Assembly: GCF_011386835.1 (NCBI RefSeq)
Contig: NC_088806.1
Span: 2,604,001 to 2,668,000 of the forward strand
Length of the DNA: 64,000 nucleotides
Direction of reading: 5' to 3'
Source: Chrysemys picta bellii
Lineage: Eukaryota
The translations under genes were made by a program, and so were the position numbers. The notes below the pieces were generated by a model that was not told the DNA's origin, searched no databases, and saw only the letters and a list, made by a program, of their open reading frames with translations. Positions 1 through 64,000 of this stretch are shown here, piece after piece (the stretch's first letter is position 1; each line of letters opens with the position of its first letter).

Positions 1-65
1 TAACCTTGAGTGAGGATACTCCCAGAGGGCACTGGGGCAGGGGAGGGGCTCAGGGCAGGACCTAC

Positions 66-209
66 CTGAGAGCAGCCCGATGCTCAGGTACAGGTGGGTC
101 AGGCTGATGGCGAAGGAAGCCAGGAACATGCCCAGCCCCGAGAGGAGGCCCCCGGCCATCACCACGGGGTGCGCACAGTACTGGGTGCTGAGGGCAGTGC
201 CCACCGGAC
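66..209 (-). CDS. SLC16A13: SLC16A13-like copy A, coding exon 2 (144 nt); the rest of the gene lies left of the window
   Basis: CAG|GT CCG GTG GGC ACT GCC CTC AGC ... CTG CTC TCA G|GTAGGT translates to [49 protein letters not shown]. Same length and phase as exon 2 of copies B and C. Confidence 0.9.
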
Positions 210-497
210 CTGCAGAGGGCAGCAGAGGGATACCGGTCGGGCCCCGTTACCCTGCAATGCAGCTGAGTCTGGGGGAGGAGTGGAGGTATGTGGCACTCAG
301 AGCACCCTCCTGTCCTGGACGATGGTGCAGAAAGTGGGGTTGGGAGAATCCCAGTTAAAAACTGCTGCCCCGCCCCAGAGGTGGCCGCATCTCAGCACCG
401 GGTGAGGGGTCCCTCAATAACCAGCCACCCCACCGGGGGAGGGATGAGACGCTCTGGCTAAAGGGGGTAGGGAGAAGGCCAGAGAGTCAATACTCAC

Positions 498-702
498 TAG
501 CAAACAGCAGAATGGCTACTGTGATAGACATGACCCAGGACATGCGCCCCACCAGCTCCCCGAAGTGCCCCACAAACTCCACGAAGAAGACCCCAAAGGA
601 GCGGATCACCCCAAAAATCAGCCCCGACTCCAGGAAGACTGCCAGTGCCACCAGCCAGCCCCAGCCCCCGTCGGGGGGCTCCAGGAGGATGGGGGGCTCT
701 AT
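498..702 (-). pseudogene. SLC16A13: SLC16A13-like copy A, exon 1 homolog with ATA in place of the start codon (pseudogene or upstream-exon-dependent)
   Basis: Open frame [43 protein letters not shown]...ILLFA, ending at a GTGAGT donor. It is 205 nt, as in copy B. The first codon is ATA (702-700) and there is an in-frame TGA at 711-709. Confidence 0.7.
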
Positions 703-1194
703 GAAGATTCAGCGCAGCACGCCGGAGGTGAGTCTGGCATAATCAGCTGCCTCACTCCTCCCCAGAGGGGGTAGCCCCTTGATGCTGGGTGAGCGATCTC
801 TGTGCAGCCTGGCCATGTGGCTGGTTAATGTGCTCCACTCCAGAGGTGACGGCCGCTGAATCCGCGATGAACGATTCCCAGGCAGCGCAGCAGGGGGGTG
901 GAGCCATGAATCAGCAGCCATGCCCTATGCGAGAGGTGGCTGCATCCCAGTGCTGGGTGACCGAGCGCCCTGCAGAATGACCCTGCGGCTGTTAATCTCG
1001 GGGGGGGGGCGCACAGCTGCCCCCTCGACCCTCTCCCAGCTCCGGGGACCCAGCAAGCAGCAGCAGGGTGCCTGGCATCAGACGGGAACCCGGGTCTCAA
1101 AGGTTGGGCATTCTTATCAGTGAATTGTGAGGCAAAGTCCGCAGCTGAGAGGAGGCGTCTAATGGCAGCCCCACCCTTCCCCCCACCCCCTTGC

Positions 1195-1372
1195 CCAGTG
1201 CTGAAATGCAGCCACCTCTGGGGCGAGGCAGCACTGGGCGAGGGGTCCCTGTGTAACCAGCCGCCCCGCCCCAGAGGTGGCCGCATCTCAGCGCCGGGTG
1301 AGGGGTCCCCGTGTAACCAGCCGCCCCGCCCCAGAGGTGGCTGTATCTCAGCACTGGGCGAGGGATCCTTGT
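1195..1372. repeat. 60-bp tandem repeat (CCAGCCGCCCCGCCCCAGAGGTGGC...CATCTCAG family), about 3 units
   Basis: Units recur every 60 nt. The same family occurs at about 365-430, 24015-24080, 43470-43895, 46335-46360 and 58860-59050. Confidence 0.85.
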
Positions 1373-1789
1373 ATGAATATCTCTGGAGCTGGGCTGACAC
1401 AGAGCTGTCTACCCCATCTGTCTGGCCTCACTGGAAGGCTGCGGCCAGTTCTGGGGGCACGTGTCATGAAAGCCCCTCAGAAAAGAGCTACAGGCACAAC
1501 TTGCGGGCCGGGGTGGGGGTGGGGGTTGGAACCACCCAATCCCAATGGCCTGGGGGATCAGCCATTCTGGGTATGCAGTTCCAGGGGAAGGCATCTGAGC
1601 TAGTCAAGGCATTACATTTCTGCCATCAACAACCGGTTGTTTGAGCTAGAGACCCTCCCAGAGCTGTGGGGGTCTGCACTACAGAGCTGGTCAGGTCGCC
1701 GTGCATCCCTCTTCCCCATTTTCTTTGTTTTCCAATCTCCCCCTAAATCAACAGGGTTCTAGCTACTCATGCCTCAAATGTGCCCTGAA

Positions 1790-2000
1790 AGTTTGGAACC
1801 GATCGGCCGGGGCGTCCGGTCACAATCACGTTACACGCAGACAGACAGAGAAACGCGGTCAAGGGGAGGAGACGACCTTCACTAGCTGGGCCAATCAAGT
1901 GCAAATTTTTCATGGGGAGGGCAATTAACCAGTGGGGCCAATTTCCCCTAGAGTGGTGGCGTCTTCTCCGTCACGCGTGTCAAGACCGGAAGCTACCCAC
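1790..2000. promoter_or_regulatory. CpG-enriched patch with CCAAT boxes and an ETS core; candidate promoter for copy A
   Basis: Local CpG enrichment, GGCCAAT twice and CCGGAAG, upstream of copy A exon 1. Motif-level evidence only. Confidence 0.3.
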
Positions 2001-2304
2001 TAGCTCGACCACCAGATATGGGCTGGAGTTCTCTGGGCTGTGCAGAAGGTCAGACTAGGGGACCATCGGGGTCCTTTCTAGCCTGAAAGATCTAGGATGC
2101 TCTGGACACCAGCTTGCAAAGAGGAGTGGATCTAGACTGGGTAGCTCCCTCCTTCCGTCTCTTATGCATCCTCCAACTGTCTTAGGTATCTGCTTCTTCG
2201 CTGACCATCATATCAGCTGGATCCGTATACTTGATGCTCTGCCCCCTGCTGACCTCTCACTTCCAATCTGGCTCTCTGGGACAACCCCCCCAGGAGCTAA
2301 AGTC

Positions 2305-2459
2305 TCAGGGGTCCCCCATGGTCTCCTCCTCAGTTGTCGAGTCCATGGGGCAGGAGAAATAATTTGGCAGGGCAAGAAGGAGCAAACTTCCAGCGAGGAG
2401 AAAAGCCCCTGCTACAATGAAAGAGGCCGTGTAGTCCCCAGTCATGTCCCGCAGCCAAC
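2305..2459 (-). CDS. SLC16A13: SLC16A13-like copy B, coding exon 4 (terminal)
   Basis: TTCTAG|GT TGG CTG CGG GAC ATG translates to [51 protein letters not shown], with TGA at 2307-2305. Confidence 0.9.
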
Positions 2460-3430
2460 CTAGAACATACAATGTGTTGGGTTACCAAGAGCATACTGCA
2501 TGTGTCACCTAGAACCCAAAGTATCTAATTATTTAGACATCCTAGAACATACGATTATTTGCATGATCTAGAATGCACTACATGTTACCTGGAACCCATA
2601 ATATCTAATTCTCTAGACATCCCAGAATATATGTGGCTTTGAGTTACCTAGAGCGCACAATATGCATTTCCTAGAACCCCAAATGCCTCATTGCCTAGAC
2701 ATCCTGCACGAATTATCTAGGAATTACTGTAGTGTCACCTAAATCACAGAACACCTTGCTGTCTAGACGGACTAGAAGGTATGAAGTGATGGTTTACCTA
2801 GAAAGTACTGGAAGGGCTACCTAGAACCCCCAAACCTGATGGTTTGGACAGCCTAGAACATATCTGCTTGACAGTCTCACGGGACTATGCAGACCACATC
2901 ATGGATTATCTCAAACACATTTTCAGTGATACTTAGACTTCAGAGCACCATATTCTGTATATATCCTGCTGTTGTCTCTTGTCTTATAGTTAGATGGTAA
3001 GGACTTTGGGGGAGGGACCATCTTTGGATTCTATACTGCACCTAGCACAATCGAGTTCCAGTCCATGACAAGGGCTCCTATGTCTACAGTAATCAAAACA
3101 ATCACTAATAATGTTCTAGCTATCTGGCCTACATCAGGCATTAGCCTACATGATTTCAGGCTAGATAGGCCCACACAGTTTTATTGGCTACCTAGAACCC
3201 ATACTTAGAACCCAGAATGCCACAATTTAGTTCTCTGGTTTGGAGTCATCTTTAGATCATATGATAAGGGCTTTTCAGAGTTGTTAGAGCTACCTAGAAC
3301 CCAGTATATCTCAGCCTAGTTCCCCGGATTGGTACCCCCTTTCAACCATATTCCTAGGACTATTTAGACAATGGGAGGTTTGGGGAGACCTAGAACATGT
3401 TGTTCAACTAGAACCCAGGTCTTCCAAGTC
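2460..3430. repeat. Degenerate CCTAGAAC-rich repeat in intron 3 of copy B
   Basis: Many ACCTAGAAC/TCTAGA variants at short irregular spacing. Confidence 0.6.
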
Positions 3431-3876
3431 ACAGGCCAGGACCTTGTTTTGGGGGAAGGTTTAATTCCGGGGGTTACCTGTAATTAATGGGTCACCTACC
3501 TTCTTGTTTCCCTCCCTCCCCACAGCCCTCTCTATGAAGCTAGATCGATGAATTCATGCAAGAAAGGCTTAGAACTCATGAGAGGGGATGTCCACCCCCA
3601 CAAGACTGGACAGGGTGACAGTGGCCAAGTAGGGACTCTAGAGGGTAGTCCATAGTTACTCCCTGGGAGGAGGGAATTGGGAGGCTGGCGAACCCAGAGA
3701 CGGGGGAGAGGGGGAAGCCAGGACATAGGGCAGTGACTGGAGAGCCTGTGAGCTGGAACTTGGAGTAGAGGGCAGGCCCGGGTTCCCCTACCAGCCCCTG
3801 GGGATGTGGCAGAGACCAGGCAAAGGACAGTGGGCTGCCTGGGACCACTTGTCAGGAAAGACCTTTATCTGACTCC

Positions 3877-4050
3877 TTCCTCAATTTCTCCTAGTAGCAA
3901 CCGTCCCAAATATGGGATCCAAAAGGGACAGGGGAGCATGGTAGGAAAGAGAACCTGGTTCCTTTCCTCAATTTCTCCTAGTAGCAACCGTCCCAAATAT
4001 GGGATCCAAAAGGGACAGGGGAGCATGGTAGGAAAGAGAACCTGGTTCCT
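3877..4050. repeat. Perfect 87-bp tandem duplication next to the exon 3 donor
   Basis: 3877-3963 is identical to 3964-4050. Confidence 0.9.
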
Positions 4051-4053
4051 TAC

Positions 4054-4821
4054 CAGACAGAGGGGCCCCCACGAGGGAGCCAGCACTTTCCATCATTTGC
4101 ATGAGCCCAATCCCCTCCATGATGCGCCCCGTTCCCACAATCTCCGCCATGCCGGAAAACTGGAGGGGCACCAGGGCACCGGCGCAGAAGCCGTAGCAGA
4201 TGCAGAGGCCCATCAGGAGGGAGTAGCTCTGCCCCAGCGGCAGCAGCACCATGGAGAGGCCCGTCAGGACGGTCCAGAGGATCAGGCTGTGGACCAGGCG
4301 GACGGCGAAGCGGTCGGCCAGCCAGCCACCCGCCACGCGGCCGCACAGGTCAGCCACAGCGGCCGAGGACAGGAGAAAGGCGGCTCGGTATTCGTCAAAG
4401 CCCAGCTCCCGGGCGTGGGGCACCAGGTGGACGTAGGGTACGTAGTAGCCGGTGTCCACCAGGACGAAGGCCGCAGCGAACAGGAGGAAGGGCCTGTGGC
4501 AGGCCAGGCGTGGCTGGCAGAGGGAGGAGAAGGCTGGCAGCCACAGCCACCCCGCCTCCGGCGCGGACGCCTTGTTACCCTCTGTCTCCAACGGCCGCAG
4601 CAGAGCCCCGGCGGCCACCAGGTTGAAGGAGATGCTGGCCACCACCAGGAGGGCTCCCCGCCAGGCGTAGGTGTCCACCAGCAGCTGGAAGAGTGGGGAG
4701 AAGGCGAAGGAGGCCAGGCCCGCCCCCGAGACAGCCAGGCCCGTGGCGAAGGTCCGCCGCTTGGCGAAGTACTGGGCCACAGAAGCCACGGAAGGGGTGA
4801 AAACCAAGGCCCAGCCCAGCC
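4054..4821 (-). CDS. SLC16A13: SLC16A13-like copy B, coding exon 3 (768 nt)
   Basis: CAG|GG CTG GGC TGG ... TCT G|GTAAGG. Contains the MCT motifs [13 protein letters not shown] and the TM8 ADLCGR (D/R pair). Overlaps ORF 3968..4807. Confidence 0.93.
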
Positions 4822-5816
4822 CTGCAGGGGGGGGAGGGGGAAGGAAAGGGAACAGGTGACCAAAACCAGGAAGGGTGGGTCTAATCTGGGGGTGGGGCAG
4901 GTGGGAAACCGGGATGAATGGAGCATTCTAGATAATGCAAAGCATTGTATGTTCTAGGATGTCTAAACAATTAGATACTCTAGGGTCTAGGTGACACATG
5001 TCACATGTTCTAGGTAACCCAAGGCATTGTATGTTCTAGGTTGGCTGCGGGACATGACTGGGGAGAAAGAGTCAATGTCTAGGGGGGTCTAGCCCTTTAA
5101 CCCCTGGGGTGGGGGTGGGAGGGTCATTAGCAATTAGAGACACATCATCTCAAGCCTGGGATGGCAGAGTCTGGGATGGGGGGAGAACTCCTGGTCAGGC
5201 CTGCGAGTGGGGGGATCTAGGTGTCAGCTGCCACAATGCTGGGTTCTAGATCATTGCTCTGTCCTCTCTCCAGCTCGCCCGAGCTGGGGCTGGGAAGGAA
5301 CTGGGTGAAATGGACTGATCTGAGCTAGGCAGGAAATTGGGCTAGCGATGATCTAGGCCACACTCGTGAGCATGGAGATCTGGGCTAGAGCAACTCTGGA
5401 TGAGCCAGAGCAGAGGGTTCTAGATCTCAGAAGGGACAGCAGAGTCTGGGCCATGAGCACCACACGGCTCAAGAACCATAGCCCTGGGAGCTGTGGGTGT
5501 GTGGGGGATTTTCCACGGCTTAGCGTGCCATGGTCTAGCTCAACCATCAGATATGGGCTGGAAGGAGGAGTAGGCAGGAGGGATGGCGCAGGAGGCCAGA
5601 TTGGATGGTCACCTCCTGGTCTTAATGTCTAGGACCCATCTGGGAGGAGGAATGGCTGGAGAACCCGAAAAGAGACACCCCCCCCCAGGAACCCCTCTGG
5701 GCAACTATAACTAGACCATGGTGCACTGGGTTACCCAGAAGCCCTTGCTCCCAACCTTGAGCGAGGATACTCCCAGAGGGCACTGAGGCAGGGGAGGGGC
5801 TCAGGGCAGGACCTAC

Positions 5817-5960
5817 CTGAGAGCAGCCCGATGCTCAGGTACAGGTGGGTCAGGCTGGTGGCGAAGGAAGCCAGGAGCATGCCCAGCCCCGAGAGGAGGC
5901 CCCCGACCATCACCACGGGGCGGGCGCCGTACTGGGTGCTGAGGGCGCTGCTCACCGGAC
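5817..5960 (-). CDS. SLC16A13: SLC16A13-like copy B, coding exon 2 (144 nt)
   Basis: [49 protein letters not shown], with canonical AG/GT sites. Confidence 0.93.
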
Positions 5961-6177
5961 CTGCAGGGGGCGGCAGAGAGACACCGGTTGGGCCCCATTA
6001 CCCTGGGGGGCAGCCGAGTCTGGGGGAGAAGTGGGCTTGGGGGGGGGGCTTGAGGCCTCCCCCAGCAGGGGGTGCTTTGGGGAGCGGTGGGTGGGGGAAG
6101 GGGTTTCCCAGCTACTCCACTTCTGGGCCTGAGATTCTAGTAGCCCCCTTCCCCACCCCCCGGTGTCCCTCACTCAC

Positions 6178-6382
6178 CCCCTAGCTGCAGCACCGCGATC
6201 CCGATGGAGGTGACCCATGAGACACGTCCCGCCAGCTCTCCGAAGTACCCCACAAACTCCATGAAGAAGACGCCGAAGGAGCGGATCACCCCGAAAACCA
6301 GTGCCGACTGGAGGAAGCCGGCCAGCACCACCATCCAGCCCCAGCCCCCATCGGGGGGCTCGCGGCACGTGGGGTCTGCCAT
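6178..6382 (-). CDS. SLC16A13: SLC16A13-like copy B, first coding exon
   Basis: [40 protein letters not shown]..., the MCT signature PPDGGWGW, with a GTGAGT donor. Total CDS 205+144+768+155 = 1272 nt (423 aa). Confidence 0.92.
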
Positions 6383-6654
6383 GGGGTCCCCCGTTGCTGT
6401 TCCCTGGGGATGGGAAATCAGAAGTCGGGGGTGGAAAAACAAACCAGCTGAAGGGAAAGAGACAAGGGTCAGTCCATGAACTTTTATGCTGCAGGTTCTC
6501 TGGAGATCTAGTCCTCGATTCCTGAGACGCAGCTGGGGAAACTGAGGCACGGGGAGACAAAGGCTCCTGACAGCAACTCACTAGCACAGCTGATGACACA
6601 ATGCAGGATTCCTGGCTTCCAGCCTCCTATCCTGCTCCGCTACACCCCCTTCTC

Positions 6655-7415
6655 CTTGCCAGGTTAGAACCCAGGAGTCCTAGCTCCCAGCGCCCCCCTG
6701 CTTTCACCACCACACCCCATTCCTGGAGTCCTGGCTCCCAGCCCCCCCTGCTCTAACCACTAGCCCCCACTCCCCTCCCAGAGCCGGGGAGAGACCCCAG
6801 GAGTCCGGGCTCCCAGCCCCCCCTGCTCTAACCCACCAGCCCCCACTCCCCTCCCAGAGCCGGGGAGAGAACCCAGGAGTCCTGGCTCCCAGCCCCCCTG
6901 CTCTAACCACCAGCCCCCACTCCCTCCCAGAGCCGGGGAGAGAACCCAGGAGTCCTGGCTCCCAGCCCCCCCTGCTCTAACCCACCAGCCCCCACTCCCC
7001 TCCCAGAGCCGGGGAGAGAACCCAGGAGTCCTGGCTCCCAGCCCCCCCTGCTCTAACCCACCAGCCCCCACTCCCCTCCCGGAGCCGGGGAGAGAACCCA
7101 GGAGTCCGGGCTCCCAGCCCCCCCGCTCTAACCCACCAGCCCCCACTCCCCTCCCAGCACCGGGGAGAGAACCCAGGAGTCCTGGCTCCCAGCCCCCCCC
7201 TGCTCTAACCCACCAGCCCCCACTCCCCTCCCAGCACCGGGGAGAGAACCCAGGAGTCCTGGCTCCCAGCCCCCCCGCTCTAACCCACCAGCCCCCACTC
7301 CCCTCCCAGAGCTGGGAGAGAACCCAGGAGTCCTGGCTCCCAGCCCCCCCTGCTCTAACCCACCAGCCCCCACTCCCCTCCCAGAGCCGGGGAGAGAACC
7401 CAGGAGTCCTGGCTC
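6655..7415. repeat. About 75-bp GC-rich minisatellite array (GGGAGAGAACCCAGGAGTCCTGGCTCCCAGCCCCCCCTGCTCTAACCCACCAGCCCCCACTCCCCTCCCAGAGCC)
   Basis: About 10 tandem units. The family recurs at 7780-7910, 44690-45420, 45735-46170, 50545-50790, 51310-51880, 57040-57850, 58165-58550, 59195-59890, 60230-61130 and 63550-63850. Confidence 0.92.
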
Positions 7416-7918
7416 CCAGCTACCTCTGGGTCTGTGCTGAGCTCTGGGAGTCCCGGGACAGGCTGGGGGCTGGGGGCTGCAGGTCGTGTCCGAGGGGGGG
7501 AGGGGGGGACTCAGATCACACGGCAAGTGGGGGGGGCAAAGTCCACTTTGTGTCCTCAAGAATTCCCTCCCCCACCGTCAGGCAGGCCACCGGCTCCTTC
7601 CCCCTCCCACTTTGCTGTAAGGCAGCGGTTCTCAAAGGGTGGGTTGGGACCCCCATTTGAATGAGGTCGCCGGAGCTGGCTGAGAGTTGCTGGGATCCTG
7701 GGGCTGAGGCCTGAGCCCCACCGCCCGGGGCCAAAGCCCTAGGGCTTCTGCTTTGTTCCCCCTGCCCGGGGTTAGAGCAGGTGGGGCTGGGAGCCAGGAC
7801 TCCTGGGTTCTGTCCCAGCTCTGGTGAGGGGAGTGGGGGCTGGGAGCCAGGACTCCTGGGTTCTCTTTCCCGGCTCTGGGAGGGGAGTGGGGGCTGGTGG
7901 TTACAACGGGGGGGCTGG

Positions 7919-8585
7919 GATATCATCTGCTCTTTTGTTACCCAGGTTTGAGAGATCCTTTTGTAGCTCTTCGCAGTCAGCTTTGGACTTAACTATCTTG
8001 AGTAGTTTTGCATCATCTGCCAATGTTGCCACGTCACTGGTTACCCCTTTTTCCAGATCGTTTATGAATCTGTTTAATAGGAGCGGGCCCAGTACAGACA
8101 CCACTAGTTACCTCTCTCCGCTCTGAAACCCGTCCATTTATTTCTACCCTTTGTTTCCTGTCTTTTAACCGGTTACCGATCCATGAGAGCACCTTCCCCC
8201 TTATCCCGTGTGTGACCAAGTGGGTGATTTTCTTGTTTTTTCCTTGTTTTCCAATGGTTTGCATGCAGAGGGGGGGCGAGTCCGTGACACTGTGGCAGCT
8301 TACTTTGCGTAAGAGCCTTTGGCGAGGGACCTTGTCGAAGGCTTTCTGACAATCTAAGTACACTAGATCCACTGGATCCCCCTTGTCCACATGCTTGTCG
8401 ACCCCCTCAAAGAATTCTAGTAGATTGGCGAGGCGCGATTTCCCTTTACAAATACCATGTTGACTCTTCCCCAACTAATCGTGTTCATCTCTGCATCTGA
8501 TCATTCGGTTCTTTACAAGAGTTTCAACCAGCTTGCCCGGTACTGAAATTAGGCTTACCGGCCTGGAATTGCCGGGATCACCTCT
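7919..8585 (-). mobile_element. CR1 LINE ORF2 (RT) fragment, degenerate
   Basis: SQHGICKGKSRLANLLEFFE...VYLDCQKAFDKVP, FINDLEKGVTS...ADDAKL (ORFs 8034..8474 and 7901..8104). Confidence 0.88.
8211..8289 (+). mobile_element. 79-bp internally deleted LTR inserted in the CR1 fragment
   Basis: TGTGACCAAGTGG...CCGTGACA, flanked by CCGTG/CTGTG. Matches both termini of the 833-bp solo LTR at 20891-21723. Confidence 0.75.
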
Positions 8586-8649
8586 GTTGCCTGATCATTA
8601 GATTATGTATTAATTACATTGATTATATACGAATCCCCAGTTATCAATG

Positions 8650-9829
8650 GACTCCAGGGCAAGAAGCTCCCACGGCTTCCACCTTCCTGGGTCTGACCTC
8701 GGAGCATCCAGCCTCCCCTTCCACGCCGTGCACTTCCCACAGCGAGTCCGCACAGGCGGGGCTCCTGGGGAAGCCAGAGGGTCCTGCCCCCCAACTCCGC
8801 AGTCAGACGTGACTCTCAGCCAGCCAGTAAAACAGAAGGTTTATCAGTCGACAGGAACACAGCGTAGGGCAGAGCTTGTTAGCACAGAAATCTGTGACTT
8901 TCAGCCAAGTCCATCTTGGGGAAATCCCAGTCCAGACGCCCTGGACTCCCCCTCTTCCAGTCTCCCTGTAGAGGAGCGGACTCACCCCTGCGGCGCCTCC
9001 TGCTGGTGACTTCCAACCTCCGGAGGACCCTCTGCAGGCCGGTGATCCGCCTGTCCTCTGGCCCCCGTGTCCCTCCTGGACCCCAGTGCCCTTTTATCTG
9101 GGGTACTGCTCCGTGGCAGTACACCCCTCAGTACTAGGGTCTCCCCTCCCTGGGGAACCCCCACCCACTATCCCCACCTTGCCTCAGACTGGCCACTGCC
9201 AGTCACCAACTAGCCCCCGCTCCCTGGGGCAGACTGCACTCATCACAGGTAAGGTTGGGTTTGGACCTGCTGCCTTGGCCTAACCCTGGGCTGCCCTCTG
9301 CAACCCCCAGTACCCCTTGGCCTTCTGCTAGGCCGCAGCCTGGGGCTATCCAGGCTAGAGCTCCCCAGCTCCTCAGCCTTTCCCAAGCCCTGCTCCACCC
9401 AGGTACTCTGTCTTAGCTCCCTGCAGCCGGGCCCTTCTCCCTCTGAAAGCAGAGAGAGACTGTTTGGGCTCCTGGCTCCCAGCCACAACCTTCCCCCAGG
9501 GTTGTTTAATCCCTTCAGGGCAGGAGCAGGGTACCACCCTGCTACACTCCCCAAGGCAACCTGACCTCAGACAACCCCATTGCTCCTCCTCCTTGTCTTT
9601 GTCTTGCTTCCCAGGCAAAATGTCACCTGGTCACACACCCCTCCTGGGTCTCAGGTTACATCTGGCAGCTCACCTGCCCCTGAGGGCCTCAGCAAAAGTT
9701 ACATGCCCAATTCCCACCACCTAGGCATTGGTGCAGAACTGAGGGAAACTGAGGCACGCACAGTCTTAATACAGGACAATAAGACTCACATGCAACATAA
9801 CATGGTGACTAAAACCCCACTTTGTCACA
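8650..9829 (-). mobile_element. Gypsy 3' LTR (left end eroded, with an extra LTR-like insert at about 8970-9560)
   Basis: On the minus strand a polypurine tract GGAGGGGGGAGAGA (9830-9843) directly precedes TGTGACAAAG. Shares blocks with the LTR at 19605-20075. Confidence 0.75.
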
Positions 9830-9849
9830 TCTCTCCCCCCCTCCGAGAC

Positions 9850-11333
9850 TGAGCTGAGCAGGGTCACTTTAGCCAGGGAGCTGGGGAAGTTCAGGGCCCC
9901 CCTCTCCGGGACAACGCGTCCGCTGTCATGTTGGCACTCACCTTAATGTGGACCACGTCCATGTCGTAATCCTGGGAAGGACAGAGTCCACCTCAGGAGC
10001 TTGGCATTGGCCCCTTTCATCTGGTGTAGCCACGTCAAGGGTGAGTGGTCCGTGCACACGGTGAAGTGCTGCCCAAATGGATACGGCTGCGGCTTTTTAA
10101 GGGCCCACCCCAGGGAGAGGCATTCCTTCTCGATGGTAGTTCTGCTCCTGGGGGAGCAACTTCTTGCTCAGGTGCATGGTGGGGTGTCTCTCCCCCTTCT
10201 TGTCAACCTGCATCAGCACCGCACCCAGCCCTGTGTCTGAGGCGTCGGTGAACACCATAAAGTCGGGGTTTACCAGCACCGGGCCTCTGACCAGATCCTC
10301 CTTCAGAGCACAGAGAGCCCTCTGGTACTGCCCGGTCCAGACCAGCTTGTCTGGCTTCCCCTTCTTGCATAGCTCAGTGATGGGGGCGGCCATGGCGCTA
10401 AAGTGGGGCACAAACCTCCGGTAGTGCCCCGCCATCCCAATAAAGACCTGGACCCATTTCTTAGTCTGGGGAATGGGCCAATCTCTGATCACTTCCCACC
10501 TTGTGGCCCAAGTATGACACCTCTGCCATCCCCACCTTGCACGTCCCGGCTTTTATAGTCAGACCTGCATCCCGGAGCCAGCCCAGCCCCTGTTTAACCT
10601 GGGACACATGGTCCTCCCAGGTCTGGCTAAAAACACAGATATTATCAATATACGCCAGGGCAAAACTCCCCATCCCCTTGAGGAACTGGTCCACAAGGTG
10701 GCAGGTGATAAGAGCAGATTTCAGTCGGGCACCCGACTTGCCAGTAGCCTTTGGTGAGATCCACAGCTTGTCTAGGAGCTCATCAGGCCTAGGCATGGAG
10801 TAGGCGTCGGACACGGTGATGGCATTGAGCTTCTGATAGTCCCCACAGAACCAGATTGACCTGTCCTTGAGAACCAGCACATGGGAGAGGCCCAGGGGCT
10901 GGAAGACGGCTGGATCACCCCTAAAGCCAGCATGTCTCTGACTTCTCTCTCCAGGTTCTGGGCTGTTTTCCCCGTGACTCTGAACGGGGAACATCTTCCA
11001 GGAGGGTTGGCTCCCATCTCCACCTGGTGGACGGCCAGGTTAGTGAGCCCCAGGCTGGTTGGAGAACAGCTGGTGGTAGGAACCCAGCACCTCTGTGATC
11101 TCAGCCTGCTGGCCAGGGGTTAGCTGGTCAGAGAGGGGAATTGATTCCAGCGAGGGGCTGGTTCCTGTCCCAGGAAATAGATCCTGGCCACACACGGCCA
11201 GCACCAAATTCTCCCTGTCAAAATACGGCTCCATCATGTTGACCTGGTCCCCTCGGTCGCTGTGAGCCCGGTCAGACAGTTCCACCACATAGGCCACCTC
11301 ATGCCGCTGCGTGATGACCTTAAAGGGCCCGTC
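9850..11333 (-). mobile_element. Gypsy pol remnant: integrase C-terminal tail, RT, RNase H (frameshifted)
   Basis: GPFKVIT; PSSSPWASP; FCGDYQKLNAITVSDAYSMP; LAYIDNICVFSQTWEDH; FTDASDTGLGAVLMQ. Confidence 0.9.
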
Positions 11334-11399
11334 TGTGACATTCTTCATGTCCCCCATATTCTTCATCGAGATATTATTATATGACTAGGATGTAATCAT

Positions 11400-11570
11400 A
11401 GGGTTCCCTAGGGAGGTGGTGGAATCTCCATCCTTAGAGGTTTTTAAGGCCTGGCTTGACAAAGCCCTGGCTGGGATGAATTAGTTGGGGATTGGTCCTG
11501 CTTTGAGCAGGGGGTGGGACTAGATACCTCCTGAGGTCCCTTCCAACCCTGATCTTCTATGATTCTATGA
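11400..11570 (+). mobile_element. CR1 3' end fragment
   Basis: GGTGGAATCTCC...GGTCCCTTCCAACCCTGATCTTCTATGATTCTATGA tail. Confidence 0.88.
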
Positions 11571-11781
11571 TAATGTATCTTATGCCAGACAGGTCATGTG
11601 AGGTATCATCGGAAAGGCCGTGATTTACTGAATACGATGATCCTATTGGTCCGCACGTCTCAGTTTTGCATCTGAAGTTAGGAATATTGACAATAGGCGT
11701 TCAGAGCAGCGAATCTCCCACCGGGGAGCCTTCGTGAGGAGGCTACAAACTTCTGATTCATGGCGGCTTGGCCACTGCCGG

Positions 11782-11988
11782 CAGGGCCGGCTCCAGGCAC
11801 CAGTTTAACAAGCAGGTGCTTGGGGCGGCCCAGGGAGAGGGGCGGCACCTGCGGCAAGTCGGGGGCGGCAGGTCCCTCACTCCCTCTAGGAGCGAAGGAC
11901 CCGCCGCTGAACTGCCATCGCCGATCGCGGCTTTTTTTTTTTTTTTTTTTTTTTGCTTGGGGCGGCAGAAATGCTGGAGCCGGCCCTG
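11782..11988. mobile_element. Non-autonomous hAT-like MITE
   Basis: Terminal inverted repeats (TIRs) CAGGGCCGGCTCCAG / CTGGAGCCGGCCCTG. No clear TSD. A related right end lies at about 12900-12915. Confidence 0.6.
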
Positions 11989-12984
11989 GCTGTACCAGAG
12001 GCAGGGAATGAGGAAAAACAGATGGCCAATCAGTTGAGGATTTCCCTAGGTGGGGTTTTTCCACAGACACACAGAAGGGTCAGAAAACCCCTAGTCTGTC
12101 CCCACAGGATTTGGCAGGTTTGGGCCTGATCCAAAACACATTGACATCAGTGAAAAGACTTCCGTTTACTTCAATAGGCTTTGGATTGGGGCCGAGGAAC
12201 AGGAGATAGATTGGAGGGAGGGGCTGGTTTTGATGTATTGGCTAGAGACTGATTGACAGGACACAGACCAGCCAAAAATTCCTATGTGCGCCATTCATGA
12301 AATCAGGTGGAGCTTTAAAAATAAATTCTTTTCCGATTCTTTATGTAGAAAGAAGTTTTCTAAATGTTTATATTTATATTTCATATAAGCCTGGTGTGGA
12401 ATCCTGGAAGTTAGTGATGGAAGAGGCCTCTGAGGTCACACCCAGTCCAGCTCTCTGCAGATAGTTTCGAATATGGGTCTAGTCTGGTTTTGACTTCCAC
12501 CACTTCCCTGGGGAGGCTATTCCTCAGCCTTTGGATATATCCACACTGCACGCTTCTTTCAGTGGCTGTAGAGTACATACACAGGTTGCACCCCAGCAAG
12601 GGTATACATAGCCGTGTAGCCAGTGAGGGACAGTTTAGGCAGGCCAGGTATGGTACGGACACACCTGAGTACATGCCGTACATAGCTCTCTACTTGCCCA
12701 AGCCGGGTCTCCCTATCTACACTGCTGTTTTTTAGCAATGTAGTGTCCCGCTGCTCAGGCCTTTTACTGTCATAAAAGGTGCGGGGGGGGCGGCGCTCTG
12801 GGGGGGAGTTCCGGCGGCGCCCGGCGGGGGGGCGGCGCAGCACTCGGCGGGGGGGCTCGGGGGCGGCGCTTTTTTTTGTTGCTTGGGGCAGCAAAAGAGC
12901 TAGAGCCGGCCCTGACTGCAGGGTCATGTGATCAGGTCACCTGGGGCTGGACTCCATCTTGGAATGCCAGTGTTTTTCCCACTG

Positions 12985-15900
12985 GCAATGATACTGCCAA
13001 GGATGACCTTGAGCGGATCACTGCAGACTACGTGGCTCTGGGAAGAAGGATAAAGGAGTTTGAGGCACAAGTGGTGTTCTCGTCCATCCTCCCTGTGCAA
13101 GGAAAAGGCCGGGGTAGAGACCGTCGAATCGTGGAAGTCAACGAATAGCTACGCAGGTGGTGTCGGAGAGAAGGACCATGGGATGGTGTTCCAAGAAGAA
13201 GGAGTGCTAGGCAGAGACGGGCTCCACCTAACGAAGAGAGGGAAGAGCATCTTCGCCAGCAGGCTGGCTATCCTAGTGAGGAGAGCTTTAAACTAGGTTC
13301 ACCGGGGGAAGGAGACCAAAGCCCTGAGGTAAGTGGGGAAATGGGATCCTGGGAGGAAGCACAAGCAGGAGAGCGCAAGAGGGGAGGACTCCTGTCTCAT
13401 GCTGAGAAAGAGGGACGATCGATGAGTTATCTTAAGTGCCTTTACACAAATGCAAGAAGCCTGGGAAACAAGCAGGGAGAACTGGAAGTCCTGGCACAGT
13501 CAGGGAACTATGATGTGATTGGAATAACAGACTTGGTGGGATAACTCACATGACTGGAGTACTGTCATGGATGGATATAAACTGGTCAGGAAGGACAGGC
13601 AGGGCAGAAAAGGTGGGGGAGTTGCATTGTATGTAAGAGAGGAGTATGACTGCTCAGAGCTCCGGTATGAAACTGCAGAAAAACCTGAGAGTCTCTGGAT
13701 AAAGTTGAGAAGTGTGAGCAACAAGGGTGATGTCGTGGTTGGAGTCTGCTATAGACCACCAGACCAGGGGGATGAGGTGGACAAGGCTTTCTTCTGGCAA
13801 CTAACAGAAGTTACTAGATCGCAGGCCCTGGTTCTCATGAGAGACTTTAATCACCCTGATATCTGCTGGGAGAGCAATACAGCGGTGCACAGACAATCCA
13901 GGAAGTTTTTGGAAAGTGTAGGGGACAATTTCCTGGTGCAAGTGCTGGAGGAACCAACTAGGGGCAGAGCTCTTCTTGACCTGCTGCTCACAAACAGGGA
14001 AGAATTAGTACGGGAAGCAAAAGTGGATGGGAACCTGGGAGGCAGTGACCATGAGATGGTCGAGTTCAGGATCCTGACACAAGGAAGAAAGGAGAGCAGC
14101 AGGATACGGACCCTGGATTTCAGAAAAGCAGACTTTGACTCCCTCAGGGAACAGATGGGCAGGATCCCCTGAGAGAATAACACGAAGGGGAAAGGCATCC
14201 AGGAGAGCTGGCTGTATTTTAAAGAATCCTTATTGCGGTTGCAGGAACAAAGCATCCCGAAGTGTAGTAAGAATAGTAAATATGGCAGGCGACCGGCTTG
14301 GCTTAACAGTGAAATCCTTGCTGATCTTAAACGCAAAAAAGGAGTTTACAAGAAGTGGAAGATTGGACAAATGACCAGGGAGGAGTATAAAAATATCGCT
14401 CAGGCGTGCAGGAGTGAAATCAGGAAGGCCAAATCACACTTGGAGTTGCAGCTAGCAAGAGATGTTAAGAGTAACAAGAAGGGTTTCTTCAGGTATGTTA
14501 GCAACAAGAAGAAAGTCAAGGGAAGTGTGGGCCCCTTACTGAATGAGGGAGGCAACCTAGTGACCGAGGATGTGGAAAAAGCTAATGTACTCAATGATTT
14601 TTTTGCCTCTGTCTTCACGAACAAGGACAGCTCCCAGACAGCTGCACTGGGCAGTACAGCATGGGGAGAAGGTGACCAGCCCTCTGTGGAGAAAGAAGTG
14701 GTTCGGGACTATTTAGAAAAACTGGACGTGCACAAGTCCATGGGGCCGGATGCGCTGCATCCGAGGGTGCTAAAGGAGTTGACGGATGTGATTTCCATCT
14801 TTGAAAACTCATGGCAATCGGGGGAGGTCCCGGATGACTGGAAAAAGGCTAATGTAGTGCCCATCTCTAAAAAAGGGAAGAAGGAGGATCCGGGGAACTA
14901 CAGGCCAGTCAGCCTCACCTCAGTCCCTGGAAAAATCATGGAGCAGGTCCTCAAGGAATCAATTCTGAAGCACTTAGAGGAGAGGAAAGTGATCAGGAAC
15001 AGTCAGCATGGATTCACCAAGGGGAAGTCGTGCCTGACTAACCTAATTGCCTTCTATGAGGAGATAACTCACTCTGTGGATGAGGGGAAAGCAGTGGACG
15101 TGTTATTCCTTGACTTTAGCAAAGCTTTTGATACGGTCTCCCACAGTATTCTTGCTGCCAAGTTAAAGAAGTATGGGCTGGATGAATGGACTGTAAGGTG
15201 GATAGAAAGCTGGCTCAACGGGTAGTGATCAATGGCTCCATGTCTAGCTGGCAGCCGGTTTCAAGCGGAGTGCCCCAAGGGTCGGTCCTGGGGCCGGTTT
15301 TGTTTAATATCTTTATTAATGATCTGGAGGATGGTGTGGACTGCACTCTCAGCAAGTTTGCAGATGACACTAAACTAGGAGGAGTGGTAGATACACTAGA
15401 GGGTAGGGATCGGATACAGAGGGACCTAGACAAACTAGAGGATTGGGCCAAAAAAAACCTGATGAGGTTCAACAAGGACAAGTGCAGAGTCCTGCACTTA
15501 GGACGGAAGAATCCCATGCACTGCTACAGACTAGGGACCGAATGGCTAGGCAGCAGTTCTGCAGAAATGGACCTAGGGGTTACAGTGGACGAGAAGCTGG
15601 ATATGAGTCAGCAGTGTGCCCTTGTTGCCAAGAAGGCTAACGGCATTTTGGGCTGTATAACTAGGGGCATTGGCAGCAGATCGAGGGACGTGATCATTCC
15701 CCTCTATTCAACATTGGTGAGGCCTCATCTGGAGTACTGTGTCCAGTTTTGGGCCCCACACTACAAGAAGGAAGTGGAAAAATTGGAAAGAGTCCAGCGG
15801 AGGGCAACAAAAATGATCAGGGGCCTGGAGCACATGACTTATAGGAGAGGCTGAGGGAACTGGGGTTATTTAGTCTGCAGAAGAGAAGAATGAGGGGGGA

Positions 15901-16247
15901 TTTGATAGCTGCTTTCAACTCCCTGAAGGGGGGTTCCAAAGAGGATGGATCTAGACTGTTCTCAGTGGTAGCAGATGACAGAACAAGGAGCAATGGTCTC
16001 AAGTTGCAGTGGGGGAGGTGTAGGTTGGATATTAGGAAACACTATTTCACTAGGAGGGTGGTGAAGCACTGGAATGCGTTACCTTGGGAGGTGATGGAAT
16101 CTCCTTCCTTAGAGGTTTTTAAGGTCAGGCTTGACAAAGCCCTGCCTGGGATGATTTAGTTGGGAAATGGTCCTGCTTTGAGCAGGGGGTTGGATTAGAT
16201 ACCTCCTAAGGTCCCTTCCAACCCTGATATTCTACGATTCTATGATT
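12985..16247 (+). mobile_element. 5'-truncated CR1 LINE: ORF1 esterase-like tail, ORF2 endonuclease and RT (disrupted), 3' UTR
   Basis: GNDTAKDD...GRDGLHLTKRG (ORF1); [52 protein letters not shown] (ORF2). Frameshifts and a TGA at 14170. TTCTACGATTCTATGA tail. Confidence 0.97.
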
Positions 16248-16539
16248 GGAATACCAGTGTTTTTCCCACTGCCTGGCGTGGGAACCAAGCTTTGAAACAA
16301 AGGGCTCCCCCCCCGCCCCAGGCAGGGAAGTGACCTCCTCATGGTTCTTCACTGACTCCCCACCCAAGGGGACTCCTGGAAACACCTGAGGAACAAAGAC
16401 TGACCTGGGGGAAGTGCTGGACTCAGGCTAAAGGGATTTTTAGCCTGTGGATGCTGATTGAAAAAGCAAAGAGCTGGTGGGTCGGGGGGCTCAGTGGTAC
16501 CCCAGTTCCAAGTGGCACCCTGGGGGGGAACCCTTCACA

Positions 16540-16773
16540 CTGTCCCAGGCAGCTTGGACTTTGTTTTTTCTCATGGGGATGAGAACTATCAGCTGGTCCC
16601 CGGAGCTGGTACGAGCCGTGCGGTTGTACCAGATCTGCTCCCCTTGGGCCCTGGTTAGGTTCTCCCTGGCCAAGCCCATGCGCTCAGTGAGCTTTTCCCA
16701 GAAAGTCAGGACACACCCCACCACTGAGTCTCCATCGGGGGAGGCCTTCCCCTCCCAGTCATCCTTCACCAGT
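16540..16773 (-). mobile_element. Gypsy integrase post-core segment
   Basis: VKDDWEG...LARENLTRAQ...WYNRTAR...NKVQAAWD (ORF 16491..16769). Confidence 0.8.
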
Positions 16774-17489
16774 TGTCACGGAGTCCCCGGGCGATGCTCT
16801 GGAGCTGCTCCCCACGAAGCCAGGCAGGGCTCTGGGGGAGCCTCCTCTCTGTGAGCAGACTGTCGCCAGGGCAAGAAGCTCCCACGGCTTCCACCTTCCT
16901 GGGTCTGACCTCGGAGCATCCAGCCTCCCCTTCCACACTGTGCGCTTCCCACAGCGAGTCCGCACAGGCGGGGCTCTTGGGGGTGCCAGAAGGCCCTGCA
17001 CCCCAACTCCACAGTCAGACGTGACTCTCAGCCAGCCAGTAAAACAGAAGGTTTATTAGACGACAGGAGCATGGTCTAAAACAGAGCTTGTAGGTACAGA
17101 GACCAGGACCCCTTAGTCAGGTCCATCCTGGGGGTCAGGGAGCCAGACCCAGTTCTGGCCTCCCTCCATTTCCCCAGCCAGCCCAAACTGAAACTCTCCA
17201 GCCCCTCCTCTGGCCTTTGTCTCTTTCCCAGGCCAGGAGGCCACCGGATCTTTTTGTTCTCCAACACCTTCAGTTGGCACCTTGCCGGGGAGGGGCCCAG
17301 GCCATCAGTGGCCAGCAGACAGGGTGTCGGCCATTCTCTGTGCAGACACCATCAGACTGGCCCTCTAGGGCTCTGTACCAATCACACCCCCTGATCCCAC
17401 CACCTAGATACTTAAGAAAGGCATAGGGGAAACTGAGGCACCCACACAGTATTCAGAGAGAACATTAAGAACATTCCCACTTCGTCACA
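16774..17489 (-). mobile_element. Gypsy solo LTR (716 bp) interrupting integrase
   Basis: Minus strand TGTGACGAAGTGG...CTCCGTGACA. The integrase GPLDL|VKDD is split across it. The same family occurs at 41168 on the plus strand. Confidence 0.85.
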
Positions 17490-19340
17490 CCAAGTCCAGG
17501 GGTCCCCTCACTCTCCTCCCGTACAGCAACTCAAAAGGGGAGAACCCTGTAGATTCTTGGAGCTAAATATTTGCCCCAGTCCTGCGGGTGCTGGTCCGTA
17601 AAGGTTTTCAGCATCATCTTTAGGGTTCCATTGAACCTCTCCACAAGCCCGATGGCCTGAGGGTGGCCCAGGTGTGCCGGACCCCACACTTCTCCCACAA
17701 GCACTGGAGCAGGGCTGACATGAAGTTGGAGCCCTGGTCTGTAAGGACTTCCTTGGGGAACCCCCACGTGGCTGAAAACAGTCAGCAGTGCATCGGCCAC
17801 GGTGTCTGCCTCGGTCGAAGACAGAGCCACCGCCTCGGGATAGTGCGTAGCGAAATCCATCCCCACCAGGATGTCTTTCTTCCCCAACCGGGTTGCCCTG
17901 CTGAGGGGCCATGTGCCTGGCCTGGAATTCAGCGGCTGGAGAAGGGACGGGGATCTGCTCCCTCTCATCGGCTGGGTCCGAGGCCACAACCCCGCCAAGT
18001 CCTGTCCCTGGTGGCTCCCTTCCCACCGGGGCAGGGTCCCATGCCCCCTGCTGGGTATCCCCCCAGTGTCAGGGCAGAGTTCCCCTCGCTGGATCTGGCT
18101 ATGGGTGATGACTAGGGTGCTCGGGTCACCAATCCAACAGGTCACCCCCTATCAGCACCTCGGTTGGCCACTGATGGGACACCCCAACATCTTTGGGGCC
18201 CGCCTTGGCCCCCCCATTTTAGACAAACCCTGGTTACCTTAACCGGGGTCACGCACACGCCCAGGTAGGTGTTGGGCATCACCCGGTCTGGGGCCACCAC
18301 TTTGGGCCGGGCCAGCGTCACCTCAGCCACCTCCAGGGGAACGAGGCACCCTGTAGATTGAGCGCCCCGAAACTGGAGCGTCCAGCCCCCTCCAGGAGCG
18401 GACTCCAGAGATTCTTCCCTCCCCAGTCACTGCTAAGCTGCCAGCCACACCTAACCCTCCTCCAGCTGGGATTGCATTCCATATCCCGCCCTGCTGTCTG
18501 CAAACTCGCCGGCCGGCCGGCCGCCCTGCGCAGCGCAGCGCAGGTCCTTCGGCCTTTTGTCCACCAGCCGCCTCCTCAGAGCTCCAGTCCCATCCGCTCC
18601 AACGCGTCCTCCCTGGTCTGGGCCCCGGCCCCGTGTATTTCCCCATCAGCGTGGCCAGTTGCAGGTACATCTTTCTGCATACGCCAGAACCTTTTTCCCG
18701 TACGCCTCGGTTCAATCTCCAGCAACGGGGCCTGTTTGAACGGTCCGTCGTCCCCGGCTTCCACCCCGTCCAACTGCCTGAACAGCTCTATGGCCTTGGG
18801 ACCCGGTAAGGGGGGGAAGATACCAGAGCCTGTCTGCGGGGTCAACCTGGAGCACATTTTCCAAGGCAGTGAGGAAGGCGTCTATGTCCGCCCCTTCCTT
18901 AAACTGGGGCAGCAATTTTATATCGGAGTTCCCTGCGGGCTCGGCTCCCCTGGGGTCCATCCCCACTCACCCCAGCTGCCTCTCAGCTCCGCCATCGCCC
19001 GTTCATGCTGCCTCTGTCTCTCCTGGTCCTTCAGCTCTTCCCGTTTCAGCTCCACCTACAGCCATGAAGATCCCCTGCTGGTCGGGGAGGTGGATCCCAG
19101 AGCTGCCTGGCTGCTCTCAGCCCCTCCCTGGGCCCCAGCTCGCTCGGAAACTGGTGTAGGCCCTGGGGCTGCCTGGCGGTTCCCAGCCTCTCTCGCGGCC
19201 CCAGGAACCGGCTCCTTAAAGCGATCCTCCTCTTCCAACCAAGCAATCAGCTGTGCCTTCGTGAGCTTTCCAATGCGTAGCCCTCTCTCTCTGCACAGCT
19301 CTACAACGTTCTTCTTAAGGAGATACTTATAGGCTATCTC
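17490..19340 (-). mobile_element. Gypsy (Gmr1-like) gag and integrase core, degenerate
   Basis: Gag ...FKEGADIDAFLTALE; integrase DFATHYPEAVAL, GLVERFNGTLKMML, FELLYGRRVRGPLDL. Integrase lies upstream of RT. Confidence 0.88.
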
Positions 19341-19584
19341 CTCGCTGTTCCCAAGTGGTCACGGACTCACAGGCCTGTGGTTTCTCAGCTCCCCACGGTC
19401 CCTGGGAAGAATCGACAGCCCTTCTCGGGGGTCCACTCTATCTCGGGGTTAAGCCGTAGGCTCCTCCGCCTCCTAGAACCGCACCTCTCTGAGCCTTCAG
19501 CACGCCCGTCTCTCGCTAATCCCCCTTTGTTTTACTGCTCCCCAGTCACTTACTGCAGAATGCTCCAACCACGGGGTGCAGTTT

Positions 19585-19602
19585 ATCCCACTGCTGCCAC
19601 CA
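19585..19602 (-). other. Primer binding site, tRNA-Leu type
   Basis: TGGTGGCAGCAGTGGGAT, 2 nt after the LTR end TGACA. One mismatch to the complement of the vertebrate tRNA-Leu(AAG/TAG) 3' end (recalled sequence). Confidence 0.75.
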
Positions 19603-19604
19603 GT

Positions 19605-20075
19605 TGTCATGGAATCACCGGGGTGATGCTCTGAAACTGCTCCCTACGAAGCCAGTCAGGACTCTGGGGGAGCCTCCTCTCTGTGAGTAGACTGTCTTCA
19701 GGGCAAGCAGCTCACATGGTTTCACCTTCCTGGGTCTGACCTTGGAGCATTCAGCATCCTCTGCCCCTCTGTGCACTTCCCACAGTGAGTCCTGGGGGAG
19801 CCAGAGGGCCCTGCACCCCACCTCCGCAGTCAAACATGACTCTCAGCCAGCCAGTAAAACAGAAGGTTTATTAGTCGACAGAAACACAGCGTAGGACAGA
19901 ACTTGTTAGCATAGAAATGAGTGACTTTCAGCCAAGTCCATCTTGGGGGAGTCCCGATCCAGACGCCCTGGACTCCCCCTCTTCCAGTCCCAAACTGAAG
20001 ACTGCCCGGCTTCCAGTGACTGGACCTCAGACACCCCCGTTGCTCCTCCTCCTTGTCTTTGTCTCGCTTCCCAGG
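19605..20075 (-). mobile_element. Gypsy 5' LTR (partial)
   Basis: Ends ...CCATGACA before the primer binding site. Shares blocks with 8650-8965 and 9560-9615. Confidence 0.75.
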
Positions 20076-20625
20076 ATCGATCATGGGAGATATCATTGGA
20101 AAGGTTATGATTCCATGAATAGGATTATCCAATTTGTATGCATGTATCATTTTGGTATCTGAAGTTAAGAATATTGTCCATGCATCTATTACAAGTGTTT
20201 GCATCTGGGGAATGCCCACTAGGCAGAATGCAATCGGTCTAGAATGCAATCTAGACCGATTGCATTCTGGGAAGGGCCATTAGAGAAAACAGTAGGTCTT
20301 AGAAGATGCTAATCTCCCACCGGGGAGCCTTCCTGGGGACACTACAACCAACCTCTAACTCATGGAGGTTATGGCCCTACAGGGGCATGTAACCAATCAC
20401 CCGGTACTGGACTCCATCAGAGAATACCAGCGTTTTTCCACTGACCAGTGTGAGAGCTAAAAAGTTGGAGACGAAGGGTTCCCGCCTTATCATCGAAGAT
20501 TAGGGTTGGAAGGGACCTCAGGAGGTTTCTAGTCCAACCCCCTGCTCAAAGCAGGACCAATCCCCAACTAAATCATCCCAGCCAGGGCTTTGTGAAGACA
20601 GGCCTTAAAAACCTCTAAGGAAGGA

Positions 20626-20818
20626 TTCAGAGTAGCAGCCGTGTTAGTCTGTATCCGCAAAAAGAACAGGAGTACTTGTGGCACCTTAGAGACTAACACA
20701 TTTATTAGAGCATAAGCTTTCGTGGACTATGCATCCGAAGAAGTGGGCTGTAGCCCACGAAAGCTTATGCTCTAATAAATGTGTTAGTCTCTAAGGTGCC
20801 ACAAGTACTCCTGTTCTT
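20626..20818. mobile_element. Mini Penelope-like fold-back insertion
   Basis: About 64-bp perfect inverted arms. Flanking TCTAAGGAAGGA duplicated (20614-20625 / 20819-20830). Sequence matches the terminal repeat of the element at 37096-38000. Confidence 0.85.
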
Positions 20819-20890
20819 TCTAAGGAAGGAGATTCCACCACCTTCCTAGGGAACCCATTCCAGTGCTTCACCACCCTCCTTGTGAAATAG

Positions 20891-21723
20891 TGTGACGAAG
20901 TGGGGGATTTTCTTGTGTTTTCCTTGTTTTTCCAATGGTTTGCATGCATAGGGGGTGAGACTCAGTTTCCCTGGGGGTTACTAGTTTAACGAGGGGAGGG
21001 GAGAGGGAGTTTGTAGTTACAGAGGACCGGAGAGGGAACTTGGGACCCCAGCCGATGGCCTGGAGGATGGACACCCCAGCAACTGGTGACCTGACGACCC
21101 GGAGACCCAGCTCAGGAGTCGCATCTGGTTCTGGCCAGTGGGAGGACTGGCTGTGAAGAGAGGCCCCCGGGGACCTGACCAGCCAGAGAGGGCCAGAGGA
21201 GGGCTGAGAGGAGAGGAGGCCCAGGTGACCCGGTTTCCCTGGAGAGAAGACAATGGACAGAGGCGGGGCCTGGGACCGGGGATCTCAGATGCCCAGCTGG
21301 GAAGCAGAGGGGGCTCGGGGCTGGAGAGGGGAAGCAGGCAGAGCCCACCTGGATGCAGAGAGACTGGGATGTGCTGGGCTGAGGGAGGCCAGGCCTGAGG
21401 CCCGGAGAGTTTCCTGTGCTGTGTTCAGACGCTCAATAACCCTCCTGTGTGACACTGGCTGAGAGTCACTCCGGGCTAGAGAACAGGGTCGCATCCACCC
21501 CTTCGGGGGAGGGAGGTCCTGGGGGTCCAGAGCGAGTGGACTCCCTGAGGGGGCCCACGGCAGAGACAGACGTGCTAAGGCTCAGAGAGGTGCGGCTCCA
21601 GGAGGTGGAGGGGGCCTGACCCCGAGAGAGAGTGGACCCCCGAGAAGGGCTGTCGCACTGAAGGAAGCACCCCCCACGGACCGCACAGGGCCAGGAGTGG
21701 GCACAATCTGGGAGACCGTGACA
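20891..21723 (+). mobile_element. Solo LTR, 833 bp
   Basis: TGTGACGAAG...GACCGTGACA with a perfect 5-bp TSD AATAG, inside the CR1. Confidence 0.9.
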
Positions 21724-23128
21724 AATAGTTTTTCCTAATGTCCAGCCTAGACCTCCCCCACTGCAACTTGAGACCATTGCTCCTTGTTCTGTCATCTGCC
21801 ACCACTGAGAACAGCCGAGCTCCATCCTCTTTGGATCCCCCTTCAGGTAGTTGAAGGCTGCTATCAAATCCCCCCTCATTCTTCTCTTCTGCAGACTAAA
21901 TAACCCCAGTTCCCTCAGCCTCTCCTCATAAGTCATGTGCCCCAGCCCCCTAATCATTTTTGTTGCCCTCCGCTGGACTCTCTCCAATTTGTCCACATCC
22001 TTTCTGTGGTGGGGAGCCCAAAACTGGACGCAGTTCTCCAGATGTGGCCTCACCAGTGCCGAATAGAGGGGAATAATCACGTCCCTCGATCTGCTGGCGA
22101 TGCCCCTACTGATGCAAAAGCTATTTAAGGCAGGGGAGTAACATCATCATGGTTCTTCTTCACTGACTCCCAGCCCAAAGGAGATGCTTGGAAACACCCA
22201 AGAAACAAAGATTGAACTGGAGGAGAAGGGGTTGCTCTGTTTGCTATCCCTTAGAATCACTTCACATCACGTCACTCAAACTTGTTTTGGTTTTGTCTAA
22301 AACCAATCTGTGGGAGTCATAACAAGGGGTGGGAAGCTTGTATATTTCCTGTCCACATTGAGCGAGGGGGTGAATTTCATGAGCTTACGCTGTACGCTTC
22401 CCTGTGCAGCAGGAGAGGTACGACTTTGGGCTGACCCTCCAGAGTGGGGGGGTGCACTCGGGTATCTAGGCATTTCCTTAGCTGAAGCTTTCCCATGCAG
22501 GGGCTGGCCAGAAAGCCTGTTTGCATGTTACCACCGCTGGGTGTGTCCCTACCTGGGGAAAGTGAGAGACCGGGAGTGTCTGTAGCTTGTCACAGCAGTA
22601 CAGCATGAAGGGAGCCCCGGTAGCAGGGTCAGGCAGGTACCCAATGCGCCCTCCATGTTAAAGGTCACAGCCCTATACGGACCTTATGTTTTACCTCTTC
22701 ACCATCTCTCTAGGTGAAAAGTCCCAAACATATGTAGGATAACTTCACCTTAGCTCAGCATACAGGGTGTGGCCTGCAGGTCCCTTGTGTTACAGCCAAA
22801 ATATACTCTAATATAAACCTATAATAATCAAACCCATAAGAAACAATATATAGGCAAGCAAGTTGACTAGCCTCGGCTGCATCCCATGTACCTGTTATAT
22901 ACGTCAGTTTGTTGCCAGGACACTTGTGTAGTTGACACATGTACCTGTGGTCAGAACTTCCCCTTAAACCCTATTTCCAGCTCCCCGAATATTGGGGGGG
23001 GGTTTTCCGTTGGGCCATTTCTCAGTGCAAAGTGCCTAACCCCCAAGCCTTGTGCTAACATGCAGAAGCGAATGTCTTCCGGGAGACAGGCCTGGAGGTT
23101 CCTTGCCTTTGTGCTGACTATAATGCAA

Positions 23129-23295
23129 AGCACTGGCTTGCTAAACCCAGGGTTGTGAGTTCAATCCTTAAGGGGCCATTTAGTGATCTGGGGAAAAAAA
23201 ATCTGTCTGGGCATTGGTCCTGCTTTGAGCAGGGGGTTGGACTAGATACCTCCTGAGGTCCCTTCCAACCCTGATCTTCTATGATTTATATGATA
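23129..23295 (+). mobile_element. Tortoise-type tRNA-derived SINE with CR1 tail, 5'-truncated
   Basis: GCTAAACCCAGGGTTGTGAGTTCAATCC (B-box) followed by the CR1 3' tail ...TTCCAACCCTGATCTTCTATGA. Confidence 0.85.
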
Positions 23296-24005
23296 ATATC
23301 ACCTCTGAAGCCTGTTGAAAAAGCTTGGCGTCACATTAGCTCTCTGCCAGCCATCCGGTGCCGAAGCGGATTTCAACGACAGGTTACAGACTGACAGTTC
23401 GTAGTTCTGCAATTTCACATTTGAGTTCTTGCAGACGTTTGGGGTGAATCCCATCTGGTCCTGGTGACTTACTGCTGTTTAATTCATCAATTTGGTCCAA
23501 AAACCTCCTCTAATGACACCTCAATCTGGGACAGTTCCTCAGATCTGTCACCTGAACAGAAGGGCTTGGGAATCTCCCTCCTGTCCTTGGCTGGGAAGAC
23601 CGATGCAAAGAATTCATTTAGTTTCTCCGCAATGGCCATATCGTCCTTGAGCGGTCCATCAGCATCTCCATTGGTCAAGGCCCCACTGGTTGCTTAGCCG
23701 GCTTCCTGCTTCTCATGTACTTAACACACTTTTTTGCTGTTACTTTCTGAGGCTTTGGCTAGCTGCTCTTCAAATTCCTTTTTGGGCTTCCTCATTGTAT
23801 TTTTATCCAGAGTTTATGCTCCTTTCTCTTTTCCTCACTAGGATTTAACATCCACTCTTTAAAGGATGTCCTTTTGCCTCTCACATCTTCTCTTACTTGA
23901 TTGTTTAACCATGATGGCACTTTTTCGGTCCCCCTTGCTGTTTTTTTTTTAATTTGGGGGTATGCATTTAAATGGTGTCTTTAAAAAGTTTCCATGCTGT
24001 TTCCA
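23296..24005 (-). mobile_element. Older CR1 ORF2 fragment
   Basis: AEKLNEFFASVF...EELSQIEVS (ORF 23487..23678), degenerate. Confidence 0.75.
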
Positions 24006-25438
24006 GGTATCCCTGTATAACCAGCCGCCCCATCCCAGAGGTGGCCGCATCTCAGCACTGGTGAGGGGTCCCTGGATAACCAACTGCCCCCAAAGAGCCT
24101 GGAAAAGACTGGATTACAAAGGGTACGTGCAATGTCCCAGACAATGGACAAGGACCAGGATCACAGGAGTCTGGGATGTGGTGGGTTAGAGCAGGGGGTG
24201 GCTGGGACCCAGGACTCCTAGGTTCCATCATCACCAGGTCTGCCCTGTACTTGTATTAATCCCTTTTCTTTCTTCTCCCCCCCCTCCCCCCAACTCTGCA
24301 AACCCACCACATGCTCTTTTGCCCAATCCAGGAGAAACCTCCCTTGTTAATCTTCCATCTCCTCAGGCGACATTAATATTTACTCTCCCTGTTCCCTCCC
24401 GCCCCATCGTGAAGAGACTTGTTCATTTCAATCAGTGGAAAATCAGATGAACTTTCACACCGCTTTGCTTCCACGAGGCACGTTCAACCTTTGGTCCACC
24501 TGCCGGGGAGGGGGCAGGGAGCGCCACTCTGGCCGCTTCCAACCTAGTCATGTCCGCTTGGGCCCCTTTCTCTCCCGCGCTGGTTAGGGGACCATGAACT
24601 CGGACGCCTGCCAGAGGAATTGGCTGGTTTTAATTCCCCCCAAACGCAGCTCTGTTCCAGAAAAGGTGGCACTCAAAACCGCCGCTTTTGTCCCCCCTCG
24701 AAACTGTCATTTCTCTAAACAAACCCCTCCCCCCTTTTAAATCACCAAATCCTACCTTCTGGAGGGTAAACGATGCCCGATGAGAGCCCCCCCCCTTTCC
24801 CCAGCCACACCTGTCTAATTACACATCTAGCAGCACAAAATCCATAAATCCGGGACCGGTAACTGCATTTCTGGGCTCTGGGGCATCACTAATGCCCCGA
24901 CGTGGGGTACAAAACTGGGTGTCTATTTCCTGCCAGCTATTCCTAGCAGCAAGTGGGGAAACTGAGGCAGGGGCCTGCTGCCCAAGAGATTAGGGGAGGG
25001 GGCCTTTTACTTCCTGTTTGCCCTCGATAGGTCAGTGCCGTATTTCCCCAAATGAACGCAGCGGCCCGATCCCCCTCCCCCTTTATAAAATGTTCTTTGC
25101 CTTAGACCCAGACTCTGATCCAATTTCTGCTCCTCGCTGGGGTCTCTCCCCTTCCCCAACGTCCTCCCCGACTTATGGACCTCCAGAACAAGCCCTAGGC
25201 TTCCAGCAGGCTGCTGGGAGGTTGGAGCTGGAGCCCAGAGCCCGTGGGAGGCACCGGAGGAGAATCCAGGAGGGCAAGGGGGGTAGTGAAGTGGCTTATT
25301 TCTGTGAAGGAGCACCCTTTTAGATAGAGACCCCTCACCAGGCTGGAATTTACCACATTAACCCTTCCAGAACCTGGTGATGGTCCCAGCACCCCCTTGC
25401 AGTCACACCGGCTCCCTGAGATCTTGGCTTCTGGCCGG

Positions 25439-25656
25439 CTAGTCTCTGTCCTGGGAGGAATGTTCCCCAGAGGCTGGTGTCAATGGAGCCGGCTCTGCCC
25501 CTGCCTCCACCTGGGTGCCCCGGCAGGCAGGAGAGGAGGTGCCCAGACAGGAGAAGAAGTTGGGCAGAGTGACCAAAACCAGGCTCCCAGCCAAGAGGAA
25601 AGCCCCAGCTGCCAAGAAAGAGGCCATGTAGTCCCCAGTCATGTCCCGCAGCCAAC
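25439..25656 (-). CDS. SLC16A13: SLC16A13-like copy C, coding exon 4 (terminal)
   Basis: CCAG|GT TGG CTG CGG GAC ATG ACT translates to [24 protein letters not shown]...SQDRD*. Confidence 0.92.
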
Positions 25657-26318
25657 CTGGAACAGAGAAAGGACAGAATCATTTAGTGCAACAGCAGGAA
25701 AACCCAGGCTGAGCTAGAACAATAGCCAGAGAACATAGGGCAACCTAGAACACAAAGGCAATCGAGAATGGCACAAGAGCCAAGTGTGATCTAAAACAAC
25801 ATCCAGAGAGCACAGGGCAACTTAGAACATGAAGGTGACCTAGAATGTCATATGAACCCAAGGTGACCTAGAACAATATCCAGAGAATGTAGGGCAAACT
25901 AGAACATGGAGGTGACCTACAACACCATAAGAACCCAGGGTGACTTAGATCAAAACCTAGGGTGACCTAGAACCAGGGTGACCCAGAATGAGGTCACAAG
26001 AACCTTGTGGGGTCTAGCTGGTTGGAGCAGGGGGAACTGGGCGTCAGGACTGCTGGGTTCTATCCCCACCTCTGGGCCTGTCTCTACGGGCTACCAAATG
26101 GGGTTGGAGGGCAGCTAATCCCAAGCAAGATGATGTTCACGTGTCAACCACTGGTCCCAAGACCAGGGTGGGGGCCAGGAGTCTTGGTTCCAAGAAGGAC
26201 CAAGTCTATGACTTAAGGTTACGGGGAAAAAGGCAGGGTTGGGGATTGATTTACTGGGGGGGAGGAGCTCGTTTCCAATTAATTGAACGGGAGGAGAAGG
26301 AAGTCAGCGGCAATCTAC

Positions 26319-27086
26319 CAGAGAACGGCGCTCCCAGAAGCCCGCCGATGCTCTCCATCATCTGCAGCAGCCCCATCGAGCCAAAAATCCGCCCGATGCC
26401 CACAATTTCCGGCAGGATGGAAAAGACCACGGGGGTGAGCGCCCCGGAGAAGAACCCATAACAGACGCCGATGGCCATCAACAACGGGTAGCTGCGCCCC
26501 AGAGGCACCAGCGCCAAGGAGATGCCAGTCAGGGAGGTCCAGGCCACCAAGATGTGGCTGAGGCGGAAAGCCCGGCAGTCGGCCAGCCAACCCGAGAGGA
26601 GGCGGCCACACAGGTCGGCCATGGCTGCCACGGACATGAGGAAGGCAGCCTGGTACTCATCGAAGCCCAGCTCCCGGGCTCGGGCCACCAAGTGGACGTA
26701 GGGAATGAAGTAGCCGGTGTTGATCAAGGTCACAGCTAGCACAAATCTCATGAAGGGCCAGTGGGAGAGCAAAGGCAGGCCAAAGAGGGTGGAAAGCTTC
26801 CCCAGGCAGCTCCCGCCGGGGTCCCCAGGGCTGGCCAGGTCCTCCTTGAGGGTCAGGGGGCGGATGAGGGCTCCGCACACCACCAGGTTGAAGGACATGC
26901 CGGCCACCACCAGGAGGGCCCCCCGCCAGGCGTAGGTGTCCACCAGGAACTGGAAGAGTGGGGAGAAGGCGAAGGAGGACAGGCCCACGCCCGTGAAGGC
27001 CAAGCCTGTGGCGAACGTCCGGCGCTTCTTGAAGTAACGAGCCACCGAGGCCACGGAGGGTGTGAAAACCAAGGCCCACCCGAAGC
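26319..27086 (-). CDS. SLC16A13: SLC16A13-like copy C, coding exon 3 (768 nt)
   Basis: TTTTGCAG|GC TTC GGG TGG ... TCT G|GTAGAT; [19 protein letters not shown] (ORF 26251..27114). Confidence 0.94.
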
Positions 27087-27508
27087 CTGCAAAAAAAGGG
27101 GGCATAAAATACACCCGTCAGGGCCCCCCAACCACATCCAAGTTGTTATGGCAACAGGCCGGGATGTGGCCACAAATGAGACTGTTTTGGGCCCATCCAC
27201 TTTTTCCTCGTTTTTCCAAAACGGCTGCCGTATGGCTGCAGCCATTTTGAATGAGGCCCGGCTCCTTCCTCCCCCAGTCTCAGTGATTATTACCCCCGCA
27301 AACTGCAGGGTTCCCCCCCTATACAGATGGCCATTTTGAATGAGGCATAGCTCCTTACGCCCCTAACCCCCTACAATGCATACAAGGCATAGCTCCTTAC
27401 GCCCCTAACTCCCTCCATTTTAAGTTTTGCCCGGCTCCTTCTCCCTACCCCCACCCATCAACCAGTGGCCATTTTGATGGGCCTCTCTTTCCTTTGATGC
27501 CCTTCACC

Positions 27509-28326
27509 TATGGTTACCATATCTAATAAATAAAAAAGAGGACCCTCCACGGGCCCTGGCCCCGCCCATTTCCCCACCCCCTGGCCCCGCCCCAACTCCG
27601 CCCCTTCCCGCCCTAACTCCGCCCCCTCCTCCCTCCCACTCCCAGCCACTGGGAAAGGGCTGCCCCAGCACTACCGGCTTCAGGGTTTGCCGGGCAGCCC
27701 CCAGACCCTGTGCCCCCGGCTGGCGCTTCCCCTGCGCAGCTGGAGCCCAGGAGGGGAAGCGCCCAGCCGGGGGAGCAGGGTCTGGAGGCTGCCCGGCAAA
27801 CCGTGAAGCCGGTAGCGCTTGGGCTTCAGGCAGTCCCCGTGCCTCCGGACCCTGCGCCCCCAGCCGGGCACTTCCCCTCCCGGACTCCGGCGGCGTAGGG
27901 TCCGGAGGCACGGGGGCTGCCCGAAGCCGGTAGCGCTCGGGCAGCCCGGCTCTTAAACAGAGCCGAAGAGGAGCAGAGCCTCCAGCCGCGGCGGCTCTGC
28001 TCCTCCCCAACTCTTCGGCTCTGTTTAAGAGCCGGGCTGCCCGAGCGCTACCGGCTTCAGGCAGCCCCCATGCCTCCGGACCCTGCGCCGCCGGAGCCCA
28101 GGAGGGGAAGTGCCCGGCTGGGGGCGCAGGGTCCGGAGGCACGGGGGCTGCCCAAAGCCGGTAGCGCTCGGGCAGCCCGGCTCTTAAACAGAGCCGAAGA
28201 GTCGGGGAGGAGCAGAGCCGCCATTTTCCCGGACATGTTCGGCTTTTTGGCAGTTCCCCCCGGACGGGGGTTTGAGTGCCGAAAAGCCGGACATGTCCGG
28301 GAAAAAGAGGACGTATGGTAACCCTA
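27509..28326. mobile_element. hAT (Blackjack-like TIR) non-autonomous element, 818 bp
   Basis: TIRs TATGGTTACCATA / TATGGTAACCCTA; perfect 8-bp TSD CCTTCACC. Confidence 0.88.
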
Positions 28327-28344
28327 CCTTCACCCCCAAACTGT

Positions 28345-28760
28345 CCCCCTCAGTGGCAGCCATTTTGAATAAGGTCTGGCTCCTTCCCTGCAGCCCCACA
28401 GTTCCACCCCCACAGAATGGCAGCCGTTTTTAAAAGGCCCTGCTCCTTTCCCCTCTGGACCCACAGTTCCCCCACATGCCCCCCCCCCAACTGTCCCCCT
28501 CAGTAGCAGCCATTTTGAATAAGGTTTGGCTCCTTCCCTGTGGACCCCCAGTTCTCCCCCATCCCAGGATGGCAGCCATTTTGAAAAGGCCCCGCTCCTT
28601 TCCCCCCTGTGCTCTCCTCACTCCAAACAACTTCCCCACTGATTCCGCAGACCCAGTGGCAGCCATTTTTAATAAGACCTGGCTCCTTCCCCCCTGGGTC
28701 CATGGTTGCCCCCACATGGCAGCCATTTTGAATATGGTCTGGCTCCTTCCCCCTGGGCCT
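28345..28760. repeat. Degenerate tandem repeat (about 60-80 bp) with GGCAGCCATTTT core; continues at 27230-27480 across the MITE
   Basis: Recurrent GCCATTTTGAA...GGCTCCTTCC units. Confidence 0.7.
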
Positions 28761-29193
28761 ATAGTTCTCCTCCTTCCCCCCCCTAGAGACCCTCCCCCAT
28801 GGTTCCTGCACCCCACTGATCCCCCCCACCTCCCCATTTTCTACCCCAGCACAAAGATATAACTGTGTACCAGCTGTCATTTTGGGTCACATTTGGTGTG
28901 ATTAGGTCTATACAGGGTTGGCTCTATTTTTTGGGGGGGGTATGGGAGATGAAGGGGGGGGCTGTTTGAAGATAATGCCCTGCCCCCTCCACCCATGGCC
29001 CCACCCTCTGCTCTCTCCTTTCCACCCCCACCCCGCAGCCCCGGGGCTGTGGCAGGGGGAGATTTTCCCAGCCTCCGCAAGTATCACCTCCCTTAAAAAC
29101 AACTGTGACGATGCGCTCCATAATGTTTGATGGAAATATGCTAATGAGAGTGACGATGATGGAACTGGAAGAAGCTTCAAGCAAAAGATCTCT

Positions 29194-30512
29194 TGTAAGG
29201 GATCGTTACAAACCTTATAATCTACTGAGCGTGTTCGTCCTATTCCTATGCCTGTATCGGTCTTGTATCTGAAACTAGGAACATGAAATATAACTCTGAG
29301 ATCCTATCGTAATTATGCAAAGTGTGGGCCATTAATGGTGGCGTCGAGTCTTGATGGCTCCCATGGTTGTAAATGGTTTATTTAGCTGCAAGCCTTCCTG
29401 TGTAGGTGGGGGCCAACCCAGGAACAATGAAAGCTTGGGGTCTCCTCACAGGACATGTGACCATGTCCCCTGGTACTGGAATCCATCTTTAGGGTTACCA
29501 TACGTCCGGATTTTCCCGGACATGTCCGGCTTTTGGGGGCTCAAATCCCCGTCCGGGGGGAAATCCCCAAAAGCCGGGCATGTCCGGGAAAATCGGGAGG
29601 TCAGCCCCGCCGGGCCCGCGGGGAGCCCGGCCGGCCGGGCCCGCGGGGAGCCCGGCCGGCCGGGCCCGCGGGGAGCCCGGCCGGCCGGGCCCGCGGGGAG
29701 CCCGGCCGGCCGGGGAGCCGGGCCGGCCGGGGAGCCGGGGGGTGCGCCGGGCCGCCGGGGGCCGGCAGTGCTGGGCGGGCCGGGGGTGGTCGGCTGGGGC
29801 CGGCACCCCAGGGCCCGAGCTGACCCAGGCTGGAAACGCCAGGGGGCCAGCCTGGGCCGCGCCTCCTCCCCCCACACCCTCCTTACCTGCTTCAGGCTTC
29901 CCGCGAATCAAATATTCGCGGGAAGCAGGGGAGGGGGCGGAGACTTTGGGGAGGGGGCGGGGTTGGGCGGGGGTGTGGGCGGGGGCCGTGGAGTGTCCTC
30001 CATTTGGAGGCACAAAATATGGTAACCCTATCCATCTTAAACCTGGTACTTTTCCATTTAGAAGGAGGGGTGGGGACCCAGAGAGACAAAAGCTTCCCAC
30101 CTTGTGCTAAAGCTATAAAAGCGGGTGGAGCAGGACAAAGGGGGTCCCAGTCATGAGAAAGTTCCTGCTTTTCACCTAAGATGCCTGCAGGAACTAACAA
30201 AGACTGTACCAGACTAGGAAGGAATCCAGTCTGTGAAAGAAGCTTAGTGGAACATCTCTGAGGGTGAGATTTACCTGTATTCAGTTTCTTAATGTGTTAG
30301 GCTCAGACTTGCGTGTTTTGTTTTATTTTGCTTGGTAACTTACTTTGTTCTGTCTGTTATTACTTGGATCCACTTAAATCCTCCTTTTTATACTTAATAA
30401 AATCACTTTTGTTTATTGATAAACCAGAGTAAGTGATTAATACCTGGGGGGGGGGAGGGGGTGTGCAAACAGCTGTGCATATCTCTCTATCAGTGTTATA
30501 GAGGGCAGACCA
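29194..30512 (+). mobile_element. LTR-like element related to the 11334/20076 family, hosting a hAT MITE
   Basis: Begins TGTAAG. Shares the CATGTGA...CCTGGTACTGGAATCCATCTT block. AATAAA near its 3' end. Ends are approximate. Confidence 0.5.
29490..30030. mobile_element. hAT (Blackjack-like TIR) MITE, 541 bp
   Basis: TIRs TAGGGTTACCATA / TATGGTAACCCTA; perfect 8-bp TSD TCCATCTT. Internal 26-bp GC tandem repeat. Confidence 0.92.
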
Positions 30513-30519
30513 TTATGAG

Positions 30520-30968
30520 TCCAGCAGAGGGCAACGAAAATGATCAGGGGGCTGGTGCACATGACTTACGAGGAGCAGCTGAGGGAACTGGGGTTTAGTC
30601 TCCAGAAGAGAAGAATGAAGGGGGATTTGATAGCTGCTTTCAACTACCTGAAGGGGGGTTCCAAAGAGGATGGATCTAGACTGTTCTCAATGGTGGCAGA
30701 TGACAGAACAAGGAGGAATGGTCTCAAGTTGCAGTGGGGGAGGTCTAGGTTGGATATTAGGAAACACTATTTCCCTAGGAGGGTGGTGAAGCACTGGAAT
30801 GGGATCCCTAGGGAAGTGGTGGTGGAATCTCCTTCCTTAGGGGTTTTTAAGGCCTGGCTTGACAAAGCCCTGGCTGGGATGATTTAGTTGGGGTTGGTCC
30901 TGCTTTGAGCAGGGGGTTGGACTAGATACCTCCTGAGGTCCCTTCCAACCCTGATCTTCTATGATTCT
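30520..30968 (+). mobile_element. CR1 3' fragment
   Basis: [18 protein letters not shown]...[12 protein letters not shown] plus the CR1 tail. Confidence 0.92.
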
Positions 30969-31585
30969 AGGATATAGGAGTATTCTTACAGTTGGGCATT
31001 TGTCCTGTCCGAAAAATAACTGATCAAGTGACTGGGCAACTATTTTAAAGCAGTAATTTAGTAGAACAGGAAGAGTTCATGGTCTCCAATAGGTAGGCTT
31101 AGAAGAATTACATTTCCCCCCCCCCCCCATCGGTAAGTGTTGGTTAGTGCCCATTCACCCAAACCGACAAACAGATATTGGCATCGATAGAGATCGAAAT
31201 TTACAGATCGGCAAAGCAACGTAGTGGTCCATACAGATGAAAGGAAATATCCTGAATTCCAGCTTTGTTCCGACACGCTTCTAGTTTTATGGCTACCAAG
31301 CCATAACTTTTTCAACCTCTACATCTGTTGGGCCATAGTTGTTCAACCAGCCCTTGTTTGAACTCAGGAAAAGGCAAAATGCAATGAAATGAAATTCTGA
31401 AAACACCCCACCGACAACATCCTGCCTGGAATACCGGATATCAGCCCCAGAATCCCTTGCTCCTGGACTTGGGTGAGGATGATCCCATGGTGCACTGGAT
31501 TACCCAGAAGCCTTTGCTCTCAGCCTTGAGCAAGGATACTCCCAGAGGGCACTGGGGCAGGGGAGGGGCTCAGGGCGGGACCTAC

Positions 31586-31729
31586 CTGAGAGCAGCCCGA
31601 TGCTCATGTACAGGTGGGTCAGGCTGGTGGCGAAGGAAGCCAGGAGCATGCCCAGCCCCGAGAGGAGGCCCCCGGCCATCACCACGGGGCGGGCGCCGTA
31701 CTGGGTGCTGAGGGCACTGCCCACCGGAC
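31586..31729 (-). CDS. SLC16A13: SLC16A13-like copy C, coding exon 2 (144 nt)
   Basis: [49 protein letters not shown], with canonical splice sites. Confidence 0.94.
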
Positions 31730-31884
31730 CTGCAGGGGGCGGCAGAGAGACACCGGGCGGGCCCTCGTTACCCTGTGATGCAGCAGAGTCTGGGGGAGGA
31801 GTGGGGTTCTCCCTCCTACCCTCCAAAAAAAAAAAAAAAAAAAAAAGAGGGTCAGGATCCCCCACTCACCACCACATAACTCAC

Positions 31885-32086
31885 TAGCAAATTGCTGCAC
31901 CGCGATCCCGATGGAGGTGATCCAGGACACCCGCACGGACAGCTCCCCAAAGTACCCCACAAACTCCATGAAGAAGACGCCAAAGGAGCGGATCACCCCG
32001 AAAACCAGTGCCGACTGGAAGAAGGCGGCCAGCACCACCATCCAGCCCCAGCCCCCGTCAGGGGGTTCAGGGTGCACCACCGGCAT
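31885..32086 (-). CDS. SLC16A13: SLC16A13-like copy C, first coding exon
   Basis: [35 protein letters not shown]...QQFA, preceded by an acceptor (CTCCTGCAG, 32096-32097). Total CDS 1332 nt (443 aa). Best match to recalled human MCT13. Confidence 0.94.
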
Positions 32087-32144
32087 TGGGGCTCACTGCA
32101 GGAGAAAGAGAGGTATTAGAAGAGGCTCTTTTACCCTGGAGTAC

Positions 32145-32440
32145 AGATCCTCCAGTCCTGGCCTCTCCCACCAGGGGGTGCTGTGGAGTGCAGGGCAGGG
32201 GGGTGGCTGCGGGGGGAGCTCCCGGCTCCTCCAGTCCTGGCCTCTCACAGCAGGGGGCGCTGTGGGGTGCGGGGCAGAGGGGTGGCTGCGGGGGGAGCTC
32301 CCGGCTCCTCCAGTCCTGGCCTCTCACAGCAGGGGGCACTGTGGGGTGCGGGGCAGGGCGGTGGCTGCAGGGGGAGCTCCCAGCTCCTCCAGTCCTGGCC
32401 TCTCACAGCAGGGGGCGCTGTGGGGTGCGGGGCAGGGGGG
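32145..32440. repeat. About 79-bp tandem repeat, 4 units
   Basis: CTCCAGTCCTGGCCTCTC(A/C)CA(G/C)CAGGGGG(C/T)GC units. Confidence 0.85.
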
Positions 32441-33925
32441 CTGGCTGCATTTGCCCTCCCTTTGCATCTCTCGCTTGGGCTCAAAACTGCCCCCCCAAAG
32501 ACACCTTGTGCCCCCTTCCCAGCCCCCCACCTGCCCCTCCCCCCCATACCAGGGGGCCCTATTCTCCCTGTGTCCCCCCCGTCAATCCCTATGTCAGGGG
32601 CCCCCCATTCCCCCACATGCCAGGGGCTGTGCCCCCCCATTCCCCTTCCCTAGTCTTATTTTGCATCTTTCTGTCTTAGGGTACGTCTTTACTACCCGCC
32701 GTATCGGCGGGTAGCAATCGATTTATCCATTGCTCTGGGGTGGGGCCAGAGATGAGGGGTTTGGGGAGGGCTCAGGGCTGGGGCAGGGGATTGGGGCACC
32801 CCCCCGCCGCCAGCTCCCATTGGCCTTGCAGTAAATGGGTCACGACCCACGGTTTGAAAACCACTGGTCTAGATAATACTTAGCCCTGCCATGAGCGCAG
32901 GGGACTGGACTAGATGACCTCTCGAGGTCCCTTCCCATCCTACGATTCTCCAAAGGGAAATTGTTCTGATCAACAGCTTACTTCACATGTCAAACCACTT
33001 AACCACGTTGCCTTCAGTTTTTTGCATCTTGAATAAGGGGTACTCCATACATGGAAGCGACTGGCGCAAAGTGGCTGAAGATAGGTCGGAACGAAGCCTC
33101 TCAATCCAGAGTCTCCACAGAGATTCAGGAGTAGCTCCGGCGCTTAAAGGCTTAGCTGACGGACTTTCATTTCTGCTTATTAACCCTCCCCCGGGCTCCC
33201 TTCCACAGGACCCGATTCTGCTTCCCATTAACTGGCTGGTCTGTGCAAGAGCAGATAATCCACTTTCAGAGCGGATTTAAATGGCCCTTAATCCAAATTA
33301 ACTTCCCAGTGTAGACAAACCCCTTAAGAGGATCAGAAATTTATTTTTCCCTCCCCCCCCCCCCCCTTCAGAGACGATTAAGAGTAAATCTGCAAAAAAT
33401 TGACACCTCCCAGCATGCTGAACGCTTTAATCTTGCAACCAGGGCTTTAACATCTTCGCCCCCAGCAGAGCCAAGACATTCCAGGGTGAACCCACCTCCA
33501 TCACCCTCAAGATTGCATGCCCCCCTCGCTGTCCCCCAGCAGCAACTCACCCCACAATCAGCAGCCCCAAAAGCAGGCAGAAGGCATCTAGTGGAGGTGG
33601 CTGGAATAGGAGGACATTACTCCTTTAGCTAAGTGACCCCACCACACACACACTCACTCCAGGGAAAGGTGAAGCAACAGCAGCGGGGGGGGGGGGGGGG
33701 GGGCGAAGGGATGGGGGCTAGTCTAGGGTCACCCCCTCCCCCACCACCGGAGCGAGTGTAGCCAGGGTCAAAGTCTATCGAATCGCAGCAGGAAATCAGG
33801 GACCTCCAAACACCATCTCCTCCCTTCCCCACTCCAGCCCGGGAGGAGGGGTGGGCGATCTCCCCCACCCCCGCCAGGCGTTACACCTGTACACCTGCCT
33901 GGTCTCTGATCTCCCCCCCCCTTAC

Positions 33926-34420
33926 CTGGCAGAACATCACATCAGCCTCCGCTGGTCCCCCGAGAAAGCCAGGGCAAAAAATCCCCCCCCCCGCTACCTC
34001 CCCTTCAGAAATCCCCCTTTGGGCGTTATACCCAAATACCAGCCTGCTCCCCCCCCCCGGCCTTCCCGGGGGCTGGCGATCCAGAACCCCCTTAAGAAGG
34101 GGGGAGGGGAGGCGAGGATCAATGAACCCCACAAATCCGACTCCCCCCCCCGCCGGGCGTTACAGCCGGGCCGCCCGCTCACGTGGACGGCCGCGCCACC
34201 GTGTTGCAAGGTTCCAGGCGGGGCGGGAAGGGGCGGGGCGCACCGGCTGGGCGGAGGAGCCGAGACTAAAGCCGGTGGGAGCAGGCCACGCCCCCTTCGC
34301 CCCGCCTCCCGCTCTCGCCCCGCCGGAGCCGGCGCAGGCGCAGCTGGGCGGTACCGGAGCATCCGCTGACCTGGGCTTAATTTGTGGCCACGCCTCGTGG
34401 CCACGCCTCCTTTCCCTGCC
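33926..34420 (-). promoter_or_regulatory. CpG island / GC-box promoter with a candidate non-coding first exon of copy C
   Basis: High CpG, several GGGCGG and GCCACGCC boxes, and a consensus donor CCAG|GTAAG at 33926/33925. The downstream coding exon has an acceptor that needs an upstream exon. Confidence 0.5.
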
Positions 34421-34479
34421 CCCCCCCCCCCCGCGCCAAGGGGCAGTTTTTTTGGGGGGGCGGAGCTAGGGGACTGTCC

Positions 34480-36290
34480 TGAGCCTGCACAGAGGGGACA
34501 TTGGGGGGGTTATGGGATTGCACAGAGGAGACATTGGGTGCTATGGGGCTGCACAGAGGGGACATTGGGGCTGCACAGAGGGGACATCTGGGGGGTTATG
34601 AGGCTGCACAGAGGGGGACATTTGGGGGGTTATGAGGCTGCACAGAGGGGACATTGGGGGGCTATGGGGCTGCACAGAGGGGGACATCGGGGGGCTAGGG
34701 GGCTGCACAGAGGGGACATCGGGGGGGTTATGAGGCTGCACAGAGGGGGACATTTGGGGAGCTATGGGGCTGCACAGAGGGGACATTGGGTGCTATGGGG
34801 CTGCACAGAGGGGACATTTGGGGAGCTATGGGGCTGCACAGAGGGGGACATGGGTGGCTATGGGGCTGCACAGAGGGGACATTGGGTGCTATGGGGCTGC
34901 ACAGAGGGGGACATGGGTGGCTATGGGGCTGCATAGAGGGGACATCGGGAGGGTTATGGAGCTGCACAGAGGGGGACATTTGGGGAGCTATGGGGCTGCA
35001 CAGAGGGGGACATGGGTGGCTATGGGGCTGCACAGAGGGGGACATGGGTGGCTATGGGGCTGCATAGAGGGGACATCGGGGGGGTTATGGAGCTGCACAG
35101 AGGGGGACATTTGGGAGCTATGGGGCTGCACAGAGGGGGCATTTGGGGAGCTATGGGGCTGCACAGAGGGGGCATTTGGGGAGCTATGGGGCTGCACAGA
35201 GGGGGACATTTGGGGAGCTATGGGGCTGCACAGAGGGGGACATGGGTGGCTATGGGGCTGCACAGAGGTGACATCTGGGGGGTTATGGGGCTGCACAGAG
35301 GGGACATCGGGGGACTATGGGGCTGCACAGAGGGGACATCGGGGGGGTTATGGGATTGCACAGAGGGGACATTGGGTGCTATGGGGCTGCACAGAGGGGA
35401 CATTGGGGGGCTAGGGGGCTGCACAGAGGGGGCATTTGGGGAGCTATGGGGCTGCACAGAGGGGACATTTGGGGAGCTATGGGGCTGCACAGAGGGGGAC
35501 ATTTGGGGAGCTATGGGGCTGCACAGAGGGGGCATTTGGGGAGCTATGGGGCTGCACAGAGGGGGACATTTGGGGAGCTATGGGGCTGCACAGAGGGGGA
35601 CATGGGTGGCTATGGGGCTGCATAGAGGGGACATCGGGGGGGTTATGGAGCTGCACAGAGGGGGACATTTGGGGAGCTATGGGGCTGCACAGAGGGGGCA
35701 TTTGGGGAGCTATGGGGCTGCACAGAGGGGGCATTTGGGGAGCTATGGGGCTGCACAGAGGGGGACATTTGGGGAGCTATGGGGCTGCACAGAGGGGGAC
35801 ATGGGTGGCTATGGGGCTGCACAGAGGTGACATCTGGGGGGTTATGGGGCTGCACAGAGGGGACATCGGGGGACTATGGGGCTGCACAGAGGGGACATCG
35901 GGGGGGTTATGGGATTGCACAGAGGGGACATTGGGTGCTATGGGGCTGCACAGAGGGGACATTGGGGGGCTAGGGGGCTGCACAGAGGGGGCATTTGGGG
36001 AGCTATGGGGCTGCACAGAGGGGACATTTGGGGAGCTATGGGGCTGCACAGAGGGGGACATTTGGGGAGCTATGGGGCTGCACAGAGGGGGCATTTGGGG
36101 AGCTATGGGGCTGCACAGAGGGAGACATTTGGGGAGCTATGGGGCTGCACAGAGGGGGACATGGGTGGCTATGGGGCTGCACAGAGGTGACATCTGGGGG
36201 GTTATGAGGCTGCACAGAGGGGACATTTGGGGAGCTATGGGGCTGCACAGAGGGGGCATTTGGGGAGCTATGGGGCTGCACAGAGGAAGC
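34480..36290. repeat. 1.8-kb minisatellite of about 31-33-bp units (GAGCTATGGGGCTGCACAGAGGGGGACATTTGG) with about 559-bp higher-order duplication
   Basis: Unit is directly visible. The pattern of variant units recurs at an offset of about 559. Confidence 0.92.
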
Positions 36291-36464
36291 ATCGGGGACC
36301 TCATGATCCCCTCTAGTGGAAGTTCATCTCCCCTCCCTAGCAGCTGTTTGTCCCACCTGTTCTCAAACACCTCCAGTGTCCAGAGAGGGAGAGCGAATCA
36401 GACAGAAAATATCCTGTTGCCGCCCTATCAATCGATGGGATGCTCACGTCTTGAATGCCGTGTG

Positions 36465-37070
36465 CAGATGTGGCCGCCCCGTCTCCAAAAAGATCGATTG
36501 GGATTGGAAAAGGTTCAGAAAAGGGCAACAAAAATGATTCGGGGTCTGGAACGGCTGCCGTGTGAGGAGAGATTAATCAGACTGGGACTTTTCAGCTTGG
36601 AAAAGAGATGGCGAAGGGGGGATAGACAGAGGTTTATAAAATCATGACGGGTGTGGAGAAAGTAAATAAGGATGTGTTATTTACTCCTCATAACACAAGA
36701 ACTAGGGGTCACCCAATGAAATGAATAGGCAGCAGGTTTAAAACAAACACAAGGAAGTAGCTCATCACACAACGCACAGTCAACCTAGGGAACGCCTCAC
36801 CTGAGGATGTTGTGAAGGCCAAGATGAGAACAGGGTTCAAAAAAGAACTAGAGAAGTTCATGGAGGACATCAATGGCCATTAGCCAGGCTGGGCAGGGAT
36901 GGTGTCCCTAGCCTCTGTTTGCTAGAAGCTGGGAATGGGTGACAGGGGATGGATCACTTGATTCCCTGTTCTGTTCATTCCCTCTGGGACACCTGGCATT
37001 GGCCGGTGTCGGAAGACAGGACCCTGGGCTAGACGGACCTTTGGTCTGACCGAGTCCGGCCGTTCTTAAT
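36465..37070 (+). mobile_element. CR1 3' fragment, second subfamily
   Basis: [35 protein letters not shown]. The UTR ends GGCCGTTCTTA. Confidence 0.85.
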
Positions 37071-37095
37071 AGCTGGTCACTTCTGTGAAGTGAAA

Positions 37096-38000
37096 AGAAG
37101 AACAGGAGTACTTGTGGCACCTTAGAGACTAACAAATTTATTAGAGCATAAGCTTTCGTGGACTACAGCCCACTTCTTCGGATGCATATAGAATGGAACA
37201 TATATTGAGGAGATATATATACACACATACAGAGAGCATAAACAGGTGGGAGTTGTCTTACCAACTCTGAGAGGCCAATTAATTAAGAGAAAAAAAAAAC
37301 TTTTGAAGTGGTAATCAAGCTAGCCCAGTACAGACAGTTAAGAAGTGTGAGAATACTTACAAGGGGAGATAGATTCAATGTTTGTAATGGCTCAGCCATT
37401 CCCAGTCCTTATTCAATCCTGAGTTGATTGTGTCTAGTTTGCATATCAATTCCAGCTCAGCAGTCTCTCTTTGGAGTCTGTTTTTGAAGTTTTTCTGTTG
37501 TAAGATAGCCACCCGCAGGTCTGTCACTGAATGACCAGACAGGTTAAAGTGTTCTCCCACTGGTTTTTGAGTATTTTGATTCCTGATGTCAGATTTGTGT
37601 CCATTAATTCTTTTGCGTAGAGACTGTCCGGTTTGGCCAATGTACATGGCAGAGGGGCATTGCTGGCACATGATGGCATATATCACATTGGTAGATGTGC
37701 AGGTGAACGAGATGTGCAGGCTGTCTGTACTGGGCTAGCTTGATTACCACTTCAAAAGTTTTTTTTTTCTCTTAATTAATTGGCCTCTCAGAGTTGGTAA
37801 GACAACTCCCACCTGTTTATGCTCTCTGTATGTGTGTATATATATCTCCTCAATATATGTTCCATTCTATATGCATCCGAAGAAGTGGGCTGTAGTCCAC
37901 GAAAGCTTATGCTCTAATGAATTTGTTAGTCTCTAAGGTGCCACAAGTACTCCTGTTCTTCTTTTTGCGGATACAGACTAACACGGCTGTTACTCTGAAA
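37096..38000 (-). mobile_element. 5'-truncated Penelope-like element with GIY-YIG endonuclease C-terminus and inverted terminal repeat
   Basis: IYAIMCQQCPSAMYIGQTGQSLRKRINGHKSDIR (ORF 37375..37686). About 245-bp inverted arms. Flanking TCTGTGAAGTGAAA duplicated (37082-37095 / 38001-38014). Confidence 0.93.
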
Positions 38001-38672
38001 TCTGTGAAGTGAAAGTCAGGTGTGGTAGATGTGACGCTTTGGAGAACGATGGAATACTCCACGCCGATTGTATCGACTTTATAAATCGTCTGAGACTCTT
38101 CGTGAGCTACGGGTTGTGTTTCCTGTACTCAGAGCAGAAGGGAGAAACACCGGAGAAGTAATTAACGCAAATCCCCAAGGCACCCAACGAGTCTGGGGAC
38201 GTTTGCATAGACCGGTTTAACTGGTCCGAGAGGCCCAGGAGACAAAGAACTTGTGCCGGTAGACCAGCCAGGAGGGTGGCCACCGGCGCGTCTGACGTTG
38301 GTGATAAACCGGGGAGGGTTCAGAGAAGAGCTACTGGAACGATTCAAAGATTTGAAAATGTGGCTTTGATTGAGAGATGGGTTTAGCTTCACAGAGAGAA
38401 GGTGAAGGGCTGATTTGACCCGGTCTACAGGGGGGAACGGAGATTTGATTTAGACTCTTCCATCTAACAAAAGCCAAGGGCCGGATATTGAAGCTAGACA
38501 GGTTCAGACAGGCAATCAGGCATCCAATTTTTTTTTAACCAGAGGTCATCGTTAATTACTCTTAAAAAAATTGCACGTTCTTTCCCATCTGAATTGGTCT
38601 AGCTTCATCTTCCAGCCGTTGGATGATGTTAGACCTTCCTCTGCTAGCCTGGCCTATCCAGGGCCGTGATCA

Positions 38673-38825
38673 AGCATTGGCCTGCTAAACCCAGGGTTGT
38701 GAGTTCAATCCTTGAGGGGGCCATTTAGGGATTTGGGGCAAAAATATGTCTGGGGATTGGTCCTGCTTTGAGCAGGGGGTTGGACTAGATACCTCCTGAG
38801 GTCCCTTCCAACCCTTAAATTCTAA
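38673..38825 (+). mobile_element. Tortoise-type tRNA-derived SINE with CR1 tail, 5'-truncated
   Basis: AGCATTGGCCTGCTAAACCCAGGGTTGTGAGTTCAATCC...GGTCCCTTCCAACCC. Confidence 0.88.
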
Positions 38826-39454
38826 TTCTATCAAGTGTCTTGATGTTGTTGATCTTTTGGCCTCGAGATGAAAACCTTGTCTGTGTCTCTGGGACCTTGA
38901 AGTAAAAATATTGTCTACGTTAGATCTATAGACAGGGATCCAGTCACCCCTTGGCCGTCTCTTTGTGACACTACATGGATCAGGCTCCTGGATCGGATCG
39001 CCGTAAACCGGGTTTTCTAATCCTGGGGTATTTCTCCTGGCTCGTGTGGCCCGGGGAAATGCCAAGGTCCGGGCAGGCTGCAAAAGGGAGATCAGATGCT
39101 CCCCCAAACTGGTGGTTAACACTGAAGTTAGACTCCGCAACCAGGCACAGACTGTGCTCCTGGTCCCCGATGCTGGTTATCGAGAAGCCAAAAAAAAGAA
39201 ATCCCACAGCCCCCTTTATTGCACTCGAGTTCTCTGGCTCCCAGTCAGCACCTAGGTCCAGTGCAGTGAGAAGTTACTTAAAACCTCTTCTCATTTTACA
39301 AATATGTTCTTCTGACCCCAAAAGGGCCAGCCACGTTGGTGGATCCATCAGGTGGCTCTCCAGGCTCCTTTCCATGGGTGCGTTGTCCCACTGATGACCC
39401 TTGACGGGCCATCGGCCAGGTCAGGCGGTGCTGGGGGCAATCGGTCTGGGGGCG

Positions 39455-40048
39455 CAGGGCCGGCTTTAGCAAGAGCGGGGCCCGATTCCTGGGGGCGGGG
39501 CTTGCAGCAAGCCCTGCCCCCAGGAATCGAGCCGCGCTTCAGCCAGGGTTGCCGGGCTTGGGTCCGACCCGGAGCCGCGCCGCGGGGACCGGGCCGGGCC
39601 GGAGCCGACCAACCCGAGCCACGGGGACCAGGCCGGGCCGGAGCCGACCCGAGCCGAGCCGCGGGGACTGGGCCGTGCCGGAGCCGACCCGAGCCGCGTC
39701 GCGGGGGGCCGTGCCGGAGCCGTGCCGTGCCGCGGGGGCTGGGCTGGAGCCAACCTGGGCCAGAGCTGCTGGGGCCTGCCTGCTCGGCGGGAACGGGCCG
39801 CGCCTCCCCGGAGCCCTTCTCGTGCCCTCACCACCCCAGCTTACCTGGTGCTGCCGGCCCGCCCCTGCTTCTTTTCAGACTTCCCGCGAATCTCTGATTC
39901 GCGGGAAGCAGGGGAGGGGGCGGAGCGTTCAGGGGAGGGGAGGAGGGGGAAGTGAGCTGAGGGCGGGGTGGAGAGCTGCAGCGCGGGGCCCTCTTGGCGC
40001 GGGGCCCAATTCAGCCGAATCGGCTGAATCGGCCTAAAGCCGGCCCTG
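39455..40048. mobile_element. hAT-like MITE, 594 bp
   Basis: TIRs CAGGGCCGGCTTTAG / CTAAAGCCGGCCCTG; perfect 8-bp TSD TGGGGGCG. Confidence 0.9.
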
Positions 40049-40298
40049 TGGGGGCGGCACCCACAGCGGCACCCAGGGAGCAAGTCACCCCTTGGGCGTC
40101 TCTTGGCGACGCTACACGGATTGGGCTCCTTGGTGGGGTCACCCTAAGCCGGGTTTTTGCACGGCTCATCTCTGGCTCTCTTCCAATGGGTCACCCTCCT
40201 CCTTGAATCGTGAGGGGATCGGGCAGCCAAACCCGGAGGTCACGGGACCTCTCCGCTCTGACCCGCCATCCCCTTTTCGGTCGGTCAAGTAGGTCAGG

Positions 40299-41078
40299 CA
40301 TAGGCGCTGAGTTTTACTTCCCCCCAGGGGTGCTCTGCCCTGAGGCCCCCCCCATGCCACCCCTCCCCCGAGCCCTATTCCTCGCTCCGCCCCCAAGACC
40401 CCAACCCCCATGCCACCCCCTCCCTCGAGCTCCCTCCCTCGCTCCATCCCCTCCCTCATGCCAACCCTCACTCCGCTCCCCCCAAGGCCCCTCCCTTGCT
40501 CCGCCCCCCAAGACCCCAACCCCCATGCCACCCCCTCCCCGAACCCCTTCCCTTGCTCTGCCCCCCAAGACCCCAACCCCCATGCCACCTCATCCCCTGA
40601 GCCCCCTCCCTCGATCCACCCCCAAGACCCCAACCCTCTCTCCACCCCCTCCCCCAAAGCCGCTCCCTCACTCCGACCCCCCTCCACCAAGGCCCCTCCC
40701 TTGCTCCGTCCCCCTCCCCGCTCCATCCCCCCACACCACCCCTCCCCCGAGCCTCCTCCCTCACTCCAACCCTCGCTTCGCCCCCTCCCCCAAGGCCCCT
40801 CCCTCGCTACGTCCCCCTCCTTTGCTCCGCCTCCTCCCCCACTCCACCCCCTCCTTTTCTCCACCCCTTCCCTTGCTCAACCCCCCAACACCCCAACCCT
40901 CACTCCGCCCCCTCCCCCAAGGTCCCACTCTTGCTTCGCCTCTTCCCGCCCCCACTCCGCTCCCTCCCCCGAGACCCCAATTAGCTGATTGGGGTGCTGC
41001 CAAACAGCTGGGACACCCGCTCTTTTTTTTCCCCATGGGTGCTCCGGAGATGGAGCCCCCGGGGAGCCGGCACCAAGG
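40299..41078. mobile_element. Probable MITE with a C-rich low-complexity interior
   Basis: CATAGGCGC start and degenerate CCATGGGTGCTCC...GAGCCGGCACC end. No clear TSD. Confidence 0.4.
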
Positions 41079-41167
41079 GTCGCAGTGACCAATCACCTGC
41101 CACGAGGCCCTGTTGAAGAAGAAACGCGCTTCCCTGCCCCCCATGGGCCATTACGCCCGCGTCTTTG

Positions 41168-41690
41168 TGTGACGAAGTGGGAAGTTTCTTAATGTTTTCC
41201 CTGAATACTGTGTGGGTGCCTCAGTTTCCCCTATGCAGTTCTTAAGTATCTAGGTGGTGGGATAAGGGGGGATGATTGTTGCAGAGCCCTAGAGGGCCAG
41301 TGCGATGGTGTCTGCACAGAGAATGGCCGACACCCTGTCTCCTGGCCACTGATGGCCTGGGCCCCTCCCCGGCAAGGTGCCAACTGAAGGTGTTGGTGAA
41401 CAAAGAGATCAGGTGGCCTCCTGGCCCAGGAAAGAGACAAAGGCCAGAGGAGGGGCTGGAGAGTTTCACTTTGCAGCTGGCTGGGGAAATGGAGGGAGCC
41501 CCAGGGCTGGGGTCTAAGCTCCCTGCCCCCCAAGATGGATCTGACTGAGGGGGTCCTGTTGTCTGTACCTACAAGCCCTGTGTTGGACTGTGTTCCTGTC
41601 GTCTAATAAACCTTCTGTGTTACTGGCTGGCTGAGATTCGCGGTGAATCGCAGGAAGTGGGGAGTGCAGGGCCCTGACTCCCCCACACGC
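41168..41690 (+). mobile_element. Gypsy LTR fragment, same family as 16774-17489
   Basis: TGTGACGAAGTGGGAAGTTTCTTAATG...AATAAACCTTCTG. Confidence 0.82.
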
Positions 41691-42178
41691 CATCCACTTT
41701 GCCTCTGGGGATGCCAGGAGCGGCGCAGCCTGGGGGAAAACCCCGGTCTGGAGGGAGAGAGACGCGGAGGGTCCTCTCCGAAGTGCTGGCCAGCGGGGAG
41801 GGGGGTCAGGCCGGACTTCCAGGGAGGCCAGTGGAGAGGCGACAGCAGGAAGCCGACTGTAGCGGACGGGCTGGCCCGGGCCCCCCTACCTGCCGCTGGG
41901 AAGGGGGCTGAAGTCCCGGGGAACGGGAGAGACGGGTGTGAAGAGCATGGGGCCCGGGACAGAAGCCAGCGGACCGGACGGAGGAATCGGACGTTTGGTT
42001 TCGATGGGCTTTGTTGCCCCTGGAAGGGGAAGGGGTGAAGGTGAAGTGGCCGGAGGGGGGAGTCGCGGGGAGGAGGCAGATCACTGCAGGGCCGGAGCAC
42101 CGAGCTGCTATGCCAGACCTCGCCATGAGGGGAGCACCTGTCATGAGCCAACCCTTGAGCTGGGCTGAAAGTTCCTTC

Positions 42179-42394
42179 NNNNNNNNNNNNNNNNNNNNNN
42201 NNNNNNNNNNNNNNNNNNNNNNNNNNNNNNNNNNNNNNNNNNNNNNNNNNNNNNNNNNNNNNNNNNNNNNNNNNNNNNNNNNNNNNNNNNNNNNNNNNNN
42301 NNNNNNNNNNNNNNNNNNNNNNNNNNNNNNNNNNNNNNNNNNNNNNNNNNNNNNNNNNNNNNNNNNNNNNNNNNNNNNNNNNNNNNNNNNNNNN
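42179..42394. other. Assembly gap (216 N)
   Basis: Run of N. Confidence 1.
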
Positions 42395-43469
42395 GAGGAT
42401 CTCTGTGTGTGTGTGTGAGAGAGGGGGGAAATGATTCACCCCTTTTAGCAAAGCATTGGGTTGCAGCTCTTCTGCCTCAGCTCCCTGCGGGACATTTTGG
42501 CAGCAGGCCTGACGCCGGGGTAGATGGGCCCATGGTTGTGATGTGAGGAGACAGGGGCTGGGGGGTAGCAGGCTGGGTTGGGGGGGCGCACTGCGGGAGA
42601 CCAGGGTTCCCGGTTGGAATCATTAATTGCAAACAGATACTGATCGCTGGCGCCGGGGGCCGGTTCGGGAACCAAACCTGCTTCATTCGGCACCGACGCG
42701 GCAGAGGCGGAGCACCCAGGCCAAGCTGGGGTCTTAGTACAGGACCGGCTGAGATGCCCGAGAGGGGCTACCCGGGTCCGGGGCTGGGGGTGCAGGGACC
42801 ACTTGGCCCTCAGCCTGCTGCTCAGAAAGTGTCTCCCGCGGAGCTTCAGCGGGTCACAGCCCCCTTCTGCAGATGGGGAAACTGAGTCACGGAGCCACCA
42901 CGTGGCTTGAATCCTGTATCGTCCTCTGGGGCACCATCCAAGGCTACTGAGTCCCCTCCCACCCCCCCACCCGCCGTCACTCCCTGGGAATGAGGGAGAA
43001 GGAACTGGGAATGAACCAGGAATGAGAGGCGAGCTGCTGCCACTAGGGGGCAGCCCTAGGCCGCAGAATGGGCTGTGGGGTGGTGTTCCGGAGAAATGGA
43101 TCCGGTGGGGGCGGGGGGTCTGGGGTGGTTCTGGTTTTTCTTGGCCATCGAGTCTGGAAGTTTCTAGCTGATCTGTTTCCTTCTGCCCCCGCCTCCCAGC
43201 CATGCAGTAATGCAGGAAATTGGGAGGAAGGGGGGGGGGGACTGGAGCATGGGAGGGCAGCATGCGTGGGCACACACGAGGAAGGAGATGGGGGGGGGGG
43301 GGCGCGCGTGCACGTGATTGTGCCCCGTGTGTTGGCTGTTTGTGTGTGGTGGGGAGGGGTGGGAGGGAGTGTTGTTTGTGGAGCGGGGGGGCGATGTGGG
43401 GTTGTTTAGCTGCGTTTTGTCCCGCTGCAAACGGTGGGTGCGTCTTGGAGCTGGGTGAGAGGTCCCCAT

Positions 43470-43895
43470 GTAACTGGCCGCTCCGCCCCAGAGGTGGCCG
43501 CATCTCAGCGCCGGGCGAGGGGTCCCTGGGTAACCAGCCGCCCCGCCCCAGAGGTGGCCGCATCTCAGCGCCGGGCGAGGGGTCCCTGGGTAACCAGCCG
43601 CCCTGCCCCAGAGGTGGCCGCATCTCAGCGCCGGGCGAGGGGTCCCTGGGTAACTGGCTGCCCCGCCCCAGAGGTGGCCGCATCTCAGCGCCGGGCGAGG
43701 GGTACCTGGGTAACCAGCCGCCCTGCCCCAGAGGTGGCCGCATCTCAGCGCCGGGCGAGGGGTCCCTGGGGAACCAGCCGCCCCGCCCCAGAGGTGGCCG
43801 CATCTCAGCGCCGGGTGAGGGGTCCCTGGGTAACCGGCCGCCCCGCCCCAGAGGTGGCTGCATCTCAGTGCTGGGCGAGGGGTCCCTGTGTAACC
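43470..43895. repeat. 60-bp tandem repeat, about 7 units
   Basis: Exact 60-nt period; CATCTCAGCGCCGGGCGAGGGGTCCCTGGGTAACCAGCCGCCCCGCCCCAGAGGTGGCCG. Confidence 0.95.
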
Positions 43896-46800
43896 AGGCT
43901 GACATAGTCCGAGAAAGCATAGGGACCACGGCAGCAGGCTGGCTACCGGGCTAGATGGGCCCGTCACTCTGACCTGTCTGGACTGCCCTCTCTGCCTTCC
44001 TGGCCTTCCCCCGTCTCCCCCTGGCCCACGGCCCGGCTGCCGCCTTGGGGCCGTGACTCACCCCGGCCCTCCGGGTTCACTGGGGTGTGTGTTTCTGTCC
44101 GGGCGGGGGGGGCAGGGATGACATCTTCGCACCTGTTTCCTGCTTCAATGACTGTTGCGGAAGGAGCTGGGGGGGCACCCCCATCTCCGCACCCCACCCC
44201 GCCCCCTTTGCCGGCTCTGAGGCACAGGAAGGAAATCCGGCCAGCTGGGCTCTGGCCACAGCAGAGAACCGCTGGCTGAGACCGGAGCCCCGCTGAGCCT
44301 GGGGGGGTGGAGGATGGGGAGGCACCCCAGCATTAGCCCCCCCCAACTCCTGTGGGGGGGGGCTGTTGGGGGTTGCGAGGGCCTGTGAAGTTGGGGGCTG
44401 TGTCTTGGCTGCCTGTGGGTGAGGCAGGGGAAATCTTCTCGGGTGCGGGGCAGTACGGGGGCCAGGACACACAATGTTACCTAGAGGATGCCAGCTCCCA
44501 TCCAGCCCCAGGGCAGGGACTGGCTGGCTCAGGGGGGCAGGGAATGGGGCACAGGGCCTTTCCCCTGTCCCCCGGTCCCCATCCCCTCCAGAAGTGAACC
44601 TCATCACAGATCAAGGAGTGCAATTGTCTACACCTGCTGTGCAGGGGGGACCTGGATTAATAATCGAAGGTGCCTGATTTTGTGTTAAAGGTGTAGGACT
44701 CCTGGGTTCTCTCCCTGGCTCTATGAGGGGAGCGGGGGCTGGTGGGTCAGAGCAGGGGGGCTGGGAGCCAGGACTCCTGGGTTCTCTCCCCGGCTCTGGG
44801 AGGTGAGTGGGGGCGCTGGGAGCCAGGACTCCTGGGTTCTCTCCCCGGCTCTGGGAGGGGAGTGGGGGCTGGTGGGTTAGAGCGGGGGGGCTGGGAGCCA
44901 GGACTCCTGGGTTCTCTCCCTGGCTCTGGGAGGGGAGTGGGGGCTGGTGTCTGATTCCGAATTCACCACGGGGTTGCTGAATGCAGCCCTGCCCCCACTT
45001 GCAGTTCGGGGGGGTGACTCTGGCTTGACCCCAGGGAGCCTTGATCCGAATTGAGACCCCCATTCCTGCCCCCCCATCCCCACCCCCACGCTCTGCAGGA
45101 AGCTCCGAGCTCAGGCAGTGACGCTGTGCAGGGACCCTGGCAGGACACAGCTGCCCGGGGTCCATTGTTAGGGCAGGAAGCTGGGATGGGGCGTGTCTGT
45201 GGGCCCCCCCTGGCCCTCTTCAGTGAGCACAGACAGCAGGACAGGGGGCCCGGACGCCTGGGTTCTCTCCCGGCTCTGGGAGGGGAGTGAGGGCTGGTGG
45301 GTTAGAGCAGGGGGGGCTGGGAGCCAGGACTCCTGGGTTCTCTCCCTGGCTCTGGGAGGGGAGTGAGGGCTGGTGGGTTAGAGCAGGGGGGGCTGGGAGC
45401 CAGGACTCCTGGGTTCCATCCCAAAGAGCTTATGGGTGAGTTCTTTTCCAGCTAAGAAAAGTGGGGTGGGGGTGACACCCCCATTCTCTTTGTCGGGCTG
45501 CAGTACTTCAGCTGCTTCGTGGGGCTCTGTGTCTGCCCAGCACCCCGCTTGTCCGCTCTGAGGGAACTGGCCTCCCCCAGGCCAGCCCAGCACAACCCCT
45601 GGGGCTCTTTAGCTTCTCTCCCACCCCAGAGGAAGACGCAGGAGCTTTGCAGGCTGTGGATTTCCAGGGGCAGAGGGTGGGTGGAGAGAAAAGAGGGACT
45701 GGCCCAAGGGTAAACAATGAGTTTGCAGCAGATCGGGGGAGAGAACCCAGGAGTCCTGGATCCCAGCCCCCCTGCTCTAACCACCAGGCCCCGCTCCCCT
45801 CCCAGAGCCGGGGAGAGAACCCAGGAGTCCTGGCTCCCAGCCCCCCCTGCTCTAACCACCAGACCCCACTCCCCTCCCAGAGCCGGGGAGAGAACCAAGG
45901 AGTCCTGGCTCCCAGCCCCCCCTGCTCTAACCACCAGGCCCCATTCCCCTTCCAGAGCCAGGGAGAGAACCCAGGAGTCCTGGCTCCCAGCCCCCCCTGC
46001 TCTAACCACCAGGCCCCATTCCCCTTCCAGAGCCAGGGAGAGAACCCAGGAGTCCTGGCTCCCAGCCCCCCTGCTCTAACCCACCAGACCCCACTGCCCT
46101 CCCAGAGCCAGGGAGAGAACCCAGGAGTCCTGGCTCCCAGTCCCCCCCTGCTCTAACCCACCAGACCCCACTGCCCTGCGAGAGTCAAATGGTAAAACTA
46201 AAGACTGGATCCCGGAAGAACTGGTCATCCAGTCCCCGCAAGGGACACTGGATTGAGGTAGCTGGGTGGGATCTGTTGTGGGCATTTGTGTCTGAGTGAG
46301 GACTTTCTTTCCTTTCCTCTTCTTCCCCCACCCCCAGAGGTGGCTGCATCTCAGTGCTGGGAGCATTGGCCCCAGGGCGGCGCTAGGGGGCGCTGTGGGG
46401 TAGGGAGTGGGGCAGGGGGGGCTCAGCAGGGGGCACTCTCCCCTGGCAGGGGGCTGGCCCCAGGGTGGCGCTGTGGGGCAGGGAGCGGGGCAGGGGGCTC
46501 AGCGGGGGGCGCTCTCCCCTGGCAGGGGGCTGGCCCCAGGGTGGCGCTGTGGGGCAGGGAGCGGGGCAGGGGGCTCAGCGGGGGGCGCTCTCCACAGACA
46601 GGCAGGGCCTTGCTAAACAAAATCCACCAGTGCCTCTGTCCAAAACAGCTTTATTGAAAGCAGCCACCGAGCCGCGGGTTGAGGTGCTACAGGGTGTGGG
46701 GCCAGAACCAGCTTTTGACAGATACCCCCAAATCCGCTCAAAATACACCCCCAACCCCCGCCCGACCCAAACCCCTCCCCCACCGGACCACTGAGGCGGA

Positions 46801-47035
46801 GCCGTGACTTGAAAGTACATTTTGTCCCGCAGTGTTCGGTGTCAATATAGAATAGTCCCACCTCTGCAAGTTACCCCCGTTTGCATGTTTCCCAGCAACA
46901 TATGCTTGTAGCTGGGGGTGGGGCAGGGGGTGGGGCAGGGGGTGTTCAAATCCCAGAAGAACTACGAGGGGGTGGCAGGAGGTTAAATCTGCCACTGCAC
47001 CTCTCCAGTAGCCAGCACTAGGAATAACTGTTACA

Positions 47036-47315
47036 TTTCCCCTCTAGGGGGCGCCAGCTTCCATCCGGCCCCAGGCCAGGGACTGGCTGGCTCAAAGGAG
47101 CAGGGAATGGGGCACGGGGCTGGTCCCCTCTAGGGGGCGCCAGCTTCCATCCGGCCCCAGGCCAGGGACTGGCTGGCTCAAGGGAGCAGGGAATGGGGCA
47201 CGGGGCCGGTCCCCTCTAGGGGGCGCCGGCTCCATATCCAGCCCCATGACAGGGCGACTGGCCAGCTCAGGGGGTGGGGGATGGGACACGGGGCCTGTCC
47301 CCTCTAGGCTGCCCT
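47036..47315 (+). repeat. 86-bp tandem repeat carrying CCTCTAGGGGGCGC
   Basis: Motif at 47041, 47127 and 47213. The same family occurs inverted at 55200-55645. Confidence 0.88.
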
Positions 47316-47499
47316 GTGTATCTACCCAGCGGCAAAGACTACCTTGGTAATGGGAACCGGTCCCATCGTTGGGTGAACCTGTGCGTGATAGAGAGAAGAA
47401 CTGACCCCGACTAGGTTGGGAGTAGGAGATGGGAGATGTGTGTGTTCCTGGTCCGTCTACAGTCCCGTTGTGTGGATGGTCACCTGATCCCAACCTATC

Positions 47500-50450
47500 A
47501 GGTCTAGACTACTCCTAGGCTAGCCAATCTAAACCACCCAACCTTCTAGACTGGATTAGCCATTCTAGAAAGTGCTAGCCTTCCTAGGCTAGTCATTCTA
47601 GATGGTGCTATATGGGTCCAGGCTGCGGTATCCCTGCCTAAGCTATCAATTCTAGATTGGCCGATCTGTTCTAGACTATGCTATCCATTCATATGTCATC
47701 AGTTCTAGACTATACTATCCATTCTAGATGGTGCTATATGGTCCAGGCTGCGGCATCCCTTCCTAAGCTATGGTTTCTAGATTTGGGCTATCATTCTAGA
47801 CTGGGCTGTCCATACCTAGGTTATCAGTACTAGACTGTGCAGTCCTGGGTGGTGTTATCCATTTCTTGTTCATGAATTCTAGACTACGCTTGCCATCCTA
47901 GGTTGTACTCTCCATTATAGGCAGCACAGTCTGTTCCAGACAGCACAAACTGTTCAGAGACTATGTGTTCTAGATTGTGTTTTCATTCTAGACAGGTCTT
48001 TTCATTCCTAGGCAATCCGTTCTAGGCTGGCATAACCCTTCCCAATCTATTGATTCTCGATTGGGCAATCTGTTCTAGACCACGCAATCCATTCCTATGT
48101 CATCAGTTCTAGAATGGACTATCTATTCTAGACTTTACTCTACATTGATTGTAGGTTCCATTATCCATTCTACGCCACACTATCTATTCCTAAAAAAACA
48201 ACAAGGAGTTGTTTGTGTGGATACAGACTAACACGGCTACCCGCTGATATTTGTATCCATTCCTAGGTTGTTTTAGACTATGCTATTCTAGACTCTCTTT
48301 TCCCATTTGTTTTTCCCCCTGGCAATTGGAAGGCAATAAACTTCCCACCTCATTCCAAAACCACAGCTCCCTCCCTTTTCCCCACATACCGTGAAGCACC
48401 AGAGGTTCCAGACCTCTTCTGGAGCAGCAAAGACCAGTTGTTGCTGAAGTTTTGAGCTTTATTCTAGGGCCACTGTGATCCCAGATCCCTCTCTTGCCCC
48501 AGTAACCTGCTCTGACTTTAATTGTTTTGGGGGAGTAGGGGATGGGGTCTCAGTCCTTGCAACGTATTGCATCAGTTCTTCTGTTCCCCCACCCGTGCCA
48601 TATATCTTCCACCCTGCAGTATTCCAGATCCAGAGGGATTCCTGATTGAATGATACAGCCCATCAATCAGTTGTGTTCTACACTCATCCAATGACAATCT
48701 AGAACCTTAGCTGGGACCAGAGACTCTGCGTCACTCTAGCTTTGGTCTCCAGAACTTGAGCTTTCGGGGTTGGACTAGATGACCTCCTGAGGTCCCTTCC
48801 AACCCTGATATTCTATGATTCTATGAAATGCCCAAAGGCCATCTGGCAAAGTGAATATGGAAGGGTTACAGATTAATAATCTAGAACCCCTGCTCCAGAA
48901 GCCCTTGAGCTGAGCGGTTCCACAATCTGGAGACAGAGACTCCAAAGAACCTAAAACCCAGGATCTGGTAGACAGGAGGCCTCAGAGGTTCTAGTATCTG
49001 GAGAGGTATTATTGAGAAAAAGGCCTGGAAGTCAGGAACCCATAGCCAGACAACCTCAGAGGCAATATGTGATGGGGGCCTGGATCATCTACATTTTAAC
49101 AATCCAGAACCTCTGCTCCTGAAACCTTTGATTCGAGAGGCTCCAGACTCGGTGGATGGAATATTTAGATTCAGAAAATACAGATTCTGGAACCCAGGAT
49201 TCCGTAAAGAGAAGACCTCAGAGGATCTGGACTCTGGAGCTGGAATATGTAGACTCCAGAAGAACACAGTCTAGAACCCACAATCCAGTAGACAAGACAC
49301 CTCAAATGTTCTGGATCCCATGATCCCATATCCAGATAAATGTGGGTGTTCTACACTCAGATGGTGGAACATTTAAATGCTGGATAACATAGCCCTGAAC
49401 ACCGGATACCTTAGGTTCTAGACTCCAACCAGATAATCTCCAGAATGTCCCCAGACTTTAGAATCAAACTCCTTGCTTTGCTACACCTCACGCTTCCAGA
49501 GATCTCCAACACATCAAGAACCCTTTTGCAACGGACCTGCCCCAATATGACTCTAGGACCATCTAGAGCGGGCAACTAACTAACACAGGGTCAAGTGGCC
49601 GAGCTACAAACGCCTTTTCCATTTGCTCCAAGCACTAACATTGCAAAGCAAATTAAAAGTAACAAAAAATACACCCCTCAACTTGGGGAGTAATTAAAAA
49701 AATATAGATAGATACGGGTCAGAAAAAGCCACTGTCAGCAAAAAAATACATTTAATTCTTTAAAGAACCTTTGTGAAAAAGAAAAGACAACACCTTAAAC
49801 CAGCATCAAGCTGGAGTCACCAGTTGTCCATAGAGACATTGTAGGTAGGGGAAAGCTTAACTGGAGTGACTCTGTATTAAAACTGGTTTAAACAAAACTC
49901 TGGAGTCACCAGTTGTCCATAGAGACTTCTAGGGTAGGCTAGATCTTCAGTAAAGACTCTGTAGACAAATGGTGAATCTGGATTTTAGTAAAATCAGAGT
50001 CAATCCAGAGTCAATCCACAGAAGTTTAGAGACTGGACAAGAATGTCTTTGAGGTCTTCATGGACAGCTAGTGACTCCTGATTTTGATTAAACTGCTGTC
50101 AAACCAGAGACATCCGGTGTCCCTAAAGATGTCCAACCTCGCTGAGAACTTAACTGGAGTGCCTCGGGGTTGACACTAGTGTCACCAAAACTGCAGCGCT
50201 ACAATGAGCTGGCTAGAGAGACTTCCAGGGTGGTTAAATCAGTCACTCCTCCCAGATTTAGATCGTGATTAGAACTTCACTGAAGTCTAGGCACAACTGG
50301 CAACTGCTGATTTCAGTTAAGCCAACATCAAGCCAGCGTCATCAGTTGTCCATGGCGATGTCCAGGGTGGGAGAGAATTCAGAGTGACTCTGGATTGAAA
50401 CCGGTTTAACCAAATGAGATATTGTCTTCCAGAAGAAAACATAAATCAAT
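47500..50450. repeat. Degenerate CTAG/TCTAGA-rich and about 100-bp repeats downstream of BCL6B
   Basis: Dense TTCTAGA variants at 47500-48300 and 48700-49500. CTGGAGTCACCAGTTGTCCATAGAGAC-type units at 49800-50400. Confidence 0.55.
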
Positions 50451-51142
50451 TGAAAATTAAGTAGCTAAGACAAGTGGGGGGTGTGGTCTCTCAGGATGCT
50501 CTGCCTGCAGAGCTCTGACATCACTTCCTGTGCCACACTTAAAGAACCCAGGACTCCTGGGTTCTCTCCCCAGCTCTGGGAGGGGAGTGGGGGCTGGTGG
50601 GTTAGAGCAGGGGGGGCTGGGAGCCAGGACTCCTGGGTTCCCTCCCCAGCTCTGGGAGGGGAGTGGTGTGTTAGTGCAGGGGGGGCTGGGAGCCAGGACT
50701 CCTGGGTTCTCTCCCCAGCTCTGGGAGGGGAGTGGTGTGTTAGTGCAGGGGGGGCTGGGAGCCAGGACTCCTGGGTTCCCTCCCCAGCTTGGGGGGGGGG
50801 CAGGCAAAATGGCAGACCCACTTTAAAACACAGGGTGCATATACACTCTGTCCACACACACACACGGAGAACTGGGTCCTCTATAGACTAGAGAGACCAC
50901 CCTCCTGCATCCCATAGCCCCCCCACGTCCCATAGCACCCCAGCCCAGACGCCACAGGACAACACATGCCATGAAAGGGGTTCACGACCAGCGGGCCCCT
51001 CCTGACGGGACAGGAATTCCCCCTACCCCGAGACAACGCTCCCTGCTGGCAGGAGCGAAGGTGGCAGCCATGCAGGGTGGGGGAGGAGAGCGGTGTCTCT
51101 CTCCTGCCCCCTGATGGGAGGGGGAGGAAGCGCGGTCCCCGT

Positions 51143-51274
51143 TCAGCAGCGGGCGCCGGACGGGCCGGCCAGCACCGCGTAGCGAATCTTGGTGTTGGTG
51201 ACGGCCCCGTGCTTCTGCCGCAGGTGCAAGCGCAGCTGGCTCTTGTGCCGGAAGTGCAGGTGGCAGGTCTCGCA
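51143..51274 (-). CDS. BCL6B: BCL6B terminal coding exon (last zinc finger)
   Basis: CETCHLHFRHKSQLRLHLRQKHGAVTNTKIRYAVLAGPSGARC*; CAG acceptor. Confidence 0.95.
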   Translation of the reverse strand, partial: CETCHLHFRHKSQLRLHLRQKHGAVTNTKIRYAVLAGPSGARC

Positions 51275-51366
51275 CTGCGGGGGGGCCACAAGAGAGCAGG
51301 GGTCAGCGCCCTGAGCTGGGGGGGGGAGAACCCAGGAGTCCGGGCTCCCAGCCCCCCCCTGCTCTA

Positions 51367-52167
<801 letters not shown>

Positions 52168-52193
52168 TTACCACCATTAGATGTTGGCCCTTA

Positions 52194-52469
<276 letters not shown>

Positions 52470-52589
52470 CTAGGGGGTGGCACAGCCCCCCACCGTTCTC
52501 CTGTTCCGCACAGCCTCCCGTCCCCTCCCACTGACCCCTCTCACAATCCCCTGACCCCCTTCCTGTCCCCTCTTTGGCCCCTCCCACCT

Positions 52590-53525
52590 CCCTTCTGACC
52601 CCTCTCCATGAGCCCTCCAACTGCCCCTGACCACTCCCACCTCCCCTGGACCGCTCCCCCTGATCCCTTCCTGACTCCACCCACCTCCCCTTGTTCCTCC
52701 CACCTCCCATTGACCCCTCCCCCTGATCGCTTCCTGACTCCACCCACCTCCCCTGTTCCTCCCACCTCCCATTGACCCCTCCCCCTGATCGCTTCCTGAC
52801 TCCACCCACCTCCCCTGTTCCTCCCACCTCCCATTGACCCCTCCCCCTGATCGCTTTCTGACTCCACCCACCTCCCCTTGTTCCTCCCACCTCCCATTGA
52901 CCCCTCCCCCTGATCGCTTCCTGACTCCACCCACCTCCCCTTGTTCCTCCCATCTCCCATTGACCCCTCCCCCGATCGCTTCCTGACTCCACCCACCTCC
53001 CCTGTTCCTCCCACCTCCCATTGACCCCTCCCCCAATCGCTTCCTGACTCCACCCACCTCCCCTTGTTCCTCCCACCTCCCATTGACCCCTCCCCCTGAT
53101 CGCTTCCTGACTCCACCCATCTCCCCTGTTCCTCCCACCTCCCATTGACCCCTCCCCCTGATCGCTTCCTGACTCCACCCACCTCCCCTTGTTCCTCCCA
53201 CCTCCCATTGACCCCTCCCCCTGATCGCTTCCTCACTCCACCCACCTCCCCTGTTCCTCCCACCTCCCACTGACCCCTCCCCCTGATCGCTTCCTGACTC
53301 CACCCACCTCCCCTTGTTCCTCCCACCTCCCATTGACCCCTCCCCCTGATCGCTTCCTGACTCCACCCACCTCCCCTGTTCCTCCCACCTCCCATTGACC
53401 CCTCCCCCAATCACTTCCTGACTCCACCCACCTCATCTGGTCCCTCCCATTGACCCCTCCCCCTGGTCCCTTCCTGACTCCATCCACCTCACCTGGTCCC
53501 TCCCACTTCCCATTGACCCCTCTCA
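52590..53525. repeat. About 61-bp C-rich intronic tandem repeat
   Basis: CTCCCATTGACCCCTCCCCCTGATCGCTTCCTGACTCCACCCACCTCCCC... about 14 units. Confidence 0.92.
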
Positions 53526-53577
53526 CCCCTCCCCACCCCCACCCCTCTCCCAGGTCCCGCCCCTCAGCGCTCCATAC

Positions 53578-53766
53578 CGGTGTGGACGGCGCGGTGGGAG
53601 GCCAGGTTGCCCTTGTAGCGAAAGGCTGAGCGGCAGAGCTGGCACTTGAACGGTTTGTTGTCGTGGGGGGCGGCCGCCGGGGCCTGCCCCCCGGCCGCCC
53701 CCCCTTCCTCCCCCTCCTCCTCGTCCAGGCCCAGCTCGCAGGCCCCGCAGCCGTATGGCCCTGCAC
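53578..53766 (-). CDS. BCL6B: BCL6B exon with first zinc finger (189 nt)
   Basis: GAGPYGCGACELGL...HDNKPFKCQLCRSAFRYKGNLASHRAVHT. Confidence 0.94.
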
Positions 53767-53819
53767 CTGCGGAGGAGGGGTGAGAAGGTTCAGGGCATGG
53801 CCCGGGGGGCTCCCCAATA

Positions 53820-54250
53820 CTCAGAGCCCACTCCGCAGCATATGGGGCTGTCTGACCCCCAAACAGAGTGTATGGGACCGGCCCCTCCCCCCACCCCAGA
53901 TGTGTATGGGACCGGCCCCTCCCCTGCCCCACAGCGCATATGGGACCAGCCCCTCCCTCACCCCACAGCGTGTATGGGACCGGCTCCTCCCTCACCCCAC
54001 AGTGCGTATGGGACCGGCTCCTCCCTCACCCCACAGTGCGTATCAGACCGGCCCCTCCCTCACCCCACAGCGTGTATGGGACCGGCCCCTCCCCCACCCC
54101 ACAGTGCGTATCAGACCGGCTCCTCCCCCACCCCACAGCGTGTATGGGACCGGCCCCTACCCCCACAGTGTGTATATGAGACCAGTCCCTCCCCCCCACC
54201 CCACAGCGCGTATGGGACCGGCCCCTCCCCCCTCCCAGTGCATGGGCCTG
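53820..54250. repeat. About 33-bp intronic repeat (GTATGGGACCGGCCCCTCCC...CACAG); also at 54400-54620
   Basis: Recurrent ATGGGACCGG units. Confidence 0.82.
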
Positions 54251-54272
54251 AGCCCCCTTCCTCGCCCCTCAC

Positions 54273-54346
54273 CTGCTGCGGGCTGGGGCGGCCCCTGGGG
54301 AAGGCGCTGGGTGCACAGGGGGCACGGTGATGGGGCGGGGGGCGGC
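54273..54346 (-). CDS. BCL6B: BCL6B short linker exon (74 nt)
   Basis: CCCCGCAG|G CCG CCC ... GCA G|GTGAGG. Phase 2 in and phase 1 out, exactly bridging the flanking exons. The sequence itself is poorly conserved. Confidence 0.75.
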
Positions 54347-54643
54347 CTGCGGGGAGATGGGAAAGGGAGGGGCTTAGCTATCAAGAGGCATAGCTCCTCC
54401 CCCCCCTCAGCATATGGAACAAGTGCCTCTCCTCCCCCCACCGGCTCAGCATATGGACCGGGTGCCTCTCCCCCGCAATATATGGGACCTGGCACCCCTC
54501 TCAACTGATGTACGGGACCGGGCACCCCTCCCCCACTCAGTGTATGGGACTGGGCGCTCCTCCCCCTCCCAGCGTATATGGGACCAGGTGCCCCTCCCCC
54601 GTATATGGGACCGGTCGCCCCTCCCCCCAGCTCAGCAACTCAC

Positions 54644-55135
54644 CCGCAGGGGGCGCTGTCATGCTGGGTCCTGGGGCCGCCCTCGTCTTCCCCGCCACGG
54701 CAGACGCCTCGGTCTCCACCGGCCGGGGGCTCGGGAGGGGACAGGGGGCCGGGGGGCTGGGGACCGGCCCCGCCTCCTCCCCCCACCCCCTCCTCCCGCA
54801 GGGAGTTCAGGACGATGAACTTGTATTTCTTCCAGTTGCAGGCTTTGGGGTCGGGGACGCAGCCGCTGGACTCGCGGGGGGTGGCGGGGTGCCCCTTGGA
54901 GCGCGACGGGCTGTGGGGGGGGCCCCGCTCCCCCCCTGGGGGTGCCCCTCCAGAATCCTTCGCCGGAGGCCTGGCTGGAACCGATCGCAGGGGGGCCCCT
55001 GGGCTCGGCCCCTCTGGGTGGAGACCCCCTGCGGGCACCGTCCCACTGGCGTCTGGAGGTCCTTGGAGGGGGTCCTGGGGCTTGGGGTCTGCTGGGGAGG
55101 GGAGCGGCTTGGAGTAGAAGCTAGCGCGGTCGTAA
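54644..55135 (-). CDS. BCL6B: BCL6B middle-region exon (492 nt) with RD2-like motif
   Basis: SYDRASF...VPDPKACNWKKYKFIVLNS...; frame checked codon by codon from the acceptor. Confidence 0.92.
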
Positions 55136-55199
55136 CTGCAAGAGAGAAGGATGAAATGAAGGGGGGCAGCTACCCACTCCCCCCCTGCTCTGAGCGAGT

Positions 55200-55645
55200 C
55201 CCCGCCCTGGGGCTGGGTGGGAGCCGGCGCCCCCTAGAGGGGACAGGCCCCTGCCCCATTCCACGCCCCCCTGAGCCAGCCAGTCCCTGCCCTGGGGCCG
55301 GGTGGGAGCCGGCGCCCCCTAGAGGGGACAGGCCCCTGCCCCGTTCCCCGCCCCCCTGAGCCAGCCAGTCCCCGCCCTGGGGCCGGGTGGGAGCCGGCGC
55401 CCCCTAGAGGGGACAGGCCCCTGCCCCATTCCCCGCCCCCCTGAGCCAGCCAGTCCCTGCCCTGGGGCCGGGTGGGAGCCAGCGCCCCCTAGAGGGGCCA
55501 GGCCCCTGCCCCATTCCCCCACCCCCCTGAGCCAGCCAGTCCCCGTCCTGGGGCCGGGTGGGAGCCAGCGCCCCCTAGAGGGGCCAGGCCCCTGCCCCAT
55601 TCCCCGCCCCCTAAGCCAGCCAGTCCCCGCCCTGGGGCGCCCCCT
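55200..55645 (-). repeat. 85-86-bp intronic tandem repeat carrying CCTCTAGGGGGCGC on the minus strand, 5 units
   Basis: Motif at 55227, 55312, 55397, 55482 and 55568. Confidence 0.9.
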
Positions 55646-55647
55646 AC

Positions 55648-55869
55648 CTGGCCTGGACGAAGCGGTGACAGGCGTCCACCACGTGCTCCATCTGCAGGTA
55701 GGTGGCAGCGCTGAGCAGGGCTGGGACGGAGGCTGGGGTGAGGGGCAGGCGGGAGGTGTACATGAAATCCAGCAGGGCCTGGAAGCCCCCGGGCTGGATG
55801 GATCCAGGCAGGGTGATGACACTGACCTCGCTGCCCCCCTGGGCCAGGAAGATGGAGTAGAAGAAGCCA
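55648..55869 (-). CDS. BCL6B: BCL6B BTB/POZ exon (222 nt)
   Basis: SGFFYSIF...FQALLDFMYTSRL...ATYLQMEHVVDACHRFVQA. Confidence 0.96.
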
Positions 55870-56794
55870 CTGGCGGGGGGTGGGGGTGTGGGGGGGGGGA
55901 GAAGGGTTAGGGGACTACAACTCCCAGACAGACCACACCTCCCCTGTGGCCACGCCTCCCCGTCCCACAATGGGGCGTGGCCCAGCCTCAGCCTCCCCAT
56001 GGCCACGCCTCCTCAGCCCCTTCTCCCCCACCCGGATAGGGGCTCAGACTCTGGCCTGGCGCCCCCAGCTGTGGATGCAGATGGGCGTGGCCCCCCCTTG
56101 CTGGGTGGTCCCACCAACTTCCAGCCATGTCACTGCCCCCCGCCCCGTGCCCCACACAGACCCGCCCCACGGCCACGATGCAAAGCCCGCCCCCATGAGC
56201 CCCTCAGCCATGCCCGCCCCCATGTCCCCACCCAGCTGCGCCCCACCCTTCCCAACTACGCCCCCTACCCGCAGTGCCCCCTCACAGCCGCGCCCACCGC
56301 TGCACAGCCACGCCCTCGCTAGCCACGCCCACTCCTTCCCAGCCCCACCCTCTCTAGCCACACAGCCACGCCCCCGCACGTTCCCAGCCCCGCCCTCTCT
56401 AGCCACACAGCCACGCCCTCTCTGGCCACGCCCTCACCCGTCCCGGCCACGCCCCTCTAACCACAGACTGATGCCCTCCCTAGCCACGCCCCCAGCCTTC
56501 CCAGCCACTCCCGTTCTAGGCACACTCAATCCTTCCCAGCCACGCCCTCTCTAGCCACGCCCTACCCCTTCCCAGCCACGCCCCCACCAGACAGAGCAAC
56601 ACCCTCTCTAGCCACGCCTCCAGCCTTGACCTCCCTGGCCACGCCCACCTCAGCCCAGCAAGCCCACTCCAGCCACGCCCCTCTAGCCCCACAACACCCG
56701 TTCACAGCAACGCCCCTCTCTAGCCACGCCCACCCCTTCCCACCCCTGCCCTCTCCGGCCACGCCCCCAGACCTTCCCAGCCCCCCCCCCTCAC

Positions 56795-56970
56795 CTGCAG
56801 GCAGCGAGCACGGCCTTGTGGGCCACCAGGGGGCGCCCCCCCACCAGCAGGGTGACGTCGGTCAGGGCGCGGCGGTGCCGGAGCTGGTCCAGGTTGAGCA
56901 GCACATCACTGGCGTGACGCGTGAACTCCCGCACGGAGCCCCCCGGACCCCGGGCCCCACCCGAGCTCAT
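56795..56970 (-). CDS. BCL6B: BCL6B first coding exon (BTB N-terminal half)
   Basis: [58 protein letters not shown]. The summed CDS is 1554 nt (517 aa). Confidence 0.95.
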
Positions 56971-57879
56971 CGTGTCTGCAGGCGAGGGGGGGGTTCCCAC
57001 AGGCCAGGGCCTGGGGGGAGACGTGGTTACTCAAAGGGGAGTCCTGGCTCCCAGCCCCCCCGCTCTAACCCACCACACCCCTTCCAAAGCCGGGGAGAGA
57101 ACCCAGGAGTCCTGGCTCCCAGCCCCCCCGCTCTAACCCACCAGCCCCCACCCCCCTTCCAAAGCCGGGGAGAGAACCCAGGAGTCCTGGCTCCCAGCCC
57201 CCCCGCTCTAACCCACCACACCCCTTCCAAAGCCGGGGAGAGAACCCAGGAGTCCTGGCTCCCAGCCCCCCCGCTCTAACCCACCAGCCCCCACCCCCCT
57301 TCCAGAGCCGGGGAGAGAACCCAGGAGTCCTGGCTCCCAGCCCCCTCTGCTCTAACCCTCCAGCCCCTGCTCCCCTGCCAGAGCCTGGTAGAGAACCCAG
57401 GAGTCCTGGCTCCCAGCGCCCCCCCTCCTCTAACCCACCAGCCCCCACCCCCCTTCCAAAGCCGGGGAGAGAACCCAGGAGTCCTGGCTCCCTGCCCCCC
57501 CTGCTCTAACCCACCAGCCCACTCTCCCCTCCTAGAGCTGGGGAGAGAACCCAGGAGTTCTGGCTCCCAGCACCCCCCCTCCTCTAGCCCACCAGCCCAC
57601 TCTCCCCTCCCAGAGCCGGGGAGAGAACCCAGGAGTCCTGGCTCCCAGTACCCCCCTCCTCTAGCCCACCAGCCCACTCTCCCCTCCCAGAGCCTGGTAG
57701 AGAACCCAGGAGTCCTGGCTCCCAGCCCCCCCCCTCCTCTAACCCACCAGCCCCCACCCCCAGAGCCGGGGAGAGAACCCAGGAGTCCTGGCTCCCAGCC
57801 CCCTGCTCCAACCCACTAGCCCCCACTCCCCTCCCAGAGCCGGGGAGAGAATCCAAGTGTCTGGGCAGTGACAGCTCAC

Positions 57880-58130
57880 CCTGACCAGCAGGGACCCTCC
57901 GACCTTCCTGCCAGCAGGACTTTCGGGGTGGGGGGTTGGGTGTAAATTCCCAACTGAACCCCCCAGTCCGGAGAACCAGCCTCCAATGGCTGAGCCAGGC
58001 TGGGGTCTCTTATAATGTCCTGAGAGAGGGGGTGGGAAGTTCTCTCTCTAGTTCACATCCTTCCGCCCCGGCCCAGCCGCGGGAGGGTTCAAGGGGGGGG
58101 AGTATTAATAGACCTTTCAGGAAAAAGGCT
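57880..58130 (-). promoter_or_regulatory. Candidate BCL6B non-coding exon 1 and TATA/ETS promoter
   Basis: Donor AGG|GTGAGC at 57880/57879, TATAAG at 58014-58009, and a GGAAGGATG ETS-like site plus a GC box upstream. This is the only unique sequence between repeat arrays. Confidence 0.5.
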
Positions 58131-59447
58131 GGACAATTTCAAGATCCACAAACAAACCCAGGTCCCAGCCCCCCCGCTCTAACCACTAGACACCACTCCC
58201 CTCCCAGAGCCGGGGAGAGAACCCAGGAGTCCTGGCTCCCAGCCCGCCCCCTGCTCTAACCCACCAGCCCCCACTCCCCTCCCAGAGCTGGGGAGAGAAC
58301 CCAGGAGTCCTGGCTCCTGCCCCCCCCCCCCCACACTCTAACCACTAGACACCACTCCCCTCCCAGAGCCGGGGAGAGAACCCAGAAGTCCTGGCTCCCA
58401 GCCCCCCCTGCTCTAACCCACCAGCCCCCACTCCCCTCCCAGAGCCGGGGAGAGAACCCAGGAGTCCTGGCTCCCAGCCCCCCCTGCTCTAACCCACCAG
58501 CCCCTACTCCCCTCCCAGAGCCGGGGAGAGAACCCAGGAGTCCTGGCTCTGATCCCCCTGCTCAATTCATCCCACTGCTCTGCTAAGGCACCTTCCCTCT
58601 CCTTTGAGATCCAGGAATTGGGGGGGGGGGGGAGGCTGTGGTTTGCAGCAGGGAGGGGTGCAGCTGGGACTGGCCGGTCCCTGAATGAAGTTGCTCTATT
58701 TCCTTCTATTGTCCCGGCCTACGCTGGGGAGCCCGGGGTGGCGGGGGCAGGGGCGGGGGGGAGGCAAGGTGGTGGGATTGCGGGGGGAGGAAACTGGATA
58801 TTTGTTTTGGACCCTCACCCTTAGTGAGACAAGACAAAGATGCATGGAGGGGCAGTGGGACGAGGGGTCCCTGTATAACCAGCCACCCCGCCCCAGAGGT
58901 GGCTGCATCTCTGCGCCGGGCGAGGGGTCCCCGGGTAACCAGCCGCCCCGCCCCAGAGGTGGCTGCATCTCAGCACCAGGCGAGGGGTCCCCGGGTAACC
59001 AGCCGCCCCGCCCCAGAGGTGGCTGCATCTCAGCGCCGGGCAAGAGGTCCCTGGATAGATTTCTGGACACAAAGTCCATTGTGGTATAGTCACAAATGCA
59101 GGAAACTCCCAGTAGTGTGGGGGGGCAGGCGGGGGTGCCCCAGGCAGTGACAGGTCTTAAAGTAGTGTTGGGGGAGGGGAGCTAGAGAATCTGTAGCCAG
59201 GGACAGAACCCAGGAGTCCTGGCTCCCATCCCCCCTGTTCTAACCACTAGTCCCCCACTCCCCTCCCAGAGCCAGTGAGAGAACCCAGGAGTCCTGGCTC
59301 CCAGCCCCCCCTCCTCCTCCCCTCCCAGAGCTGGGGAGAGAACCCAGGAGTCCTGGCTCCCTGCCCCGCCCCGCATCTAGACCAGTGACCCCTGCTGCCC
59401 ACAGGTTAATCACTCGGGTGTCGGGATGTGTCGGCACCAGCCTGTGG

Positions 59448-59519
59448 CCAGCAGGTGGCGATGTCGGACCGAGAATCACCCTGGCTTGCAGTGTCGGCCC
59501 CTCGCCCAGCAGGTGGCGC
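59448..59519 (+). promoter_or_regulatory. Two tandem CTCF consensus sites
   Basis: CCAGCAGGTGGCGA (59448) and CCAGCAGGTGGCGC (59506). The second is preceded by a TGCAGTG upstream-type motif (59487). Confidence 0.6.
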
Positions 59520-60399
59520 GCTGCAGAACTGGGTCCGATATGGGGAACTGGGAAGAGGAGGGTGCCCAGGACTCCTGGGTTCTCTCCCCGGCTCTGGGAG
59601 GGGAGTGGGGGCTGGTGGGTTAGAGCAGGGGGCGCTGGGAGCCAGGACTCCTGGGTTCTCTCCCGGGCTCTGGGAGGGGAGTGGGGGCTGGTGGGTTAGA
59701 GCAGGGGGGGCTGGGAGCCAGGACTCCTGGGTTCTCTCCCCGGCTCTGGGAGGGGAGTGGGGGCTGGTGGGTTAAAGCAGGGGGCGCTGGGAGCCAGGAC
59801 TCCTGGGTTCTCTCCCTAGCTCTGGGAGGGGAGTGGGGGCTGGTGGGTTAGAGCAGGGGGGGCTGGGAGCCAGGATTCCTGGGTTTTCTCCCCAGCTTTG
59901 TTATGTGATGTAGGGTCTATCCCTTACTGCTGTGCCTCAGTTTCCCCTCCTGTATCTCTTTAGACTGTCAGTTTTTAGGATCAGGGTCTTTCATTCTGTG
60001 TATGGGCAGTGCCCGGCCTGACGGGCCAGGACAAGAAGCCATAACCCCCGATCACCTCGCCCCAGTCGAACAGCTGTTCAGACTTTCCTGATAAGGCTGG
60101 AGGGGAGCCAGGGCCCCAGAGCTGGGCTGGCCGGCCAGTCCCTGACCCGGGACGGGATGGGAGCCAACGCTCCTGGAAGGGGAAAGGCCCTGTATCCAAT
60201 TCCCCACCCGTGAGCCAGGCAGTTCCTTCCCTGAGTCGGGGAGAGAACCCAGTTCTCCTGGTTCCCAGCCCCCCTGTAACCCACCCACCCACCCCCAGCG
60301 CCGGGAGAGAACCCGGAGTCCTGGCTCCCAGCCCCCAATCTCCTCCCAGAGCCGGGGAAGAACCCAGGAGTCCTACCCTGCCCCTCCCATGCCCCCCCA

Positions 60400-60656
60400 C
60401 AGGAAGTGGTAGGAATTCCCATCCCCACGTGTCTCCTCTGGAATGTGGTGACGTCACCGAGGGGTCCATTAAAAAAACTTTTTTTGGGAGTTAGGAGAAA
60501 AAAAACTTTTGTGGGAAGATTGGAGCCGGTGGGGTCCGGAACCTCCGGGACCCTCCCTCCACCGGGCCTGGGACCCTCCCCCGCCCCACGAGTGGGGCAG
60601 AACAGGAGGGGTTTGGACACCCCCCCCCCCAGCTGGGAATCCCCCATCGGAACCAG
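60400..60656 (+). promoter_or_regulatory. Candidate TRIP6 promoter and non-coding first exon
   Basis: CAGGAAGTG (ETS), CACGTG, palindromic CRE GGTGACGTCACC (60447-60458), and donor CAG|GTAAGA at 60656/60657. Confidence 0.5.
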
Positions 60657-61175
60657 GTAAGAATCGGGTTCCCCCGCCCCGCAGGAATTCCCCCCACGTG
60701 ATCAGAGACACCCCCCCTCCCTCTCCCCGAGCCAGGGACCCCATCACCCTTAGCACCCCCAGGGCCCCGGACCTCTCTCCAGCCCATTCTGCCCCTGGGA
60801 ACCCAGGAGTCCTGGCTCCCAGCCCCCCCTTCTCTAACCACCAGACCCCACTCCCCTCCCAGAGCCGGGGAGAGAACCCAGGAGTCCTGGCTCCCAGCCA
60901 CCCCGCTCTAACCCACCAGCCCCCACTCCCCTTCCAGAGCCGGGGGGAGAACCCAGGAGTCCTGGCTCCCAGCCCCCCCTGCTCTAACTCATCAGACCCC
61001 ACTCCCCTCCCAGAGCCGGGGAGAGAACCCAGGAGTCCTGGCTCCCAGCCCCCTCTGCTCTAACCCACCAGCCCCCGCTCCCCTCCCAGAGCCAGGGAGA
61101 GAACCCAGGAGTCCTGGCTCCCAGCCCACCCCCCTAACCTCTCTGCATCCTTCCTCCCCTCCGCAGGTCCCAGAG

Positions 61176-61365
61176 ATGTCCGGTCCCACCTGGCTTCCCC
61201 CCAAGCAGCCGAACTCTTCAGGCTCTCCCGGCATCTCGGTCTCTGCTCCGGCGCTCTGCAAACCCCAGAAGAAATACGCTCCGGTCCCCGCGCCCCCCAG
61301 GCCGGCCCCCCAGGAGCAGAATGGGGGTGGCATGAGCGGGCCGGGCTACCAGCCTTCGGGCCCTG
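61176..61365 (+). CDS. TRIP6: TRIP6 first coding exon
   Basis: MSGPTWLPPKQP matches the recalled TRIP6 N-terminus. Acceptor at 61165-61166, donor G|GTAAAT. Confidence 0.92.
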
Positions 61366-61498
61366 GTAAATACCCGTTTTCCACCCTCCCAGTACCCGAT
61401 TGGTCTGATCCAGGTGGGGGGCAGGGCTAGTTGGCGGGCGGGGGGAGAATACAGAGGGAGGGGGCCTGTGGGTCTGACCCTTGCTGTCTCCCCTCTAG

Positions 61499-61644
61499 GC
61501 AGCCTCCCGTCCCGTTCCCTGCCCTCTGGTTTCCGCCCCCCGGCTGGCTCAGAGCGTCATTATCCATCACCCCCTGGAACCAAGGATGAGCCGGGGGCAC
61601 CCTGGGGTGGCTCCCCCTCTGCCGGACGCGGGTACCACATGCAG
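61499..61644 (+). CDS. TRIP6: TRIP6 coding exon 2
   Basis: GSLPSRSLPSGFRPPAGSERHYPSPPGTKDEPGAPWGG...HMQ; TAG/GTAGGA; phases are consistent. Confidence 0.85.
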
Positions 61645-62091
61645 GTAGGAGGGGGGGAAGAGGGGTCCCTGGAGAGTGGGGAGGTGGGACAGGACTTGGG
61701 GTCCCTGGTGGGGCAGGAACTGGGAGGTTGAATTGCCTGGTGTATGACCCATCCTGCGGGGGGAGGGGCACCCTCCAACCTCTCCTGGCAATCAGGCATT
61801 TGGCGTGCCGGTGGAAGGGGGGGTGACTGACCTCCCACGCAGCCCCCTGTCCTGACTCCAGCCTTGGAGAAGGCCTACATTTCCCATAATTCACCTACCC
61901 TGGTCATGTGGGGCACGTGGGAAGGCTCCTTCCTGACCATCTCCTGCCCTGGAGAATGCGGCTTGATTCCCATTACACTCCAGAACTCCCTGCCACTAGG
62001 ACAGCAGCTGGACTGCATCATCCCAGCTGACAGGCCTGGGTAGTACCTTACAGCCCCGCTCTCCCCACACCCTCATTGTCTGTTTCCTTAG

Positions 62092-62211
62092 GGGCCTGCC
62101 CTAGACCCAGGGCCCCACCGCCCCTCCAGCATCGACGCCCAAATAGACTCGCTCACCAGTATGTTGGCTGATATGGAGAGCGCCGGCCCGCAACGCCGGG
62201 GGGAGAGGCAG
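62092..62211 (+). CDS. TRIP6: TRIP6 coding exon 3 (NES-like)
   Basis: GPALDPGPHRPSSIDAQIDSLTSMLADMESAGPQRRGERQ, matching the family motif S(L/I)DA(E/Q)ID.L...LA. Confidence 0.92.
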
Positions 62212-62921
62212 GTAAACAGCCCCCCCGGGAGGGTTCTGGGGGAGGGGGTGTTGACGCGGTGGGTTTTCATTGGCACAGTCTCTCCTGCCCTACTGAGATT
62301 TCAGTCCCTATAATCCCATCCTTCCGAGTACCTTCTTGTCTGTCTCCTGCCTACCGCATGGTCACTCCAGCACCTGATATCTCTGGAACCGGTGGACACA
62401 GACTCCCGCGTGTGATGCCGTTGGAAAGTAGAGCTCCTGGGTTTTCTGGTGGTATCACCCACCCCTTTCTCCCTCCCCCAGTTCCCCAGGAATCGGCCAC
62501 CGAAAATCACGTTCCAACCAGAACCTCGGGGTGAGGGAACTGGAGGTGGCTCACGGGATGTCACAGTGGGCCCTCCTTTATTGCCCAATATCTCCTGAAC
62601 CAATGGGCGGAGAGATGAGCGCCAGGCACCGTTGGAAAGCTAAGACTTTAAGCTTTCCAACGGGGTATGACGTGCTTCCATCCTTCATGGTTCACAAGCT
62701 ATTGATGGTTTCACTGAGTCACTGTTGGCCTAGCAAGAGTTGACGATCAACATGGACTAGTTGGGTTCCTTGGAGAATGATGGGCGTTTCAATGCATTTA
62801 GGGTTGGGGTGGATTTGCAGGCTGGGGGGCTGGTAATATGGGGTCCCCCCCAAAGCCAGGAGGGGTCCCCCAAAACCCCACACCAGCCTACATCTCATCT
62901 TTCCTCTCCTTTCTTCTCCAG

Positions 62922-63512
62922 AACTTCGACTCCGTCCCGTACCCGTCGGCCTCTGGCCCCCCGCAGCCCGGACCCCCCAAAATGCCTGGCCCCTACAAGC
63001 CGGGCTCTTTCGCCCCCAAGAACTCGCCCTACGGTCCATCGCCCCAACCTGCCACCTCAACGGCTTCCTCTGGGCCGTCTCCCCAGTACGGGGCCGGCTA
63101 CCTGCGGGTGCCACCCGGGCATAAGCCCTACCCGCAGCCCATGCCCGCGTCCTATACCACATCGGCTGGGCCGGCCTTTAACGTCCAGGTCAAAGTTGCC
63201 CAGCCGGTGCTCGGTTACGGTCAACCGAGGCACCGGGCTGAGCAGGCCTATGCCCCCCCCTCGCCCCAGGCTGGCCACGGGGCCCAGTACGCCTTGGAGC
63301 AGGGCGCCAGGGGGGAGGAGGGCTGGTATCTGGAGCCGGGGGGTTACGGCAAGAGGCCAGGCAAGGGGGAGAGCTATGGGGCTGGGGGGCTGGCCAAGCC
63401 GGCGGAGGCGTCTGGGGGTCCGTACCAGGCTGCCACTGGGACCCTGGGCAAGGAAGAGACGGCGGTGACAGGAAAGGTGCCCCCTGGTGGTGGAGGAGGA
63501 TACCAGCACCAG
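62922..63512 (+). CDS. TRIP6: TRIP6 coding exon 4 (proline-rich)
   Basis: ...PASYTTSAGPAFNVQVKVAQPV... (ORF 62838..63521); CAG/GTAACA. Confidence 0.92.
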
Positions 63513-63938
63513 GTAACATGAGAGGGAATGGGACGGGAGTGTGAGCGGGGGCAGATCCTCTGGGAGGGGCGTGGGGGCTGGTGGGTTAGAGCAGGGGGGG
63601 CTGGGAGCCAGGACTCCTGGGTTCTCTCCCTGGCTCTGGAAGGGGAGTGGGGGCTGGTGGGTTAGAGCAGGGGGGGCTGGGAGCCAGGACTCCTGGGTTC
63701 TCTCCCCTGCTCAGGGAGGGGAGTGGGGGCTGGTAGTTAGAACAGGGAGGGGCTGGGAGCCAGGACTCCTGGGTTCTTTCTCTGGCTCTGGAAGGGGAAT
63801 GGGGACTGGTGGGTTAGAGCAGGGGGGCGGGGAGCCAGGACTCCTGGGTTCTTTCCTGCCGGGGATTGTATCCCCTCATGGGGGGGGGGGGGCAGATCAA
63901 TGTGAGCGAAGCCTCCAGCCGAGCTCTCGCTCCCCCAG

Positions 63939-64000
63939 GCCCCACCGAGCCGCCCGGAGGAGGAGCTGGACAGACTGACCAGGAAGCTGGTGCACGACAT
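63939..64000 (+). CDS. TRIP6: TRIP6 coding exon 5, cut by the window edge
   Basis: APPSRPEEELDRLTRKLVHDM, the pre-LIM motif. Confidence 0.92.

Follow-up and report, generated by a model that had tools for sequence, protein, structure and literature searches.

The minus-strand "monocarboxylate transporter 13-like" (SLC16A13-like) gene of Chrysemys picta bellii carries two long complementary sequences, one on each side of its third exon. This arrangement raises the question whether the repeat is an RNA element kept by selection for controlling the use of exon 3, or the remnant of a mutation. The locus was analyzed in a window of 64,000 nucleotides, which contains 216 N. The reading favored here, with a probability of about 0.8, is that the repeat is the scar of a single inverted duplication on the stem of Durocryptodira that has drifted neutrally since, in a gene that is spliced canonically.

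The host gene has four exons, all on the minus strand; its model was taken from joints in RNA-like contigs and from the reading frames (Table 1). Exon 3 starts with two bases of a split codon and finishes with one, so its removal preserves the frame. The 768 nt and the symmetric phase that a preliminary description of this DNA had given for exon 3 are thus borne out by the contig joints and the frame. The exon codes for residues 118-372 of a 423-aa MCT13-like protein, and its product shows a Pfam MFS_1 match (E = 1.3e-24). All 255 of 255 residues are identical to the Chrysemys picta bellii protein P0127, 'monocarboxylate transporter 13-like', and the Chrysemys entry comprises four listed accessions with one common 423-aa sequence. 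The counterpart proteins in Gopherus, Chelonia, Mauremys and Terrapene are 90-94% identical, those in Pelusios and Carettochelys 81% and 73%. The MFS domain and this orthology place the predicted product in the SLC16 / monocarboxylate transporter family.

Table 1. Parts of the host gene, repeat arms and motif array, with positions in the window.
Feature	Position	Strand	Basis
Exon 1, coding part	6176..6382	-	ATG at 6382; ORF 6170-6550; joint 5958>6176; protein numbering
Exon 2, 142 nt	5817..5958	-	Joints 4820>5816 and 5958>6176; ORF
Upstream arm, inverted copy of the source in intron 2	4923..5064	-	Repeat search and turtle comparison
Exon 3, 768 nt	4054..4821	-	Joints 2457>4052 and 4820>5816 in RNA-like contigs
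Acceptor-like motif array, 3' part of intron 3	2460..3420	-	TRF and motif counts
Downstream arm, source copy	2435..2576	-	Repeat search; orthologous in 10/10 turtle species
Exon 4, coding part to stop codon	2305..2459	-	ORF 2305-2472; exon 3-exon 4 joint

The two arms that bracket exon 3 are gap-free reverse complements of each other over 142 nt with 16 mismatches, as established by direct count and repeat search, which corresponds to 89% complementarity at a spacing of 2346 nt. None of the mismatches falls within 2435-2474, and the first 40 nt are therefore identical in both arms. These figures agree with those of the preliminary description. The similarity ends at both limits of the arms, where the adjoining 30-mers agree at no more than 9/30 and 7/30 positions. 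As the boundary of exon 4 lies at 2459, the downstream arm consists of the first 25 nt of exon 4 (2435-2459) and the last 117 nt of intron 3 with the AG acceptor. The upstream arm lies within intron 2, on the 5' side of the exon 3 acceptor and 101 nt away from it.

The intronic portion of the downstream arm comprises the last ~1.5 units of a minisatellite with a period of ~80 nt, and the arm forms the terminal piece of the acceptor-like motif array in intron 3. Tandem repeats with a period of 80 were detected by TRF at 2503-2704. The array motif reads CCTAGAAC on the plus strand and GUUCUAGG in the pre-mRNA; nine exact copies are located at 2459-3396, and the whole window harbors 18 copies versus 2.0 expected. 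An apparent tandem duplication of 87 bp, perfect in the Chrysemys sequence, lies at 3877-4051.

In BLAST searches of the 64-kb window the arms matched only each other, the neighboring minisatellite units and the start of exon 4 in the paralogous copy C. Copy C is matched at this exon 4 start alone (25632-25664) and has no inverted copy, in line with the earlier statement that it lacks a counterpart. The depth of contigs over the arms was ~1.3-1.8x the local baseline, versus ~100-500x over the true repeats at 2855-3005 and 3610-3911. An Alu-like transposon origin of the arms was rejected on the grounds of this low-copy depth and of the BLAST matches in the window, and the depth also supports the earlier view that the arms are not derived from transposable elements.

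The upstream arm could in principle be a product of misassembly in the reference genome, and contigs from a short-read graph do break exactly at the shared 40-mer (2446-2466 and 5033-5053). However, such breaks are expected from a repeated 31-mer. Two further organisms provide contigs that span both junctions between arm and flank, and the same arrangement is found in eight independently assembled species. The preliminary description had allowed for an arm that is absent and owed to misassembly; junction-spanning contigs and species assemblies contradict this, and the probability of an artefact is negligible.

The comparison covered ten turtle species from Durocryptodira and Trionychia. Both arms are present in all eight sampled members of Durocryptodira (Chrysemys, Trachemys, Terrapene, Chelonoidis, two Mauremys, Chelonia and Dermochelys). 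The upstream copy is absent from both sampled Trionychia, Pelodiscus and Carettochelys, though the source region is there. Pelodiscus was used as the reference for the empty site, as intron 2 of Carettochelys does not align. Intron 2 of Pelodiscus aligns up to position 5073 of the window and resumes at 4909, and the homology thus ends cleanly, within ~10 nt of either limit of the upstream arm. It cannot be taken as an untouched empty site, since ~760 nt of unrelated sequence occupy it in Pelodiscus. Taken together, the distribution and the Pelodiscus alignment point to a single inverted insertion on the stem of Durocryptodira, after the split from the soft-shelled turtles. All upstream arms are separated from all downstream arms by only four alignment columns, at two of which the upstream arm retains the state of the softshell source. 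The distance between paralogous arms is 0.112 versus an orthologous distance of 0.069-0.088 across the crown split. These two observations indicate that the copy is only modestly older than the crown, and it is by this distance argument only that a loss in softshells, as the alternative to a gain in Durocryptodira, is excluded. The target flank contains CTAGAC motifs resembling the minisatellite motif, and the same is found in Pelodiscus. In the compared flanks of Pelodiscus and the window, divergence is such that exact junction microhomology could not be assigned.

The arms were predicted to pair very stably. The energy of the arm-arm duplex is -221.8 kcal/mol versus -49 +/- 6 kcal/mol for shuffled partners, so that chance is no explanation for the complementarity. 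In the minimum-free-energy fold of a 2750-nt pre-mRNA segment 132 of the 142 positions of the upstream arm pair with the downstream arm, and RNA folding thereby agrees, at the level of prediction, with the earlier proposal that the arms can pair in the pre-mRNA. The predicted 142-bp duplex would constitute the long, nearly perfect intramolecular dsRNA that characterizes ADAR substrates. Circularization in minigenes requires no more than inverted repeats of ~30-40 nt (Liang and Wilusz 2014, PMC4201285), and both introns flanking exon 3 carry complementary sequence above this minimum. An effect of the predicted duplex on RNA processing is plausible.

Pairing and placement would suit a long-range RNA bridge that hides the exon 4 acceptor, loops out exon 3 and is maintained in its complementarity by purifying selection, with regulated exon 3 skipping or exon 3 circular RNA as its output. 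The geometry is correct, with arms on both sides of exon 3; the stable duplex dominates the predicted fold, short flanking inverted repeats can drive circularization (PMC4201285), and the repeat is retained in 8/8 sampled Durocryptodira. Retention is uninformative, however, because whole introns align at 88-92% between the repeat-bearing species. The upstream arm evolves at 0.225 substitutions per site, the intron background (42nd percentile of 224 intronic windows), and the intronic part of the downstream arm at 0.256. Within the upstream arm the 40 nt that stem from the exon also change at 0.225, the same rate as in the remainder of the arm and in the introns; the rate at the true exon 4 start is 0.04. 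No compensatory double changes occurred in 120 columns across the eight species. Two distal columns that seemed to co-vary by clade were rejected as evidence: one reflects parallel CpG decay (CG to CA or TG), the other a single A-to-G shared by both arms of Dermochelys (around alignment column 133), which lies within chance expectation (estimate about 0.1). The number of units is variable too, as the upstream arms of Chelonoidis and Mauremys contain roughly one to three extra units of ~82 nt. Only canonical splicing was seen in assembled RNA contigs. A selected RNA bridge is therefore very unlikely.

The perfect 40-nt block could alternatively be due to ongoing gene conversion between the inverted arms, especially over this exon-derived part. 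The block is perfect in the three emydids Chrysemys, Trachemys and Terrapene, and conversion clearly operates nearby, between the paralogues B (the host gene) and C, which share 93.5% identity in exon 2 plus its flanks versus 72% in exon 3. Yet the perfect block is confined to these emydids, and the other five repeat-bearing species show two to five mismatches in it, CpG decay included, as is visible in the upstream arm. Conversion should make an arm resemble the partner of its own species, but own and foreign partners fit equally well in the eight species (14.0 versus 13.7 mismatches; paired fraction 0.9259 versus 0.9262 for shuffled species pairings over 120 columns). The four fixed differences between upstream and downstream arms likewise mean that on a tree the arms would cluster by position and not by species. 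The Dermochelys A-to-G, which might have been taken for a conversion tract, does not exceed chance as stated above. A clean run of 40 nt has P = 0.06 if the 16 mismatches are independent and P = 0.26 if adjacent mismatches are counted as single events, and it is thus not improbable. Conversion between the arms has even less to recommend it than the RNA bridge and is most improbable. Of the preliminary description, the geometry and the pairing potential stand, while its evolutionary argument does not: the identity was said to hint at selection or ongoing conversion, which the rates, the exchange of partners, the covariation tests and the emydid-only block do not support. The identity profile across turtles is one of uniform neutral decay, the very outcome that the description had set against its own proposal.

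The neutral scar of one inverted duplication accounts best for these data. About 142 bp over the boundary between intron 3 and exon 4 would have been duplicated in inverted orientation 2.3 kb farther upstream, in intron 2, in the stem lineage of the hard-shelled cryptodiran turtles after the split from soft-shelled ones. The mechanism that we infer as most likely is template switching, either in replication or in the repair of a break. Both arms would have drifted as ordinary intron sequence since the insertion, and it is only the slow change of turtle DNA that keeps them matching at 81-90% across species.

Splicing proceeds canonically from exon 2 to exon 3 to exon 4. This is supported by two RNA-like runs, taken from separate studies, each of which has one 846-nt contig that joins exons 2, 3 and 4; the runs are presumed to be RNA, and the evidence consists of assembled contigs, from which rare isoforms are dropped. 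A joint between exon 2 and exon 4 was not seen in the contigs of the two runs, whose reach does not extend to rare isoforms, and the back-splice joint from the exon 3 donor to its acceptor was absent from the same contigs, which drop circular junctions. Concerning editing, the mRNA contigs have no differences in 2435-2459 and a low-depth intronic contig (4957-5193) has one other letter in 237, both being consensus contigs without matched DNA. If the long duplex that the pre-mRNA can form does give rise to circular RNA, exon 3 skipping or A-to-I editing, these would be minor by-products that are not under selection. It can tentatively be proposed, as a possibility with the odds against it, that in Durocryptodira a fraction of pre-mRNAs pairs the arms and yields a 768-nt exon 3 circRNA, an in-frame skipped mRNA or edited arms, and that softshells do not. 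Mauremys and Chelonoidis, as carriers of extra units, might form more of such products.

The turtle repeat resembles template-switch mutations, which generate a perfect inverted repeat instantly and without transposon hallmarks, and which have a single origin followed by ordinary decay. Typical events of this kind are reported to involve tens of bases, copied over distances of up to a few hundred; the turtle event is longer and longer-range, with 142 nt over 2.3 kb. As in the mutations of Loytynoja and Goldman 2017 (PMC5453318), a nearby stretch on the same chromosome was likewise copied as its reverse complement. Template switching can also generate RNA hairpins (PMC8794818). With its nearby reverse-complement source on the same chromosome and its single origin, the upstream arm appears to be an inverted templated insertion.

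Flanking complements that promote circularization are usually pairs of inverted Alu or other repeats. Unlike such Alu-type pairs, the turtle arms are gene-derived and single-copy, and one of them reaches across the acceptor of the next exon into 25 nt of its coding sequence. The shared trait is that the complementary sequences flank an internal exon with canonical splice sites, as in Liang and Wilusz 2014 (PMC4201285), and the turtle arms are far longer than the minimum given there. Comparable in another respect are intronic complementarities through which an exon could be looped out and a splice site masked. Those of the Dscam docking/selector sites and of conserved intronic complementary boxes act as conserved long-range RNA structures in the regulation of alternative splicing and are recognized by raised conservation and compensatory substitutions. 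In the turtle arms both signs were tested and not found.

No long-standing question hinges on the locus. Its main value is that of a calibrated negative, as a design-like, exon-bracketing repeat with a 40-nt core is best explained by one origin and decay at the neutral rate. If the repeat does act in cis, the locus would amount to a natural experiment in which a repeat was gained on one dated branch of the turtle phylogeny, and if back-splicing is confined to the lineages with the upstream arm, it would provide a clean natural test of repeat-driven circularization. For claims of this kind, the comparison of arm complementarity within and between species is a quick and decisive test.

The host gene of the inverted repeat, the MCT13-like copy B, lies on the minus strand, and RNA-like contigs define three GT..AG introns (5959-6175, 4822-5816 and 2460-4053). 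The exon bounds in the table were taken from the joints of these contigs together with the reading frames. Exon 3 encodes the MFS_1 domain, and its product is identical at 255 of 255 positions to residues 118-372 of the Chrysemys picta bellii protein "monocarboxylate transporter 13-like" (423 aa). Within the first 12 kb, a repeat search gave no inverted pair longer than the two arms, which measure 142 nt, are 89% complementary and lie 2346 nt apart. Direct comparison of the arms gave 16 mismatches, none of them within 2435-2474, and the similarity stops abruptly at either end. The repeat itself is thus confirmed as the preliminary description had it, and the mapped exons and introns agree with the geometry proposed there, in which the arms flank exon 3 and one of them spans the exon 4 acceptor. 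A functional and selective reading of the repeat is not supported.

Coordinates of the inverted repeat, the host gene (copy B) and related features
Feature	Position	Strand	Remarks
Downstream arm	2435-2576	minus	exon 4 (first 25 nt), AG, intron 3 (117 nt)
Upstream arm	4923-5064	minus	inside intron 2; exon 3 acceptor 101 nt downstream
Exon 1, coding part	6176-6382	minus	contig joints and frames
Exon 2	5817-5958	minus	contig joints and frames
Exon 3	4054-4821	minus	768 nt; both ends in split-codon phase 1
Exon 4, coding part	2305-2459	minus	contig joints and frames
CCTAGAAC motif copies	2459-3396 and 25744-25973		intron 3 of copy B and of copy C, respectively
Copy A	523-681 and 2-283		exons 1-2 only
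Copy C	~25.4-32.1 kb

Misassembly was rejected as a source of the repeat, because the DNA contigs obtained from two other organisms (runs X13 and X14) extend over the two arms and across each junction between arm and flank. These contigs are interrupted solely at the 40-mer shared by the arms, where a k-mer graph must break. Contig depth over the arms is ~1.3-1.8x baseline, whereas over true repeats of intron 3 (2855-3005 and 3610-3911) it reaches 100-500x the local baseline in both DNA runs. The exon-derived portion of the arms also matches the start of exon 4 in copy C and is therefore truly gene sequence. This match and the low-copy depth exclude a transposon origin and bear out the earlier view that the arms are gene-derived.

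For a comparison among turtles, orthologous proteins were located and their genes fetched with introns from Mauremys reevesii, M. mutica, Chelonia, Dermochelys, Trachemys, Terrapene, Chelonoidis, Carettochelys and Pelodiscus. Both arms occur at the same positions in all eight Durocryptodira, with a complementarity of, for example, 90% in Chelonia and 81% in M. reevesii. The source region is present in both Trionychia, including the minisatellite in Pelodiscus, but an inverted copy was absent from intron 2 of Pelodiscus and Carettochelys. Intron 2 of Pelodiscus aligns with that of Chrysemys up to window position 5073 and resumes at 4909, within ~10 nt of each arm end. Only four alignment columns split all upstream from all downstream arms, and in two of these the upstream arm keeps the softshell source state. 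The mean paralogous distance is 0.112, compared with orthologous distances of 0.069-0.088 across the crown split. From these alignments we infer that one inverted insertion took place on the durocryptodiran stem, somewhat earlier than the crown radiation. It presumably dates back roughly 100 million years or more. An ancient inverted templated insertion that has since decayed neutrally best explains the arm pair, a further case of an event type known from PMC5453318 and PMC8794818. Exactly at the upstream-arm site, Pelodiscus carries ~760 nt of unrelated sequence (L009:3390-4148, its orthologous locus), perhaps inserted in that lineage alone, perhaps an ancestral stretch that the arm displaced on insertion.

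The perfect identity of the exonic part had been taken as a hint of selection or ongoing conversion, which four independent sequence-based tests do not support. When partners were swapped over the 120 columns common to all species, upstream arms had on average 14.0 mismatches with their own downstream arm versus 13.7 with those of other species; the paired fraction (Watson-Crick plus G-U) was 0.9259 with the own partner versus 0.9262 +/- 0.0011 with deranged partners. No compensatory double changes were detected in 39 variable or mismatched columns. By parsimony on the eight-species tree, the upstream arm accumulated 0.225 substitutions per site, which is the intronic background rate (42nd percentile among 224 intronic windows of 142 nt, whose mean is 0.247); its exon-derived 40 nt also show 0.225, versus 0.04 at the true exon 4 start. 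Finally, the perfect 40-nt block is limited to the three emydids, and 2-5 mismatches occur in this stretch in the remaining five species, some of them at CpG sites that decayed independently to CA or TG. Given the mismatch count, a clean 40-nt run would arise with P = 0.06, rising to 0.26 when neighbouring mismatches are treated as one event. The persistence of the repeat is no evidence of selection either, since entire introns of these turtles align at 88-92%.

As the preliminary description suggested, the arms are predicted to be able to pair in the pre-mRNA. The duplex energy is -221.8 kcal/mol versus -49 +/- 6 for shuffled partners, and the minimum-free-energy fold of a 2750-nt segment pairs 132 of 142 upstream-arm bases with the downstream arm. 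In PMC4201285, inverted repeats of ~30-40 nt were enough for circularization in minigenes. A measurable yet unselected by-product of arm pairing is conceivable from this modelling, though we consider it unlikely. Two presumed RNA runs from the window's organism (X15 and X17, different studies) each contain one 846-nt contig with 53 nt of exon 2, the entire exon 3 and 24 nt of exon 4, as well as the exon 1-exon 2 joint. Neither an exon 2-exon 4 joint nor a strand-back joint at exon 3 was listed among these assembled contigs, from which rare isoforms or circular forms could escape, and the 256 codons of exon 3 are present in every annotated isoform. The mRNA contigs, a consensus in which partial editing could escape, show no difference over the 25 exonic nt of the downstream arm; an intronic contig of low depth that spans most of the upstream arm differs in one of 237 letters. 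This shows canonical splicing as the main outcome and nothing beyond it.

Both RNA-like runs also contain a second exon 1-exon 2 joint (5960 to 6186) in which 8 additional letters separate the two sides and 11 letters differ. The most likely source is a paralogue A or C transcript aligned onto copy B, in which case expression of at least one other copy is expected. The annotated isoform X2 of the sea turtle Caretta caretta (protein P0140, 379 aa) falls 48 aa short of the 427-aa form; this approximates the size of exon 2, though only roughly, as 142 nt does not divide evenly by three.

The intronic portion of the downstream arm forms the tail of a minisatellite with a period of ~80 nt. The minisatellite motif, CCTAGAAC, has 18 occurrences in the window versus 2.0 expected, of which nine fall within intron 3 of copy B and three within that of copy C, and the array also precedes exon 4 in Pelodiscus. 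The transcript form, GUUCUAGG, is acceptor-like, and the array amounts to a row of decoy-like 3' splice sites ahead of the last exon. The array evolves at the background rate and is thus probably just a minisatellite. Judging from its unit gains, the upstream arm behaves like one too: it is longer by roughly one ~82-nt unit in Chelonoidis (L006:2829-3052), two in M. reevesii (L001:4300-4581) and three in M. mutica (L008:2803-3178), which gives these species several alternative pairing registers. The high-copy repeats of intron 3 are dispersed, and many contigs end loosely at 3749-3796. On the intron side, adjoining the exon 3 donor, lies a perfect 87-bp tandem duplication (3877-4051; 2.0 copies, 100% identical), the inner copy of which has GA in place of the real donor's GT. 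The unit is single in all seven other aligned species, and contigs of organisms E and F skip one unit; the duplication is either a very recent Chrysemys-specific event or an assembly duplication.

Among the three tandem paralogues in the window (A, B and C), exon 2 with ~100 nt of each adjoining intron is 93.5% identical between B and C (5716-6038 vs 31485-31808) and 91.5% between B and A (vs 2-283), whereas exon 3 of B and C shares only 72% identity. This looks like gene conversion restricted to the exon 1-2 region. Inspection by eye suggested that a gene of the ZBTB type follows downstream of the cluster of transporters (ORFs with C2H2 zinc-finger-like and BTB-like sequence, 51364-56006, minus strand); coding-looking, low-complexity tandem repeats fill much of 34-36, 40-41 and 52-53 kb.
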